Shown here one piece after another: positions 1-64,000 of a stretch of 64,000 nucleotides of DNA (positions are counted from its first letter, which is position 1; each line of letters begins with the position of its first letter). Under the pieces are notes generated by a model. It made no database searches and was not told the DNA's origin. It was given only the letters and a program-made list of their open reading frames with translations. The translations under genes and the position numbers were made by a program. Source of the stretch: Pristiophorus japonicus. Its lineage: Eukaryota. The DNA lies in NCBI RefSeq assembly GCF_044704955.1, contig NC_091977.1, positions 304,916,001-304,980,000 on the forward strand. Reading direction: 5' to 3'.

Positions 1-450
1 ATACCGCTGTGAGTAGTTCTGGTTTGTTCCACTTTTTCCAGCGGTTTTTTGGACGAGCGATATTGTGGGCAATATGTGTGCGAGGTGGTGATAGTGATGC
101 TCTAGGTGTTAGCTTCGGCAAATGTGACCTTTATGACAAAATAAAGTGAGCGGTCGGTATTATTGAATCTCGGCGTTAATTCCATGTGGAAAGTAACGCT
201 GGGCGATATTATGGGCGTTGATTTCGCCCATTCTAATGATTCTGCCCCAAAAAAGTGGGCAGGCAGTATTATATTTTCCCACCGTTACGCACATGGGGAA
301 AGTAATGGTCAACGATAAATGTCCAAAAAATGAGCCTGAGTTTCCATTTTGTGGTTAAATGGGCGATATATAGGCTTTAGACGTCATTTCAGCGGTAAAA
401 TGGGCATTAAGTGAGCGGTATGCATGCAAAAAAAGTGGAAACTCTAGCCC
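1..450. mobile_element. End of a PIF/Harbinger-type DNA transposon or MITE (truncated by the window edge)
   Basis: Ends in AAAAAAGTGGAAACTCTAGCCC. Its reverse complement resembles the element end starting GGGCCAGACTTTTCACTTTTTTG at 14875. Confidence 0.6.
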
Positions 451-745
451 ATAGTCTCAGAATAAGGGGCTGCCTATTTAAAACTGAGATGAGGAATTTC
501 TTCTCTCAGAGGGTTGTAAATCTATGGAATTCCGTGCCCAAACAGATGTGGAGGCTGGGTCATTGAATATATTTAAAGCGGAGATTGGCAGGTTTTTGAG
601 CGATAAGGGAATAAAGGGCTATGGGGAGTGGGCAGGAAAGTGGAACTGAGTCCATGATCAGATCAGCCATGATCATCTTAAATGGCGGAGCAGGCTCGAG
701 GGGCCAAATGGCCAACTCCTGCCTAGTTCTTATGTTCTTATGTTC
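451..745 (+). mobile_element. CR1-clade LINE 3' fragment
   Basis: Encodes the end of ORF2 (FKTEMRxNFFSQRVVNLWNS-like), followed by the 3' UTR and a (TTCTTATG)n tail. Confidence 0.9.
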
Positions 746-1229
746 GTATCCTGTAATGCGTACTAATACTCATCCTAGGTCATTGCTCCCTTAACCCTAT
801 CGTTACTATCATTCATTCCATGAACCCTGATGGAACATAACTGCATGAGGTAGAGACTGCAACTGTCAATTAACACAATATATTCCTTCTGCAGTCAAAG
901 ACAGTGCACAATGCCAGGGATTGTCAGGGCACGGGGGGTGGGGATGTGGTGGGCGGAGAATGCCAACACCGTTCATTTAACAATATGTGATAAAGAAGCA
1001 AAATATCATTATTGGCTTCCACTCTGGCTTGTGGGATGTGGCAGTCTCTATGCCTTCAGTGGTTTGTGAGAATGTACACCTTTTCTTATTTAATATCTCT
1101 TCAACATTTACCACTTGCCTCATAAGATATCCAAAGATTAAGATAGAACATTGCTCAAGCAGATCAAAGTTAACAGTACTGATTTACCTCCAGAGGCTGC
1201 AAACTAGGAGACAGCAGAGAAATGTTTTT

Positions 1230-2445
1230 TAAAAATTCATTCATGTGATGTGGGAGTCGCTGGCAAGACCAGCATTTATTGCCCATCCTAATTGCCCTCG
1301 AGAAGGTGGTGGTGAGCCACCTTCTTGAACTGCTGCAATCCAAGTGGTGAAGGCACTTCATCAATGCTATTAGGTAGAAAGTTCCAGGCTTTTGTCCCAG
1401 CGACGATGAAGGAAAGGCGATATATGTAAGCATGTACTGCAACCATGCTGTGCTAGTGGTGGAGAGAATGGATGTTTAAGGTGGTGGATGGGCTGCCAAT
1501 CAAGTGGACTGCTTTGTCCTGGATGGTGTTGAGCTTCTTGAGTGTTGTGGAGCTGCACTCATCCAAGAAAGTGGAGAATATTCCAGCACACATCTGACTT
1601 GTGCTTTGTAGGTGGTGGAGAGCATTTGCGGAGTCAGGAGGTAAGACACTCGTTGCAGAATACCCAGCCTCAGACTTGCTCTCGTGGCCATGGTATTTAT
1701 GTGGTTCGTGCAGTTGAGTTTCTGGTCAATGGTGACCCCAGGATGTTGATGGTGGGGGTTTCAGCGATGAGAATAACATTGAATGTCAAGGAGTGATTGT
1801 TAGATTCTCGCTCGATGGAGCTAGTCATTGCCTGGCACTTGTGTGGTAAAATCTTACTTGCCACTTATCAGCCCAAGCCTGGATGTTGTCCAGGTCTTGC
1901 TGCATGCAGCCATGGACTACTTCATGAACTGAACACTGTGCAATCATCAGCGAACATTCCCACTTCTGATCTTATGATGGAGGAAAGTTATTGATGAAGT
2001 AGCTGAAGATAGTTGGGCCTAGGACGCTGCCCTAAGGAACTCCTGCAGCGATGGGCTGTGATGATTGGCCTCCAACAACCACAACTATCTTCCTTTGTGC
2101 TAGATATGACTCCAGCAACTGAGGTGTTTTCCCCTGATCCCCACTGTCTTCAGTTTTCCTAGGACTCTTTGATGCCACACTTGATCGAATGCTACCTTGA
2201 TGTCATTGCCATCTCCCCGCTGGAATTCAGCTCTTTTGTCCATATTTAGACCAAGGCTGTAATGTAGTCTGGAGCTGAGTAGTCCTGACGGAACCCCAAC
2301 TGAGCAGCAGTCAGCAGGTTATTGGTATGTAAGTGTCGCTTGATAACATTGTCAACGACCCCTTCCATGACTTTGCTAATGATTGAAAGTAGACTGCTGG
2401 GGCGGTAATTGGTCGGGATGGATTTGTCCTGCTTTTTGTGATGGT
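1230..2445 (-). mobile_element. CR1/Jockey-like LINE 3' portion (second family), degenerate RT
   Basis: Minus-strand peptides NYRPSSLLSIISKVMEGVV...QLGFRQDYSAPD and YKAQVRCVLEYSPLSWM; 3' end with AATAAA and an A-rich tail. Confidence 0.8.
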
Positions 2446-2644
2446 CATTGATAGAATTGAGGTGTTGCATTAATATTTTTTCTGTATTTGGTGTTGGTTA
2501 TATTTATAGTGAAATGCAGGAAAGACTCATAAAGTTGGATTGAAGGGAAGTAATCGGTAATATTAAGGACAATGGTGATAAGGTTTGCGAGCCCGTTGGC
2601 CAATTGGAAATGGGAGAAATGTTTTGCGTGAAGCATCAATGGAT

Positions 2645-2891
2645 AGAAACATAGAAACATCGAAAATAGGTGCAGGAGTAGGCCATTCGGCCCTTCTAGC
2701 CTGCACCACCATTCAATGAGTTCATGGCTGAACATGCAACTTCAGTACCCCATTCCTGCTTTCTCACCATACCCCTTGATTTCCCCTAGTAGTAAGGACT
2801 TCATCTAACTCCTTTTTGAATATATTTAGTGAATTGGCCTCAACAACTTCCTGTGGTAGAGAATTCCACAGGTTCACCACTCTCTGGGTGA
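2645..2891 (-). mobile_element. CR1 LINE 3' fragment
   Basis: (AAACATAG)n tail and conserved 3' UTR, matching the copy at 41370. Confidence 0.9.
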
Positions 2892-3400
2892 ACTGCCCTC
2901 TAAGAGCTTTGGCAGCTGGCGCATTGGTGGTTGATGTTGCTCCTCCTCCTCCTGCACTTCTTGCTGTCCAGGTAGTGGTAAAGGTTGGTCCCTCATTTTC
3001 GCAAAGTTATGCAGCGTACAGCAGATGACATGGTCTGGACTGTATTGCAAAGCTCCTTCTCCTTGACCAAGCCAGGCACAGACCTTCATGATTCGCTGCC
3101 TGTGGTCACAAGCAAAATGGACATTGAGGGATCCCTTTCTATTCAGACAGAAGCCAGACTGATGATGGGGAGCACACAAGGCAATGTGGGTGCAGTTTAT
3201 GGCACCTTGCACCCTGAGGAAGCCTACAATTTGGGTGAAACCAATCCATGACGAAAGACATGCAGGTGTTTCTCCTGGTATAGAGAACCTTGGTGACATC
3301 TCTGAGACAATGGCGGACTGCGAACTGGGAGATATCGCTGATGTCACCTCCTACAGCCTGAAATACAAAAGCATGGAGGGAGATGGGGAAACTGAAGGGT
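2892..3400 (-). pseudogene. Harbinger (HARBI1-like) DDE transposase remnant
   Basis: GFLRVQGAINCTHIAL...NRKGSLNVHFACDH and GALQYSP...CCTLHN motifs in ORF 2874..3347; internally deleted. Confidence 0.8.
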
Positions 3401-3736
3401 CATTACCATCCTGCTCTTCAAACTCATTGCCACACAGGCGTACCAACCACAGAAATATAATACACAGTGGGCAATTCTGATCTTCGGCGGTTGTGCAACA
3501 TGGGCAATAGTGAATCGGCAGCACATTTTACATCATGTTCAATTTCTTTTCCATTTACCACCTCAGACCAAATTCACCCCCCCTCCCCCCCAGTATCTTG
3601 CAATGCAAGCTGTGATTCCAACCAGCAATCTAATATTTGTTGCTTTTCTGACCAAAATGCCATTACCCCCAGCGGCTCAGAATAAGAGAATATGTCCCCC
3701 TCATAAATATTTGCAAGCACCAGCAAAGCTGCACAC

Positions 3737-3813
3737 ATAGAAACATAGAAAATAGGTGCAGGAGCAGGCCATTCAGCCCTTCTAGCCTGCACCGCCATTC
3801 AATGAGTTCATGG
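3737..3813 (-). mobile_element. CR1 3' tail fragment
   Basis: ACATAGAAACATAGAAAATAGGTGCAGGAG tail. Confidence 0.85.
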
Positions 3814-4084
3814 CAGAGGATGTGATTAGTCAATTTGAGGAGGTATCACCAGGTAAGTCACAGCACGCAGGTGGGAATGAGCAGCTGGTGGTGAGATGGG
3901 GCAGGTGATGTTGGAGGTAGTACCATGTAATGACGGCTGACACCGCAATCCAAGGTGCCTGTAGCTGTTGTGTTTTGGGCTCCAGAGACCCATATTATCA
4001 GGTGTGGATGTGGATGCCTGTGGTTACTCACAACCTGAAACATTTGTAACTGCAAGACGAAAGAACTTTGTAACAAATTAAATT

Positions 4085-4930
4085 TGTCTAAAAATAAATC
4101 CAAATAAAAATTATTCATAAATAAGTCAGAAATATTTTTTAATACAATACAAACAATACTAAAGAGCAAAAAACCCACACACACAAAACTTGTTCCCCCT
4201 TAAAAGTTCCATTGTTTATGCAGTGTCTTTTGCATCCATTCAAAATGGGCTTCAATGGCAACAAGCCAGGAAATTGTGCTCGGCTGTTATTTAAATACTT
4301 TCGCATCCACTCTGAGGCCTTAAAGAGCCTGAGGCACGAAAGGAAACATTTTGTACTCACATGTTGTACCTTGACTGAGATATGTTTATACATGAGAATG
4401 CAATGAGAGAGTTGTAAGTTTGTGTGAGGGCTCAATTGGCATGGCTGAGCAGTAACTGTGGAACAGAATAACTGGCAGCACCATGTGGCATGTGATCATT
4501 GGCTATCTGCCTGATACATGGTATTGTTGCCAACTTCCTTGAAGTATACCATCTTCTTCTGCATCTGTCCCCAGCTTCTGCAGATGCTGTGGACAGCATT
4601 GGGCCCGAGTGGTAAACTGCTATCCCCTGGGAAGAGTGCCCTGAACTGCCAAACAGACCAAACCTCCTTTAATGCAGCTTCCTGCAGCTGCAAGTCCAAT
4701 TTGCCAACAAACAAAGAGTGGGTTGATGCTATCCTTCTGAATCACTTGCCCACAGAACTCTTTTGTAATACAGTCACTTGTATTAAAATGTACACGCTCC
4801 TTAAAAGGGCTGACCAGATTTTGCACATTCCCAATTCGGCTCATTCACTGCACAAGGCCCAAGTTGTGCAGCCAGCTATGAGTAAATATTCATATGAGCT
4901 GGCCCTGCAAAACTGCAAGCAGTCTTCTCA
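4085..4930 (-). mobile_element. Possible ancient L1/Tx1-like LINE 3' fragment
   Basis: Weak motif LVCLAVQGTLP (compare Tx1 LAWLxVRxALP) and an AT-rich 3' end TTTATGAATAA; highly decayed. Confidence 0.35.
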
Positions 4931-4934
4931 GTGA

Positions 4935-5356
4935 GTATTCACTGGAGTTTAGAAGAATGAGAGGGGATCTCATAGAAACATTTCAAATTCTGACGGGATT
5001 GGACAGGTTAGATGCAGGAAGAATGTTCCCGATGTTGGGGAAGTCCAGAACCAGGGGTCACAGTCTAAGGATAAGGGGTAAGCCATTTAGGACCGAGATG
5101 AGGAGAAACTTCTTCACTCAGAGTTGTTAACCTGTGGAATTCTCTACCGCAGAGAGTTGTTAATGCCAGTTCGTTAGATATATTCAAGAGGAAGTTAGAT
5201 ATGGCCCTTACGGCTAAAGGGATCAATGGGTATGGAGAGAAAGCAGGAAAAGGGTACTGAGGTGAATGATCAGCCATGGTCTTATTGAATGGTGTGCAGG
5301 CTCGAAGGGCCGAATGGCCTACTCCTGCACCTATTTTCTATGTTTTTATGTTTCTG
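4935..5356 (+). mobile_element. CR1 LINE 3' fragment
   Basis: YSLEFRRMRGDLIETF...RTRGHSL...FRTEMRRNFFTQ, then 3' UTR and tail. Confidence 0.92.
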
Positions 5357-6589
5357 TGAGTGGTTAGCTGGTGTTGTCCCTGTAGTGAGGCAGAAAAGCC
5401 TATATTTAACCTGTAGTGGAAAACCAACCCTGAAATATGCACAAGTGCAGAGTACAGCCAGATGGAAAATCGTGGGAAGAATCAATGAAGTACAATTCAT
5501 ATCTAAGGCATGTTCACCCAATTTCTGAATCCCCATTGCACTCATTCTGTGCTTGTGCAGCCAGCACAGCTACTCTGGTACATCTTCAGAACCCTTTAAA
5601 GGCCATTGGGCGTAGAAATTCGACCTTGTTGCATCCGGTTTGCGGGCATAAAACGGGCGCAACGAGAGGCACTTTCGTGGACCAACGTCCTTTGCCACAA
5701 GGATGTGATAAGGATGTCCGATCTGATCTAAGGTAAGCAACCCAACATTCAGCTATGTAAAATGGAGGAGCTGCCTGTACTGGCAGCTTACCCAAATAAT
5801 GTAAGTCATGCTCGAGGCCCATCTGCAGTACTGATGGCACACCACTGGTTATGTGCCCGAAAATGGTCCAGAACCAACTTCTGCCCACCAAGTTTTTATG
5901 CACATTCCCAGCACAGAGCGCATATTCAGAAAGTCAATCGTTTATTAGATAAATGCTCTTTTTTAAGTCGCACAAATTAAAGCACGATTTCTGCAGTGAT
6001 GGAAAGCACACGAATTTGAGTCTTTTGCAGGCTTTGTTTTACAGTCACCTCCCGAACATTTAGCATTGAGAAGGTGTCACAAAAGCTGTAAACATCAAAG
6101 GAGTCCAAATCTACTGTGGCGGATCGTGATAAAATTACCCATGTCTTTTAACTGCTGAAAAGAGCACTTTAATCTTTAAAGATAACAGGCTGCTACAAAT
6201 AGCACTATCATGTGGATACATTTTTAAAACCTCATGTATATTAAAACTGTGTTCCACGCAAGATAAAATCAATCAGGTTTGACAGTGAGACAATATATAT
6301 CAGAGATCAAACTGATTTCTGGCCAATTAAAAATATTGATCATCGTAATCAAAGTTATGTTTCTTATAGAATGGGCATTTCAGAGACGGACAGATTATTT
6401 CAATGACATTAAAGAGAAAATTTACTTTTTGATGTTTTTTTTTAAACAGCCAATGTACAGTGAAGTGAGGTTATTGGTGCAATTCAAAGATTCAGGCAAC
6501 ACCAAGAGCAATGCCAGATAATCATGTAACTTACACCGTGCATCTCTGATTCTTGAAGCACTTTATCAGATATAATGGATTTGGTTCCA

Positions 6590-6672
6590 TAACATAAGAA
6601 CATAAGAAATAGGAGCAGGAGTAAGCCATTTGGCCTCCCGGGCCTGCTCCGCCATTCAATGAGATCATGGCT
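6590..6672 (-). mobile_element. CR1 3' tail fragment
   Basis: (ACATAAGA)n tail plus 3' UTR. Confidence 0.85.
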
Positions 6673-7089
6673 GTGGAGGTTTTATACGGAATGGAATCTG
6701 ATTCTAATCCTAATAATCTTGGCTGAATTGGAATGGTTAAAGAGTTTTGCTCTCCACAACTATTTCTCATGGAGTTAGATTTCAGCATATATTTATTTTT
6801 TAAATTCATAAACAAAGTTAAAACTGTGCACTTTCAGTCTTATTGTTCATACTCAGTACTCTATATTGCTCCCTATATTCAGCTGCTGCAGGTTATAGTC
6901 ATAGATGTGGGGAAATTCTCAACAAGTACCATGTTTAAGCTACATATTGTGTTCCATGGACGTGAATCTGGTGACTCAGCTTGAGGCACGGGTCCGTGAG
7001 CAGCAACTAGCCACTGATTCCTCAGTCAGGTGGCCATTCTTCATGTGCAAGCTGATACTGTGCGTTGACATAACAGCCACCTTCAGAGT

Positions 7090-8440
7090 CTCAAATCAGC
7101 ACTTAGCATTCAGCTGAACTTGCTGTCCCCCCCACCATCAGCTCTGACTGAATCACCTCAAGTTGTATTGTTGCTTCCTTTCCCTGCCTAAAACCATTAA
7201 CTACTTATCATCCTGATTTTAAGAAATGGCTCCAAACTCCTTTTCTCCACAACAAACTGTGGATCTCTCACCAACTCATCACTTACCCTCATCTCAGACT
7301 CAATATGCGGGGACATTTGTGTCCGAAATTGAGGCCAACTGCTAGTGGCCATTGCCTCCTCTGATATCCCTACAACCCGCTCCCCATTCCCCGAATTCCA
7401 GCTCCCCCATCTGCCCACCACCTAATCATGCTCTAACCCTTCCTGTACTCCAGAGTTTCTCCTCCTCAGCTCATTCACCTCATCTATGAAGCTCAACACC
7501 TGTTCCCTCCATTCCCTTCCAATCTAGCTCTTGACCACGTCTTCACTCCCATGTCTGCTGACATCATCAAGCTGCCTGTCTTCTCTGGAGGAACTGACCA
7601 CACCTCCTGCTAAGCCATCATTATCACTTTGTCACTCAAGAAACCCACCTTAATCCCCTCAACTCCAACCAGCACCAAAGCTCAAACCTCCCCTTTCTCT
7701 CCAAAGATCTGGAAGATGTTGTTGCATTGGAACTACACTCTCCCATCATACTTCATTTCAGTCACTCCATTTTGATTTCTACCAATCCCACATTGGTAAA
7801 AGTCACCAAACACTGAGCAATGCCCATGACTCACTATATTTCCTCATTCTCCTTGACCCTTCTGCTGCTTTTAGCACCATTGATCACTTCATCCTCTTCC
7901 AATGTCTCTCCCCTGGGTCCATCAATAGTTGGTCTTCTTCACTATCTACATGCTATACATTATCAACAATAATCGGAAGAATGGGTTCAGCTTAATATGC
8001 ATGCCAATGACACCCACCTCAATCTTAGTACCTCCTCCACTGACCCAAAGTTTGTTGCCACAATCTCAAATTGCTTGACTGATATCAAGAATTGGATGAG
8101 CAAATATGAGAAAAAACAAGGTCATTCTCTATAGCTCCCATCAGACCTCTTGCATCAACTCCATCAACCGCCTTATCTGTCTTCTCCAGCTGAGTCAAGA
8201 GGTATGGAACCTTGATATCCTGCTCAGCCCTGCTCTTCCCCTCCAGATCTAGTCCATTGCAAAACCAATTTTCTTCACCTCCACAACATTGCCCGTTTTC
8301 TCCTTTTCTTCGCTTCTACTACAGAAACTCTAATCTAGAGTGCTTTAATACCATTGAGCTTCAGGTGTCCCAACCTGTCAATTGCAAAATAATTATTCTT
8401 GTTTTCAAATCTTTTCATGGCCTGGTCCCTTCCTAAATTA
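7090..8440 (+). mobile_element. Old L2-clade LINE RT fragment
   Basis: Decayed motifs LKKPTL..P, SNLPFLSKxLE, LLDxSAAFxTIDH and a YADD-like ATGCATGCCAATGACACC. Confidence 0.75.
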
Positions 8441-8449
8441 CGTCCCTGC

Positions 8450-9019
8450 AGGAAATGGTAACATAGTGGTTAATGATTCAGAGATGTGAGTTAAAATCTC
8501 AGCACAACAGCTGGGGAATTTAAATTCAGTTAATTAAATAAATCTGGGACAAAAAGGTAGTATCAGTAATGATGATCATGAAGCTATTGGATTATTGTAA
8601 AAACCCATCTGGTTCACTAATGTCCTTTAGGGAAGGAAATCTGCTGTCCTTACCTGATCAAGTGACTCCAGACCCACAGCAATGTGGTTGACTCTTAACT
8701 GCCCTCTGAAATAGCCTAGCAAGCCACTCAGTTGGAAAAAATCGCTACGATAAGAGAATATGAAAAAAAAAGGATGGACCAGCTGGCATCAACCTCGGAA
8801 AGACAGACAGTTGTGCCTTTGTGGCAAAATTGAGAGAGCTATCCCACAGACTAGTCATAGTCATACTCACAGAATCATACCTTTCAACCAATATCCCCAA
8901 ATCCTACATCACCATCCTGAGGACACCTTCCATCATGTTATGTGGAACTATCACCATGCTAAATGGTATGTCCTGTCCCACCTGTAGGTCAGACCCACCA
9001 GGGGAGGCAGCACAGTGGT
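8450..9019 (+). mobile_element. SINE-like head joined to the 5' endonuclease part of a CR1/Jockey-like LINE
   Basis: Common elasmobranch repeat core GGTTCACTAATGTCCTTTAGGGAAGGAAATCTG, followed by VILTESYL and GYVLSH...GGSTVV (APE N-terminal motifs). Confidence 0.6.
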
Positions 9020-10607
9020 CGTGACCATCTTTAAAAAAGGAGATAAGTCTGACAGCAGCAACTACAAAGGAATCTCCCTGTTATCAGCCACTGGGAAAGT
9101 TGTCGCTAGAATCCTCCTCAACCATCTTCTCCCTGTGACTGAGGAGCTCCTCCCAGAGACACAGTGTGGATTTCATCCTCTTCGGGGTACAACGGACATG
9201 ATTTGTACTGTGCGACAGCTGCAAGAAAAATTCGGGGAACAGCACCAACCCTTATAAGGCCTTCTTTGACCTTACAAAGGCTTTTGACACTGTCAACCTC
9301 GAGGGACTATGGCGCGTCCTCCTCTGTTTCGGCTGCCCCCAAAAGTTCATCACCATACTCCGCTTGCTCCACAACAACATGTAAGCCATGACCAACGGAT
9401 GCATTGCAGACCCAATCCACGTCCGGACCGGGGTCAAGCAGGGCTGCGCCATCGCGCCAACCCTCTTCTCAATCTTCCTTGCTGCCATGCTCCACCTCAC
9501 ACTCAACAAGCTCCCCGCTGGAGTGGAACTAAACTACAGAACCAGTGGGAACCTGTTCAACCTCCGTCGTCTCCAGGCCAGATCCAAGACTGTTCCAACA
9601 TCTGTCGTCGAACTACAGTACAGGGATGACGCAACCACCTGCGCACATTCAGAGACTGAACTCCAAGTCATAGTCAACATCCAATAGCTTCACTGAGGCA
9701 TATGAAAGCATGGGCCTTACACTAAACATTCGTAAGACAAAGGTCCTCCAGCAGCCTGACCCCACCACACAGCAATACCCCCCCGTCATCAAAATCCACA
9801 GCATGGCCTTGGACAACATGGACCACTTTCCATTCCTTGGGAGCCTATTATCAACAAGGGCAAACATCGACAACGAGATTCAACACCGCCTCCAGTGCGC
9901 CAGCTTAGCCTTCGGCCGCCTGAGGAAAAGAATGTTCGAAGATCAGGCCGTCAAATCTGCCACTAAGCTCATGGTCTACAGGGCTGTAGTGATACCCGCC
10001 CTCCTGTATGGCTCAGAGACATGGACCATATACAGTAGACACCTCAAATCACTGGAGAAATACCACCAAAAATATCTCTGCAAGATCCTGCAAATCCCTT
10101 GGGAGGACAGACGCACCAACGTTAGCGTCCTCGACCAGGCCAAAATCCCCAGCATCAAAGCACTGACCACACTTGACCAGCTCCGCTGGACTGGCCACAT
10201 TGTTCACATGCCTGACACAAGACTCCCAAAGCAAGCGCTCTACTCGGAACTCCGACACGGCAAGCGAGCCCCAGGCGGGCAGAGGAAATGTTTCAAGGAC
10301 ACCCTCAAAGCCTCCTTGATAAAATGTAACATTCCCACTGACACCTGGGAGTCCCTGGCCAAAGACCGCCCTAAGTGGAGGAAGTGCATCCAGGAGGGCG
10401 CTGAGCACCTCGAGTCTCATCGCCGAGAGCATGCAGAAACCAAGCGCAGGCAGCGGAAGGAGCGTGCGGCAAACCTATCCCACCCACCCTTTCCTTCAAT
10501 GACTGTCTGTCCTACCTGTGACAGAGACTGTAATTCCCGTATTGGACTGTTCAGTCACCTGAGAACTCACTTTTAGAGTGGAAGCAAGTCTTCCTCGATT
10601 TTGAGGA
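9020..10607 (+). mobile_element. RTE-clade LINE, 5'-truncated (RT to C-terminal C2H2 finger)
   Basis: QCGF...DMI, DLTKAFDTV, GVKQGCAIAPTLF, LQYRDD, LLYGSETW and terminal CPTCDRDCNSRIGLFSHLRTH. Confidence 0.92.
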
Positions 10608-11580
10608 TGAATTCAGAGAGTTTATTCGGGATGGTTTCTTAGACCACTACATTGTGGAACCAACCAAGGAGCAGGCTATTTTAGATCTGGTAATCTGTAA
10701 TGAGACAGAATTAATTAATGATCTCGTAGTAAAGGATCCTCTAGGGAAGAGTGAGATGAGGAGAAATTTCTTCTCTGAGGGTTGTAAATCTGCAGAATTC
10801 ACTGCCTCAGAGAGCTGTGGAAGCTGGGACATTGAATAAATTTAAGACAGAAATAGACAGTTTCTTAAACAATAAGCAGATAAGGGGTTATGGGGAGCGG
10901 GCGGGGAAGTGGAGCTGAGTCCATGATCAGATCAGCCATGATCTTATTGAATGGCGGAGCAGGCTCGAGGGGCCGTATGGCCTAATCCTGTTCCGATTTC
11001 TTATGTTCTTATAACATGATAGAATTTCACGTTCAGTTTGAGGGTGAGAAACTTAGGTCTGAAACTAGTGTCTTAAACCTAAATAAAGGCAATTACAAAG
11101 GTATGAAGCCAAAGCTAGCTAAAGTGGACTGGGAAAATAGAGTAAAGGGTCAGACGGTAGATAAGCAGTGGCAGACATTTAAGGAGATATTTCATCTTTC
11201 TCAACAAAGATATATTCCATTGAGAAAGAAAGACTCTACAGGAAGGATGAACCATCCGTGGCTAACTAAGGAAGATCAAGATGGTATCAAATTGAAAGAA
11301 AAGGCATACAATGTTGCAAAGATTAGTGATAGGCTAGGAGATTGGGAACATTTTAGAAATCAATAAAGGATGACTAAAAAAATAATCAAGAGGGAAATAA
11401 AAAATAGATTGAGAGAGTAAACTAGCAAGAAATATAAAAACAGTCAGTAAGAACTTCTACAGCTGTATAAGAAGGAAGAGAGTATCTAAAATAAATGTTG
11501 GTCCCTGAGAGGATGAAACTGGAGAATTAATAATGGGAAACAAGGAAATGGCAGAGTCTTGAACAAATATTTTGTATACT
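10608..11580 (+). mobile_element. CR1 LINE endonuclease/linker fragment interrupted by a CR1 3' fragment (~10755-11010)
   Basis: VEPTKEQAILDLV...PLGKS resumes as NMIEF...LNLNKGNY after the insert, which ends in a TTCTTATG tail. Confidence 0.88.
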
Positions 11581-11840
11581 TAAGAACATAAGAAATAGGA
11601 GCAGGAGTTGGTCATTTAGCCCCTCAAGCCTGCTCCGCCATTCAATAAGATCATGGCTGATCTGATCTTTGCCTCCACTCCACTTCCCTGCCCGCTCCCC
11701 TTAACCCTTGACTCCCTTATCGTTCAAAAATCTGTCTATCTCCACCTTAAATATATTCAATGACTCAGCCTCCACAGCTCTCTGGGGTAGAGAATTCCAT
11801 AGATTCACAACCCTCTGAGAGAAGAAATTCCTCCTCATTC
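11581..11840 (-). mobile_element. CR1 3' fragment
   Basis: (AACATAAG)n tail, 3' UTR and end of ORF2. Confidence 0.9.
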
Positions 11841-11879
11841 TGAAATTATAACCCGTAGTTATAGATTCACCCACTTCTT

Positions 11880-14874
11880 ATTAAGTCCCATTTTCTCACT
11901 GGGGACACCTTCCATTTTAAATGGGATCCTCATGGACAACCCCAACAGCGACAGACCGGAGTGTCGCATTGCTATTGTTGCCCAGGAACTCAGACGCTTC
12001 GACGTTGACATCGCCGCCCTAAGTGAGACCCGACGGGCAGGGGAAGGCCAGCTCAAGAACAAGGTTACACCTTCTTCTGGAGAAGCAAACCAGAAGAAGA
12101 ACGCCGCCTTCATAGAGTCGGCTTGTCATCAAGAATGAGCTAGTGGGCCATCTGAGCCTCCCCCTGCGGGATAAGTGAACGTCTCATGACTCTTCGGCTC
12201 ACCCTAGCCCAGAACCAGTGTGCTATGGTCATCAGCGCGTACGCCCCAACACTGGCCGCTAAAGATGAGACCAAGGAGAAATTCTACTCCAGCCTCGACA
12301 TTCCCTGTCCCGAGTCCCAACGGACAACAAGCTGATCCTTCTTGGCGATTTCAATGCCTGAATCAGAAAGGACACAGACCTGTGGAGGTGTGATCAGCAG
12401 AGAGGGGGTAGAGAAAACCATCTCCAACGGTACCCTGCTCCTGACAAAATGCCCAGAACATGACCTTGTCATTACTAACACCTTGTTCCATCAGAGAGAC
12501 AAGAACAAGGCATCATGGCAACACCCTCACTCCAAGCAATGGCATCTGCTCAACTACATCATCGTCTGAGCGAGGGACCACAAGGACGTGCGCATCAGCC
12601 ACACCATAACAGGAAATGATGACTGCTGGATGGACCACCACCAAATCCGTTCCATCATTAACATCAAGATAGCCCCAAATCAGCGACGGCAATAGAAACA
12701 ATGCCACAGGAAAGTCAATGCTGGGGCACTAAAAGACCCTGATAAGAAAGCCTATTCAGACAGCGCCTCACTGCCAAACTGGCGAACCTCGATGACCCAG
12801 AGATGCAGAGTGCCTACAGCGCCTGGTCTGCCCTCAAGGTCTCCATAATCAGCATCGGCGAAGAGACCCTCGGTCACTCGACCAGGAAACACCAAGACTG
12901 GTTTGACGAGAATGACCAGGAGATCCAGGAGCTAATTAGCCGCAAGCGCAAGGCATTTCTGAACTTATAGCAGCAACCCAACTCGAAAGGAAGAAAGCAG
13001 CTCTACAGATGGCTGATAGCTGAGGTCCAACAAAAAACTCGCGACCTAAAGAATAGATGGTGGGTGGAGAAAGCATAGGAGATCCAGCAGCTAGCCGACA
13101 ACCACGACATGCAAGGATTCGTCAGCGCAGCCAAGACCACCTATGGCCCAAGCACGCAAGGCCCTACCCCACTGCTGGCCAAGAACGAAGAGGCACTCAT
13201 CAAGGACAGAGAGGCAGTCAGGACCCGCTGGAAGGAGCATTTCGAAGGTCTCCTTAATCAAGATTCTGCCTTCGACACAAGTGTCCTCGACTCCATCCTG
13301 CACCATGCTACCCGCCATCATCTCCGCACAACCCCAGCCCGGCACGAGGTAGAAAAGGCCATCCATCAGCTGAAGAACAACAAGGCAACGGGAGCAGATG
13401 AAATTCCCGCCGAAGTATTAAAGCATGGCAGAGAAGCACTATTGGCACAAATACATGACCTCATCTCTCTTATCTGGAAGGAGGCGAGCATGCCAAGAGA
13501 TCTCAGAGACGCCGTAATCATAACCATCTACAAGAAAGGGGACAAGTTTGACTGCGGTAACTACAGAGGAATCTCCCTGCTGTTGGCCACAAGGAAAGTC
13601 ATCGCAAGAATACTCCTCAAATCGTCTTCTCCCTGTGTCTGACGAGCTCCTCTCAGAATCGCAATGCGGATTCCATTCACTAAGGTGTACAACGGACATG
13701 ATCTTCACCGCACGACAACTACAAGAGAAATGCAGGGAACAGCACCAACCCTTGTACATGGCCTTCTTTGACCTCACAAAGGCCTTTGACACTGTCAACT
13801 ATGAGGGAATATGGAGAGTTCTCCTCCATTTCGGCTGCCCCCAAAAGATTATCACCATCCTCCGCCTGCTCCACGATGACATGCAGGTCGTGATCCTGAC
13901 CAATGGATCCACCACAGACCCAATCCACGTCCGGACTGGGGTCAAGCAAGGCTGCGTCATCACACCAATGTTCTTCTCGATCTTCCTTGCTGCAATGGTT
14001 TATCTCACCCTCAGCAAGCTTCCCACTGGAGTAGAAATAAACTATAGAACGAATGGGAATCTGTTCAACTTGCCCGGTTCCAGGCTAGATCCAAGGTCGT
14101 CCCATCCCCTGTCATGGAACTACAGTACGTGGACGACTCTAGTGTCTGCGCACATTCGGAGTCCGAACTCCAAGCCATCATCAACACCTTTACCGAGGCG
14201 TACGAAAGCAAGGGCCTTACACTAAACAGCCGTAAGACAAAGGTCCTCCACCAACCTGACCCCGCCACACAGCACTGCCACCCGGTTATCAAAATTCACG
14301 GCGAGGCAGCCTACTATCAGCAAGGGCAGACACCGAAGACGAGGTCCAACACCACCTCCAGTGTGTCAGTGCAGTCTTCGATCGTCTGAGGAAGAGAGTG
14401 CTTGAAGACCAGGACCTCAAATCTGGCACCGAGCGTATGGTCTACAGGGCAGTGGTGATACCCGCTCTCCTATATGGCTCAGAGATATGGACTATCTACA
14501 GCAGACATCTCAAATCACTGGAGAAGTACCACCAACGCTGCTCCAAAAGATCCTGCAAATCCATTGGGATGATAGGCGCACCAACGTCAGTGTTCTCGCC
14601 CAGGCCAACAATCCCAGCATTGAAGCACTGAGCACGCTCGATCAGTTCCGTTGGGTGGGCCACATCGTCTGCCTGCCTGACACGAGACTCCCAAAGCAAG
14701 CGCTCTGCTCGGAGCTTCGTCAAGGCAAGTGAGCCCCAGGTGGGCAGATCAAGCGCTTCAAGAACCCTCAAAGCCTCCTTGATAAAGTGCAACATCCCCA
14801 CCGGCACCTAGGAATCCCTGGCCCAAGACCACCCAATGTGGAGGAAAAGCATCCGTGAGGGTGCTTAACACCTC
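11880..14874 (+). mobile_element. RTE-clade LINE, near full-length ORF with many frameshifts
   Basis: EN motifs DIAALSETR, AYAPTL, LLGDFNA; RT motifs ESQCGF, DLTKAFDTV, GVKQGC, LQYVDD. Cut at the 3' end by the Harbinger-like end at 14875. Confidence 0.92.
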
Positions 14875-15466
14875 GGGCCAGACTTTTCACTTTTTTGCAT
14901 TGATACCGCCCACTTAACGTCCATTTTAACGCTGAGCTGAGGTATAATGCCCAGATATCACCCATTTAGGCACAAAATGGAAACGAATGCCCACTTATTG
15001 CTCACTTATTGCCCAGCGTTACTTTTGGCACGTAATTAATGCCGAGAAATAATACCCCCGACCCACTTTTTTTGTCATAAAGATCAGAATGGCCGAAACT
15101 AATGCCCATAATATCGCCAAGCGGTACTTTCGGCACCTCGCCCACATACTACCGAAAATATCACTCTCCGAAAAAAACGCTGAGAAAAAGTTGCTCTCAC
15201 CTGAACTAAACCGAGCGGTATGAACGCCATTTTGTAAATCGGAGGTTGGTTCATATAAAAGGCTGCGTCAACTTCTGGGGCGTTTTGATGTACTATGGAG
15301 GTCTTTTAAGGTGATTTGAAAATCTGAACAAACTTATCATACTGTGGACGATTTGAGTTATTTTAGGTATCTTAGTAGGTAAATTTGTTGTTTGTGAACA
15401 ATAGATATAATACTGAGAGTTATTGTAATGGGGCCTGTAATTTCTCAACCTGTCTTGATGACCACG
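14875..15466. mobile_element. Terminal segment of a Harbinger-type transposon
   Basis: Starts GGGCCAGACTTTTCAC; homologous in inverted orientation to 1-450; TATA-like CATATAAAAGG at ~15252. Confidence 0.6.
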
Positions 15467-16380
15467 TACATAAGAACATAAGAAATAGGAACAGGAGTGG
15501 GCCATAGGGACCCTCGAGCCTGCTCTGCCATTTAATATCATGATTGATCGGATCATGGACTCAGCTCCACTTCCCTGCCCGCTCCCCATAACCCTTTATC
15601 CCCTTATTGTTTAAGAAACTGTCTATTTCTGTCTTAAATTTATTTAATGTCCTAGCTTCCACAGCTCTCTGAGGCACTGAATTCCACAGATTTACAACCC
15701 TCGAAGAGAAGAAATTTCTCCTCATCTCTGTTTTAAATGGGTGGCCCCTTATTCTAAGATCATGCCCTCTAGTTCTAGTCTCCCCCATCAGTGGAAACAT
15801 CCTCTCTGCATCCACCTTGTCAAGCCCCCTCATAATCTTATACATTTCGATAAGATCACCTCTCATTCTTCTGAATTCCAATGAGTAGAGGCCCAACCTA
15901 CTCAACCTTTCCTCATAAGTCAACCCCTTCATCTCCGGAATCAACCTCGTGAACCTTCTCTGAACTGCCTCCAAAGCAAGTATATCCTTTCGTAAATATG
16001 GAAACCAGGACTGCACGCAGTATTCCAGGTGTCGCCTCACCAATATCCTGTATAGCTGTAGCAAGACTTTCCTGCTTTCATATTCCATCCCCTTTGCAAT
16101 AAAGGCCCAGATTCCATTGGCCTTCCTGATCACTTGCTGTACCTGCATACTATCCTTTTGTGTTTCATGCACAAGTACCCCCAGGTCCCGCTGTACTGCA
16201 GCACTTAGCAATCTTACTCCATTTAAATAATAACTTGCACTTTGATTTTTTCTGCCAAAGTACATGACCTTATACTTTCCAACATTGTACTCCAACTGCC
16301 AAATTTTTGCCCACTCACTTAGCCTGTCTATGTCCTTTTGCAGATTTTTTTGTGTCCTCCTCACACATTGCTTTTCTTCT
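15467..16380 (-). mobile_element. CR1 LINE 3' portion
   Basis: ORF 15561..16505 encodes the CR1 RT C-terminus; ACATAAGA tail. Confidence 0.93.
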
Positions 16381-17866
16381 ACATAAGAACATAAGAAATA
16401 GGAACAGGAGTAGGCCATACGGCCCCTCGAGCCTGTTCTACCATTCAATAAGATCGTAGCTGATCTGATCATGGACTCAGCTCCACTTCCCTGCCTGCTC
16501 CCCATAACCCCTTATCCCCTTATCAATTAAGAAACCGTCTATTTCTGTCTTAAATTTATTCAATGTCCCAGCTTCCACAGCTCTCTAAGGCAGCGAATTC
16601 CACAGATTAACAACCCACTGAGAGAAGAAATTTCTCCTCATCTCTGTTTTAAATAGGTGGCCCCTTATTCTAAGATCATGCCCTCTAGTTCGAGTCTCCC
16701 CCATCAGTGGAAACATCCTCTCTGCATCCACCCTGTCATGTCCCCTCATAATCTTATACATCTCGATAAGATCACCTCCCATTCGTCTGAATTCCAATGA
16801 GTAGAGGCCCAACCTACTCAAACTTTCCTCATAAGTCAACCCCCTCATCCCCAGAATCAACCTAGTGAACCTTCTCTGAACTGCCTCCAAAGCAAGTATA
16901 TCCTTTCGTAAATATGAAAACCAAAACTGCATGCAGTATTCCAGGTGTGGCCTCACCAATATCTTATATAGCTGTAGTAAGACTTCCCTGCTTTGATACT
17001 CCATCCTCTTTGCAATAAAGGCCAAGATTCCATTGGCCTTCCTGATCACTTGCTGTACCTGCATACTAACCTTTTGTGTTTCATGCACAAGTACCCCCAG
17101 GTCCCGCTGTACTGCGGCACTTTGCAATCTTTCTCCATTTAAATAATAACTTGCTCTTTGATTTCTTTCTGACGAAGTGCATGACCTCACACTTATACTC
17201 CATCTGCCAAATTTTTGCCCACTCACTTAGACTGTCTGTGTCCTTTTGCAAATTTTTTGTATCCTCCTCACACATTGCTTTTCCTCCCATCTTTGTATCG
17301 TCAGCAAACTTGGCTACATTACACTCAGTCCCTTCTTCGAAGTCGTTAATATAGATTTTAAATAGTTGGGGTCCCAGCACTGATCCCTTCGGCACCCCAC
17401 TAGTTACTGATTGCTAACCAGAGAATGAATCATTTATCCCGGCTCTCTGTTCTCTGTTAGTTAGCCAATCCTCTATCCAATGCTAATATATTTCCCCCAA
17501 CACCGTGAACTTTTTATCTTGTGCAGTAACCTTTTATGTGGCACCTTGTCAAATGCCTTCTGGAAGTCCAAATACACCACATCCACTGGTTCCCCTTTAT
17601 CCACCCTGTTCATTACATCCTCAAAGAATTCCAGCAAATTTGTCAAACATGACTTCCCCTTCGTAAATCCCTGCTGACTCTGCCTGACTGAATTTTGTTT
17701 TTCGAAATGTCCTGCTACTGCTTCTTTAATAATGGACTCCAACATTTTCCCAACCACAAATGTTAGGCTACTGATCTATTGTTTCCTGCTTTTTGCCTGC
17801 CTCCTTTTTTAAATAGGGGTGTTACATTTGCAGTTTTCCAATCTGCTGGGACCTCCCCAGAATCCA
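16381..17866 (-). mobile_element. CR1 LINE RT region (second, tandem copy)
   Basis: QGFTKGKSCLTNL, YLDFQKAFDKV, GSVLGPQLF and FADDTK motifs; has its own 3' tail at 16381. Confidence 0.93.
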
Positions 17867-17869
17867 GGC

Positions 17870-19072
17870 CATCTGTTGGGATATGCCCTCCATTGTCTGT
17901 AGGATCTGCTGAACTATGTCAACACTCCTCCTGGACAAGTGTACCATATCCCCGCTCAGATCTGCTGCTTGTTGAACAGACCTGCCGCGTCAAACCAACC
18001 TCCGTTAGGTCGGCGCCATCCTGGAGACACGTCGGGTACCCTGCGGCAAGGTGCTTGGTCCCGGTACCTCCACGGTGGAGGAGGGAATGGCTGCAGGAGC
18101 ACTAGATATCATGGGTATTGACTGCATTATGGAGCTTGGCGATTCAGGCTCCTCAAAGTCCGCACTCTCATTCATGGAAAAGGCACCCAGCACCTCCACG
18201 GGTGAGAATCAGGGCTTCTCAGCACCAGATGCACGATTGTCCGGTGACTCCGGCTCCGCACACCCAGCTTCTGGGCTCAGTGGTGTTGCATGGGGCTGCG
18301 CTGCTGGCTGAGCTACAAAACATAAATTAGGTTATTAGAGGAGAAGCGGGTGCTAGGGTCACAAGGTGATTCCAGCACTACACACAGCATATGCACGACA
18401 AAAGCACCACCGCTATCAAAATCATCACAGACATCACATTTCATGACCATTATCAAATTCTGCATTGCAATGATTCTCATGAGGCCATCATTATTTGGAG
18501 AACACTTTTATCAATCTATCATATATTATTGGTCGGATATGAATGGGTGTGGCATTAATTGACTTTACATTACACAATGGTGTATACTTTACTCACATGG
18601 CATCACATCAGGTTCTGCATCTGCATGAGTGGCTAACCGGGGGTGGGTCCCCACTAGTGCCAGCACCCGCTCCTCGATGTCAGTGAAGTCACTGATGACT
18701 GGTGGCCCGCCACCCGTTCGCTTCTGCTCAGCCCTATTCTTCGAAAGCTTCATCTGTAAAATGTAACACCAGCACGACATGGCATGAGATCATTGTGTGA
18801 GATTATTGCTAGGTACTGTCACAGAGACTGAAACAACACATAACTGATAGATGTAAGAATGATTATTGCGATAATTATCATTCTTTACCTAAAGATGCAC
18901 ACCGTTAATGAAGGCTTTGAGTAAAACATTCCCGGTATAAGTGCAAGACATCACATCAGATTTTAATCAATCTTAAAATCAAATCAAATTACATAAATAT
19001 ATAAGTACATATAAGTAAATGTAATACTTCCACTGGCGGAGCTGACAAGGTCGTTCCAGCGCTTGCGGCACT
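17870..19072 (-). pseudogene. Spliced Myb/SANT-like (NAIF1/MSANTD-type) Harbinger second gene, 5'-truncated
   Basis: QCRKRWNDLVSSA (19033-19072); exon 18594-18753 MKLSKNRAEQKRTGGGPP...EERVLAL bounded by TTTTACAG and GTGAGT; further acceptor TTTTGTAG at ~18313. Confidence 0.75.
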
Positions 19073-22000
19073 GAAGGTCAGGAAGTGGCGAGCTATGTCG
19101 CCGAGCTGAGGTGACTTGCAGGACAATGTGAGTTTCATGGCTACCTGGAGCAGATGCTCAGAGACTTTTTTGTACTGGGCATTGGCAAATCCTACATCCT
19201 ACAAAAACTTTTGACTGCAGAGACACCGACCCTCAGTAAGGCCATTACGATAGCACAGGTGTTTATGTCCACCAGTGATAACACCAAACAAATCTCTCAA
19301 CATACAAGTGCTAGCAATGTTCATAAAATAACTGGAACTGTGTTTGCGAGCAGAAATGTACAGGGCAGAACCCGTGATTCTGCAACTGCCAGCAGACCTC
19401 AGGTGATCCAGATGACTCAGATTCCGCAACAAAGGATGAATGCAAGGCAATTCACACCTTGTTGGCGTTGTGGAGGCTTCCATTCAGCTTATTCATGCCG
19501 CTTCAAAGGATATGTTTGCAAGAGCTGTGGAACAATGGGGCACCTCCGATGAGCATGCAGATGAACTGCAAGCTCTACAAAACCTGCTGACCACCACATG
19601 GCAAAGTAAGATCGGTCCTTGGTGGATCAAAGCAATTTTAAGCCTCAGAGAGAGGAGGTCAATGCTGAAGTACACGGGGTGCACACATTTTTGATGAAAT
19701 GTCCACCCATAAGGCTAAATGTTAAATTGAATGGCTTACTTGTAGCCATGGAACTGGATACTGGCGCTAGCCAATCCATCATGAGTAAAAAGATGTTTGA
19801 GAGACTGTGGTGCAACAAGGCACTCAGACCAGCCCTGACCCCATCCACACGGAACTGAGAATGTACACCAAAGAGCTTATCACTGTCCTGGGCAGCGCCA
19901 TGGTCAAGGTCACCTACAAGGGCACGGTGCATGAAGTGCCACTCTGGATGGTCCCAGGCGATGGTCCCACACTGCTTGGAAGGAGCTGGCTGGGCAAAAT
20001 CCGCTGGAACTGGGATGACATCCGAGTGCAATCACATGTCGATGAGGCCTCATGTACCCAGGTTCTTAACAAATTTCCTTCCCTTTTTGAGCCAGGCATT
20101 GGAAAATTTTCCAGGGTGAAGGTGCGGATCCACTTGGTCCCAGAGGCACGACCCATTCACCACAAGGCGCGAGCGGTACCTTACATGATGAGGGAGAGAG
20201 TGGAAATCGATCTGGACGGGCTGCAACGTGAGAGCATCATCTCCCCAGTGGAATTCGGCGAGTGGGCCAGCCGATTGTTCCAGTACTCAAAAGTAATGGC
20301 ACAGTCAGGATTTGCGGCGATTATAAAGTAACTATTAATCGTTTCTTGCTACAGGACCAATAACCACTACCCAAGGCAGACGACCTATTTGCGACGCTGA
20401 CAGGAGGCAAGACGTTCACCAAGCTCGACCTGACTTCGACCAAGCTCAACCTGACTTCGGCCTACATGATGCAGGAGCTGGAAGAGTCTTCAAAGGGCCT
20501 TACCTGCATCAACACCCACAAGGGACTGTTCATCTACAACAGATGCCCGTTTGGAATTCGGTCGGCTGCAGCGATCTTCCAGAGAAACAGGGAGAGCCTA
20601 CTCAAGTCGGGACCATGCACGGTGGTTTTTCAGGACGACATATTGATCACGGGTCGGGACACCGTCGAGCACCTACAAAACCTGGAGGAGGTCCTCCAGC
20701 GACTGGATCGCGTAGGGCTGCGGCTGAAGAGGTCAAAATGCGTCTTCATGACAACAGAAGTGGCGTTTTTGGGAAGAAAGATCGCGGTGGGCGGCATTCG
20801 GCCCACAGACGCCAAGACAGAGGTTATGGGGAATGCGCCCAGGCCACAGAATGTCACGGAGCTGCGGTCATTCCTGGGACTCCTCAACTATTTTGGCAAC
20901 TTCCTACCGGGGTTATGCACCCTCTTAGAGCCCCTACATGTGTTATTGCGTAAAGGTGAGAACTAGGTATGGGGAAAAAAACAAGTAATTGCTTTTGAGA
21001 AAGCCAGAAACATTTTATGCTCCAGCAAGCTGCTTGTATTGTACAACCCGTGTAAAAGAGTTGTGTTCGCATGTGATGCGTCATCGTACGGAGTCGAGTG
21101 TGTATTACAACAAGCTAACATTGCGGGGAAGTTGCAACCTGTCGCCTATGCCTCCAGGAGCTTGTCTAAGGCCGAGAGAGCCTACAGCATGATTGAGAAA
21201 GAGGCATTAGCATGTGTGTTCAGGGTAAACAAAATGCATCAGTGCCTGTTTGGCCTCAAATTTGAGTGGGAAACCGATCACAAGCCCCTCATATCCCTGT
21301 TCGCTGAAAACAAGGGGATAAATACTAATGCCTCAACCCGCATACAAAGGTGGGCACTCGCGCTATCAGCTTATAACTATACCATCCACCACAGGCCAGG
21401 CACCGAGAACTGTGCGGATGCTCTCAGTCGGCTACCATTGCCCACCACGGGGGTGGAAATGGCGCAGCCCGCAGACTTGTTGATGGTGGCGCAGCCCGCA
21501 GACTTGTTGATGGTCATGGAAGCGTTTGAAAATGATAAGTCACCTGTCATGGCCCGCCAGATTAGGACTTGGACCAGCCAAGATCCTCTGCTGTCCCTAG
21601 TTAAAAACTGTGTACTGCATGGGAGCTGGGCCAGCATCCCCGTTGAAATGCAAGAGCTAATCAAGTCATTCCAGCGGCGAAAGGACGAGCTGTCCATTCA
21701 GACAGACTGCCTGTTGTGGGGTAACCGCATAGTGCTACCCAAAAAGGGCAGGGGGACGTTCATCTCGAATCTCCACAGCACACGCCCGGGTATAGTAATG
21801 ATGAAAGCGATAGCCAGATCCCACGTGTGGTGGCCCGGCATCGACTCTGACTTAGAGTCCTGTGTACGGCAATGCCGCATGTGTGCTAAGTTGAGCAACG
21901 CGCCCAGCGAGGCACCACTAAGTTTGTGGTCCTGGCCCTCCAGACCATGGTCGAGGATCCATGTCGACTATGCGGGCCCGTTTCTTGGTAAAATGTTCCT

Positions 22001-23144
22001 GGTGGTGGTGGATGCTTTTTCAAAATGGATTGAACGTGAAATAATGTCGGGAAGCACCGCCACCACCACCATTGAAAGCCTGAGGGCCATGTTTGCCACC
22101 CATGGCCTGCCTGACATACTGGTCAGTGACAACGGGCCATGTTTCACCAGTGCCGAATTTAAAGACTTCATGACCCAAAATGGGATCAAACATGTCACCT
22201 CGGCCCCGTTTAAACCAGCCTCCAATGGGCAGGCAGAGCGGGCAGTACAAACAATCAAACAGAGCCTTAAACGAGTCACAGAAAGCTCACTCCAAACCCG
22301 CCTATCCTGAGTACTGCTCAGCTACCACACGAGACCCCACTCGTTCACAATGGTGGCCCCGGCTGAGCTACTCATGAAAAGGACACTTAAAACCAGACTC
22401 TCGCTGGTTCACCCCAACCTGCATGATCAGGTAGAGAGCAGGCAGCAGCAACAAAATGTAAACGATGGTCGCGCCACTGTGTCACGGGAAATTGATCTGA
22501 ATTACCCTGTATATGTGTTAAACTATGGACATGGTCCCAAGTGGATCGCTGGCACGGTGATAGCTAAAGAAGGGAGTAGGGTGTTTGTAGTCAAACTAGA
22601 CAATGGACAAATTTGCAGAAAGCACTTGGACCAAACGAGGCTGCGCTTCACAGACTGCCCTGAACAACCCACAGCAGACACCACTTTTTTCGAGCCCACA
22701 ACACACACCCAAAGGAATAATGATACCACCCCGGACCAGGAAATTGAACCCATCATTCCCAACAGCCCAGCAAGGCCAGGCTCACCTAGCAGCCCTGCAG
22801 GGCCAACAACACACCAGCCAATCGAGGGAACAGCCAACACACCAGAATAGACATTTGTACCGAGGCGGTCCCCCAGGGAAAGAAAGGCTCCCGACCTTGT
22901 AAATAGTTTTCACTTTGACTTTGCAGGGGATTGATGTTGTGTATCTGTAACGCATGCACTCCCATGTTCCGTCACCAGGGAGCGCATCCCCTGAAGTCCC
23001 AAGGGATCCCAGCATCCCTTGGGAGCACTGTATATAAGCTGGCCCCTAAGACCTGTTCCTCACATGGAGTGTCTTAATAAAGACTGAGGTCACTGTTACT
23101 TTAACCTCCCTGTGTGCAGTCTCATCTGTGTTCGGAACACAATA
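19071..23144 (+). mobile_element. Ty3/Gypsy LTR retrotransposon, 5'-truncated
   Basis: Gag with two Cys/His knuckles, PR (ELDTGAS), RT (FQDD), RNase H (CDASSYG), IN (HVDYAGP, SDNG, SNGQAER), PPT and 3' LTR. Confidence 0.95.
22935..23144 (+). repeat. 3' LTR of Gypsy element 1
   Basis: TGTTGTGT...ACACAATA after a purine-rich tract; contains TATATAA and AATAAA. Confidence 0.85.
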
Positions 23145-23157
23145 GAAATCATTTCTA

Positions 23158-24588
23158 GGGCCCAAGTCTCCGGTTCTGGCGAAAACGGCGCACCTCCAAG
23201 ACTTACGTGACCTGCCTGGGCTCGAAAGTGCACCGGAATCATCTTCAGCAATTCTCCGGTCCTCCTGTAGCATGGCGTGATGCAGCGTAGTCTCCCTGGG
23301 GCAGAGCAAGCCGATCGCAGCCTGCAGGGGGCCGGGACTAGGGATCAGCCTTCTTGTCAGTGCCGGCAGCATTGCACAGGCGCGTTGGAGCATGCGCGCC
23401 TGCGCAATGGCTCGGGGGAGCGTTTCTACCGGGGTGGGGAGGGGGGTGGATTGTGGGTATCAGGATGGAGGGGGAGGGGGAGCGTGAGTACCGGGATGGG
23501 GAAGGGGGGGAGCGTGGGCACCAGGATGGAGGGGGGTCGTGGCAACAGGGATGGACGGGGAGCATATCAACAGGGATGGAGGGGGAGCATGGCAAGGGAT
23601 GGAGGAGCGTGGGTTGGGGGCACTCGAAATGATCAAAGGACCGGAGCAGAGAGCAGGGGTGCCTCCTTCCAGCCTCCCCCCCCCCCGCCTTCACACACAC
23701 ACACCCCCACGCACACATACCCTCCCACACCACCACACACACATCCCCTCCCACACCCCCACGCACACATCCCCTCCCACACCCCCACCCACACATCCCC
23801 TCCCACACCCCCACACACACAGCCCCCCCCACACACATACACCACCGCCTCCATCCCTTGCCATGCTCCCCCTCCATCTCTGTTGCCATGCTCCCCGTCC
23901 ATCCCTGTTGCCACGCTCCCCCTCACTGTCAGATACAGAGAGAGAGAGAGAGAGACACTAGAGAGAGACACACTGACAGAGACACCTTCCCTTCACATAA
24001 AGGTAGGACTTCTATTTTTTATTGATTGATTGCTTATTAGTTTGGTCTTGGTGTTTTAGGTGCAGGGTTCCTTCTATTTTTTATTAATTAATTGCTTATT
24101 ACTTTTTGTGCTTCATTTAGTGCTTGGTGCTTTAAATGTGCTGCTTTGTTTAGTGCTTAGTGCATTAAATGTACTTTGCTTCTTTAATGTTGTTGTGAAG
24201 GTGTTTATGGAAAATCCTCGAACTTCCCTTTCCCCCTCCCCCTGTTGTGATGTTGATGTGTGCTTTGTGTTTAATGCTTCCCACCCGCCGTCTCTGGCTG
24301 TGCCTGCACTAAACTTAACTCCAGGTAAAGTTTTTCAGAACTTACAAAAGTGGACACTTACTCCATTCTAAGTTAGTTTGTAGTAAGTTTTCACTGTCGA
24401 AACTTGCAAAACAGGCCTGAGTGGCTGGACACACTCCCTTTTGAAAAAAAAAATACCTTACCTAAAGCCAACCTAAACTAACTCACTAGAACTGGAGCAA
24501 ACTAATATCCGAGAATTGCAATTTCTAACATACTCCAAACTAAACTAGTTGCTCCAAAAAACTAGGAGTAGCTCCACCCGAAACTTAG
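23158..24588 (+). mobile_element. Non-autonomous Harbinger-like element (left arm of a palindrome)
   Basis: Begins GGGCCCAAGT and ends CCCGAAACTTAG; internal CA/CCC-rich low-complexity block. Confidence 0.7.
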
Positions 24589-24589
24589 A

Positions 24590-26269
24590 GGGCTGAAGTT
24601 TCGGGTGGCGTTGCTCCTAGTTTTTTGGAGCAACTATTTTAGTTTGGAGTATGTTAGAAATTGCAATTTTCGGACATTAGTTTGCTCCAGTTCTCGTGAG
24701 TTAGTTTAGGTTGGCTTTAGACGAGGTATTTTTTTTTCAAAAGCGGGTGTGTCCAGCCACTCAGGCCTGTTTTGCAAGTTTCGGCAGTGAAAACTTACTA
24801 CAAACTAACTTAGGATTGAGTAAATGTCCATTTTTGTAAGTTCTGAAAAACCTTACCTAGAGTTAAGTTTATTGCAGGCACAGCCAGAGACGGCGGGTGG
24901 GAAGCATTAAACACAAAGGACACATCAACATCACAACAGGGGGGGGTAAGGGAAGTTCGAGGATTTTCCATAAACACCTTCACAACAACATTAAAGAAGC
25001 AAAGTACATTTAAAGCACTAAGCACTAAACAAAGCAGCACATTTAAAGCACCAAGCACTAAATGAAGCACAAAAAGTAATAAGCAATTAATTAATAAAAA
25101 ATAGAAGGAACCCTGCACCTAAAGCACCAAGACCAAAGTAATAAGCAATCAATCAATAAAAAATAGAAATCCTACTTTTATGTGAAAGGACAGTGTCTCT
25201 GTCAGTGTCTCTCTCTCCGTGTATCTGACGGTGCGGGGCCGGGGGCGGTGCTGTGTGTTGTATGTGTGTGTGTGAGGTGGCGTGTGAGAGGGGGTGCGTG
25301 TGTGGGGTGGGGTGTGGGAGGGGGTGTGTGTGTGGAGTGGGGTGTGGGAGGGGGTATGTGTGTGGGGTGGGGTGTGGGAGGGGGTGTGTGTGTGTGGTGG
25401 TGTGTGGGAGGGGGTGTGTGTGTGGGAGTGGGTGTGTGAGTGGGGTGGGGTGTGGGAGTGGGGTGGGGTGTGGGAGGGGGTGTGTGGGTGGGGTGTGGGA
25501 GGGGGTGTGTGTGTGGAGTGGGGTGTGGGAGGGGGTGTGTGTGTGTGGGGTGGGGTGTGGGAGGGGGTGTGCGTGTGGGAGGGGGTGTGGGAGGGGGTGT
25601 GTGTGTGGAGTGGGGTGTGGAAGGGGGTGTGTGAGTGGGATGGGGTGTGGGAGGGGGTGTGTGTGGGGTGGGGTGTATGTGTGGGGTGGGTTGTGTGTGT
25701 GGGGTGGGGTGTGGGGGTTTTGTGGGGTGGGGTGTGGGGGTTTTGTGGGTGTGGTGGGGTGGGTGTCGGGGGGATGGTGGAAAGGAGGCACCCCTGCTCT
25801 CTCCTCCAGCCCTTCGATCATTTTGAGTGCCCCCGAACCCACGTTCCTCCATCCCTTGCCACGCTCCCCCTCCATCCCTTGCACGCTCCCCCTCCATCCC
25901 TTGCCACACTCCTCCCCCACCGATCACCTCCGCAGTGCCCACCTCCCACACTCCTCCATCCCTCCCCGGTATCCACACCATTCAAACACAGACTGGGGGA
26001 AAAATGCCCTGCCGAGCCATTGCGCAGGCGCGCATGCTCCAACACGCCTGTGCAATGCTGCCGGCACTGACGAGAAGGCTGATCCCTAGCCCCGTCCCCC
26101 CTGCAGGCTGCGATCGGCTTGCTCTGCCCCAGGGAAACTACGCTGCACCACGCCACGCTCCAGGAGGACTGGAGAATTGCTGCAGAATATTCTGCCGCAC
26201 CTTCGAGCCCAGGCAGGTCACGTAAGTCTCGGAGGTGCGCCGTTTTCGCCAGAACCAAAACTTGGGCCT
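24590..26269 (-). mobile_element. Inverted second copy of the same element (right arm)
   Basis: Reverse-complement match to 23158-24588 (the spurious ORFs 24060..24371 and 24810..25118 are near-identical); expanded GT/GGGG block at 25250-25770. Confidence 0.75.
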
Positions 26270-26354
26270 TGTGTAAAGACAATTGTTAGGGCCAGACACA
26301 TCATTCAAACAAGCAACTCCAAAAAGATTTGTTAGGATGAAAAAAATAGACTGC

Positions 26355-26690
26355 CTCTGCAGTGCCACATTTCAAATAAGACGTTAAACCGAGGTCCTGT
26401 CTGCCCTCTCAGGCGGATGTAAAGGATCCCATGGCACTCTTTCAAAGAAGAGCAGGGGAGTTCTCCCCAGTGTTCTGGCCAATATTTATCCCTCATTCAA
26501 CATTATTAAAACCGATTATTTGGTCATTATCACATTGCTGTTGGTGGGAGCTTGCTTTGCACAAATTGGTTGCCGCATTTCCTACTTTACAGCAGTGACT
26601 ACATTTCAAAAATACTTCATTGGCTGCAAAGCGCTTTGAGACATCACGAGGTCGTGAAAAGCGCTATATAACTGCAGGTCTTTCTTTATT
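26355..26690 (+). mobile_element. Deu-domain SINE with L2-type tail (SacSINE1/AmnSINE-like)
   Basis: AGACGTTAAACCGAGG...GATCCCATGGCACT...GGCCAATATTTATCCCTC core and AAAGCGCTTTG...GCGCTATATAA tail. Confidence 0.75.
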
Positions 26691-27899
26691 ACAAGGAGTC
26701 AGGGAGAGAAGGCACGTAATTCACGGGACTGTTGATCACACCTTCTCTCAGAAGTATCCGGTACATTAAGTATGGGAGGAGCTGGTCGAAAACCTGCAGT
26801 GCCAATTAGCTGCCACAAGCCCTGACATGGTTGACTGGCTTGCAGGTCCTGCCCAACGCACAGCCCAACGAGGTCTAGGGTCTCACTAATTACAGCGAGA
26901 CCCCACAGCCAGCCAGTCTAATTGTTGCTTTCAAAAATACTTAATTGGCTGTAAAGCGCTTTGGGACGTCCGGTGGTCATGAAATGCGCTATATAAATGC
27001 AAGTCTTTCTTTCTTTGACAAGAAAATCACTCACGAAATGAAAGTGAAGTGTCACACATCTAAGCACAAACACCAAGAGGCAGCTGTGTGCCAACCCATG
27101 CTAGCAACATTCACACACAGCGTAATAGAGCTTACTTGAACTTGAACATTGTGCTGTATGTTTTTTTCTACCATTGGTTACACATATAGCAGAAGCCCAA
27201 CAGAGCGTGGCAACAGAGGATGTATGAAAGACGGAGCATGACAATATAGGACATGTTCATTTGGGCACCTTTACTTGGCAGGTGTGGCTTTCCCCTTTAA
27301 AAATGGTATAGTTGTGTACTCCTTCGAAGGCATCTGCCTCACCACTTTTTGTTATTTCTTTTCTGACAATTTTACCATTTTAATCCATCATCGAGCAGCT
27401 TAGTGAGCCCTCTTTTCTTGAAGTGACGGAGCATGCAATAGATAGCAATGATTTCAGAAACCCTGATGGGTAAAGCTGCCCCCCCCCCCCCCCCCCACCC
27501 CAATTAGTTCAGAATCCCAAAGCCATGATAATTCAGCAAGACCTATGTTGTATGTTTGCTCTGCTTCTATCTGGTTGGTGCATGGTGTCACGAGTCATGA
27601 CTGCACAGGTTAGACTTGTTTCCTTGATTGGAGCCATCTTTCCAATTTTTACTCACTTTCAAATAAGGTTGCCACAGCAGATTACTTTAAAATGAAGGCA
27701 TAGCGAGTGCTTCTGGAGAAGCAAGCAATGACCTAATTGATTCAATTCTGGTGGTCGCATGCCAGAGGTCATTTTCCAAGTACTGCTGGCAGTAGGCAAA
27801 GTTCCTAGGAGCCAGTGCATGCTCAGAAAATTACTCCTGGCATGTTCACATTGAGATACAGAAATATGCTTTTCAGATCATTTAAAAAATAAAATGAAA

Positions 27900-28240
27900 T
27901 ACTCGCCTTTATACAGTACTTTTCATGACTTCATGACGTCCCAAACTGCTTTCCAGCCAGTTAAGTGCTTTTGAAGTTGGAAGACTGAGCATGAAAATGT
28001 AGGATAAAGTCATTTGGGCATCTTTACTTAGCAGATGTGATTTTCCCCTTTAAGGAATGGTATAGTTGTGCACCCCTTCGAACATGGCAGCCAATATATG
28101 CACAGCAAGGTCCCACAAACAGCAATGATATAATGACCAGATCATCTGTTTTAGTAATCATGGTTGAGGGATAAATATTGGCCAGGACACCGGTGAGAAT
28201 ACCCCTGCTCTTCTTCAAAATAGTGCCATGGGATTTTATG
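27900..28240 (-). mobile_element. Deu-domain SINE fragment
   Basis: GAGGGATAAATATTGGCCAGG...AGTGCCATGGGAT is the reverse complement of the core at ~26430. Confidence 0.65.
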
Positions 28241-28679
28241 TGAGGAACAGCAATGTGCACTGTGGGGTCTGAATAGCAATATGGGCACAATTGGACTCTA
28301 GTAAAACCAGTATATCTGTAGCGTTGTGTTGTCCTTGCATGTTGCCGCCTTTTGGTCAATAGCAAAAGTGATGAAGTTGTTGGCCCTACCGACAGTGCAA
28401 CTGCGACCTTCATGAGATATCTGTGAGCAGCAAAGTGGCTGATGCTTGCCGTTGTGCCTGTGTGTCACCAACAGCACAGCCAGCCCTTTCCTGCTCATCG
28501 TTGGCCCACCTCTGACAATTCCAGTGCTGGTGGAGCGCTGTAGACAATCCCTGCAGTGTGAAAACAACCTAAAATTTAGAAACAGAAATTGCGGCACCTC
28601 ATTTTAAATGAAGACAGTACCTTTCTGTCGCCCCTCCAGCAATGTCTGTTCCATTTGTGCAAGGTCAATGCTTCATATA

Positions 28680-28875
28680 ATCATAGAAATTTACAACACA
28701 GAAAGAGGCCATTCAGCCCATTGTGTCCGCGCCGGCCGATAAAGAGATATCCAGCCTAATCCCACTTTGCAGCTCTTGGCCCGTAGCCTTGTAGGTTACG
28801 ACACTTCAAGTGCCCATCCAAGTACTTTTTAAATGCTATGAGGGTTTCTGCCTCTACCATCCTTTCAGGCAGAGG
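28680..28875 (-). mobile_element. CR1-type 3' fragment (divergent family)
   Basis: CATAGAAATTTACAACACAGAAAGAGGCCATTCAGCCC tail. Confidence 0.6.
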
Positions 28876-29689
28876 CATCAAACCGCCATTGCAATATGGG
28901 ATGTTTCACTATTAAATGAAGATGGGGTATTGCGTGAATTAAGCATGTTCATACACACTTTACAAATCCTACGAACAGTATAATAAATCACAAAATGGCC
29001 GGGACATGTGGGGGTAAATAACTGATTCTTGGTGGACACTATTGTAGCCAGCTTTATGCTTAGTGCCGACAGCAACAGCTAGGCAACCGTTCTGTTTGTT
29101 CTTTTGATGCCTGTTTCGAAAGGGAACATTCGTGAGGAAAGAAGTTCTTGAAAAACATTCAATTTTTAAAAATCTGCTTTCAATGGAATTTGAAGGGTAA
29201 GATTTAAAAGTCTTATTGCAAGCTTATGTCAAGAATCATTACAAAGTGAAATGTAAAACTGAGGCAGCACGCTGAGTAAATATTGATCTCTTGCATCCGG
29301 GTTGTGAATTCCAACCAGCCTAAAAAAAGAAAAATCACCTCGACGATGATCATTAATGCTGCTACATGAAATTAGTTTAGAGATTTAACCAGTGCACAGT
29401 AGCAGCAAGAACACAGAAAACACATATTTCAGTATAATTGGCATTATTCGGGCAATCTCATGCAGAGAAGCTCTAAAAAAAAAGTTGTGGAAGAAATGGA
29501 AATATGTTGTAACTTTGGGGCTTTGCGTGAAGGCTGATGGCTAAGATGTTTGTTGAGGCAGTGTGTGGATGGGTCATCTCCACACTACAGCAATTTGTTA
29601 TGTATAATAAATTTGAAGAAAGCTTTTTTCGGACAGCAGAAGCTGGTAATGCATCTGCTGTTGCCATTTAAAGCTCCTCTAGACCCAAC

Positions 29690-29950
29690 TTGCCTTTCTT
29701 TACTTGTTCACTTCATTACCACCTCCTTTTGCTTGCACCATCATCCATTTGTAATTTTTCTCCTGCCTTCCACCCTATCGCAGACCGTCCCTTTTGTTAT
29801 TTCCTCCCCTCCCCCTTTCCCTGCCTCTGTACTTGCTTAAAACCTGTTACATCTCTAACTTTTGCCAGTTCCGATAAAAATTTAACCGACCTGAAACGTT
29901 AACTCTGTTTTGCTCTCCACAAATGCTGCCTGACCTGCTGAGTATTTCCA
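29690..29950 (+). mobile_element. Penelope-derived terminal repeat (pLTR) fragment
   Basis: GACCTGAAACGTTAACTCTG...ATGCTGCCTGACCTGCTGAGTATTTCCA; same family as 31680-32135. Confidence 0.6.
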
Positions 29951-30266
29951 CATGCTCAGTTTATATTGGTGAGCTTGCTGTGCTGTTGTGTGCAAGGAGG
30001 GTAAAACATTCCAATTCCTTCATACAGGTTTTTGGATCTTACGAGATTATTTAGCCTTTCACATCTTACTTTTCTCTCACGGGTGAGTTCCAAATATCTA
30101 CATCTTTGAAAGTGCCTTTCATTTATCTGCCGAGGAGAATGAACAGCAAATCCTATTTGATCATTGCTAATAGGTATTGGACTATCTTATACCTCTATAA
30201 GTTTTCACTTCGGTCCTCAAAAGCAGTAAATTGCTTCAATCCTTGTTTTTGAATTGAAGATAATGT

Positions 30267-31071
30267 GGGCAGGATTTTCGGGTTTTGTGGTTTTTGGGCG
30301 AAAACGGTAGCGATACGTGAAAATTACCGTTTTCGCTGCGCTACCATTTTTAGGCCGAACTTTTGGCCTTTGGGGTCTGCACTAGGGCCGGTAAGGGAGG
30401 CGTTCCACGATTATTCGCGGCGCAGCACGCGTGTTTTGGCAACTTTAGTGCGGGGTCGTTTGTGCTGCGAGCGAGGCCTTGGGAGGGGGAGAAAAAAATT
30501 TAAAAATAAAAATTTTAACTTACCTTTTTTGCATGTTTTCGTACTTACCACTGCTGGCAGTGCTGTACTGACAGGTTTTACCACTGCTGGCAGTGCTGTA
30601 CTGACAGGTTTTACCACTGCTGGCAGTGCTGTACTGACAGGTTTTACCACTGCTGGCAGTGCTGTACTGACAGGTTTTACCACTGCTGGCAGTGCTGTAC
30701 TGACAGGTTTTACCACTGCTGGCATTGCTGTACTGACAGGTTTTACCACTGCTGGCAGTGCTGTACTGACAGGTTTTACCACTGCTGGCAGTGCTGTACT
30801 GACAGGTTTTACCACTGCTGGCAGTGCTGTACTGACATGTTTTACCTGTCGCTGTTCTGGGTGCAACGTACGGGTCAGGTGAGTGCCGAAACTCAGACGG
30901 TAACGCAATCCGCGTCGTTACACATCCGCTGCAGTTTTCCTCAACGGTACTTCTCATCGCCACCGCAAACAAGGAGCCGAGAATCCCACCCGGGCTTTGT
31001 GACCGGGTTTTTACCGTGGACAGTCAAAACGCGGTGAATATCCAGTCACAAAACTCTTGAAAATCCAGCCC
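30267..31071. mobile_element. MITE with Harbinger-type TIRs
   Basis: GGGCAGGATTTTC ... GAAAATCCAGCCC terminal inverted repeats. Confidence 0.7.
30547..30846. repeat. 33-bp minisatellite, 9 copies
   Basis: Unit ACCACTGCTGGCAGTGCTGTACTGACAGGTTTT; only two substitutions across the array. Confidence 0.97.
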
Positions 31072-31679
31072 AACAAGGATAATTTAGTAAACAAGTGAAT
31101 TAATCCAACAGCGATACAACACAGTTACATTTTTACAGTAATCTTTTATCTAACTCGAGTACGGATAATAAAAGCCACAATCCAATGCGAAGCTATTCGA
31201 CAGGTGAATGCAGCCCTTTTCTTTTGTTGCAATCTTTTCTGACAGTTGGAATTAGCTTGTTTATTCCTGTGCAGTTTCCATTCTGTTTGACTACTTTCTG
31301 ACAGCTCGAGACAGATCCAGACACTAAACCCTTTCCTCCAGTTGGCATGGATCATCTGAATTTTTCATAACTGACAATCAAATTCAAAACAATTGACTGT
31401 TAAGCATTTAACTGAACAAATGGCACCATCTGTGTGTGTTCAAAGAGTCGTCCCCTCAACTTGACAATTTGGAAGCTAGTTTGAACCATCCTTGCAAACA
31501 TATGTATCATCATAAGTTTGGCACAGAGCTCTGAACTTCATTCTTTGTTTTAAGACTGCTTAAGTAGTGACTGGATTTGAAGGGACAATAATAACTATGG
31601 ACAAAAATAGATAATTTTTGTACACAAGTACAACAAATAATTAAATTACGCCTGCAGTTGATAAAATATTACAGAAAAT

Positions 31680-32135
31680 ATAAAAGCAAAATACTGCAGA
31701 TGCTGGAAATCTGAAATAAAAACTGAAAATACTGGAAATACTCAGGTCAGGCAGCATCTATGGAGAGGGAAACAAAGTTAATGTTTCAGGTTGATGACCT
31801 TTCATCAGAACTGAACGTTAGAGATATAACAGGTTTTAAGCAAGTGTAGGTGTAGGGAAAGGGGGGAGGGGAGTAAAGAACAAAAGGGAAGGTTTGTGAT
31901 ATGGTGGTAGGCAGGAGAAATTAAATGACAAAAGGTTATAATGGTTCAAGGCAAAAGGGAGTGGTAATGGGACAAGTAAAGAAACAAAAGATGAGTCTAG
32001 CAGAGGTGTAAATGGGAATGGCAGAATCAGCAACAGCTGTCATCTGAAAAAAATGGGGGCAGAGGATATGATCTGAAATTTTTGAACTCAATGTGGAGTC
32101 CCGAAGGCTGTAAAGAAAGATGAGGTGCTGTTCTA
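31680..32135 (-). mobile_element. Penelope-derived terminal repeat fragment
   Basis: AAAATACTGCAGATGCTGGAAATCTG...GTTTCAGGTTGATGACCTTTCATCAG; contains a hammerhead-like core. Confidence 0.65.
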
Positions 32136-32474
32136 TGACATAGATTGGAAAAAGAAAGAGGTTCCTTTGAAGGATTATGAGCAGCTATGTAAGGTTACAC
32201 ATAACAAATATTGTGCTTTCTTTTAAATAACATGCATCTTGGATTTTTCCAACGAGCAGCATTGGGGAGGGGGGGGGGTGGGGGGGGAGGGCGGCGGGGG
32301 CGGGCGAGCAGCAGGGTGCACATCATCTCTTTGAAGACTTACATAGGAACAGGAGTAGGCCATTCATCTCGTCGAGCATGTTCCACCATTCCATTAGACC
32401 ATGCCTGATGTGGATAAAATAACACACACACAGCATATCAAATATTGGGTTAACTCGATTGTGATGACGGGTTA

Positions 32475-32790
32475 TCCCTGATAAAGTGCAACATCCCCAC
32501 TGACCACCTGGGAGTCCCTGGCCAAAGACCGCCTTAAGTGGAGGAAAAGCATCCAGGAGGGCGCTGAGCACCTCGAGTCACATCGCCGAGAGAATGCAGA
32601 AACCAAGCACAGGCAGCGGAAAAAGCGTGCAGCAAACCTGTCCCACCTACCCTTTCCCTCAAAAACTATCTGTCCCACCTGTGACAGGGACTGTGGCTCT
32701 CATATTGGACTGTTCAGCTACCTGAGGACTCATTTTAAGAGTGGAAGCAAGTCTTCCTCGATTCCGAGGGATTGCCTATGATAATGATGA
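32475..32790 (+). mobile_element. RTE LINE 3' fragment
   Basis: Matches 10315-10607; short ATG-repeat tail. Confidence 0.9.
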
Positions 32791-34675
32791 TATGAGCAGC
32801 TAGGGGCTAAATTAAAAAGCAGAACCACAAAGGTAATAATCTCTGGATTACTACCTGAGCCACGAGCAAATTTGCATAGGGTAAATAAGATCAGAGAGAT
32901 AAACGCGTGGCTCAAAGATTGGTGTAGGAGAAATGGGTTTCAATTCATGAGGCACTGGTACCAGTACTGGCATAAGAAGGAGCTGTTCTGTCGGGATGGG
33001 CTTCATTTGAACCAGGCTGGGATCAAATAACTAGGGCTGTAGATAGGGCTTTAAATTAATTAGTGGGGGGGAGGGATCCGGTGAGTGGAAATTTAAAAAG
33101 TCAAAGAAAAAGAAGAAGGTAATAGTGCAGGGTAGCAATAAGAGTAATGATAATCAGAATGTGACAAAGGACCCAAAATTCGCCACCATTTAGCTCCAAA
33201 CTTTTGGAGGTATCAGTGATCTTTGGAGCTATCTTAATAGCATTGTGGCTGCGGCAGTGGGCCCTCCCCTTTAAGGGCGGCTGCGCTGCCATCTGCACAC
33301 AGTCTTCAGAGGGTGCACCGGCAGAAAATCCTGCCGGGGGCACCGTGCGGCAGGGGATCGATAGATGAAGGTGAAAATGGCTGGTAAGCATTTTCTTATT
33401 CATTTAATTTGGTGGTTCATCTACTTGGGTGGAATGGGGTCCAGGCCAAAATATCCCCGACCTGAATTTTGATCGGGTCGGCATGTTGACCTCAAAACGG
33501 CGGCCATTCGATTTTTAGGAATGGCCGCCGCAAACGGGCATTAACGGGTTTCTTTGAGACCCTGAATTTAAGCCCTATGGTTGCAAGATGATCAAAGCTG
33601 GGAACTGAATATTCAGGAGTATTTGCCATTTCGGAGGGATGGGCAGAAAAAAAAAAAGAGAGTGGTGGTTGCTCTGTTAATAAAGGATGAGAAATGATAT
33701 TGGCTCAGAAAATCAAGAGGTAGAATCAATTTGGGTGGAGATAAAAAATAATAAAGGAAATAAATCACTGGTGGGAGTAGTCTACAGGCCCCCTAACAGT
33801 AGCCAAACTGTAGGACAGAGTACAAATTAATAAATAATGGAGGCTTGTAAGAAAGGTACGGCAATAATCATGGGTAATTTTAATCTTCATATTGATTGGA
33901 CAATCAAATTGGAAATGGTAGCCTTGAGGAAGAGTTCATAGAGTGTATGCGGGATGGTTTCGTAGAATAATTTTGTGGAACCAACCAGGGAGCAGGCTGC
34001 TTTGGATCTGGTAATGTGTAATGAGACAGGAATAATTTAATGATCTCATTGTAAAGGATCCTCTTGGAGAGAGTGATCATAGCATGGTAGTATTTCAAAT
34101 TCAGTTTGAAGGTGAGAAAGCTAGGTCTCAAACTAGTCCTGAACTTAAATAAAGGCAATTACAAAGGCATGAAGGCAGAGTTGGCTAAAGTGAAAATAAA
34201 TTCAAGGGTAAAACGATAGATAACCAGTGGCAAATATTTATGGAGATATTTTATAACTCTCAGCAAAGATATATTCTAGTGAGAAAGAAAGACTCTATGA
34301 GAAAGATGAAAAATCAGTGGCTAACTAATGAAGTAAAGGATGGTATGAAATTGAAAATAAAGGCATACAATGTTGCGAAGAATAGTGAAAGGGCAGAGGA
34401 TTGGGACATTTTTAGAAACCAGCAAAGGATGACTAAATAAATGATAGAGAGAGAAGATAGTTTATGAGAGTAACCTAGCAAGAGATATAAAAATAGACAT
34501 TAAGAGTTTCTACAGGTATATAAAAAGGAAGAGAGTAGCAAAAGTAAACATTGGTCCCTTAGAGGATGAGACTGGGGAATTAATAATGCTAAACAGCAAA
34601 ATGGCAGAGACATTAAACAAATATTTTGTATTGGTCTTCATGGTAGAAGACACATTAAGCTTCATTGAAACAGTG
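32791..34675 (+). mobile_element. Decayed CR1 (end of ORF1 esterase plus ORF2 endonuclease), interrupted by a MITE at 33169-33575
   Basis: KVIISGLLP, DGLHLN, VGVVYRPPNS, IIMGNFN and SDH motifs. Confidence 0.85.
33169..33575. mobile_element. MITE with imperfect Harbinger-type TIRs
   Basis: GGACCCAAAATTC ... GAATTTAAGCCC. Confidence 0.55.
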
Positions 34676-34679
34676 TAGG

Positions 34680-35410
34680 AGGCTGAGGACGGAGAGGTCA
34701 AAGTGGGAGTGGGGCAGAGAATTAAAGTGACAGGTGACCGGAAGCTCGGGGTCACGCTTATACACTGAATGGAGGTGTTCTGCAAAGTGGTCACCCAATC
34801 TGCATTTGGTCTCCCCAATGTAGAGGAGACCACAACGTGAGCAGCAAATACAGTATACTAAATTGCAAGAGGTACAAGTAAATTGTTATTTCACCTGGAC
34901 GACAGTAAGTGGGGAGGTAAAAGGGCAGGCGTTGGATTTCCCGTACTTGCACAGGAAGGAGCGGTAGGAAGGGGAGTGGGTGTTGGGGGTGATTGAGGAG
35001 TGGAGAAGGGGGTCGTGGATGAACAGTCCCATCGCAATGCTGAAAGGGGAGGCGAAGATGTGTTTGGTGGTGGGATCATGCTGGACGTGGCAAAAATGAC
35101 AGAATTTGATCCGTTAAATGTGGAGGCTGGTGGGGTGGAAGCTGAGGACCCTATCATGGTTCTGGGAGGGAGGGGAAGGTGTGAGAGCAGAAGTGCAGGA
35201 AATGGAATAGACACGGTCAAGGGCCCTGTCAACCACGGTGGAAGGGAATCCTCAATTGAGGAAAAAGGAAGACATATCGGAAGCCCTGTCTGGAAGGTGG
35301 TATCAGAATGGATGTGATGGAGATGGAGAAACTAGGAGAATTGAATAGAATCTTTACAGGAAGCAGGGTGGGAGGAAGTGTAGTCCAGGTAAGTGTGGGA
35401 GTTAGTGGGC
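34680..35410 (-). mobile_element. Penelope-like element, GIY-YIG endonuclease region
   Basis: Minus-strand translation includes LVYCI...GLLYIGETKCRLGDHFAEH. Confidence 0.8.
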
Positions 35411-38309
35411 TTTTAAAGCTAACTTTTATTTCTCTGAGAACCTGCTGAGACCTTTGTACTATTGCATGGATTCACACATGTAAACTTTGCCCATAAGTAT
35501 TTTGGCCATCCTGGAGAGATGAATATTGGACATCTTGGGGAGTTAAGGGGTTAACAGTCAAACTTCTTTGTGTCCTTAAGCAACAGGCTCTCCAGGATTT
35601 CCAATATCAACAGGGTGACTTTGAAGTGTGGTCGGGAGAAAGCATGGCTTGTCCTCTGTTTGTGCTTGTGTAAGGAAATAAGTGTAGGTAATAAAATGTA
35701 ACTTTAGTTTTGGGTAATAAACATGGGTAGGAGGAATTCATTAGCTACAGGCAACAGTTGGTAAAGCTTTTTCTTCAAAGATGTTAGTAACTGTTATCAT
35801 CAGAGTGCTTTGTTCAGGGGAAGTCGTTTTGAAGTAAACAAACAGCAACTGTTTACATGAATAGTCTGTTTTCAAAGGGTGTGGGAATAGATACATCATA
35901 CAGTCTTATCAATGACATTTTCCTTTGATGTTGTCAAAATATGGTGTAGAAAGGTTCATGGTTTTCAACAGTATCTCAGAGTGCTTGTAACCGAAAAGTC
36001 ACTCTCTGCATACAGTTAAAGGCCAATCACCTTTACTGTGTATCAATAGACTCCACTACAATGTCTCGTGCTTAGTTGAAACGAGTTGTCGTGAACCAGA
36101 GGAGAAAGGAGATTGACTGCTAACAAGGCAGAGACCTTGGCCAGAATTTGCCACTGTTGCAGAAACCTGTGCACATCTTCAGAGGGGCAAGAAATCCACC
36201 AACCACTAAGATATGCTTCTCTCGCCAACCTATTTTCCCAGGTCAGGGTCATGTGCCTGGAGATTAGCTGCAGGGGACCTCCTCCAAGGTTTGCTGCAGC
36301 TTAACATGGTCAACAGCTCCTGTGCCGGCTAAAGAAGTGTAGGTTTATAAAAACAATTCAAAGCACCACAGCCTATGCACTCGATTGCCTTGTAAACCTT
36401 TTTCTGCCTTAGATTGCCCTTCTGCCAACCATTAGCAAAGCTGAATGCCAGGACAAAACAGATGTACCCTTGTGCTTACTTTCGTTGTTGGTACAAATGA
36501 TGGGAAATACATTGTATTCCTGCTGCCACATGTGTGTAACTTTAATACACCCATCCAATCTGCATGGATGTGTTTTACACCCGATATCACTTCCAGCAGA
36601 AGACGCAATAAACTGGTGCAATAGCTCCTGAAGAAACTCCTGAGGATTTAAGCCAGGGAGCCAATACAACTCCAATGGAAAATCTAGATTCTAATACATA
36701 AGCTCAGTGAGGGGCTGTAATGTCTTGGGTTTCAATGCGCTACAAATAGACTTTTTGGATTCCCCATAAGCAATACATTGTTAATGCTCTGGATGCAAAC
36801 AAGCTTCTTTTCAGCAAGCTTTGACTAAAAGTTCAGCTTTTCATTTGCTCTCTAAATGTCACTTTTTAATTTCTTAAAACTGATGGGAACTTATTTCTTT
36901 CTGCTTGAACGTGCCAGACCCACATTTGAAGAGCTTTCAGCTCAGTGCTTCTCTCCTCTAGAGCAGTCCACATCACACTGTTCCCCCTTCTCAGACTACC
37001 AAAGCCGTGTATCCAAGAGCAACATTGGGCCTGAACTTGCTTCCAATGGGTGCCATAGTAACTACAATGAGGCCATATTAACGGCAGCACCATTGTTAAC
37101 GTGTAAAAATCCCAGAAAGTAATGGAGTTGTGTGAGTTACGCTGTGAGTTGCGCTGCTCCATAGTTTGCTGGCTCGTTTGTGCTGCTTGGCTGTTAGCCT
37201 TGCCAATGTCGATAAAAAATCTGTTCTCGCCGCTCAAGCCCTCCATTGTACTCAATAACGATCACGCCACATCCAGTTAAACTGAGAAATAATGGTGCGG
37301 GTGACCTGGTAATGATATGATTTATGGCCAACACATGACTCTCAGCCTGGGAGGCCAACAAAGAGGCCTATAAAGCTGTGGGGCCGCACCTCAGCAGTCT
37401 GGAAATTGTTAAGAAAATTATTTATCTTTTTACATCCTTTGCAGTTAGTTTAATTAATGGTGGCCACATAAAAGTTGCTCAAAAGCAAGCAGGCCAACTA
37501 TGCACACAGCTTGCCGGAGACCATGGGGTAAGGTTTACTTGTTAGCACTCCTGGCATGGAGCCTAACTGGAGGGGACGCCAAGTCAGACAATCAGTGTGG
37601 AATTCAAGGCCCAGGCTCCAATGCCTCTTAGTTTTGGAGTTACTCAATTTCATGATCAACACATAATTTATTAAATAAAAATCCTTTTTTTGTCCCTTGT
37701 TGTCGGTGATGTTTGCTCAAGATGCATCAATGTACAATAACCATCAGTAATCATACTGTTGGCAGTAGTCACACAGGCTGCTTTATTCAACATCCTTACA
37801 CCGGAGGCATAAAAAGATGCCTTTAGGGGTGCTACAAGTTTCTAGAATTGTTATTTCAGAGAGGGAAACCAAAACTGACAGACAAACAGGTCACATCAAA
37901 ATATAAAGATATCTGACTATTATGCCTCGAGGATTAAAAATCAAACTTGATAGATCAATGGGGGAGATCGTGATTTTGTGCGACAGTGTAAAACAGGCCA
38001 TAGCGGGTCAGGAGACCAATTCTTCACATTTTTGTTTCCATTGAAGTCAATAGGGAGAGATATAAAATGGACTGCCAAACTCGCTATTATCGATTGTTTT
38101 ACGAAACTACATATATAATATAAGATGGACGTGACTGCTGCCAATGAACCGGAAGCTGCGTAGAAGTATTCTGAACATGTGCACTTCTGGTTCATTACGA
38201 TCTCACTTGGGCAACAATGGAAAACATTTGTGTGTAGTGACTAACATATAACGTAGTTACTAGTATATGATATAGTTATTAGACTTCTGAAACAAGCACT
38301 CTACTCTGA

Positions 38310-38693
38310 GCTACATCATGGCATGCGAACCCCAGGAGGCCAGAGAAAATGCTTCAAGGACACCCTTGAAACCGCCTTGAAAAAAATCTAACATCCCCAC
38401 CGACTCTTGGGAATCCCTGGCCCAAGACCGCTCAAAGTGGGGGAGAAGCATCCGAGAAGGCGGCGAACACTTCGAGTCACTTCGCTGGGAGCCCATGGAA
38501 GCCAAGTACAAACAGCGGAAGGAGTGTACAACAAATCAAGCACCCCACCCACCCGTCCCTCCAACCACCATCTGCCCACCTGTGACAGAGACTGTAGGTC
38601 CCGCAATGGTTTCATCAGTCACCTTAGAACTCAGTTTAGTGTGGAAGCAAGTCATCCTCAACTCCAGTGGACTGCCTAAGAAGAAGAAGAAGA
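38310..38693 (+). mobile_element. RTE LINE 3' fragment
   Basis: CPTCDRDCRSR..FISHLRT-like end and an (AAG)n tail. Confidence 0.88.
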
Positions 38694-38729
38694 TATAATA
38701 ACATTACTAGCATATGATATAATTACTAA

Positions 38730-39062
38730 CATGTTCCCGATGTTGGGGAAGTCCAGAACCAGGGGACACAGTCTAAGGATAAGGGGTAAGCCATATAGGA
38801 CCGAGATGAGGAGAAACTTTTTCACCCAGAGAGTTGTGAACCTGTGGAATTCTCTACCACAGAAAGTTGTTGAGTCCGGTTCGTTGGACATATTCAAAAG
38901 GGAGTTAGATGTGGCCCTTACGGCTAAAGGGGGTATGGAGAGAAGGCTGGGGTGGGGTACTGAGGTTGAATGATCAGCCATGATCATATTGAATGATGGT
39001 GCAGGCTCGAAGGGCCGAATGGTCTGTTCCTGCACCTATTTTCTATGTTTATATGTTTCTAT
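38730..39062 (+). mobile_element. CR1 3' fragment
   Basis: MFPMLGKSRTRGHSL...; TTTCTATG tail. Confidence 0.9.
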
Positions 39063-39099
39063 ATGATATAGTTCTGAACATATAATGTAGTTCCTAACA

Positions 39100-40557
39100 T
39101 ATAGGGGGTAGTCTTGGGGGTTAGGTTTACTTCTGACCTTCTGAGCGGTTTGAATCGCTCCCACTCCCTGGGTTCTAGATTTTGGATTTATTTGGGGATG
39201 TGACAAAGTGCCAGAGACAACTGGTTTTAGTGCAAAAAACTTCGAGTTTATTCAGGAAAAGAAAGTACAATGTCAAAACTTACAATCACTAGAATAAGGA
39301 ACACTTTAATCACACGTTCAAAAGGGGTTACAGAAAATAATACACCTCCCACCTCCCAATGCCGAACTCTGACTACGTTGAACTCTAGGGCAAACCGGGA
39401 TAATGCTCGCCAATCCTTTTATTGTCAGTTAGTGTTGGTTCGCGGTTTCGGGGTTCGCTGGACTCTGTAGCTCTGCTTGCCATACCCCGAACGTTGTGGA
39501 GGACTTCTTGCTACATAGTCTTCAGTTGGGTGGTGCCCGCTGATGCGGTAGGGTGCGTATTGGATGTATGGGGTGAGTACCCACTTTCTTCCGTTAGCAG
39601 TCGTTTTAAAGTTCTTTTTGGTAATGTTTCACCTGTTGGTAGCTAGGAACAGATTGTAGAGTGGAAACTTTAGAATCTTCGGTTTCTTCTTGAGGAGTCT
39701 TTTCTTAGAATTTGTCGATCGCGGGGGTTCGATGTTACCGCGTTGGCTGTGATCAGTTGTTGCCGCGATGATGATGTCCGAAGTTATTGGGAACTGCTTT
39801 TCTCTGCCGGTTTAATAATGTTCTTTCTCCTTCTTCGGTGGCAGAGCAGTGTAGCCCAGAAGTGTTGTTGAGGCGAAGACATTGATCTCTCTCTGAAAGT
39901 TGTTCTCAGAAAGCTGTTCTCTCAACCCGGTAAAACAGGGCTCCAATTATACTTTGGAAACCATTCTAATCTGCGCGCAAATCAACCCCGATTCTTTGTC
40001 TTAATTTTGGCGAGCTTAGTAATTCTTTGTCATATTTTGGTGGGCTCGTTAATGATAACTCGTTTCGGATGTGTCGATCTGTTGAATTTGCTTCTCGATT
40101 GGGAAAATTAGTTTTGGTATTTACGATGTCTGCCTAGGCCTGGGTTTTCCATGCAGGCTGGATGGGCTAGTAACATTATGCATGCGTTGGATGTGTTTCA
40201 TTCTTAGAGCTATGGCTGGCTATCTCTGGGTCGATTGTTGCTATGTTAATATCTCCTGGGGAGAAGGGTTTTTGAGTTTACACAATTCTCCAGACAATTT
40301 GTTTCAGCTCGAATATCCCAGACAGCTCCAATACCCAAAACTAGTCCTTTCAGAGGTTAATGTTCCCCCTGGCTTTTGCAGTCCTTTTCCCTTGCAGGCC
40401 CATGCATCCCTTAAAATTCCAAACTCGGTTAAAACTCGTAGATTTCTTCCATAGGCATCTTAGGATCCCAAACTTTCTGCAAGATAGTCCCAAATTGAAT
40501 TTATTTTTCAATGAGTCTAAACACTGGGGGGCTTCCCACGAATTTTGCAACCTTACA
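39100..40557 (-). repeat. ~1.46-kb 3' LTR of a second lokiretrovirus-like family
   Basis: Plus-strand ends TATAGGGGGT ... AATTTTGCAACCTTACA mirror the provirus LTR ends TGTAGGGGGT ... ATTTTCGAACCTTACA. Shared CAGAGACAA-TGGT..AAAAAA..TTTATT block; adjacent minus-strand PPT CACAGGGGGGAC. Confidence 0.78.
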
Positions 40558-40911
40558 GTCCCCCCTGTGATACTCTACATGCTAGACTGTCATGCTAGGT
40601 GAGCAAAATTCTTGAATCCCGAGAGCCAATCCCAATCCCTGTATTTACCTAGCTAAAACTTAAACTTGTATACCCCCTTTGAAATTTAATGCAGTTTACA
40701 GGCAAATACAGTTATTTTGATTACATTACAGCACAGAGGGGGTCCGATGCCCCTTCATTTCTCCAGTTTTACAGAAAACAAAGGTATACAGTCAAAAAAC
40801 ATGAGCAAAAAAACTTTTACAACACTTGACCTCTGTGTTTTTACAGCAGGTAAAAATCACAAAACAAAAATCAGACATTATAATATGGTGTTGCCCCTCC
40901 CTGTGCGATCC

Positions 40912-41370
40912 CTAAGTTTGGCCAGGGAGCGTATGGTGCTGGACTCGCCGGCCTCTGCCTTTCACTCGGCAAGTGAGACACCACAAGTAACGAACAATCA
41001 CGAGTTGACAGTCAACTAAAATATGGGAAGCTATTCTGACCCCAGCTGGGACTTCTATGTTTCTGAAAATGTCCCACCAGGGTGGAATTGTGATCTCCAG
41101 AATTTTCCTCCCTATCTCGATTGTTTTCTGTTCTAGAGTATAGAAATGTTTCTGGGAGATTACTACAGCTTCTAGTAGAGTGGTGAGATGTTCGAGTAGA
41201 GGAGGGATTTCGTGCCAAAATGTGCAACGTAATCTTGCAGGTTTGTGAAGTTTTCACTTACAGTGAGGTGAACAGTGGAGGATTCGGAAATGGGGACAAT
41301 GCGTTCCTGGACTACTTGAACTTCTGCCTCGGGTTTAAAGCAAAAAGTGCTGTCACTCACCGGACACCAG
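40912..41370 (-). pseudogene. Env C-terminus of the second retrovirus-like family
   Basis: WCPVSDSTFCF..., then after a frameshift HEIPPLLEHLTTLLEAVVISQKHFYTLEQKTIEIGRKILEITIPPWWDIF...IASHILVDCQLVIVRYLWCLTCRVKGRGRR...QT*. This reads as helix, W-rich segment, hydrophobic TM-like stretch and basic tail. Confidence 0.7.
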
Positions 41371-44300
41371 AAACATAGAAACATAGAAGCAGAGAAAATA
41401 GGTGCAGGAGCAGGCCATTCAGCCCTTCTAGCCTGCACCACCATTCAATGAGTTCATGGCTGAACATGAAACTTTAGTACCCCCTTCCTGCTTTCTCGCC
41501 ATACCCCTTGATCCCCCGAGTAGTAAGGACTTCATCTAACCTTTTGAATATATTTAGTGAATTGGCCTCAACTACTTTCTGTGGTAGAGAATTCCACAGG
41601 TTCACCACTCTCTGGGTGAAGAAGTTTCTCCTCATCTCGGTCCTAAATGGCTTACTCCTTATCCTTAGACTGTGACCCCTAATTCTGGACTTCCCCAACA
41701 TTGGGAACATTCTTCCTGCATCAAACCTGTCCAAACCCGTCAGAATTTTAAACGTTTCTATGAGGTCCCCTCTCACTCTTCTGAACTCCAGTGAATACAA
41801 GCCCAGTTGATCCAGTCTTTCTTGATAGGTCAGTCCCACCATCCCGGGAATCAGTCTGGTGAATCTTCGCTGCATTCCCTCAATAGCAAGAATGTCCTTC
41901 CTCAAGTTAGGAGACCAAAACTGTACACAATACTCCAGGTGTGGCCTCACCAAGGCCCTGTACAACTGTAGCAACATCTCCCTGCCCCTGTACTCAAATC
42001 CCCTCGCTATGAAGGCCAACATGCCATTTGTTTTTTTAACCACCTGCTGTACCTGCATGCCAACCTTCAATGACTGATGTACCATGACACCCAGGTCTCG
42101 TTGCACCTTCCCTTTTCCTAATCTGTCACCATTCAGATAATAGTCTGTCTCTCTGTTTTTACCACCAAAGTGGATAACCTCACATTTATCCACATTATAC
42201 TTCATCTGCCATGCATTTGCCACTTACCTAACCTATCCAAGTTACTCTGCAGCCTCATAGCATCCTCCTCGCAGCTCACACTGCCACCCAACTTAGTGTC
42301 ATCCGCAAATTTGGAGATACTACATTTCATCCCTTCGTCTAAATCATTAATGTACAATGTAAACAGCTGGGGCCCCAGCACAGAACCTTGCAGTACCCTA
42401 CTAGTCACTGCCTGCCATTCTGAAAAGTACTCATTTACTCCTACTCTTTGCTTCCTGTCTGACAACCAGTTCTCAATCCACGTCAGCACACTACCCCCAA
42501 TCCCATGTGCTTTAACTTTGCACATTAATCTCTTGTGTGCGACCTTGTTGAAAGCCTTCTGAAAGTCCAAGTACACCACATCAACTGGTTCTCCTTTGTC
42601 CACTTTACTGGAAACATCCTCAAAAAATTCCAGAAGATTTGTCAAGCATGATTTCCCTTTCACAAATCCATGCTGACTTGGAGCTATCATGTCACCATTT
42701 TCCAAATGCGCTGCTATGACATCTTTAATAATTGATTCCATCATTTTACCCACTACTGAGGTCAGGCTACTATAATTCCCTGCTTTCTCTCCCTCCTTTT
42801 TTAAAAAGTGGGGTTACATTGGCTACCCTCCACTCGATAGGAACCGATCCAGAGTCAATGGAATGTTGGAAAATGACTGTCAATGCATCTGCTATTTCCA
42901 AGGCCACCTCCTTAAGTACTCTGGGATGCAGTCCATCAGGCCCTGGGGATTTATCGGCCTTCAATCCCATCAATTTCCCCAACACAATTTCCCGACTAAT
43001 AAAGATTTCCCTCAGTTCCTCCTCCTTACTAGACCCTCTGACCCCTTTTATATCCGGAAGGTTGTTTGTGTCCTCCTTAGTGAATACTGAACCAAAGTAC
43101 TTGTTCAATTGGTCTGCCATTTCTTTGTTCCCCGTTATGACTTCCCCTGATTCTGACTACAGGGGACCTACGTTTGTCTTTACTAACCTTTTTCTCTTTA
43201 CATACCTATAGAAACTTTTGCAATCTGCCTTAATGTTCCCTGCAAGCTTCTTCTCGTACTCCATTTTCCCTGCCCTAATCAAACCCTTTGTCCTCCTCTG
43301 CTGAGTTAGAAATTTCTCCCAGTCCCTGGGTTCGCTGCTATTTCTGGCCAATTTGTATGCCACTTCCTTGGCTTTAATACTTTCCCTGATTTCCCTAGAT
43401 AGCCACGGTTGAGCCACCTTCCCTTTTTTATTTTTACGTCAGACAGGAATGTACAATTGTTGTAATTCATCCATGCGGTCTCTAAATGTCTGCCATTGCC
43501 CATCCACAGTCAACCCCTTAAGTATCATTCGCCAATCTATCCTAGCCAATTCACGCCTCATACCTTCAAAGTTATCCTTCTTTAAGTTCTGGACCATGGT
43601 CTCTGAATTAACTGTTTCATTCTCCATCCTAATGCAGAATTCCACCATATTATGGTCACTCTTCCCCAAGGGGCCTCGCACAATGAGATTGCTAATTAAT
43701 CCTCTCTCATTACACAACACCCAGTCTAAGATGGCCTCCCCTCTAGTTGGTTCCTCAACATATTGGTCTAAAAAACCATCCCTTATGCACTCCAGGAAAT
43801 CCTCCTCCACCGTATTGCTTCCAGTTTGGCTAGCCCAATCTATGTGCATATTAAAGTCACCCATTATAACTGCTGTACCTTTATTGCATGCACCCCTAAT
43901 TTCCTGTTTGATGCCCTCCCCAACATCACTACTACTGTTTGGAGGTCTGTACACAACTCCCACTAACGTTTTTTGCCCTTTGGTGTTCTGCAGCTCTACC
44001 CATATAGATTCCACATCATCCAAGCTAATGTCTTTCCTAACTATTGCATTAATCTCCTCTTTAACCAGAAATGCTACCCCACCTGCTTTTCCTTTTATTC
44101 TATCCTTCCTGAATGTTGAATAACCCTGGATGTTGAGTTCCCAGCCCTGATCATCCTGGAGCCACGTCTCCGTAATCCCAATCACATCATATTTGTTAAC
44201 ATCTATTTGCACAGTTAATTCATCCACCTTATTGCGGATACTCCTTGCATTAAGACACAAAGCCTTCAGGCTTGTTTTTTTAACACCCTTTGTCCTTTTA

Positions 44301-44625
44301 GAATTTTGCTGTACAGTGGCCCTTTTTGTTCTTTGCCTTGGGTTTCTCTGCCCTCCACTTTTACTCATCTCCTTTCTGTCTTTTGCTTTTGCCTCCTTTT
44401 TGTCTCCCTCTGTCTCCCTGCATTGGTTCCCATCCCCCTGCCATATTAGTTTAACTTCTCCCCAACAGCACTCGCAAACACTCCCCCTAGGACATTGGTT
44501 CCGGTCCTGCCTAGGTGCAGACCGTCCGGTTTGTACTGGTCCGACCTCCCCCAGAACCGGTTCCAATGCCCCAGGAATTTGAATCCCTCCCTGCTGCACC
44601 ACTGCTCAAGCCACGTATTCATCTG
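41370..44625 (-). mobile_element. CR1 LINE with nearly complete, frameshifted ORF2 (APE plus RT)
   Basis: LNARSIRNK, ITETW, GDFN, SDH, KSPGPDG, QHGF, FADD, and a 3' tail. Confidence 0.96.
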
Positions 44626-45451
44626 AAGTGTTGTCCATGTTGGTAGTGTGGCGATGTTCGAGATGTTCGCCGCCCCTAGCCCGGGCCGAGTGGCCTGCCT
44701 GCCTCACAATCCCTCGCCGCCACTGCTCTTACCTCGAGGCCTCCTCGCCGGTCCGCCCGACCACCTCCTCAGCGGCGGGGCCCACCTGACCTCTTCCCCG
44801 GCGGTGGGGCCCGCCCGAACACCTCTCCGGCGGCGGGCCCCTAATCAGGCAGGCAGGCAGGGCTGCATGTGCTTCTGTGTGCTCCCTGCTCCCAGTGCTC
44901 CCGAATGGATAGGTGCTGCAGTAGGTGAGGTAGGAACTTTTAATTTTTTATTGATTGATTTATTGATTGATTTTTTATTTTTTTAATTTTTATTTTTAAT
45001 GTTTCATTTATTAATTGATTGATTTATCATTTATTATTGATGATGGTTCTTTATTTTTAAAAGTGAAGGAGTTTAGTGCCCTCTTTTCCTCCCCCGCCCC
45101 CCTCCACGCCCCCCCCGCCCCCCTCCACCCCCTCCCCCGCCCCTCGCTTCCCCATCACTGGCTAGCTGTGCTGATTTCGTAACTCTATACAAGGTTTTTC
45201 GTAGCATACAAAAGTGGACACTTACTCCATTCTAAGTTAGTTTGGAGTAACTTTTCGCAGTTCAAACTTGCAAAACAGGTGAAACAACTTTCAAACGCTC
45301 CTTTTTGAAAAAAAACTGAACTAAAACTAAACTAAACTAACTCGCTGAAACTCGAGCAAACTAAATGTGGAGAATTGCAGTTTCTCGGATACGCCAAAAA
45401 AAACTAGTTGCTCCAAAAAAATAGGAGCAAATCCAGTTGAAACTTGGGCCC
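44626..45451 (+). mobile_element. 3' part of a MITE related to the 23-26 kb palindrome arms
   Basis: AAAAGTGGACACTTACTCCATTCTAAGTTAG...GAAACTTGGGCCC. Confidence 0.7.
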
Positions 45452-46658
45452 TATATAATGTAGTTAGTAAGATATGATACAGTTACTAAGTTATGATATA
45501 GTTCCTAACATGATACTGATATATGATATAGTTATTAACATATGATATAGTTGTTATTAAACGAATAAGGAACAGACAATGCCGACTGGAGCGGACAAGG
45601 ATTTTATCTTTATGGAAAGCATTGTTTAGATGTGAGGACCTTGATCCAGGATCACGGGGCAAACAGCTATTTGTATGAAAATTCAGCAGAGATTTTTTTC
45701 TGCTGCTCTGGAGGAATAGTGTTGGTGATCACTTGTGTGAATGAAAGCAGCTGTCACTTAGTCTACTTAATAGGATATAATGGATTGGATGACACAACTG
45801 CATGAAAGTATTTGCAATATACAATTTGAGTACAGCTGACACCTTCACAACTATTATGTTCTCTGCAGAATTGGTTTCAAAATTAGCCCTCAAGCATTAA
45901 CTGGTGAGGAACTGTTTTCTTCGATAACTAAAATTGATACAGCAGCAATTATTAGCCTCCAAAAACATATTTAGGACCCACATGGTCTCTCTAATACTTT
46001 ATTTGCCCTGCTTTTCATGGCATAGAAACAAAATAGCTATCATTTAGTGCAATTAGGTACTTTCCAGCCTTCCTATATATATGTATCACCATTTTTAAGA
46101 TCCAATTTCAGCAGATCTTAATAGTGTGCACAATATATTTATGAAATTGGCCAGGAAAACTGCATGTTTATGATCAATATTTAATGCTTTCATTAGGCAG
46201 TAAGATATCCCTGCATAATGACTTCAACCAAAAACAATTGCCTAGAAATTTGGATGTTTAGTGCCACCCATTTCTGCCAAATTCGGCCAAAATAATGGCG
46301 GCTGCCCTCCGCCTGCCCACTGCTGGTGGGTCCCACTGCGGCTGCCAATTTTGAATGTCCGGCAGCGATGCCGATTGTCATGTATTCAACTGTCATTGTA
46401 ATCCATGTATAAACTGACCTCAGTTGTACACCATGAGAACACTGAACACTAGGTGGTGAACTTGTGGGAGACACTCCCAACCTGGACTTTCAGGTATAAA
46501 AGGGGAAGCTCCAACCACCTTCATCACTTCAGTGCTGGCAAATAAAGGTTACTGGTCACAGAGTGACCTTCTCTCTAGTATGGGTCTCATGTGCATTTAT
46601 ACTGTATAGTAAGGACATATTATTGGCGACGAGAAACTGGGATTTAAACCACGCGAGC

Positions 46659-48780
46659 ATGGCCACTAGCAGCACAGACGAGAGGTACTGTGTTGGTGAT
46701 GATTGGGACAATTTTATTGACAGACTACAGCAAAGTTTTGTCACTAAGGAATGGCTGGGACAGGATTCAGCTGACAAACGCAGGGCTCATCTCCTGACGG
46801 TTTGTGGATCCAGAACATATTCCCTGATGAAGGACCTTCTAGCGCCAGAGAAGCCGGCGGACAAGACTTTTGAAGAGCTCAGTAAGTTGATCGGGGAACA
46901 CTTTAAACCGGTGAGCAGCATGCACATGATGAGACACCGATTTTACACGCACCGGCGGCGAGAAGGGCAAAGACTTCGTGGCAGACCTCCGACGACTGGC
47001 GAGCTGATGTAAGTTCCCAGATGCATGCAGAGCGGAGATGCTGCGAGGCTTTTTTATTGAGGGCATCGGGCACGCTGGGGTTTTCAGGAAACTGATTGAG
47101 ACCAAAGACTTGACCCTGGAAACAGCGGCTTTGATGGCCCAAACATTTATCTCAGGGGAGGAAGAGACCAGAATGATGTTTGACAAAAATCTTGGTTTAA
47201 ATGCAGCAAATGGACAGGGAGTCAACATTGTTAATGCGGCACACAGTTCTCCAGGCAGACAGGGACAATTGGACATGCCCGAGCATGTAGTCGAACCTAA
47301 AGGGGGAATTCAACAGAGAAAATGGCTAGCTGAACGGCGATTCATGCCATCTCAAGGGACAATGCAGCCAGTAATGGGGCCATCAACCCTGTCAATGGTG
47401 CATTTAAGGACAGTTACAGAGATAGTCAGAGACAATCGACTGGTAATGGACCTTTTGTTTTCAACAACGGCTCATGTTGGAGTCGTGGATGCAAACACCC
47501 AGCCAGAGCTTGCAGGTATCAGCAATATACCTGCAGAAATTGCAACGTCAGCGGTCACTTGGCGCGTATGTGCAGGAAGCCTGCAGCCAGGTTGATGTAC
47601 GAGGAGGACGGGCCCGATGTAAGCCCTACGAGGCCAAATGGACACTGGGGGAAATCGCTGGAAGCTGAAGTTCAGCGAGTTCATGTGGAGCACATATACA
47701 GTTCATACACCAGGACGCCACCGATAATGATGAAAGTGCTCCTCAATGGCATCCCAGTATCAAGGGAGCTAGACACGGGGGCCAGCCAGTCCCTGATGAG
47801 TATCAAACAGTTTGACAAGTTGTGGGCGTCCAAGACCAGGAGGCCAAAATTATTGCCGATTGACACACAGCTACGGACATATACAAAGGAGATCATTCCG
47901 GTGCTAGGCAGCGCCACGGTAGTCATGATCCACAAAGATTCGGAGAACAGGTTGCCACTCTGGATTGTCCCGGGGGACGGTCCCGCACTGCTGGGGAGAA
48001 GTTGACTTCCTGTCATGAACTGGAAATGGGGCGATGTCAATGCAATTTCCTCTGTGGAGCGAGTATCATGCTCACAGATCCTGGACAAATTTGACTCACT
48101 ATTTCAACCCGGCATTGGAACTTTCATGGGGTCCAAGGTAGTGATTCACATAAACCCAGACGCCAGGCCAGTACACCACAAGGCCAGAGCGGTGCCGTAC
48201 GTGATGCGGGAAAATATAGAAGGTGAATTGGACCGCCTGCTGAGGGAAGGCATCATCTCGCCAGTCGAATTCAGTGACTGGGCGAGCCCGATTGTGCCGG
48301 TGCTCAAGGCGGATGGGTCGGTCAGGATATGTGGTGATTACAAGGCCACCATCAATCGGGTGTCACTCCAAGACCAGTACCCGCTACCGAGAGCGGAGGG
48401 CCTCTTTGCGACGCTATCCGATGGCAAACTTTTTTCAAAATTGGACCTGACCTCAGCTTACATGGCCCAGGAGCTGGTGAGTGAGTTGAAGAAGCTGACC
48501 ACCATCATGACACACAAGGGGTTGTTTGAGTACAATAGATGTCCGTTCGGGATTCGCTCGGCCGCCGCGATCTTCCAACGAAACATGGAAAGTCTCCTCA
48601 AGTCGATTCCAAGGACGGTGGTTTTTCAAGACGACATCCTCATCACGGGTTGCAATACTGAAGAACACCTCCACAAGCTGGAGGAGGTGCCTCACAGACT
48701 GGACCAGGTAGCTCTGCGACTGAAAAAAGCGAAGTGCGTCTTCCTAGCTCCAGAGGTAGAATTCCTGGGGATGAGGGTAG
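46659..48780 (+). pseudogene. Gypsy gag-pro-RT (5' part)
   Basis: Gag start MATSS, knuckle CRNCNVSGHLARMC, ELDTGAS, WASPIVPV, FQDD. Confidence 0.92.
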
Positions 48781-50200
48781 TGTAGGGGGTTTTTGTTCTG
48801 CCCAATTACGGGGACCTTTGGTGGCTGTTGGTGTATTGGGCCTCTCTGTCCCTTCTCGGGGACGGTCCAGCAGCTTATGGCTCGCTGACCACTAACCTGG
48901 CGGTTGCGAAGCACCCTGAAACCCCTATCTGGGTCCAAGCTCAGAATTTTGGTGGATTATGAGCTTCCACAAGGGAAAACAAAACACTCAGAGACAAGTG
49001 GTCCTTGGAACAAAAAAAACAGGCAAGTCCAATTTATTAACCACGGTAAGTTTCCAACAAGGTCAAACTTCATCAAAACACATATCAGACACATACTTAT
49101 AAACTATGAAAATCTATGGGAAGAAACGGACACAACGAAAACCTTACACAATTTTATCTTTACAAGACAGTTCTAACACCACCCCACCCCGCTTTTTACC
49201 TGACTGACCTAGGCTGACAGTTGGGAAAAGAAAACCCCAGGATAATACTTACGATCCCTTTTTGACAGTTATTCCTTTTAGCCTTAGGATGGTTGGTTTA
49301 CGGGGTAGCTGGAGTGAATGTTGCCTCTCCCAGTTACTTCGGTCCCCGGTTCTCCAGCTGGTTGGCTTCGGAACGTTGTTCAGTGTGCAGCTCGGCTTCT
49401 TGAGACAATGTTGGGTCTCTCAGTAGTTAGGTTGTATATTCTGCACATAAGTCGAGTCCAGGGCCCGTACGATGATATGTTTCACAGCCGGTAACAGTCT
49501 GTCTCCGTTCTCTCTCGGTTTCTGTCTTGTCTGTGACTGCTTCCTACTGCTCCAGCTACTTTCTCTATTTTCAAACTGGGCCGGGTCGTCCTCATTGGTT
49601 GAGGATTTCCCCGCTTCAGGCCCGACTCGACCCCTGATTGGCCTGCCAGAATGCACTTTTCCCCCATTGGCCAGTGCCTCTGTCTCGCTTGTGAGCCAGA
49701 CTCCACAATGTAATCAGAAGATGTCACAGGTAGGTGTGAGGACAGGAGTATTATTTCAGTGCATATTGGTGCCTCAACATCTGCTGGTCCATTGACTCCC
49801 AGGACTGTTACAATTACCGCAGTGATCTCAGGGCTATTGTCCACTGTCCATATTGATTAGGTAGATAATGGTCCACATTCATAAATTGATTAGGAGTGAG
49901 TCATATTTTCAAACTGGGCCGGGTAGTCCCCATTGGTTGAGGATTTCCCTGCTTCAGGCCCGACTCGACCCCTGATTGGCCTGCCAGAATGCACTTTTCC
50001 CCCATTGGCCAGTGCCTCTGTCTCACTTGTGAGCCAGACTCCACAATGTCTGTATCCGCCCACACGTTTCCCAGCCTGCCTGGTCTGAGGATTTTACTTG
50101 GCCAAAAATGTTCATTTAAAATGTATAGAATGATCCCATTTGGTTTTCTTGTCCTTAGGGTGTTCCAATAAAATGTGGCCGTGGATTTTCGAACCTTACA
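48781..50200 (-). repeat. 3' LTR of the provirus (1420 bp)
   Basis: Minus strand TGTAAGG...CCTACA; direct repeat of 58255-59661; minus-strand AATAAA at ~49033-49038. Confidence 0.97.
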
Positions 50201-50212
50201 CTCCCCCATCTT
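50201..50212 (-). promoter_or_regulatory. Polypurine tract
   Basis: AAGATGGGGGAG immediately precedes the 3' LTR on the minus strand. Confidence 0.85.
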
Positions 50213-50620
50213 GACACACCCGGATGTAGACGGAATGTGTCAAAAAGGTTTGCAAGAAAATCCTAGAGCTCCCCAAGTGACAGCCATCCCCATAATTGCT
50301 CTAAATTATAGACCCGCACAAACCAATGTGCACAAACAATATTTCTATCCATGCTCCTTTACAGGTAAACTACAAACAAGGTACCATTTTTGCTTTTAGT
50401 TACATAGAGTTAAGTACATAATTATAGCACATCATGTCGTGTGTTCCTTGCTTTCCTTGAAAGATTATTCCGCCATCACAGCATCTCGAACAGATGTATT
50501 TACACTGTACAAATGTATATCTGTGATAAGTAAGTCCGTATTGTGTTCTGTCATGGATAGTTTTAACAGCTTACGTGGTTGACAGTGCCAGTCAGTTTCC
50601 AGATACGAGTTTTCGTGGTG

Positions 50621-51921
50621 TTACGGTAAACCAGAACGTTCTCTTCTGTTTAAAACCACCTCGTTCTGTCCAGCCTGATCCGAGGCCAGCCGGTCCTCCT
50701 TGATCAAGGTGTTTATTGTCCGGGCGTGAGCCTCTAGCTGGGCAATAATTTCTTTCAGATGCACAGTCATAGCCACCCCCCTCGTGAAGCGTGGAACCCA
50801 ACACATTATTCTCTTTCCCTAGGATGCTGCGCAGCTGTGACTTCAACCCATTGATCTGCAGGGCCAGCTGCACATCATCCAGGCTGTTCATGACGGATGC
50901 CCCAGTGTTAAATCCGGTGAAAACGTCATTCATGACCCCCCTGCGTTGTCTGCCCCGCTCGGTTGTATCTTCTTGTCTATACAGGTCCGCCGCATTGACG
51001 TCCCCAAAGTCCAGCTCGTAGAAGCTCCTGAACATTTCCTTCAGTAGAGCTTGGTACAACTCGGTTTCTCTGGGGCAGAAGGCGGGTAGGCGAACTTCTG
51101 TCAGGTTTAGAATTACTGAAGCAACAGCATAATGTACTCCCTGGTACACTAACTTATCTGTCGGTACTAACACTAACCCATTCCCAGGTCCCCTAGTGGT
51201 GGGCGGACATCCATAACTGTCAATGGGCTTGGGCGTGGGCAGGGGTTTCTTCACCTGAGCCAGCAGCTCGGTGGCATTGACTAGTACCTGGAAACGAGGG
51301 AGCACACAGTCTTCCCTGCTGCGATCCCATTCTATCCCCTTCCCCGAGTCTTTCCACCATCTGGCAAAGGCAATGGACAAACCCACTGGGCACACCTGGG
51401 CCGACTCCCATCGGCATGTATAGATCCCCTGATCATAGGCCCACCATTTCTCCCAACACACCGTGACTGCACCCTCCCCACTCCCCCATGACCATCCGGT
51501 AAGTGTCATTGCTCAGACATTCCCAGCCTGAGCTGCTGTCCTCGATGTCCACGCTCAGTTTCCTGAGCCACCACCAGCGTCCCAAAGGTATGTCCCCAAC
51601 ACACGTTAAATACACTCTCCTTCCCTCTGTCACCCTAACCCGGGACGTGGCCATCTCGATTTCGGGGCAAGGGATGGAGGCCTCCCCTTCGGTAAAACTC
51701 TCGTGGCCCGAATACCGGGTGGAATTCGAACCCAACCACCCAGGCCATTTCCCCTTGCGGAATTAGGTGGCCTGGCCTTCTGCCTCCATGATCCCTTCTC
51801 CCGTGGTCACAATTGGCGCCCTACCCCCAGAGCAACCGTATGTCAAAGACATCTCGATGTCGAGTTTCTGTCCGGTGCAGGTCCCCAGGTAGGTAAATAA
51901 TATCGCGATGGTACGGAGCAT
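50621..51921 (-). pseudogene. env: env-like glycoprotein (signal peptide, Ig-like domain, F2-like region, furin site, fusion peptide, heptad), C-terminally truncated
   Basis: MLRTIAILFTYLGTCTG; one stop at 51763 and frameshifts at ~51485 and ~50780; RGRQRR/GVMNDVFTGFNTGASVMNSLD; candidate splice acceptor TCTTGTGTTCCAG just before the ATG. Confidence 0.8.
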
Positions 51922-52294
51922 CTTCTGGAACACAAGATTGAACACAGTTTTGCCTGAGACTTCTTCAGGCTCGACTGGAGTAACATCACAAAATAAAAAC
52001 ACCATCACCTCACTTTAAAATCCCCCTAAACTATATACAGAACACCGTGCTATATACAATGCCACCCGTCTCCAGGTGGCCAGGTCAGTCTCTGATACTG
52101 ACTTGGCTTTGTCGGCCATCTGGCTGACCTTGCCCCAGGAGCCGGACTGCCCCCTTTTGTAGGGCTTGCAGGAGGACTTCTTTTAAATGTCTTGCTTCCA
52201 TTTCTGTGAGCCCTTCGGAGTCTGGGATCTTTCCCGGGTCTTTCGGTGGTGTCCCTTTTACCGCACATAGTCTGCCACTCTTGTGCTTCTTTTC

Positions 52295-55200
52295 TCATTT
52301 GACTCTGGGACGGGCGGGAAGGTATACGGGAGAACAAGGCATCCTAGGCTGCCTCACTCTGGAACTACGCCTAACCAGGGACGCGGAGTCCCATGTTACG
52401 GGCTGCACCCCTTGGTCCTCCCACTGGTCTATCCCTTCCTCTATCTGCCCTGTCGTTATACTGCACAGGACTCCCTTCTCCTGTGCTAAGTCCCTTTCCT
52501 GCCTATCAGGCTGTGCCACTTCACTCTGCTGTGTGATGGTCCTACTGTGGCAGTGGACTATTCTGGGTTGTGGGGCTTCGGGGCCGGGGTTGACCTCTGC
52601 TACAGCCTCCATATCCACCGGAATGTCCTCTGCCTCCCGTGAGGTTTCGTTACCTGTGGGAGCCTTCCTTTTCCCTGCCCTAGTAGGGTTGAACCGCTTG
52701 CATTGGTTTATGTGGTACCACTTTACCTGACGGGGTAATTGGACCGCATAAACCATAGGGCTTGCCTTGTCCACTATACTGTAGGGCCCCATGTACAGTG
52801 GCTCGAACACCCCCACCCTGGCAAAGCTGCATACCATGACCTGGTCGCCTATTTCCCAATCGTGGTGGCTACGGGGTTCCAGCAGCAGCTTGTTACTAAA
52901 GTGCTGTCTTCCCATGTTGGTGGCTGCCTGCCAGTGAATCTGCTGCAGCTGTTCCAGCAGATTCCTAGCAAAGCGGTCTGGGTTAGCTTCCTGAAGCTGT
53001 CCTTCGGTGAGACCCGGCACCGATGTGTGTACTGGGGTCCTCATAGGTCTCCCAATCATCAGCTCATGGGGTGAATACCCTGTGCTTTTCGACTGACTGG
53101 CCAGGATCCCCATAAGGACCAGTGGCAAGACCTCCACCCATCTGTTGGGTGAATCCCCTGTCTCCTTGCGGAGCCTTTCCTTGATGGTGCAGTTGAGACG
53201 CTCTACAGGGCCTGAGGACTGGGGGTTGTACGCTACATGCCACCGTGCTTTAATCCCCAGTACCTTTAAGGTGGCCTGCATCACCTGGCTGGTGAAGTGG
53301 CTTCCCTGGTCGGACTCCACAAACTGCGGCAGACCCCACCTTGAGAACACTTCCCTGACCAGGATCTTGGGCGTCCCCAATGCAGTAGCTGTTCGGCAAG
53401 GGAAGGCTTCCACCCATTTGGAGAATACATCTACCAGCACTAGACAGTACTTGTACCCCCCCCAGGGCGGTTGGTAGGGACCCTATGTAGTCAATTTGGA
53501 TCGACTACCATGGTCCCTCTACCCGCCTGATGTGTCCCATGGATGCCTTTCTTTTCTGGGGGTCTGGGTTGTCGGCTGCACACACCAAACAGGCTGCGCA
53601 GAAATCACGGACGTCGTTCCGGAGATCTGGCCACCATGCTGCCTGTTTCACCATCTGCCAGGTGGACTCTGGCCCGGGGTGTCCTGCACCTGGACCCTCA
53701 TGGGCCAGTTGTAGGAACTCCCGCTGGTGTTGTGCTGGAACCACCCACTTATCCCCTTTAAACAGCATCCCTTCCTTGACAGCTATATCTGCAGCACTGT
53801 ATGGGCTCTCTGCCTTTCCTCCACTTAGGATGGTTGCTACGGCAGCCTTGAGGGCGGGGTTCTGCGCCTGAACCATTCTCAGGTCCGGGGCCACTGCTAC
53901 CCCTGCGCTCCCTTGTTTCCCTGGCTTGCCTCTAGCTGCTATCACCCTGCCTTTCTCATACGGGTCCCAGAAGCGACCTGTCTTGGCTCCTTCTCTGGCC
54001 AGGAGGTCCGCCCACTGGTTACCCTCTGCCCTGGGCTCTGTCTTAGAATGTGCCTTAACCTTGTGGATGTAGACATCCCTATTGTTCCCGAGGGCTGCCA
54101 CTATCCTTACTAGCAGGGGTTTGGTTACCAGCGGCTTCCCATCTGCGGATGTGTACCCCCTGCGTGACCAAATGGTCAGATACTCTGTACATGAATTGCA
54201 AGTAAACATACTGTCCGAACAAATCGTGTACGGGGTGGGAATTCCTCGGGGTGTGTCACCACGTACATCACCACTGACGGTTCAGCCTGCTGGGCGCTCA
54301 GGGTGCTGGAAAGTTTAAGCGCCAAGGCTGTGCCTGCCTCGGCATAGCCATGGCGTTTAAAACTCCGCAACCCGTGAGTCTTGTATTCGCGGACACTGAA
54401 CTGGATCCATCGACGTAGATCTCGCGGCCTGTGGGATGTACCCCTGCCCGAAATCCAAAGTCGGTGTCCCAAACCCCTTCTACTGAGCATCTATGTGGCT
54501 CCCCTGCATATATGAGGTTAGCTGCGAGCCTGGGCTCGCAGAGGCCCCTGACCCTGATGGCCATTTGGGAGAGGAGGAGGGTCCAGCGAGTGATCCTGGC
54601 ACTGCTGACTGCTCCATCCTTTATTCTCCCTTCTAACATCTGGGTCGGGGTGTGATGGGTGAGGAGTGTGATAGGGGATACTCCTGTGAAAACCTGTGCT
54701 CTTTTCAAGTGGCTAACAGATGCCTTTCACAGTTGGAGTAACCCTTCTCCACCTCTGCAAGGACTCTAGAGGAGTACACCATCGGTCTCAGCTGTCCATG
54801 CCTTTCCTGTAAAAGCACTGCACTCAGACTGTCCCCGCTGGCTGCTACTTCTAAATAGAAATCCTTTCCCCCATCAATAGCCCTCAGTGCAGGTGCCTTC
54901 TGCAGGTTCTGTTTCAACTGAAGAAATGCAGCTTGGCAGCCTTGGTCCCACTCCCACTCGACCCCTTTGTGTAGGAGCCTGAGTAGAGGGGCTGCAGTTG
55001 CTGCATAGTCTCCTATGAAATCTCTGCAGTAGCCTGTGATCCCTAAAAAAGATCTGACTCCGGATACGGCGGTCGGTACCGGGAGTTCCTGCACGGCTTG
55101 CCTTCGGGCCTCATCTATATCTTAGACACAGGAATTTTACTTCCTTTAACCCTATCTGGGCCTTCTTGGGGTTGACCTTAAAACCTCCCTCCTTAAGTAC

Positions 55201-56300
55201 AGCCAACAGTTCTGCCAGCAGGGGACCATGCTCTTTAATGTTGTCAGTGAAAAGGAGCAGGTCATCCACATACTGCACCAACTGTTGTGGCTGGCTGAAG
55301 CTCTTCAAACAGTTCGCCATTCACTGGTGGAAGATGCTTGGACTGTTGTGAAATCCCTGAGGGAGATAGCTCCAAGTATATTGCTGTTCCTTAAAGGTGA
55401 AAGCAAACTTGTACTGGTCCTCTCTCCTCACAGGGATAGACCAGAAGCCATTTGAAATGTCTAGGACTGTGAAGGTGGTTGCAGACGCAGGGATTTCCCT
55501 GATCAGGTCTGCCACTGCTGCCACTGTAGGAGCACAGCCGGGATGTTTCTGTTGAGCACCCGGTAGTCCACGGTGGCCCTCCACGAGTTGTCCGGTTTTC
55601 TGACCGGCCACAGGGGAGAGTTCACGTGCGTGGCTATTGCTCTCAACACACCCTGCTCCACCAGTGAGCTCAGTGCCACTTCCAAGTCGGCTTCTGCCTC
55701 TCTTGGGAAGTTATACTGCTTCTGAGGTTGGGACATGGGATCCCCATCTATCCTGACCTCTACTCCGGTGACTCTCCCACAGTCGTGTTTGTGGGCGGCA
55801 AATGCTGCGAGACTGGCTCACACATAGGCCCTGTACTCTGCCGGGGTGTTCCTGACCAGAAGCTCTGAGTCATAACCCCCTTTTGGCTTCACAGTACACA
55901 GAGCCCCTTTGTCTTGTATTGTTTCTATAAGCATGACCTCATTGTTTGTACCTGGGTCCACTGTTCCCCATAAACAGTGATTTCGCAGATCCACCAGGAT
56001 CTGGTGGGCTATAATGAAGTCTGCCCCCAATATACCTTTGTTAGCCTGCTCCCAACTTATCAGGATGCACTTCCATTTGGTGGTCAGTGCTCCCAACCTA
56101 AGGGTCAATGGGATCGAAAAATACCCTGTTCTTTCATTCCCCGTGAAGCCGACTAGCTCGTAGGGCACACCGCTGGACAGGGGCGAGGAGGCCGGGTCCT
56201 CTGTGTGGACAAGGGTGCTTGAAGCCCCCGTGTCCAACAAGTAAGTTCCCTGGTTCCCCTCCACCTCCATTTTTACCCACGGTCTTCCCCACGAGTCATA
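52295..56300 (-). pseudogene. pol: pol: protease, RT, degenerate RNase H tether, RNase H, integrase
   Basis: YLLDTGAS; NSPLWPVRKPD, LPQGFHNSP, QYVDDLL; YLEVAAS...YSNCERHL; IYVDGS...KVKAH...GNQWAD; HHCC, SDQGSHF, PQSSGPVER, GPY. Confidence 0.93.
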
Positions 56301-58251
56301 GTCCAGCGGACACAGGTAGGCAGGCTTGATGGGTGCTAGTAATGGTTCCTGCCGTATGGGAGCTGTGGGGATCTCTCTACCCACTGCTACATTGATACGG
56401 CCGGGACCTGTCAGCAGCTGCCTGAGGGTTTCTACAATGGTTTCAAACACTGTTGTGGCACCCGCTTTCTCATTACCCGGTTTCACCTCTGTGGGTGTTT
56501 TTACTTCTTTCACGCGGTAGGGATTGGCCCTGCAGTTGTTGCGTTAGTGGCCAGGCTTACCGCATCCATAACACATCCCCCTTCTATCGGGAGGATGTCC
56601 ACCCTCCTGATGCCACTCTCTCTTGGGGGTTTGGTTGGGTTACACCGCATGCACCCGGCCTTTTACTGTTTTCTCTGGCTTCCCCTCTTTCTCCCCATCC
56701 CCCGCCGTGTGGCAGCCAGTCTGCCTATCACGATGGCTTCGGTGAGATCGGGGTCTCCCGGGATGAACCAGAGATCTGCCCTTTCCTTGACACTGGGCAG
56801 GCTGTTTGCAATTATGGTGCGAAACCATGCTTCCCTTTGTTCCGCTGTAAGGTTGTTTCTGACAAGCAGGCCACCACATGCTGTGCTGTAGACCAGCCAT
56901 AACCTTTCCACGTATATCTGTGGGGCCTCCCCTGCTAACTGGCGTGTTTTCGCTATCCTTTCAAAGGGACTCCCTTCGTTCCACCAATGGCCTCTAGGAT
57001 AGCCCTTTGTAGTGCTGCGAGGGTGCTTTGTCCCCCGTGACAATCTGGGGGAAGAGCCTGGTAGATCTTCCCGTCAATGGAAAAAAGGAGCACTTTAACT
57101 GCTTCCGCGTTATCGCATGTGTTCATGTCCACTGCCTGCGCTATCTCCAGGAAGTGAGCATACGGATCTCCCAGTCTAGTGAGCTTTGGGATATGTGACA
57201 CCATGGCCTTGAATGCAGCAACTGAATGCGGAATGATAAACTCGCTGTCCAGCGGTCCTTGGGGTTGTGCACCTTGTGGAGGACCGTACTTCCTCTGTAC
57301 AGCCGAGCACATCGGTCCCGCAGCAGACACCACCACTGGCTCCCCCCTTTCCTCAGCCTCAACTGCCTCTGAATTTAAATCTGTGGACTAGACCCTTTCT
57401 GCGGGTGTCCCATACCCCTTTGGCTGGACCGGCTCTACCTGGCCGATCCCATGCCCTGTGGGTTTCTTGGGCTGCACCCTCTGATCCTCCGTAAGACCTG
57501 CCGGACACACTACCGGCGCCTCAGGAGGCGGTCGACTGTCCTCTGCCGCCGGATCCCCTTCCACTCCCCAATACCCTGACTCGTTGGCTGCCTCCCTGGG
57601 CCCCAACAGACAGACTGCCCCCTTTACCTGGGACAGAGCTTGGAGGAGGGATTGGATCCGCTTATGGCAGGGCGCATGATCTGCCTTCTCATGGCTTATT
57701 TCGGTGTTAACTTTATAGGCTGTGCGCAAATCCCTTAATTGGACCTGAAGCTCTTGGACCTGCTGGGCATAAGCTGTGCTCTGCTCCCTGTACTTCTGTT
57801 CTGTAGCCCGTGACACCGTAACCTGACTCTGCAGGTACTCCTGATGGTTGCGCAATGTTTCTTCTAACCGTGCCCTTCTATTCCTTTCCTCTATTAACTC
57901 TTCTGTGACCTTAGTACCCGCGGCCCCGCTGGTCGCTGAGGTTATAACGGCATCCTTTAATTCCTCCTGTAATTTCCCTATCTGGAGGTCTAACTCCCGA
58001 ACCTGCCAAGTTAAATATATCAGCCAAATTGCCTTTTCTACCTTTTTGTTATGTGTAGGCCCTTCTGTCCACTCGGCTGCCGCGTCCGCTGGACGTGTTA
58101 CCCTGGTCAGGTTCTGAACCCATGTTTTGGCAAAATTTACCTTGGAGAAAACATATTCCGTGATTCTCTCCTCCATTTTAGATTTTCCCAGCACCACCTT
58201 CTCTGAGGTTGTAAGCTCATTCTCCCACTGAGCTCCTACCTGGCTCGCCAT
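56300..58251 (-). pseudogene. gag: gag: N-terminal coiled coil, capsid-like region, single CCHC knuckle
   Basis: ORFs 57388..58251, 56953..57336 and 56663..57043; CYGCGKPGH*RNNC at 56532-56573, in frame with the protease. Confidence 0.82.
58233..58250 (-). promoter_or_regulatory. Primer-binding site, tRNA-Arg(ACG)-like
   Basis: TGGCGAGCCAGGTAGGAG, 4 nt from the 5' LTR; 16/18 match to the complement of the vertebrate tRNA-Arg(ACG) 3' end as recalled. Confidence 0.7.
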
Positions 58252-58254
58252 GAG

Positions 58255-59661
58255 TGTAGGGTTTTTTTTGCTCTGCCCAATTACGAAGGCCTTTGGTGGC
58301 TGTTGGTGTATTGGGCCTCTCTGTCCCTTCTAGGGGACGGTCCAGCAGCTTATGGCTTGCTGACCACTAACCTGGCGGTTGCGAAGCACCCTGGAATCTC
58401 TATCTGGATCCAAGCTCAGAATTTTGGTGGATTATGAGCTTCCACAAGGGAAAACAAAACACTCAGAGACAAGTGGTCCTTGGAACAAAAAAAATGGGTA
58501 AGCCCAATTTATTAACCACGGTAAGTTTCCAACAAGGTCAAACTTCATCAAAACACATATCAGACACACACTTATAAACTATGAAAATCTATGGGAAGAA
58601 ACGGACACAACGAAAACCTTACACAATTTTATCTTTACAAGACAGTTCTAACACCACCCCCACCCCCCTTTTTACCTGACTGACCTAGGCTGACAGTTGG
58701 GAAAAGAAAACCCCAGGATAATACTTACGATCCCTTTTTGGCAGTTATTCATTTTAGCCTTAGGATGGTTGGTTTACGGGGTAGCTGGAGTGAATGTTGC
58801 CTCTCCCAGTTACTTCGGTCCCCGGTTCTCCAGCTGGTTGGCTTCGGAGCGTTGTTCGGTGTGCAGCTCGGCTTCTTGAGACGATGTTGGGCCTCTCAGT
58901 AGTTAGGTTGTATATTCTGCACACAAATCGAGTCCAGGGCCCGTACGATGATATGTTTCACAGCCAGTAACAGTCTATCTCCGTTCTCTCTCGGTTTCTG
59001 TCTTGTCTGTGACTGCTTCCTACTGCTCCAGCTGCTTTCTCTACTATTTTCAAACTGGGCCGGGTAGTACTCCGCTTCAGGCCCGACTCGACCCCTGATT
59101 GGCCTGCCAGAATGTACTTTACCCACATTGGCCAGTGCCTCTGTCTCGCTTTTGAGCCAAACTCCACAATGTAATCAGAAGATGTCACAGGTAGGTGTGA
59201 GGACAGGAGTATCATTTCAGTGCATATTGGTGCCTCAACATCTGCTGGTCCATTGACTCCCGGGACTGTTACAATTACCGCAGTGATCTCAGGGCTATTG
59301 TCCACTGTCCATATTGATTAGGTAGATAATGGTCCACATTCATAAATTGATTAGGAGTGAGTCATATTTTCAAACTGGGCCGGGTAGTCCCCATTGGTTG
59401 AGGATTTCCCCGCTTCAGGCCCGACTCGACCCCTGATTGGCCTGTCAGGATGTACTTTTCCCCCATTGGCCAGTGCCTCTGTCTCGCTTGTGAGCCAGAC
59501 TCCACAATATCTGTATCCGCCCACATGTTTCCCAGCCTGCCTGGTCTGAGGATATTACTTGGCCAAAAATGTTCATTTAAAATGTATAGAATGATCCCAT
59601 TTGGTTTTCTTGTCCTTAGGGTGTTCCAATAATATGCGGCCATGGATTTTCGAACCTTACA
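58255..59661 (-). repeat. 5' LTR of the provirus (1407 bp)
   Basis: Direct repeat of 48781-50200 with scattered substitutions and small indels. Confidence 0.97.
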
Positions 59662-61728
59662 GTAGCAGCAGATGGGATCAGACCGACTGCGTCCAAAACG
59701 GAAGCGATCCAGAGAGCACCCAGACCTCGTAACACGATGAAGCTGCCTTCGTTCTTGGGGCTCCTGAACTATTTTGGTAACTTTCTTCCCAAATTGAGCA
59801 CGTTGTTAGAGCCGCTACACGTGCTTCTACACAAAGGTCATGAATGAGTCTGGGGGAAGAGCCAGGAAAGGGCTTTTGATAGAGCACGCAATTTGTTGTG
59901 CTCCAACAAAATGTTAACGCTATATGATCCATGTGAGAAACTTGTTTTAACGTGCGATGCGTCGTCCTATGGGATCGGATGTGTGTTGCAGCATGTTAAT
60001 GCCAAGGGTCAGTTACAGCCAGTAGCTTATGCCTCCAGAAGTCTGTCCCAGGCAGAAAGGGGCTATGGGATGGTAGAAAAAGAAGCGCTTGCATGTGTAT
60101 ATGCAGTAAGAAAAATGCACCAGTACCTGTTTGGCAGGAAATTTGAGCTGGAGACAGATCACAAACCCCTAACGTCCCTTTTGGCCGACAACAAGGCCAT
60201 AAAGGCAAATGCGTCAGCCCGCATACAGAGGTGGGCACTCACGTTAGCCGCCTATGACTATACAATTCGGCACAGACCGGGCACTGAAAACTGCGCCGAT
60301 GCACTCAGCAGGCTCCCACTCGCCACCACCGAGGGGGCAACCGAGCATGGTGCTGAGATGGTCATGGCTGTTGAAGCTTTCGTACACGAAGGCTCACCTG
60401 TGACAGCCCATCAGATCAAAGTCTGGACAAATAGAGACCCGCTACTGTCTTTAGTCAAGAAATGTGTCCTGAATGGGGACTGAGCAGCCACGTATGGGGC
60501 ATACCCTGAGGAATTTAAACCATTTCACAGACGCAAGGATGAACTCTCGATTCAGGCCGATTGCCTACTGTGGGGAAACCGAGAAGGCATTCCCCAGATG
60601 GGCAGAGAGGTGTTCATCCGAGAACTCCAAAATGAGCACCCGGGCATTGTCATGATGAAGGCAATTGCCAGGTCACACGTTTGGTGGTCAGGGATAGATG
60701 CAGACCTGGAATTTTGTGTTTGCAGGTGCAACACGTGTGCCCAGCTGGGCAATGCACCCAGGGAAGCCACCCGTAGCCCCTGGTCCTGGCCCGCCAAGCC
60801 ATGGTCACGCATCCATGTGGACTACGCAGGTCCTTTCATGGGAAAAATGTTTTTGGTTGTAGTAGACGCCTACTCCAAATGGATCGAGTGTGACATTCTC
60901 AATTCAAGCACATCCTCTGCCACAGTAGAAAGTCTACGGGCAATGTTCGCCACCCATGCTCTACCGGACGTCTTGGTCAGCGACAATGGCCCGTGCTTTA
61001 CAAGCATTGAGTTCCAGGACTTCACGACAGGAAGTGGTATCAACCATGTCAGAATGGCACCATTCAAGCCGGCCTCAAACGGCCAGGCGGAACGAGCAGT
61101 GCAGATAATCAAACAGGGAATGCTCAGAATCCAAGGGGGTTCCCTACAAAGCCGCTTATCATGCCTCCTGTTGGCCAATAGATCCCGACCACACTCGCTC
61201 ACAGGGGTTCCACCCGCAGAGCTGCTAATGAAAAGGACGCTCAAAATCAGGTTATCCCTTATACATCCCACCATGAAAGAAATTGTTGAGAGCAGGCGCC
61301 GGTCACAATGTGACTACCATGGCGGGAATGCGAGGGCGCGATGTATTGATGTCAATGACCCGGTCTTTGTCCTCAACTATGCTGCAGGGCCCAAATGGCT
61401 TACAGGCACTGTGATTGCCAAAGAGGGGAATAGGATTCTGGTAGTTAAACTTACCAATGGACAAATCTGCCGCAAACACGTGGATCAAACTAAAAGGAGG
61501 TTCAGCAACCCCATAGAAGAAGCAGAGGAAGAACACGATGTCGAGTTCACTCCACCACAGGTGACCGAACACCGGAACCAAAGGGAGGAGAGCCCAGTCA
61601 CTGTGGGCAGTCGGGACAGGCCTGAGGCACTGCAAACAGCAGACACTCAGGCCAGCGCCCAACAACCGGAGCCCCAAATCAGGCGCTCTACAAGGGAGCG
61701 TAAACCACCAGAGAGACTCAACCTGTGA
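59662..61728 (+). pseudogene. Gypsy RT end, RNase H and integrase (3' part)
   Basis: TCDASSYG, ETDHKPL, HPG...CNTC, HVDYAGP, SDNG, SNGQAER. Confidence 0.93.
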
Positions 61729-62305
61729 TCCCAATAAGACTTTGGGGGGGGAGGTGATGTCATGTATTCAACTGTCATTGTAATCCATGTATAAACAGAC
61801 CTAAGTTGTACACCGTGAGAACACTAGCCACTTGGTGGTGAACTTGTGGGAGACACTCCTAACCTGGACTTTCAGGTATAAAAGGGGAAGCTCCACCCAC
61901 CTTCATCACTTCAGTGCTGGCTAATAAAGGTTACTGGTCACAGAGTGACCTTCTCTCTAGTATGGGCCTCGTGTGCATTTGTACTGTATAGTAAGGACAT
62001 ATTACCAATATCCGCACTCACTACAGATATGTAAATTATACAGATCATGACGTCAGTGAGCGTGCAACGATCACATGATGCCTGATCTGTGAATTTTGAC
62101 TTTGCTGCTTCTCTAACTAGCACATCTTAAGTACGACGAACTGAGCAAGCGTTGACAAGCAGGAAGGAAGCTCCAGCAGTGGTATTTAAAGTGATCATCA
62201 GCAAATACTTGCACCTGACATGTTTGTTCACTTCGACTGGCTCTGTGCAACTTTCTGCAACTCCAGCAGTTTTATTAACTTCTTTCAAGGTTCAAAGGTA
62301 ACAGG

Positions 62306-62872
62306 GGGCTGGAATTTGATCACCATTTCCGCCCGGTTTCTCGGCGGTATTCCTACTTTTTTGTTTAAAACCACCCAGTCCAAGTTTCATCAGAGTGTTC
62401 CACCGGCGGTTTCGAAATACCGCTAGGGAGCGGACTGCTGCCGTGCAACACTGAAAAACTGCCACCGAGTTTGGTGGTAGTGGTGTTCCATAGTTGCTGA
62501 AAAAAAACACCGCTCAGGAGAAACTAACCGGAGCAGCAGCGGTCAGTATAAAACTCTGCAAAGAAAGGTAAGTGAACGTTTTTTTTACATTCTTTTGCAG
62601 CACTGGATTTTCTGTTTGTAGGAAAAATATTTTTTGTGTTCTCCCCTCTCCCGAGACCCAACTCGCAGCCTTGGACTAAATTTTGAGTAAGTACTGCCCA
62701 ATTTGACTAGGATCGCATTTTCCACCGGGAATCCATGTGGATGACCGATTTTTCCCGCCAGGCGGATTTTTTTCCATTTTTTGATCAATTTCCAGCAGGC
62801 CTTAATTTAATAATGTTAGCGTTTTTTTGGGCGGCAATCCAGCGGTGGTGGTTTTTGATCAAATTCTAGCCC
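62306..62872. mobile_element. MITE with Harbinger-type TIRs
   Basis: GGGCTGGAATTTGATCA ... TGATCAAATTCTAGCCC. Confidence 0.8.
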
Positions 62873-63059
62873 AGTGAGTGTTGTTGCATGTGGAGAATGG
62901 CTTCATTATCATTTAAAGGCTTCTGCTCACAACACTTGCTCACAATCATGGGGGCTCTACCTGCAGTCCCCCTAGTGCTCGAATATCTTTGGGAATGGAG
63001 CGGAGGCAGCAAAGAAGATGAGAAGATGCGCGCAGGGGGAGGAGAAAGAGAGCCAGAAG

Positions 63060-63910
63060 GCCTCTCAACAGGAGGTCTTACGCACCTATAGTCTTCCAAG
63101 AGCACTTCTCTTGTATCAACTTAAGCAAGGAGCACTGTATTAGGCAGCTACACTTCACCAAGGAGGTGGTCACTGAACTCTGGCATCTCCTGCAACCAGA
63201 CCTGCTGCCTGAGAGCAGGGCAAACATGGCTCTCCCAGTGGCAGTCAAGGTCACTGTGGCCCTCAATTTGTTTAACAGTGGATCCTTCCAGTCTGCAGCA
63301 GGAGACTTGCTGACGCCTCACAGTTCGCTGTCCATAGCTGCGTCCGGGAGGTCACTTTCTACACCAGGAGAAGGGACTACTTTATCTTCTCTCCAAGCAT
63401 GTGGCTTTGCCAGGATAGCAGGCTTCCCAATGGTGCAGGGCGACATCAACTACACCCACCTGGCTTTTCAGGTACTGTATAATGATCCTACGATCTTCCG
63501 TAACCACAAATGCTACCACTCACTTAATGTGCAGTTGTTGTGCGACCATGCCCAGCACTTCCTGATGGGCAATGCCTGGTATCCTGGGAGCAGTCATGAT
63601 GCCTTCATCCTGCTAACACCTTCCAGTTACCACAGCAAATATGACAGTAACTGCTCGGAGACAAGGGCTATTGTCTTTGAAGTTGACCCATGGCTTCCCT
63701 CTGCATCCCCACCACTTGTGCCTAGCACTCATATAATGAGGGAAATGCTCCCACCAGTAATATCATCGAGCAGACCATCGGGCTACTGAAACAATAGTTC
63801 TGCTGCCTTGACCACTCAGGAGGAGCCCTCCAGTACAAGCCAGCATGGGTGTCCTATTTCTTGGTGGTCTGCTGCATGCTCCACAACGTGACCATCATGA
63901 GGGGGCAGCC
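63060..63910 (+). pseudogene. Harbinger (HARBI1-like) transposase remnant
   Basis: ALPVAVKVTVALNLFNSGSFQ, GFPMVQGDINYTH, YHSLNVQLLCD, YPGSSHDAFIL, GGALQY, CCMLHN; frameshifted, with the catalytic D altered. Confidence 0.88.
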
Positions 63911-64000
63911 TTTTCCATCAGGAATTGTGGGACTATCTCAGGAGGAGGACGAGGGACAGGAGGAGGAGGTGGAGGAGGAAGAGGAAGATGAGCAAGAGAA

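Follow-up and report, generated by a model that had tools for sequence, protein, structure and literature searches.

The window, by which we mean the whole stretch of 64,000 nucleotides that was analysed, contains a minus-strand provirus at 48781-59661 in the genome of the cartilaginous fish Pristiophorus japonicus (sawshark). Its features are collected in Table 1. The provirus is nested within pol of a plus-strand Ty3/gypsy element, the flanks of which occupy window 46500-48780 and 59662-60483; two copies of a direct repeat of 247 bases, at 46376 and 61758, may represent the LTRs of that element. Within each of the 1.4 kb proviral LTRs, a stretch of ~146 bases recurs as a direct repeat at a distance of 338 bases (49566-50049 and 59027-59510), possibly an enhancer duplication. 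The gag ATG and the primer-binding site overlap (58233-58251) four bases from the 5' LTR, which leaves the leader almost absent, and gag may be translated from a cap site that lies far upstream within the LTR. LTR divergence corresponds to an age of ~80 million years at a rate of 2.2e-10, the shark rate assumed in the available text of PMC4422223, or ~18 million at 1e-9, the rate itself being uncertain. One contig of run X1 lacks 4546 bases between the start of gag and late pol (window 53647-58194), with non-canonical ends, and is possibly another deleted form. Elsewhere in the window, a large nested inverted repeat around 24590 (23172-26256) is accompanied by a tandem array rich in GC, and at 30479-30912 there is a 33-base tandem array.

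Table 1. Features of the sawshark provirus, in window coordinates.
Feature	Position	Strand	Remarks
5' LTR	58255..59661	-	95% BLASTN match to the other LTR; K2P 0.036 over 1402 sites
3' LTR	48781..50200	-	preceded by a short polypurine tract, 50201-50210
Target-site duplication GTAG	48777..48780; second copy 59662-59665		4 bases
Primer-binding site, tRNA-Arg(ACG)	58233..58250	-	16/18 bases match the 3' end of host tRNA-Arg genes L068/L069; overlaps gag ATG
gag, broken	56560..58251	-	N-terminal part coiled-coil-like by eye
pol, broken	52295..56543	-	protease, RT (LPQG, YVDD), RT_RNaseH/tether, second RNase H, integrase
Splice-acceptor-like pyrimidine tract and CAG	51925..51942	-	directly 5' of env ATG; read from sequence
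Env signal-peptide-like leader (MLRTIAILF...)	51871..51921	-	by eye; moderate hydrophobicity
Pre-Ig segment, 63 residues	51682..51870	-	conserved, one conserved Cys; contains stop 51763-51765; omega 0.08-0.20 between families
Probable V-set Ig domain	51348..51681	-	B-strand Cys, C-strand Trp, DxGxYxC, four extra conserved Cys; frame change near 51485
Post-Ig segment	51192..51347	-	conserved Cys, N-glycan site, Pro/Thr-rich linker; least conserved, omega 0.30-0.43
F2-like subunit, GPGNGL to furin site RQRR	50940..51191	-	by-eye match to the PGPxxGI start of lokiretrovirus Env
Fusion-peptide position and HR1	50660..50939	-	frame change near 50780
Deletion junction, ~1.1 kb lost	50659..50660	-	GAG/GT donor fused to CAG/G acceptor; F core, HR2 and TM gone

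Gag matched no Pfam family at the cut-off. Its N-terminal portion (57388-58251) has a coiled-coil-rich look, like the SMC-like ORF of some lokiretroviruses, though pol appears SnRV-like. Pfam families found in pol were PF13975, PF00078, PF17919, PF00075, PF17921 and PF00665, with a dual RNase H arrangement (PF17919/PF17917 followed by PF00075). To our knowledge, a tether plus an added RNase H is common to all retroviruses. Natural RT frames of sibling proviruses carry LPQG; loki RTs carry CPFG or TPFG in the accessible portion of PMC7947760. A hand count on the printed alignment gave ~115/246 identities (~47%) to SnRV and ~84/246 (~34%) to Loki-Lca. A lokiretroviral identity for pol was dropped on account of this motif and of the closer hand count to SnRV. 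The best PDB RTs were MLV-type (E 7.5e-52), foamy (3e-44) and Ty3 (6e-34), and the closest named elements among 11 RT database matches were from coelacanth (44-53%). Coelacanth ERVs are mostly SnRV-like according to the available text of PMC4977317, and that of PMC4422223 describes an SnRV-like lineage in elephant shark. A search of viral_contigs returned no relative of the RT or of the N-terminal extension of Env. The RT tree, from which P0024 was excluded as having no YxDD motif, took in no SnRV, loki or other named reference rows and gave no information at its deep forks. We provisionally regard pol as snakehead-retrovirus-like, a placement made by motif and hand count.

The Ig motifs quoted from env in the earlier note are present, split over two frames of the minus strand. 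RVRVTEG (51642-51622), LTCVG (51609-51595) and WWWLRK (51576-51559) lie in one frame, and VTVCW (51467-51453), DQGIYTC (51434-51414) and RFQVLV (ending at 51279) in a second. Next come a Pro-rich linker (51251-51192), GPGNGLVL, the furin site RQRR (50951-50940) and a heptad region. We infer from its sequence that the pyrimidine tract before the env ATG would be used as a splice acceptor. The window env is broken four times: the two lesions already recorded, a stop (51763-51765) and one extra G (frame change near 51485), were both found, but a frame change near 50780 and the ~1.1 kb deletion at 50660/50659 had been missed. This copy is a dead relic without a membrane anchor.

A genome-wide DNA search of the 5.9 Gb genome returned 2664 candidates, and all 40 that were scored match at 88-100%. 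The earlier note had asked whether sibling proviruses might lack the segment or carry it out of frame with env. The DNA search covered the Ig segment in 19/19 best siblings at 92-95%, and in sibling L002 the leader, Ig segment, linker, F2, furin site and HR1 lie in a single natural frame, although L002 itself carries the env-deleted form. Both canonical Cys fall in one frame in three of the 19 siblings of this family (A). In a second family (B), the search returned 9031 candidates, and each of the 150 that were scored matched. Both Cys share a frame in 19 of the 25 family-B loci fetched, a share biased upward by the choice of loci by score, and three loci continue to the furin site. Between the families, the Ig core has a pN of 0.22-0.24 against a pS of 0.67-0.78; omega is 0.09-0.16 in four of eight between-family pairs, and dS is saturated in the other four. 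The Ig segment is under purifying selection, and its conservation is about that of F2 (65% vs 55-78%). The expectation of a single signal peptide-Ig-F reading frame under purifying selection is borne out for selection and, in L002, for the frame as far as HR1, but a whole unbroken env was seen at 0/20 loci of family A. What stands is a probable V-set domain that lies in frame at the N-terminus of an F-like fusogen, is found throughout the family and is constrained by purifying selection.

When 1.84 billion representatives were searched with a profile, all 11 matches proved to be the viral segment. Named env homologues are all elasmobranch (the sawshark, the skate Rhinoraja longicauda and the whale shark), and the segment is present in three elasmobranch orders. 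Five Ig-segment matches with identical scores, four of them ~35 kb apart, lie at G000:C6:266592283-267296058; this cluster is a tandem segmental duplication carrying a copy. Two host gene models contain env pieces, fused in P0004 to a Niban-like gene at the env donor site and in P0008 to a zinc-finger gene; they may be exonisation or annotation artefacts.

The segment probably has a V-set Ig fold, with every score below its threshold. Neither the V-set nor the I-set profile of Pfam, both named for this purpose in the earlier note, matched at E<=1, but Ig_3 matched over profile positions 2-74 of 78 (73/78 covered; E 7e-4; 20.4 bits against a cut-off of 30). Ig_3 was matched at E<=1 in nine of 14 members and, in the window's own pieces, only at E 0.026; P0005 had no Pfam match. 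Nine of the ten best Atlas family matches fall in one Ig clan with scores of 0.87-0.89 (<0.9), the top match being an unnamed cluster. The two best matches in a PDB profile search were the CRTAM V domain (E 0.076 and 0.13); a PDB search with alignment A3, whose profile was swollen to 427 positions by long rows, found nothing. Single-sequence phmmer retrieved two antibody V domains and one unrelated three-finger protein (E 0.3-0.8).

Canonical Ig spacing of the B-strand Cys, the C-strand Trp and D-x-G-x-Y-x-C is present. In L002 frame numbering, Cys138, Trp149, Gly196, Tyr198 and Cys200 are each retained by 30-32 of the 32 rows, and six Cys and the Trp by 29-32 of them; the D position of DxGxYxC is Asp in 6/32 rows and Glu in 23/32. 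In shuffles of the 226-residue L002 extension, a strict Ig pattern, composed after sight of the sequence, arose 0 times in 100,000, and the loose pattern C..W..DxGxYxC 110 times in 100,000. We take the extra Cys135 and Cys186 to correspond to positions 20 and 74 of a V-light domain, where they would be neighbours across strands B and E.

An untrimmed 208-residue model was poor (pLDDT 38.6), with tailspike noise in Foldseek, VIA Z<=5.5 and best matches that are not Ig. The trimmed 111-residue model has seven strands at pLDDT 62, strand G not being confidently modelled. With this model, 44 of 45 Foldseek rows were antibody, nanobody, VNAR or TCR V domains (probability 0.94-1.0; E 0.014-0.077; TM 0.41-0.54), two rows being classed by chain length only and the PDB being antibody-rich; shark VNARs made up 18 of the 45 rows, at 13-21% identity. 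VIA ranked a TCR chain first (Z 6.2, rmsd 3.7 over 89 residues); nothing reached Z 8, and a Z below 8 may mean only a common arrangement. In BFVD, unrelated phage beta-sandwiches reached an equal E of 0.014, and no retroviral or eukaryotic-virus Ig match occurred among the named rows. The structural check proposed in the earlier note points to V domains, but at that pLDDT, with no E below 0.014 and no Z above 6.2.

In the natural frame of sibling L018, the part from furin site to TM scored 0.93-0.94 in Atlas against Gypsy, Baculo_F and Fusion_gly clusters (197-209 shared features), with a recognition of 1730, below the 2300 mark. No Pfam or PDB match to the F core was obtained. The order signal peptide, furin site, fusion peptide/HR1, HR2 and C-terminal TM was seen across natural frames of separate siblings. 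P0002 has no CX6CC by eye and no retroviral TM Pfam match and maps to the F clan (PF00523/PF12259), and on these grounds a gamma-type Env identity was rejected. The C-terminal part of env is probably an F-type core, to judge from these sub-threshold scores and a by-eye likeness to lokiretrovirus Env.

Of the 20 loci, five are without the same env stretch (the window copy, L002, L007, L008 and L014), from a GAG/GT donor to a pyrimidine-rich CAG/G acceptor. The junction is spanned at 19 of 40 scored loci, hence at least 19 loci, and gene model P0004 exits env at the donor point. The contigs of run X1 have no joint at this env junction, which speaks neither for nor against splicing. The 20 env copies form a star tree in which the deleted copies are not one group (0% of bootstrap trees), although a single origin is not rejected (p-AU 0.27), and AGGT(G) microhomology occurs at both deletion ends. 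The deletion likely arose by reverse transcription of spliced RNA, with microhomology as the rival route, and the deleted loci are probably a non-enveloped or secreted-Env sublineage copied from such RNA. The putative spliced form would yield an anchor-less, Ig-bearing product ending 13 residues past HR1.

The reading that we favour, and consider rather probable, is that a degenerate V-set Ig domain within a ~225-residue N-terminal extension serves as the attachment head of an F-type Env (paramyxo/baculo/loki-like) in a multi-family shark and ray ERV lineage. Env would be read from a spliced mRNA, directed by its signal peptide, assembled as a trimer and cut by furin at RQRR. The N-terminal subunit, comprising Ig head, Pro-rich tether and F2, would remain on the F1 trimer. 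By binding a conserved protein of the cell surface, for which another IgSF member is a plausible candidate, the head would bring or trigger the F machine and stand in for the separate H/HN/G attachment protein of paramyxoviruses. A point against an exposed receptor-binding role is that the domain is conserved about like F2, which is unusual for such a domain. An ancient capture from a host IgSF gene would be the most likely source of the domain, with CRTAM/nectin-like proteins (E 0.076) and VNARs (18/45 Foldseek rows) as no more than weak donor leads. The search for the closest host IgSF gene that the earlier note had advised gave no host IgSF protein among the 11 profile matches in 1.84 billion representatives, and because the donor gene was not found, host capture and function are still matters that we infer.

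Other explanations were weighed against attachment by this head. A genuine Ig domain could act mainly as an immune decoy or modulator, possibly secreted via a spliced, anchor-less env, by analogy with foamy Env-Bet or filovirus sGP. The deletion speaks for this by its GT donor and pyrimidine-rich AG acceptor, by its recurrence at 19/40 scored loci, by the exit of P0004 at the same point and by the scatter of deleted copies in the best tree. The microhomology at both ends would equally permit a template-switch deletion, however, a single origin was not rejected, and P0004 may be an ab initio model. We regard a mainly decoy role as rather unlikely, noting that attachment and decoy roles are not mutually exclusive. 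An Ig-like sandwich with a structural role, as cap, shield or folding aid for the F trimer and perhaps of viral derivation (e.g., a duplicated F domain II), would account for conservation as strong as that of F2 and for the missing host donor among the 11 profile matches, and F domain II itself has an Ig-superfamily fold in the available text of PMC11468914. It is nevertheless unlikely in view of the V-set hallmarks (B-F Cys pair, Trp, DxGxYxC) and the ranking with host V domains, of the Pro-rich tether between Ig and F2, as in gamma-type receptor-binding domains, and of the 22 published Loki Envs with a readable N-terminus, which have no Ig segment.

That the segment is not Ig at all, being another Cys/Trp-rich beta-sandwich that resembles the motifs by chance, would fit the sub-threshold scores, the BFVD non-Ig matches at equal E-values, the carbohydrate-enzyme and adhesin sandwiches matched by the first model (Z 5.0-5.5) and the P0005 result. 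Four methods nonetheless indicate the same clan, the motif spacing has a chance of at most about 0.1% in shuffles, and the extra Cys pair fits the B/E register, so that we consider this improbable. The broken state of the window copy might also suggest a host Ig exon or chance sequence put into this single provirus after integration. This is refuted, to the point of being next to impossible, by the segment in all 19 siblings and in a second family of at least 150 loci, by the skate and whale-shark records that carry it, and by purifying selection.

The earlier note knew of no described retroviral Env with this architecture, a statement that no longer holds for the layout. In the accessible text of bioRxiv 10.1101/2024.03.17.585361, MLV/FeLV-type Envs have an N-terminal IgV-like receptor-binding domain followed by a Pro-rich region, while the Env of an alpharetrovirus-like element contains a SIRP IgV domain taken from the host (Hotzel 2024). 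As far as that text reports, the gamma-type Envs (MLV, FeLV, HERV-Pb; RBD-C) and Env-Dbi/Env-Per share with the shark Env the order signal peptide, IgV-type domain, Pro-rich linker and fusion machinery, and Env-Dbi likewise has the canonical B-F disulfide plus an extra one. The shark Env differs from gamma-type Env in its F-type fusion machine, as opposed to gamma-type SU/TM, and in its elasmobranch host. SIRP is alignable to Env-Dbi in the same source, whereas a close host donor was not found for the shark Env.

F-like retroviral Envs are described in the available portions of PMC7947760 for lokiretroviruses and of PMC11468914 for foamy viruses. Lokiretrovirus Env (Wang and Han, PMC7947760, in the part available) shares the F-like character, a GP-x-x-G start, RXKR-type cleavage, heptad repeats and a TM; the pol tether with second RNase H and a coiled-coil-like 5' ORF are also shared. 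Within the same portion, the GP motif lies no more than ~10 residues past the signal peptide in 22 of the 23 published loki Envs, the other being without its N-terminus, whereas ~225 residues intervene here; 0/6 chondrichthyan genomes were positive in that screen, and Loki Pol has a long spacer where the shark protease lies directly before RT. SnRV and SnRV-like ERVs (clade Huo; CmiERV lineage I) share the RT blocks LDISNGFWSI and QQYTWxxLPQGFH, going by the accessible parts of PMC4422223 and PMC6001957. An F-type or Ig-bearing Env for the SnRV clade was not found in the openly accessible literature searched. The SnRV primer is also Arg. Foamy virus Env, in the available text of PMC11468914, likewise combines a paramyxo/pneumo-F-like core with a receptor-binding domain of its own; that domain is nested in Env and has a novel fold, whereas the shark module resembles a V-set domain and sits at the N-terminus, directly after a short signal peptide and the pre-Ig segment.

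A fuller account is possible, though we hold it only tentatively: an SnRV-clade shark and ray lineage may have combined a paramyxo-F-type Env with a captured host V-set domain (nectin/CADM-like or antigen-receptor-like), giving one-gene attachment plus fusion in parallel to the gamma-type RBDs, and also a secreted Ig decoy by splicing. If true, F-type Env would extend beyond lokiretroviruses and foamy viruses, which would bear on the question whether F-type Env is the ancestral type in retroviruses. An SnRV-like pol joined to an F-type env, if confirmed by a proper tree, would bear on the frequency of env swaps as well as on which Env type came first. The domain is compact, and the receptor of an extinct shark retrovirus would be testable by a simple binding screen. 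F-type fusogens usually pair with a separate attachment protein, as in paramyxoviruses, or with a nested domain of unique fold, as in foamy viruses. Attachment by a V-set head at the N-terminus, held on a Pro-rich tether, would be a further solution, and one at which gamma-type Envs arrived independently. The openly accessible literature searched showed no Ig head on an F-type Env. We conclude that the N-terminal IgV head with its Pro-rich region is already known from other retroviral Envs, and that what is new is its pairing with an F-type fusogen.
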